Shown in pieces: positions 1-11,196 of a DNA stretch of 11,196 bases. The DNA comes from Leptolyngbyaceae cyanobacterium (lineage in GTDB: Bacteria > Cyanobacteriota > Cyanobacteriia > Phormidesmidales > Phormidesmidaceae), in NCBI GenBank assembly GCA_965263355.1, contig CBDHHL010000020.1, positions 1 through 11,196 on the forward strand, written 5' to 3'. Position 1 is the stretch's first letter; every line of letters starts with the position of its first letter. Both the position numbers and the translations under genes were made by a program. Under the pieces are notes generated by a model, which was given only the letters and a program-made list of their open reading frames with translations, ran no database searches and was not told the origin of the DNA.

Positions 1-837
1 GGGATGTACCGATGTATCGGTATCGGTTTCGGTATCGGCAGTATCGGTGCTTTTTTGGGGTATCGGTAAAAAATGGCCGATACTTTACCGATACTTTTCT
101 AATATTATGCTCTATTACTTGTCTTTACAATTGTACCAATTAATAATTGTTCAATCATCATATTTATTATTCAATAATGACGAATATTCAATATATATTA
201 ATTATATAATAATGTAGAGGACAGATATATATACGGCTCGTAATTCTAAGTCTTAAATTAAATCTTACTCAATATTATGATGTAACAACTAACAAGCAGG
301 TAGTGACCAGCGAGTAGCGACGTAGTTACTCACAACTTCATAAGCTACTTAACTGAAATGGTAATTAAGAATCTAGTAAACAAAAAGTCAAAAACAATAT
401 ATGTAGAAACTTGAAAGTAGAAACTAGAAAGTTATAAAGTAAAATGCTCTCACTTCTCAGATGATCTGATCGGATGTTAATCTTATCTTAATAACTTCAT
501 TGTTGATCTTTTTTAATAAAAGAAATTTAAAATGAATATATTTGATATTTCATTAACCAATTAAATGGTATTATTATTCTAATAGACTAATTTGAGTAAT
601 TTCTATAGCTAATCCACTTTTTTTTTACAAAAATCTTGCAGTGGTAGCTAGCTGTTTTCAATGATTAGGTAACAAATTCTCTTCTAATTAATTATCAATT
701 TATTATAAAATTAAAAGTATCGGGGTATCGGTATCGGTACCGGTTAAGTATCGGCCTATTTCAAGTATCGGTGTATCGGTATCGGTGAAATACTGGGTAT
801 CGGTATCGGCCAAAAAAATGGTATTGGTACACCCCTA
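1..837. mobile_element. Non-autonomous hAT-type DNA transposon (MITE); left end probably clipped by about 2 bp at the window edge
   Basis: GGGATGTACCGAT (1-13) is the reverse complement of ATTGGTACACCCC (823-835) with 2 mismatches, and the right end closes with ...CCCCTA (837), the TAGGG-type terminus of animal hAT/Ac elements. Dense subterminal GTATCG(G) repeats lie at about 14-94 and 717-810 around an AT-rich non-coding core. The 8-bp TSD cannot be checked because the left flank is outside the window. Confidence 0.8.
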
Positions 838-1028
838 CATGAGACATATCAGATAGAATTAGAGGAAAGCTCCGGAAAAGAACGGTTGCAACCACAGTTG
901 TTACAGTACTCATGAATCTTGGAAGTACAAGGTAACCTGTTATATATCTGTGATCCAGCACATAGAAAAGTATCATGAATTTTTCATTCTTCCGAAAAGC
1001 CGGAGCCACAAAACGGGGGACAAGAAAA

Positions 1029-1059
<31 letters not shown>

Positions 1060-1602
1060 GAAAGTAAGAATTATAGCTATATGCAAAACTGCTATTACCT
1101 GTCACCTGTCATTCATACCTTTTATTTTACAATCTCGTAACTCATTCAATCCATCAACCTTTACATGGCAATGTTGGGACACAACTAACTATAATTTGTA
1201 TCAATACTTTTCATTGACATATAAGAAATGTTCACCGACTACTGGTAGGATGAAGGACATCTCTAACCATGATGTAAGCAACAAAGAATGTTGAATGTAG
1301 GAATTTGACAGAACAACGCCAAAAAATAGTAACATCTCCAAAGTACAAATGTACAATTATTAAACGCTTTAATCCTTGCTCATAAAAAACCCTATTTTAG
1401 TGCTCAAACCAAATACGTAATGACCAGGACATATGCTACACCAACAGTGTGTATGCTCTTACGGACATAAGCATGTTGTACGTATGCACTGTGCAGCATG
1501 CTCTGTAAAAATTATATGCATGCATGCACCATGCACTTGCAAATAACAGGAGGGTACATGCATGCTCCAGGCATTCAATGCCATGTCACAACCCTACGCA
1601 TA

Positions 1603-1862
1603 TGTAGTGCCATGAGGTTTTGGCAACGCTACAGCCAGAAGACTGGACAACACTGCAGCCGTAAGGTTTGGAAACGGTGCGACAACACAAGCAGAGAAGT
1701 GCACACAAATAACCTACACGTCAGATTTGACAACGTGTAGTGCCATAAGGTTTGGCAACGCTGCAGCCACAAGACTTGGCAACCTACAGCCATAAGGTTT
1801 GGCAACAACACACGGCGAATGACACACACACAGAAAAACTACATGTTAGAATTGACAATGTG
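1603..1862. repeat. Higher-order minisatellite: about 133-bp units built from 22-24-bp subunits GCCA(TAAGGTT)TGGCAACRCTRCA
   Basis: TGTAGTGCCAT..GGTTT(T)GGCAACGCT.CAGCCA.AAGACT starts at 1603 and again at 1736. Each unit ends with CTACA.GT.AGA.TTGACAA. A decayed partial copy follows near 1970-2000. Confidence 0.8.
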
Positions 1863-2489
1863 GCGCTCTGCAGACATCAGACCAGACAACATTGCAAGGC
1901 ATCCAGCGTACAGAGCATGACACACACACAGACCCTGTGCACACATATGAATTGATACCATCGCATGCTACGTGTAGTGGTACTGGCTGTTTTGACAAAT
2001 ATCTTATGTGAGCCACTCAGGTGGAATGTTCCATCACTGGGTTACATTCAGTTGCACTTTGGCGGTGCTCCTTGGATAATGAAGTGCTATACTTATTCCA
2101 TCACTGCCTGTTGTATGTTAGCGAAATTAGGCGCCCTGTATTCGTGGCACATTTTTTCAAAACCGTTCCCAAGAGGCTGTGCCTTCGGCATGGCCATTTA
2201 GTACATAAACTCATTAGTTGGACTGTGACAACATGCACGCAAAAGGGGCCTCTGCACCAAGTGTACAGGTGCGCGCATACACTATGCCAATCTGGCTACA
2301 AATATGCGTAGCCAGATTAAGTGCTTCTCTAATATTTATCCTGGTTCACTTCCAATCATCGGGTAAACAATCAGAATGCATTGTCAATTATATAGAATTA
2401 TCATACAAATTGTTGAAATTACGCAATGCAATCACATCCATGCTGTCTTATATAGATAATTTAATTCCTTGACATGAAAATTCCATGCC

Positions 2490-2673
2490 ACAGTTTACAC
2501 ACATTCTTTACCTTGTGTTTTTATTCATTATATGTGTTTTGTGTGTATTTTACGACTCCATCCATGTGCTAAACGTTATGTTCTTTTCAGAGCCATATCT
2601 AGTTCTATTCATTATTAAGGTATCAAAGCAAGTCTATAAAGTGTTGTGATGAAGCAGAATATTTCAGTTGAAG
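2490..2673 (+). repeat. Left inverted repeat (184 bp)
   Basis: ACAGTTTACACACATTC...ATTTCAGTTGAAG is the perfect complement of 10879-11062. Confidence 0.97.
2635..2669 (+). promoter_or_regulatory. Candidate Pol II core promoter (TATA + Inr) in the left repeat, facing inward
   Basis: TATAAAG at 2635-2641 and TCAGTT at 2664-2669 with A+1 at 2666. The TATA box starts at -31, the canonical metazoan spacing. Confidence 0.55.
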
Positions 2674-2729
2674 ATTAACGAGTCTCGGGGACCGGGGGAG
2701 CGTGTATCTGGGGAATGTGGAGGAAACCA

Positions 2730-2821
2730 CACCACAGACTGACTCCGTGCCATCTGTAGATAGAGCCATTTCATGCTTCAATAAGCATATCTACAGACGG
2801 CACTTCCGTCAGTCTGTGGTG
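2730..2821. other. Long fold-back hairpin (14 bp + 16 bp stems)
   Basis: CACCACAGACTGAC (2730-2743) pairs with GTCAGTCTGTGGTG (2808-2821). GTGCCATCTGTAGATA (2747-2762) pairs with TATCTACAGACGGCAC (2788-2803) with one mismatch, which is G-U on the minus strand. The 25-nt loop holds a TGCTT/AAGCA mini-stem. Confidence 0.9.
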
Positions 2822-3064
2822 AAAATGCCTTATTTCCATGCGCCGTGAGGTTCCAGAGGGAGGTGGAAGTACACGCGGTGCCCGTGTCCCGACACTCAAA
2901 AGACGAGACGATCGACGGTCCCCTAATTTGTATGAAATGCACAAAAGGGAAACCGGTGAGATGAGCGGTAACGCTCCGAGAGTGGTTAAGCAGGCGGTAC
3001 AAAAAGAGGGTCAAGAATGGCGGCCCACCTGAGACGCTACGGACGAGCCGGCACCACAGGGTGC

Positions 3065-3426
3065 GCCCGGAAGAGGACGAAGACTGGGGGGCAGCAAGCA
3101 GGAGGGCGGCGGAAGAGCAGAGCCCCCAAAAAACCGGCGAAAGCGGAGCGGTAAAAACCGCAGAGCGGTAAAAACCGCGGAGCGGTAAAAACCGCGGAGC
3201 GGTAAAAATCGCAGGCGTACCGCAAGGCGGCACAAAGAGCGAGCCGCCCGGAAGTGGGTGAAGACTGGGGGGCAGCAAGCATGAGGGCGGCGGAAGAGCA
3301 GAGCCCCCAAAAAACCGGTGAAAGCGGAGCGATAAAAACCGCGGAGCGGTAAAAACCGCGGAGCGGTAAAAACCGCGGAGCGGTAAAAATCGCAGGCGAA
3401 CCGCAAGGCGGCACAAAGAGCGAGCC
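3065..3426. repeat. Tandem duplication 2 x 181 bp, each unit containing four 17-bp hairpin-forming repeats GCGGT-AAAA-ACCGC-GGA
   Basis: Units at 3065-3245 and 3246-3426 are near identical. The 17-mers start at 3148, 3165, 3182, 3199 and at 3329, 3346, 3363, 3380. Confidence 0.95.
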
Positions 3427-3527
3427 GGCCACCCAAGTAACCGGGAAGGGAAGGTTGGGTGGGAAAAAAGGAGGGCGTCGAAACAGACGATCAAGGACAC
3501 CAAAACAGGGAGCGAAAAGAAGGCCCT

Positions 3528-3665
3528 GGGGTACCGGAAAAGGGAGACCTGGGCGTCAAAATAGCCGGTCAGAAAAAGTCGTGGCGGAGCGGGAGAGGGG
3601 TACCGGAAACCGGATACCTGGGCGTCAAAATAGCCGGCCAGAAAAAGACTTGGCGGAGTGGGAGA
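3528..3665. repeat. Tandem repeat 2 x 69 bp
   Basis: GGGGTACCGGAAA...ACCTGGGCGTCAAAATAGCCGG.CAGAAAAAG...TGGCGGAG.GGGAGA at 3528-3596 and 3597-3665. Confidence 0.93.
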
Positions 3666-4286
3666 CGGGTAGCCAAGAGAGAGCAAACTTGTAGAGAGAA
3701 AGAGCAGCCGGACCTGGCGGCTAGGTCGGAGCAGAAGGAGAAGGAACAAGGAATGATAAGGAACCACCGACCGAAGAAGCAACCAAGCAGCTGTCGGTCT
3801 TGGGGGAACACATACCAAAAGAAGCGAAGCCGGAGACCGGCTAGCGGAAAACATTGGAAGTAAAATATTGTAAAATACCATCAGGGATAAGGACGACACC
3901 AAGCAACAGTCGAACATATATTTATAACAGGGCTTGCAATTAGCACATTTAGCAGCATGTACATTGAAGAGACAAACGTAAGTCTAGTCCTTACATAGGC
4001 GGTCTAAGAAACGGTGCATAGAGAGCCGTATGAAAAGCATCTTACAGTAGGGGCATATATATTTCACGCCAATACAAGTGTGAAATGGTCTGACATATGT
4101 TGTGGAGCATAATATATAGTTTTTTGAAGAACAACTTCAGCAGACATAGGGTAGAAGACCACCCTATTAAGAGAAACACACAAAAATAAATAAGAGGTAC
4201 ATACAATTTGTATATTGTGTACCTGGCACAGTACGAACAGGAAGGATCCTACGGGATTGTTATTGCACACAAAATAAACGAAACGA

Positions 4287-4505
4287 CAAAGAACAAGGAA
4301 TTTACATAAGCAATTCGAGGCATCATCAAAAGAATAAGCGGTCTAAGAACCGTAAAACGGTACAGAATATACATACGGAAACGACACAGAATATTTATAA
4401 CAAAGAACAAAGTATTTACATAAAGGCAATTTGGGGTACCATCAAAAGAACAAGCGGCCTAATAACCGTAATATGGTACATAATTATATACATAATTACA
4501 CGGAA
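4287..4505. repeat. Diverged tandem duplication, period about 114 bp
   Basis: CAAAGAACAA...TTTACATAA..GCAATT...CATCAAAAGAA.AAGCGG.CTAA.AACCGTAA...GGTACA starts at 4287 and 4401. An isolated GCGGTCTAAGAA fragment lies at 3999-4010. Confidence 0.85.
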
Positions 4506-4719
4506 TCTAGTAGAACATGATTGGTACAAGCCTTGTAATCAGAACCCAAGGATGAGAGACAATATTTTATCCTCTCCCTCCCCCTGGTTGCAACCCACAA
4601 CAAGAATTTATAATGGTAAGGGACAAGTGAAGGAAGGGATGAACGGAAGCCCAGAAGTCGCGTGCACCAATAAGGGACATATTCGCCCTGCGAGTCCAAA
4701 GAATGTCATAGGCCACAGG

Positions 4720-4916
4720 CAGAGCTGGGCAGTATTGAAATACATTGTAGTAAATACTGTATCGAAACAATTGTACTGCAGTGATACACTGTATTGAAAT
4801 ACATTCTGCAACTTGTATGCAATCGCTGTATTTAAATACCTTGAAGCATATATAATGGAATGCCTTTCTAAATACTTCTTCCATACTGCATGCATTAAAT
4901 ATAAACAGAAGCTCTG
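4720..4916. mobile_element. Decayed hAT-like MITE fragment nested in the large element
   Basis: Starts CAGAGCTGGGCAGTATT, a CAG-type hAT terminus. Quasi-palindromic GTATT(G/T)AAATAC motifs occur at 4732, 4791 and 4828. Only a partial counter-terminus (AGCTCTG, 4910-4916) is present. Confidence 0.5.
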
Positions 4917-7900
4917 TGGATTGATCAGCGAACCACAGGCTCAAACACTGCAACGCAGGCACATGTTGCATCCGGACACTACGAAATAACACTGTTCTCT
5001 ATCCTCTCGTATGCTATATTTCCCAAGTGAAAAATGTTTATTTAAATGCCGTTAATATACACATTGTACATGTGTACTTCGTACAATACAACGTTATCAT
5101 ATCAGGCGTTGCTCTGTCTACGTTAAAAACGCGTTGTAACTGCATCATGGTTAGATATGTCCCCCAGCCGATCATTATTCAGTTCGTGTTTCATCAAGTA
5201 TCTTAAAATTAGAGCTGAATGTCAAACATTGGTGTCATTTTGTCACACGGCACAGCGAAAAACGCCATACGATATCTGATAAGCTACAAGTTTAAACGAA
5301 TTCTATTACCAGTAGGAATGTAATAAACGACAGGCATATCAGTTATATTAGTGACCTACTGTAGAAGTGAACTAATTTCATGTCTAATATTCCGGTCATT
5401 GTCAAAGTTATAATGGATTGAGTAGGTGATAGGATTATTAGAGCAACTTTGACATTTTTTACCCCGTTGGATCTCAAATGCAGGGTAACTGTTTACTAGG
5501 TGTTATTATTTATTATGCGTCATTTATTGACGAAGGAAGCAATGAATGTTGCGTAAGGTAAAATCACTCAAGCAAGGGAAGTCTGTCACGTATCGTCGCC
5601 CGAATACCGTAGGTTCTACCATCTCCGTCTAGCGGTATGGGTAAATTTATTCAAATTGGAATCAATTGAGTAAAATGATGTGGAAATCGAAAGACAATGA
5701 AAACAGCGTATGATTTGTCATCCTGAAACAAGTTTGTGAATAGGGTGGTAGCAAGAAGAACTACAGGTCTTAGTGTCGGAAATTCATCGTCGGCAGAGCA
5801 ATGAAATACGACTGCCAGTTTTGAGGGCTTCCATTATGACGATCATGATGACTATGGCCCTGATTGAGAAACAGTCTCTCAATGTACGAACTATGCACGC
5901 CAATGTCGAAGTGCTTCTCTGTTGTATCGAAGTCGATATGTTTAATGAATTAACACAGCGCTCGTGCATCTGTCAAGAACTGGATTTAAAAGTTTGGAAA
6001 TATTCATTAAAACTCTTTTCCTTTAGTGAATCATTTATATAGAACGAAAACGTACTTAATGTAGCTGTTGTGTGCGTAATTTATCTAATCATTAAAATAT
6101 TAGATCACATACTCTAACTAATTCAGTTATCCGTTACATGTTAGTAAAAGCAAACGTTAGCTACTCATTTTGAAACATTGAAAATAGTACGCCTTAGCGT
6201 AGAACTGTGATGATAAGAAAAAGGGAAGTCTCTGAGAACAACGCATCGTAAGTGAAGGGACACAATCGTCAGGCAACGGAACGGGACTCCTGCCCAAGGA
6301 ATAACAGTTACGCAACCCCATATCAGAAGCTCAGTAGAGCAATATGCCTGCAAGAATGTATAGTGCAAGACAACGAAGGTATACATTGCACTATGGATTG
6401 ATACTGAATTAGTGTTCAAGAGTAAATATATCGGCAGAAGTGAAACAGTACCATGTAACTCGAATAATTGTGTCAAAGTTAAGTAGCTATTGTATAAATT
6501 CGAATAACTGTCGAAACCGAATTAATGGTCAATAATATTCAATCGATCAGAACTATCAATGTACTTAAGTTATTCAAAAATGTTAACCACAATTAATTTA
6601 GGTCAAAAATAAGAAAACTCGACACCTACAAACAAAAAGAGACAAGGCGACAGGCCTAGGGATAACTGAATGAATGTATTGATATTAGGTTCATCAAGTA
6701 TTATGAAAGACCTGAAAAGGATTTAAATATAAAAACTAAATGAAACGAGAGATTGTACTTTTATTTCATCACAAACTCGAAAATGGATGCACATATTCTG
6801 TGTAACATAAGATATATTGTTCGAAGGAGAAGGTTTGGGCTCACGACTTGGCAACTGGGAGATGCCAATCGTGCTCTCTAATCTTATAGGTACACGTGCA
6901 AAAGAAATGAACCTCGCTGTACGTGTGCTGTACAAAACTTCAACATTTCGATCTATTCACAGGTAACAACGAAAGTAGGCGCACACCGTCTGCAATTCAA
7001 TAGTCTCTGGAATGACCTAAAACTCATAGTTACTGAGTCGTTGTTCTCCGAGAAGGAAGAGGACGTAGAAGTGTAACGCAAGGAAACATTCAGAGCTACT
7101 AGGCATGCCATATGAACCTCACTAGTATAACGTGCGTGGAGCGCATCCAAGCAGCACAAAAGGACAGGAAAAAACGCCAGATATATTGTTTACTGAACAG
7201 AACACAATAAACGAAAAAGGTACGGTGACATATAAGTTGCAGAGAACACAAGATGCTTAAGTCACTAAGGTGCGTACGCCACGAGAAAAGAAGAAGTACG
7301 CAGCAATAAAACAAACTCTGCAAAGTCTAACGTGAGGATTACAATAGTGGCAATCAGGTGGCACGTACGGCTCGTAAAGAAAAATGAATAGTAACGATAA
7401 ACACGTGTATTTGGGAAGAAAAACGAGCAAGGAATCTCAGTTACACAAGGACGTAAGCTTTGAAAAATTGTCGTAGGCACATAAAGTTGAGAGTTGCAAG
7501 GTGTCCAGCACCGGAACCATCAATGAAAAAACCCATCCGAGTTGTGTTAGGGCCCCCTGTAGCCTCAGGAAGGAGTCTGGTAGTCCCATCTTCTCAGAGA
7601 TTTTCGGCTAGGCAGGGCAATGCTAGGGAGAAAGGAATGATAAGTACACGAACCATAGAACATTAGTGAGCATGTCGGTTGTAATTAGGGACAAGCAAAA
7701 GTATGGCATAAGGAGAATTATTTGTAATTACGGACAAGGCAATTCATGAGTGAGGACAACGAGAATTTATTTGGCGGAAATAAGGACAAACTAATTGTAT
7801 GGGAAGCAGGGAATGCAGTAACAGGAGTAACTGGGGTCGATTATGAAACAATGACAATGTTGAAGAGTTTGTGTTATCAGCGCTAACCCAAGCAATGAGC

Positions 7901-8467
7901 ATAAGTAGCATTCCGATAGTTGCCAGTAAAAACAGAATTCCATTTAGGGAACACGTCTATACGTATCATGAGTGCCTTGTACAACAAATTTAATTAATAC
8001 TGAACAGGAAGTAGACATAACCGGATTGCTAACCTATAGCCACGCGTAAGTATGAGTTCGGTTGTCCCATGTAATAAGGGAAGACTGATAAAGAACGTAC
8101 GTAACTCTTAGTCAAGGCATTCTAGGCATTCTAGGCAACAAAGGAAATTCGCCCGATTCAACTCAACAACCGAAGATTGTAGAGGTGAATCAGTATTCGA
8201 ATTCCACAGTGTCCAATATCAGTATTAATTCCACCACTCTATTGAACAGAGCAAAACTTCCACGCAGTTGTATGTATTGAGAAGAAGGGATAAGTTGTGC
8301 AAGGCATGCACAGATCTTATCCGAAAGGTAATTTATATGACCGGATCGTCTGACGGCCGAATGAAATTGCGCCAGCCAATGAATTGTCTAAGAAGAAAAT
8401 TAACGTAGTCACAGTAATTCAAAAAAGAAACAGTTAACAAAAGGAACACGTGGAACTGTTCTTCTGT

Positions 8468-9408
8468 CTAGAGTGGAGCGTGGACGTACAGGCAAAAGTG
8501 ATCGACACACATGCAAGAACGTTTTTTAATTTGGGACACTGGAACACATGAAGTCTGTCCATGTAAAAGATATATGTCATACAATGGGGAATGACGTAAA
8601 AGACTAAAAGTTGTTTGAAAGAAAATGCAGACCTCTAAGGTGATTATGAGTATCATTGACCTTTGTAACAATGTAATGTATTCATTTGCCAATCTTGTTG
8701 TAGCTTTCTACAACTCCAGTTACCTGTTCAGAGTATAGGCAGAGGCAGGCGACAAGGGGGCGGTGAAGGCGCGCGGGCGTGACCGCTCCCATCCATTTGT
8801 AAGTGTGGAGGACAGGTAGGTACGAGCGGGAAGCCTCCACATAGACGAGGAAGCCTTCAGTGCCCCGGCCCGGACCTTAGTACCCGTGCCTGTCAAGGAA
8901 GAAACATGCATCAGAGACAAAAAAGACGGTGAAACCACCGTCAGTTAGTTTATAGTGGGGCAGACAGGTAAGAAACAGGCCTGAGTACGTGTAAAATATG
9001 CGTCACATGAATGAATGTAGCAACGGAATGTGCGCCGCCTTATTGAGCGCTATAAGATTGCAGTGAGTAAGAACAAAGGATAACGTGTAATGAGTACCAA
9101 GAATAATTTTCATAAAAGACCCAATTACAATTGTATGAAACATAGAAGTACCTGTGGTTGGTTCGTGTAACCTGCCAGAGGGCACACATGTGGCACAGGT
9201 GGAATGTGGATGCCAGAAGTCTTCCGTAATTGTCCGGGCATCACACCAAGCGGTATGCTTGCACGTTACCATGGTATAAGCGCGACAAACCTGGAAATAG
9301 ATAGAGAGGCGAGCATTAGCATTAAAAAGATCAAGGAGATGTGCCTACCAGTATCCGGGTAGGCACTGATCTGAATGCTTTAAAATCTATTTCCAGCCTT
9401 TGTACCAT
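8468..9408 (-). CDS. Putative spliced orphan protein of about 166 aa; exons 9408-9349, 9290-9152, 8889-8724, 8603-8468
   Basis: GT-AG introns of 58, 262 and 120 nt with pyrimidine tracts; branch-like CTAAT and CTAAC motifs in the first two. All three joins keep frame (501 nt): MVQRLEIDFKAFRSVPTRIL|VCRAYTMVTCKHTAWCD...HSTCATC...EPTT|GTGTKVRAG...AYTLN|SLLRHSP...CMCVDHFCLYVHAPL*. No family recognised. An alternative acceptor at 9050 would give an 81-aa product ending at 9003. Confidence 0.3.
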
Positions 9409-9475
9409 AGTATCAAAGGAAAAAGCCCTGAAACGATCCACAAAAACTTCCTATACCAAAAACAGTATTTGAGTA

Positions 9476-9786
9476 ACATGTTGCAGAGGGCGTATAATAT
9501 GGAGCGAGAAAAATATGACGGCTTGGCCCTGCTCGTCCGTCACACCAAAGACGGGATAGATGAGTTGGCTATTACTGTAGAGGGCGTATAACATTACTGT
9601 AGAGGGCGTATAATAAGAGCGATACAAACATGACGGCTTGGCCGTGCTGGTCCCGGCACACCAAAGACGGGACAGATGAGTTGTCTATGTGTAGGGCGTA
9701 TAAGAGCGAGCTATAAAGACATGACGGTTTGGCCGTGCTCGTTCAGGCATTACAAGGACGATGTAGTGCCCTATACTGCAACATGT
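9476..9786. repeat. Three diverged 90-115-bp tandem units bracketed by an 11-bp inverted repeat
   Basis: AGGGCGTATAA..GAGCGA..ATGACGG(C/T)TTGGCC.TGCT.GT units start at about 9485, 9601 and 9693. An internal 22-bp duplication lies at 9571-9613. ACATGTTGCAG (9476-9486) is the reverse complement of CTGCAACATGT (9776-9786). Confidence 0.85.
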
Positions 9787-10102
9787 GTCACGCCCTGCAT
9801 CCGATTCGTCGACGAATGTCGCATTTCTTGACGCCCCAGGCTCGAGATCGTTCGTAAGTAAGCATGATACGTATCATTATAGTCTAGTCAGTCTCGTCAA
9901 GTCAGAAGTCAGTTGGTTGCCTTGCAACACTGTCCGCCTGGGACGTGTGCGACCTAGGAGAGTGGAGAAATGATGCGTTGTGTGAGGGGCGACAAAAAAG
10001 CTTTCACAGGGTACTTGGCGGGCGTATAACTAGATTACACGCTATTACCTCACTGGATGCAGGGCGGTCAGGGCAAGTAGTAATGCGTAGGCGTCAAGGA
10101 CG

Positions 10103-10729
10103 CTAGACTGTAGGAGTTGCCGAAGTTAAAACGCCTGCCGGGCGGTCTAATTCTTGTAGACGAAGTAAAGGGGGAGAGAGAATATGTTTCAAGACCGCCC
10201 GTCTCAACAGGTACAAAATTGCCCAAGCCAACAAAGGACCGGCCCAGCCGTCCAAGTCGCCATAGATAAAACTTATAAACGAAGAATTGCAGCTGTAGAC
10301 TGAAGAATTATCAATAAAAGCAAGAGAATTGTATCGCAGAAGACAAAGGGTTACGGCTGTACAGGTTAATAAGGTACTCTTCTTAGAATTCTCTTCTCTC
10401 TCTCTCCCCCCCCCCCCCCCCCAAAGGAAAGGGGGCTGTGACAGCAACCATGAGCAATTTTCGCGTGGGGAACAGGCAAAGGGGATCCAAACGGAGGCCC
10501 CCTGAACGACCCCGCCCCAAGGTTGCGAGCCTTGAGGAAGGAGAGAACAGGGAACACACACGAAAGGACCAAGCCGAACCCCACAGGGAAAAAGCTCATC
10601 GAGGCTAAGGATGAGGATGGTCGCCACCATCAACACCCCAAAGCGCCTCTCGTAACCCTTACTGAAGAAACGAAGCACACAGTGTCGTAGATAAAACAAG
10701 ACCAAACAACAAAGGTAAACTTACACCAT
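10103..10729 (-). CDS. Possible spliced orphan ORF of about 187 aa (ATG GT at 10729-10725, intron 10724-10662, exon 10661-10103)
   Basis: A strong donor (GTAAGT, 10724) and acceptor (TTTCTTCAG, 10662) splice ATG-GT in frame onto the 200-aa ORF of the track (MVKGYERRFGVLMVATILILSL...). The call is weakened because the frame crosses a G17 run and a GA microsatellite and matches no family I recognise. Confidence 0.2.
10395..10422. repeat. (TC)n tract followed by a C17 homopolymer
   Basis: TCTCTCTCTCT followed by a C run at 10406-10422. Confidence 0.9.
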
Positions 10730-10878
10730 TAACACAAGGATTTATGTATGAAAAGGGGTGAGGACACCCATATCTAGGTATCGAAACTGTCGGATTGACT
10801 GCATGGCGTAAGAAAGTTTTTGACTCACCATAAGGAAGGCTGGAGAGCTGCGCACATGCGGCAGAGACGAGTGTAAGC

Positions 10879-11062
10879 CTTCAACTGAAATATTCTGCTT
10901 CATCACAACACTTTATAGACTTGCTTTGATACCTTAATAATGAATAGAACTAGATATGGCTCTGAAAAGAACATAACGTTTAGCACATGGATGGAGTCGT
11001 AAAATACACACAAAACACATATAATGAATAAAAACACAAGGTAAAGAATGTGTGTAAACTGT
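10879..11062 (-). repeat. Right inverted repeat (184 bp)
   Basis: Exact reverse complement of 2490-2673. Confidence 0.97.
10883..10917 (-). promoter_or_regulatory. Candidate Pol II core promoter (TATA + Inr) in the right repeat, facing inward
   Basis: Mirror copy of the left promoter: TATAAAG at 10917-10911 and Inr A+1 at 10886. It is followed 58 nt downstream by a consensus donor ATG|GTGAGT (10828). Confidence 0.6.
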
Positions 11063-11196
11063 CAATCTCATTCATATGCGATTACCCATAAAACTTTAGC
11101 ATGTAATTGAATTGTCTGCAATGAATGAACATAGTGTCAGGGTTTCAAGCAAAGTATTGTATTTGTTACGCATAACATTTGCGAATCCGAATCAAT

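Follow-up and report, generated by a model that had tools for sequence, protein, structure and literature searches.

A gene-less family with DIRS1-type ends, likely mobilised in trans, and an end-clipped copy of it

The window (the whole stretch of DNA analysed, 11,196 nt) very probably holds an end-clipped copy of a multi-copy, gene-less family of ~8.8 kb that has DIRS1-type ends together with an internal complementary region (ICR) and is likely mobilised by the reverse transcriptase (RT) and tyrosine recombinase (YR) of an autonomous DIRS partner. The family is likely copied through RNA and moved in trans. Its termini are asymmetric, each complementary to one half of the ICR, and include a 28-nt right extension (rE); its inverted terminal repeats (ITRs) are the same within a copy and different between copies; copies are many; and an element-free allele is present.

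The copy is bounded by two inverted arms, 2490-2673 and 10879-11062, that are complementary at 184 of 184 positions with 8,205 nt between them (window sequence and self-BLAST). Self-BLAST of the window found no long direct terminal repeat, the ends being inverted. The initial annotation had described the arms as perfect 184-bp inverted termini; the identity is real, but the arms are the inner part of longer, asymmetric ends, which in other copies lie 104-113 nt (5') and 131-140 nt (3') further out. The parts of the copy and its junctions are as follows.

10879..11062, minus strand: left (5') ITR, represented by its inner 184 nt; it lacks the outer 104-113 nt present in other copies
2490..2673, minus strand: right (3') ITR, represented by its inner 184 nt; it lacks the outer 131-140 nt, right extension included
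2832..10878, minus strand: interior of ~8 kb, gene-less by search, common to other copies along its length
2489..2490, no strand: flank junction; from here an element-free contig follows 177 different letters before it meets the window sequence again at 11063
11062..11063, no strand: second flank junction, from contig comparison

All six high-depth contigs that cover the start of the ITR (4/4 in run X1, 2/2 in run X2) run outward beyond the 184 bp with one common sequence. A CACAG-type terminus, which we take to be CMC/Transib-like, was dropped as a candidate once the ITR had been shown to run on. No copy of the outward-extension motif lies inside the window (8 matches when 3 mismatches are allowed, a number reached in 7 of 200 shuffles), as expected for a conserved part of the ITR. 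The complete ITR of the family measures 288-297 nt; the termini were read from ORF translations of other copies rather than from DNA, and from these we infer the core and the lengths.

Just inside the right ITR lies the ICR, whose parts correspond to the two family tips.

2730..2831, minus strand: ICR, 102 nt, a bulged hairpin; the plus strand spells the end-to-start circle junction
2788..2831, minus strand: left half of the ICR (44 nt), which complements the 5' terminus of the family (17 ORFs of other copies)
2730..2790, minus strand: right half of the ICR (61 nt), which complements the 3' terminus of the family (13/13 ORFs entering the 3' end)
2763-2790, minus strand: counterpart of rE, 28 nt (ORFs of other copies)
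2788..2790, plus strand: TAT, the 3-bp overlap of the ICR halves and putative crossover core (peptide residue patterns)
2773..2788, plus strand: 6-bp mini hairpin within rE, at the extreme 3' tip; a candidate primer structure (sequence and fold)

Among 19 ORFs of other copies that cover the 5' ITR, the left-ICR peptide is read in one frame by 16 and in another frame by 1, and the other two begin inside the ITR; all 17 read the left-ICR sequence immediately inward of unique flank or of a tandem junction. The match at the 3' end had been predicted beforehand and was then found in 7/7 matches and 6/6 further cluster members (translations), and not one of 740 shuffled proteins matched the hairpin frames over as few as 6 residues. 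One ORF, P0140, reads rE directly into the 5' tip and then the 5' interior, which is the circle junction itself. Both tips and both ICR halves have a 14-nt block in common; the outer ITR parts align at 29/34 positions and the outermost stretch at 15/20. The residue preceding the 5' tip is L or I in 16/16 cases, and that preceding the 3' tip is N in seven and Y, K or I in the rest (n=10); with bases deduced from peptides, a TAT core fits 8/10 3' ends and does not fit 2/10.

The hairpin at 2727-2821 folds strongly (z -7.2), the ICR hairpin folds near-equally on both strands (-104.0 vs -103.7), and a loose contig end falls at 2730. Readings of this hairpin as a nested MITE or a pre-miRNA were dropped, as it matches the termini; of the decayed nested MITE in the initial annotation there remains weak support near 4719-4916, where depth is high.

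Full-length end pairs on equal-length contigs are identical in 4/4 cases versus 6/116 unmatched pairs, bearing out an earlier suggestion that replication homogenises the ends; in a fifth, partial pair, a variant is common to both ends and present in no other end listed. Interior contigs reach depths of 451 (X1) and 938-1632 (X2) against ~5 and 7-14 for the flank. A third run, X3, yielded 0 contigs for the window, a result that bears neither way on expression. One interior ORF cluster has 46 members. The ~8.8-kb family has tens of copies, and the initial annotation was right in taking it for a large non-autonomous family; its interior is common to many copies, with single contigs differing from the window by 0-1%, which is at odds with the old-looking, decayed interior first described. 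A sister family (P0084, P0087 and P0088) has the ICR and the 3' ITR in common with it but a different interior. The ITR patterns gave no match in viral contigs and none in metagenome contigs; the hairpin-arm pattern gave 26 loci in metagenome contigs, none related by blastn or tblastx.

This architecture is that of DIRS1-like elements, as described for DIRS-1 of Dictyostelium and 28 elements in PMC3266345: ITRs with strictly complementary and divergent outer parts, a two-part ICR just inside the 3' ITR, a right extension, a 3-bp overlap, and a sequence block, 10 nt long or more, that recurs in the two ITRs and the two ICR halves (14 nt in the family). The sizes of the family (ICR 44+61, rE 28, ITR 288-297) fall within the ranges given in that source, in which rE spans 9-75. 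The family differs in its putative TAT core, the usual one being NTT (23/28 elements; PMC3266345), in its length (8.8 kb vs 3.8-6.3 kb), and in that no gag, RT/RNase H, methyltransferase or recombinase ORF was found; the window copy additionally lacks both tips. DIRS1 had previously been set aside for want of RT and YR motifs and the element suggested to be an unclassified TIR-type family. The termini and ICR instead fit DIRS1-type ends, and not those of a cut-and-paste TIR element. Because gag, RT/RNase H(/MT) and tyrosine-recombinase ORFs were not found, we do not file the family as autonomous DIRS1-like; it is a non-autonomous element that works like one.

Both ITRs here also carry promoter-like motifs, as those of DIRS1-like elements do; their promoter function is predicted.

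10883..10917, minus strand: TATA box and initiator-like motif, at the left ITR's inner edge and pointing inward; predicted start ~10886
2635..2669, plus strand: mirror promoter motif in the right ITR, a predicted antisense promoter (motif pattern)
2520..2525, minus strand: AATAAA, located within the right ITR at 30 nt upstream of the cut

The strict promoter pattern, chosen after it had been seen, occurs in the two ITRs only (expected by chance at 0.007 per 184-mer, and at 0.0007 within the inner 50 nt). The position of the promoter motif agrees with DIRS-1, in which the mRNA is without most of the left repeat and both repeats act as promoters (PMC7192593). Nearly all of the right repeat is missing from the DIRS-1 mRNA as well, and a 3' hairpin has been proposed as the primer (PMC7192593). 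The near-absence of the right repeat from that mRNA does not match our reading of the AATAAA in the right ITR.

Under the Cappello model, as presented in PMC7192593, transcription of a family copy would start at the inner edge of the left ITR, at ~10886. The cDNA would fold back and the left ITR would be rebuilt on the right ITR; the tips would then be rebuilt on the ICR and the ends joined; and the recombinase would cross over at the 3-bp core (TAT, from peptides) without a target-site duplication (TSD).

We give about an even chance to the window copy being a fold-back cDNA intermediate captured by end-joining. Its cDNA would have completed fold-back but stopped 60-69 nt short of the ICR-pairing part; such a short cDNA would have allowed no tip rebuilding and provided no recombinase site, and the panhandle would have been joined into a chromosome break with loss of 177 bp. 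Both ITRs are cut at the identical ITR base, as expected from capture of a fold-back panhandle. The element-free contig links 2489 to 11063 through 177 other letters, such that the window copy replaced 177 bp of target, and a flank paralogue has the same continuation. No TSD was found at the two junctions, as the initial annotation had stated, an absence that is uninformative because the copy is clipped and replaced target DNA. The cut bears no poly(A), and a second copy clipped symmetrically did not turn up.

A copy of the same family might instead have been inserted whole by the recombinase within the 177-bp stretch and have lost both tips and flank by later deletion, which we consider unlikely. 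Target DNA is missing, internal deletions are frequent among family copies (P0012, P0027, P0116), and the cut sits in a slippage-prone, CA-rich stretch in which copy P0138 is also deleted. Such a history would nevertheless call for two deletions at the same base (or one apart) of a 290-nt repeat, in arms 8.2 kb apart, and the joint has 0 fitting letters on either side; the cut site has 1 nt only in common with the family continuation.

It is quite unlikely that the family is real and the clipped copy at this locus an assembly artefact. Neither flank-ITR junction is bridged among the contigs listed for runs X1 and X2, the runs contain just 0.60-0.66 of the window's words, and the element-free contig is unbroken across the site. 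Rare variants can be missing from contigs, however, and gaps of this kind are no proof; at 4/585 flank positions the element-free contig departs from the window, as another haplotype would, and one would not expect an erroneous join to clip the two arms at one and the same base.

The interior contains repeats and one long stop-free frame.

3064..3671, no strand: tandem repeats, upstream of the ICR, of 181 nt x2 (17-mers inside) and 69 nt x2; their number varies between copies
9482..9760, no strand: diverged repeats of ~115 nt (self-comparison)
2778..3983, minus strand: 401-codon stop-free frame in A-poor repetitive DNA, likely no gene (ORF and homology searches)

Diverged tandem repeats had been reported here and were recovered at 3064-3427, 3528-3671, 4286-4494 and 9482-9760. 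The hallmark mobility motifs said to be lacking were indeed not found: six read-through frames gave no Pfam family at E<=1, and 27 sense-strand pieces gave only 3 weak, unrelated Pfam matches (E 0.099-0.32), with no gag, RT or recombinase remnant. No transposase, pPolB, integrase, capsid or SF3 helicase gene was found by Pfam, also under other genetic codes, and alternative codes gave no coherent long frame in the window. Rfam returned 0 matches in the window at E<=1, and no hammerhead. An autonomous partner with a long gene had been proposed, but 0/92 family ORFs match a gag, RT or YR family; likewise, the supposed cargo is not borne out, as no captured host gene was found in the family interior (Pfam and protein searches). 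The large protein search covered three of six sense/antisense frame-halves; for distant homologues in the other frames, the results are those of Pfam.

The earlier statement that only short ORFs are present missed the 401-codon frame (3983-2778), yet the frame appears spurious. That this frame encodes a real protein, or that the interior holds a real gene in many short exons and the family is partly coding, is very unlikely. The frame is longer than in 99.9% of local base shuffles, several diverged copies begin an ORF at the same ATG, and splice-like signals follow the predicted start (a donor at 10828 and a GT-AG stretch at 10724-10662). Against this, Pfam and an Atlas search give no support (recognition 743, best score 0.79; nothing usable for P0088), and the 55 HMMER matches all look like family copies except the repetitive outlier P0091. 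Family copies also have long frames in each of the three sense phases and change frame shortly after the common ATG, and the first two predicted exons, joined and read by eye, reach a stop after 15 codons.

The absence of an RT remnant from the window by Pfam would also suit a DNA-only, Crypton-like tyrosine-recombinase element that moves as an excised circle and carries an internal copy of its junction, but this is also very unlikely. Long ITRs rewritten within each copy require one end to be copied from the other in every round, and DIRS1-like elements are matched in rE, in the conserved and divergent portions of the ITR and in size; nor did Pfam find a recombinase gene in the window, a negative that bears on an autonomous form.

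Penelope-like elements resemble the family in having ~200-nt inverted terminal repeats with TATA and initiator motifs and an optional outer extension (PMC3846280, PMC8557442), and their pLTRs can be inverted, with optional tails and cargo in trans (PMC3846280). They have no ICR, however, and a 30-40-nt tail often at one end, whereas the family is extended asymmetrically by 104-140 nt at both; neither a hammerhead nor RT/GIY-YIG was found in the window. MULE, foldback and other DDE TIR elements have a transposase and symmetric termini, and Polinton- or densovirus-like elements have terminal hairpins, whereas the family's termini are asymmetric and the 184-nt arm does not fold (z +1.4). An insertion of any of these types has a negligible probability: none accounts for an internal copy of the joined ends, no hallmark protein was found, and the ICR-matching end ORFs contradict them unless those ORFs come from chimeric contigs.

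Points against this overall reading, of the family and of the window copy, are that no partner was found, that the termini come from translations, that the junctions are unbridged, that there is no poly(A), the TAT core, and the lack of resistant clones from a truncated DIRS-1 construct in trans (PMC7192593).

LARDs are large, non-coding derivatives of LTR retrotransposons with direct LTRs. The family resembles them in keeping a multi-kb non-coding interior over many copies and in probably moving in trans, and differs in its inverted ends and ICR, in place of direct LTRs and integrase; the term LARD is in use (PMC8498967). TOC1 of Chlamydomonas reinhardtii, an active nonautonomous DIRS retrotransposon (bioRxiv 10.1101/2022.06.16.496473), is likewise a non-autonomous member of the DIRS order; it belongs to the PAT group and has split direct repeats (PMC3266345), in contrast to ITRs and an ICR. 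Tentatively, the family might represent a LARD-like class of gene-less ITR/ICR-type DIRS, larger than their partners, old enough to have subfamilies and completing the full cycle (reverse transcription, end repair on the ICR and insertion by the recombinase) in trans, with the window holding a fossil of the proposed first fold-back intermediate whose cut would mark the end of the template RNA or cDNA. We found no description of a non-autonomous ITR/ICR-type family in the openly available papers searched, and any novelty is provisional.

The DIRS cycle is partly proven: in the account of PMC7192593, the primer has not been identified, amplification of the circle junction did not succeed, and a truncated DIRS-1 construct underwent reverse transcription in trans without yielding resistant clones or being seen to complete the cycle. 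Tens of near-identical copies of a young, gene-less family would offer natural evidence for the full DIRS cycle in trans, and clipping of both arms at one and the same base is the outcome predicted by the fold-back step. Family copies allow template-switch points, the crossover core and target preference to be mapped by sequence alone. Protein-based annotation of transposable elements overlooks families of this kind, which annotation based on TIRs would wrongly label as DNA transposons.

Over 184 nt, the arm at 2490-2673 is the perfect reverse complement of the arm at 10879-11062, and on both sides the match ends abruptly. The initial annotation took them for the perfect inverted termini of the element; the complementarity is as described, but these are not the termini of the family, as the inverted terminal repeat (ITR) continues outward in other copies. 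Contigs aligned to the start of the ITR all ran outward past 2489 with one common sequence in two sequencing runs of one sample (4 of 4 in X1, depths 29-1076; 2 of 2 in X2, depths 101-892). We read the termini beyond the ITR from translations, namely spurious gene-caller ORFs across other copies (handles such as P0140). With one read-through frame of 7281-10880 as query, we retrieved 30 of these ORFs, and each of them mapped to the element. Seven go from unique flank into the right-hand arm, and their first peptide is the translation of + strand 2790-2831, one arm of a hairpin lying just inside the opposite ITR. The other hairpin arm, expected beforehand at the left-hand-arm ORFs, was found in 7 of 7 (six in one frame, one in another), which carry 28 nt beyond what the right-hand-arm ORFs carry. 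The hairpin corresponds to an internal complementary region (ICR) with these parts:

Parts of the ICR and right extension in the window
2788-2831, element on minus strand: left ICR half, 44 nt
2730-2790, element on minus strand: right ICR half, 61 nt
2788-2790: overlap of the two ICR halves, TAT
2763-2790, element on minus strand: right extension (rE)

With cluster members included, 16 of 19 ORFs at 5′ ITRs carried the left ICR half in one frame and one in another frame, the other two beginning inside the ITR; the right half was present in 13 of 13 ORFs at 3′ ITRs. Six-residue matches occurred in 0 of 740 shuffled proteins. The outer ITR parts are alike at 29 of 34, and a 14-nt block is common to both tips and both ICR halves. 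The residue preceding the 5′ tip was L or I in all 16 cases (one being the tandem case P0140), with a variable residue one further out, and that preceding the 3′ tip (n = 10) was N in seven and Y, K and I in one each. With bases deduced from peptides, the pattern agrees with an invariant TAT where the element starts and, where it ends, a triplet that comes from the target and mostly resembles TAT. In P0140, rE runs straight into the 5′ tip and then the 5′ interior, the junction spelled by the ICR; because its upstream residues, by eye, are closer to a diverged 3′ terminus than to the ICR, it is probably a head-to-tail pair. An outer stem (2680-2897; z -6.3 on one strand and -6.7 on the other) encloses the hairpin, and the TAT core faces an 11-nt bulge in the + strand fold. 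Other copies (P0052, P0067 and P0077, with a loose end at 2856) have a different sequence at 2832-2856, a replacement that still has, on the + (cDNA) strand, a short stem with a GNRA-type loop; this stem-loop beside the ICR is possibly a conserved structure.

The family, with a full size of 8808-8826 nt and a left ITR of 288-297 nt, has a DIRS1-like anatomy. PMC3266345, which defines the parts of DIRS1-like elements, lists ITRs of 66-316 bp, ICR halves adding up to 85-130 bp or more, rEs of 9-75 bp and a common block no shorter than 10 nt. In the way it works the family resembles DIRS-1, but it failed the test for coding sequence, and we therefore file it as a non-autonomous DIRS1-type element rather than an autonomous member. 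That the element has no recognisable mobility gene, as initially annotated, held: Pfam returned no family for six read-through frames, and 27 overlapping sense-strand pieces gave only three unrelated matches (E 0.099-0.32). Rfam found nothing in the window, frames stayed closed under other genetic codes, 92 family ORFs had no Pfam match to a mobility family, and 24 further mid-element ORFs, all mapping to the window, had no precomputed domain.

One 401-codon frame (3983-2778) exceeds local shuffles, of which 1 in 2000 reaches 390, and so counts against a non-coding reading. Against its being a gene, the strand there is repetitive and only 11% A, an Atlas search left the frame unrecognised, and its 55 HMMER matches are family copies bar one repetitive outlier. 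Long frames persist in each of the three phases across copies of this region. For some of these copies, identity in translation is no more than 38-60%, which points to a non-coding lineage split into subfamilies. Three ORFs without a Pfam match (P0084, P0087 and P0088) have the ICR side in common with the family and different sequence upstream, P0084 also sharing the inner 3′ ITR; they are the best lead to a partner element. Splice-like signals follow the predicted start on the minus strand (donor 10828; a clean 63-nt GT-AG stretch at 10724-10662), and if a retroelement kept an intron, its template would have to be unspliced.

Elsewhere the initial annotation was borne out in part, in observation as in interpretation. 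The interior tandem repeats are present as described; the decayed nested MITE may correspond to a MITE-like insert near 4719-4916, whose end similarity is only weak. Depth picks out nested or shared high-copy repeats:

High-depth interior stretches
4489-5610 and 2619-3740: summed depth ~10x the rest of the interior

The window DNA looks eukaryotic. Further locally stable folds lie at 9690-9839 and 10440-10589 (z about -5, 15 shuffles). The flank contains a high-depth, MITE-like repeat with GTATCG-rich inverted ends (1-840), a diverged duplication of 133 nt (1603-1862) and an inverted match to the element interior (1234-1274 against 5143-5183; 41 nt, 78%).

The suggestion that replication homogenises the ends was upheld. 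ITR peptides vary (10 variants among 12 5′ ends, 8 among 10 3′ ends), yet 5′/3′ pairs on equally long contigs, a proxy for the same contig, were identical in 4 of 4 cases, whereas among the other 116 pairings 6 were; the 61,337-nt contig has a further 5′ end (P0029), which did not match and was taken as another copy. Both window arms carry an extra base at 2518 that is absent from the deepest X1 contig. ITR ends are rewritten copy by copy. In the DIRS-1 model outlined in PMC7192593, the left repeat is largely absent from the mRNA and is restored on the right repeat. In line with this, both ITRs, and no other part of the window, have at their inner edge a TATA box spaced 31 nt from an initiator-like motif, a pattern picked post hoc; both DIRS-1 repeats are described as promoters in PMC3950715.

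Sampled window words were found in the two runs at fractions of 0.66 and 0.60. Single interior contigs had depths of 451 in X1 (556 nt, 5 differences and 1 gap relative to the window) and 938-1632 in X2 (0-1 differences in 174-322 nt), against about 5 (X1) and 7-14 (X2) for flank contigs. Depth itself is no copy number, but the interior/flank ratio points to a copy number between some tens and roughly a hundred. A single cluster of interior ORFs comprises 46 members, each on its own contig; more than one assembly may have contributed. An element-free contig of 1420 nt links 2489 and 11063 through 177 nt of other sequence, and a flank paralogue has similar non-element letters past 2489. It follows that the empty state is the ancestral one and that the window's allele lacks 177 bp of target, which makes the missing TSD uninformative. 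The element in the window is one copy, a polymorphic one, of a family with many copies. Elsewhere, the flank peptides of P0035 and P0144 are almost identical right to the terminus, which is a 3′ end in one and a 5′ end in the other; translated back to DNA, these copies are likely two insertions in one repeat family, in opposite orientation and 2-3 nt apart, and suggest a preference for AT-rich targets. Some copies are rearranged or internally deleted, with jumps from 7299 to about 10850 (P0001), 9057 to 4273 (P0012), about 10735 to 7907 (P0027) and 6954 to 3740 (P0116). A 94-nt sequence bounded by inverted 10-nt ends, and with no relation to the element, is shared by six metagenome loci (L002, L003, L009, L014, L016 and L022).

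The window's copy is short by 104-113 nt at its 5′ end and 131-140 nt at its 3′ end, the two cuts being at one and the same position in the ITR (one more C, at 2489, may be retained on the 3′ side). Because the cut lies 60-69 nt inside the ICR-pairing part, a molecule cut there could neither rebuild its tips nor give a recombinase a junction. An AATAAA is found 30 nt before the cut in the upstream direction, but the cut has no poly(A), which leaves premature 3′ end formation as no more than possible. Most simply, the two arms would have been paired while the molecule was finished or trimmed, giving a fold-back cDNA that was then joined into a break with loss of 177 bp; we give capture of such a cDNA roughly even chances. 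Loss of both tips by a later double deletion is unlikely, and other routes, such as templated repair, take up what remains. An assembly artefact, with which the lack of any listed contig bridging the window's junctions would agree, is rated less likely than the double deletion.

In the open-access papers searched, TOC1 was the only non-autonomous DIRS element found; unlike this family, it has split direct repeats. The text consulted from PMC9210276, PMC8498967, PMC8969392 and PMC5633606, and the other papers searched, contained no description of a gene-less ITR/ICR family. A large gene-less DIRS1-type family makes steps of the still partly unproven DIRS cycle testable, and one copy, that in the window, may preserve an intermediate of the cycle.
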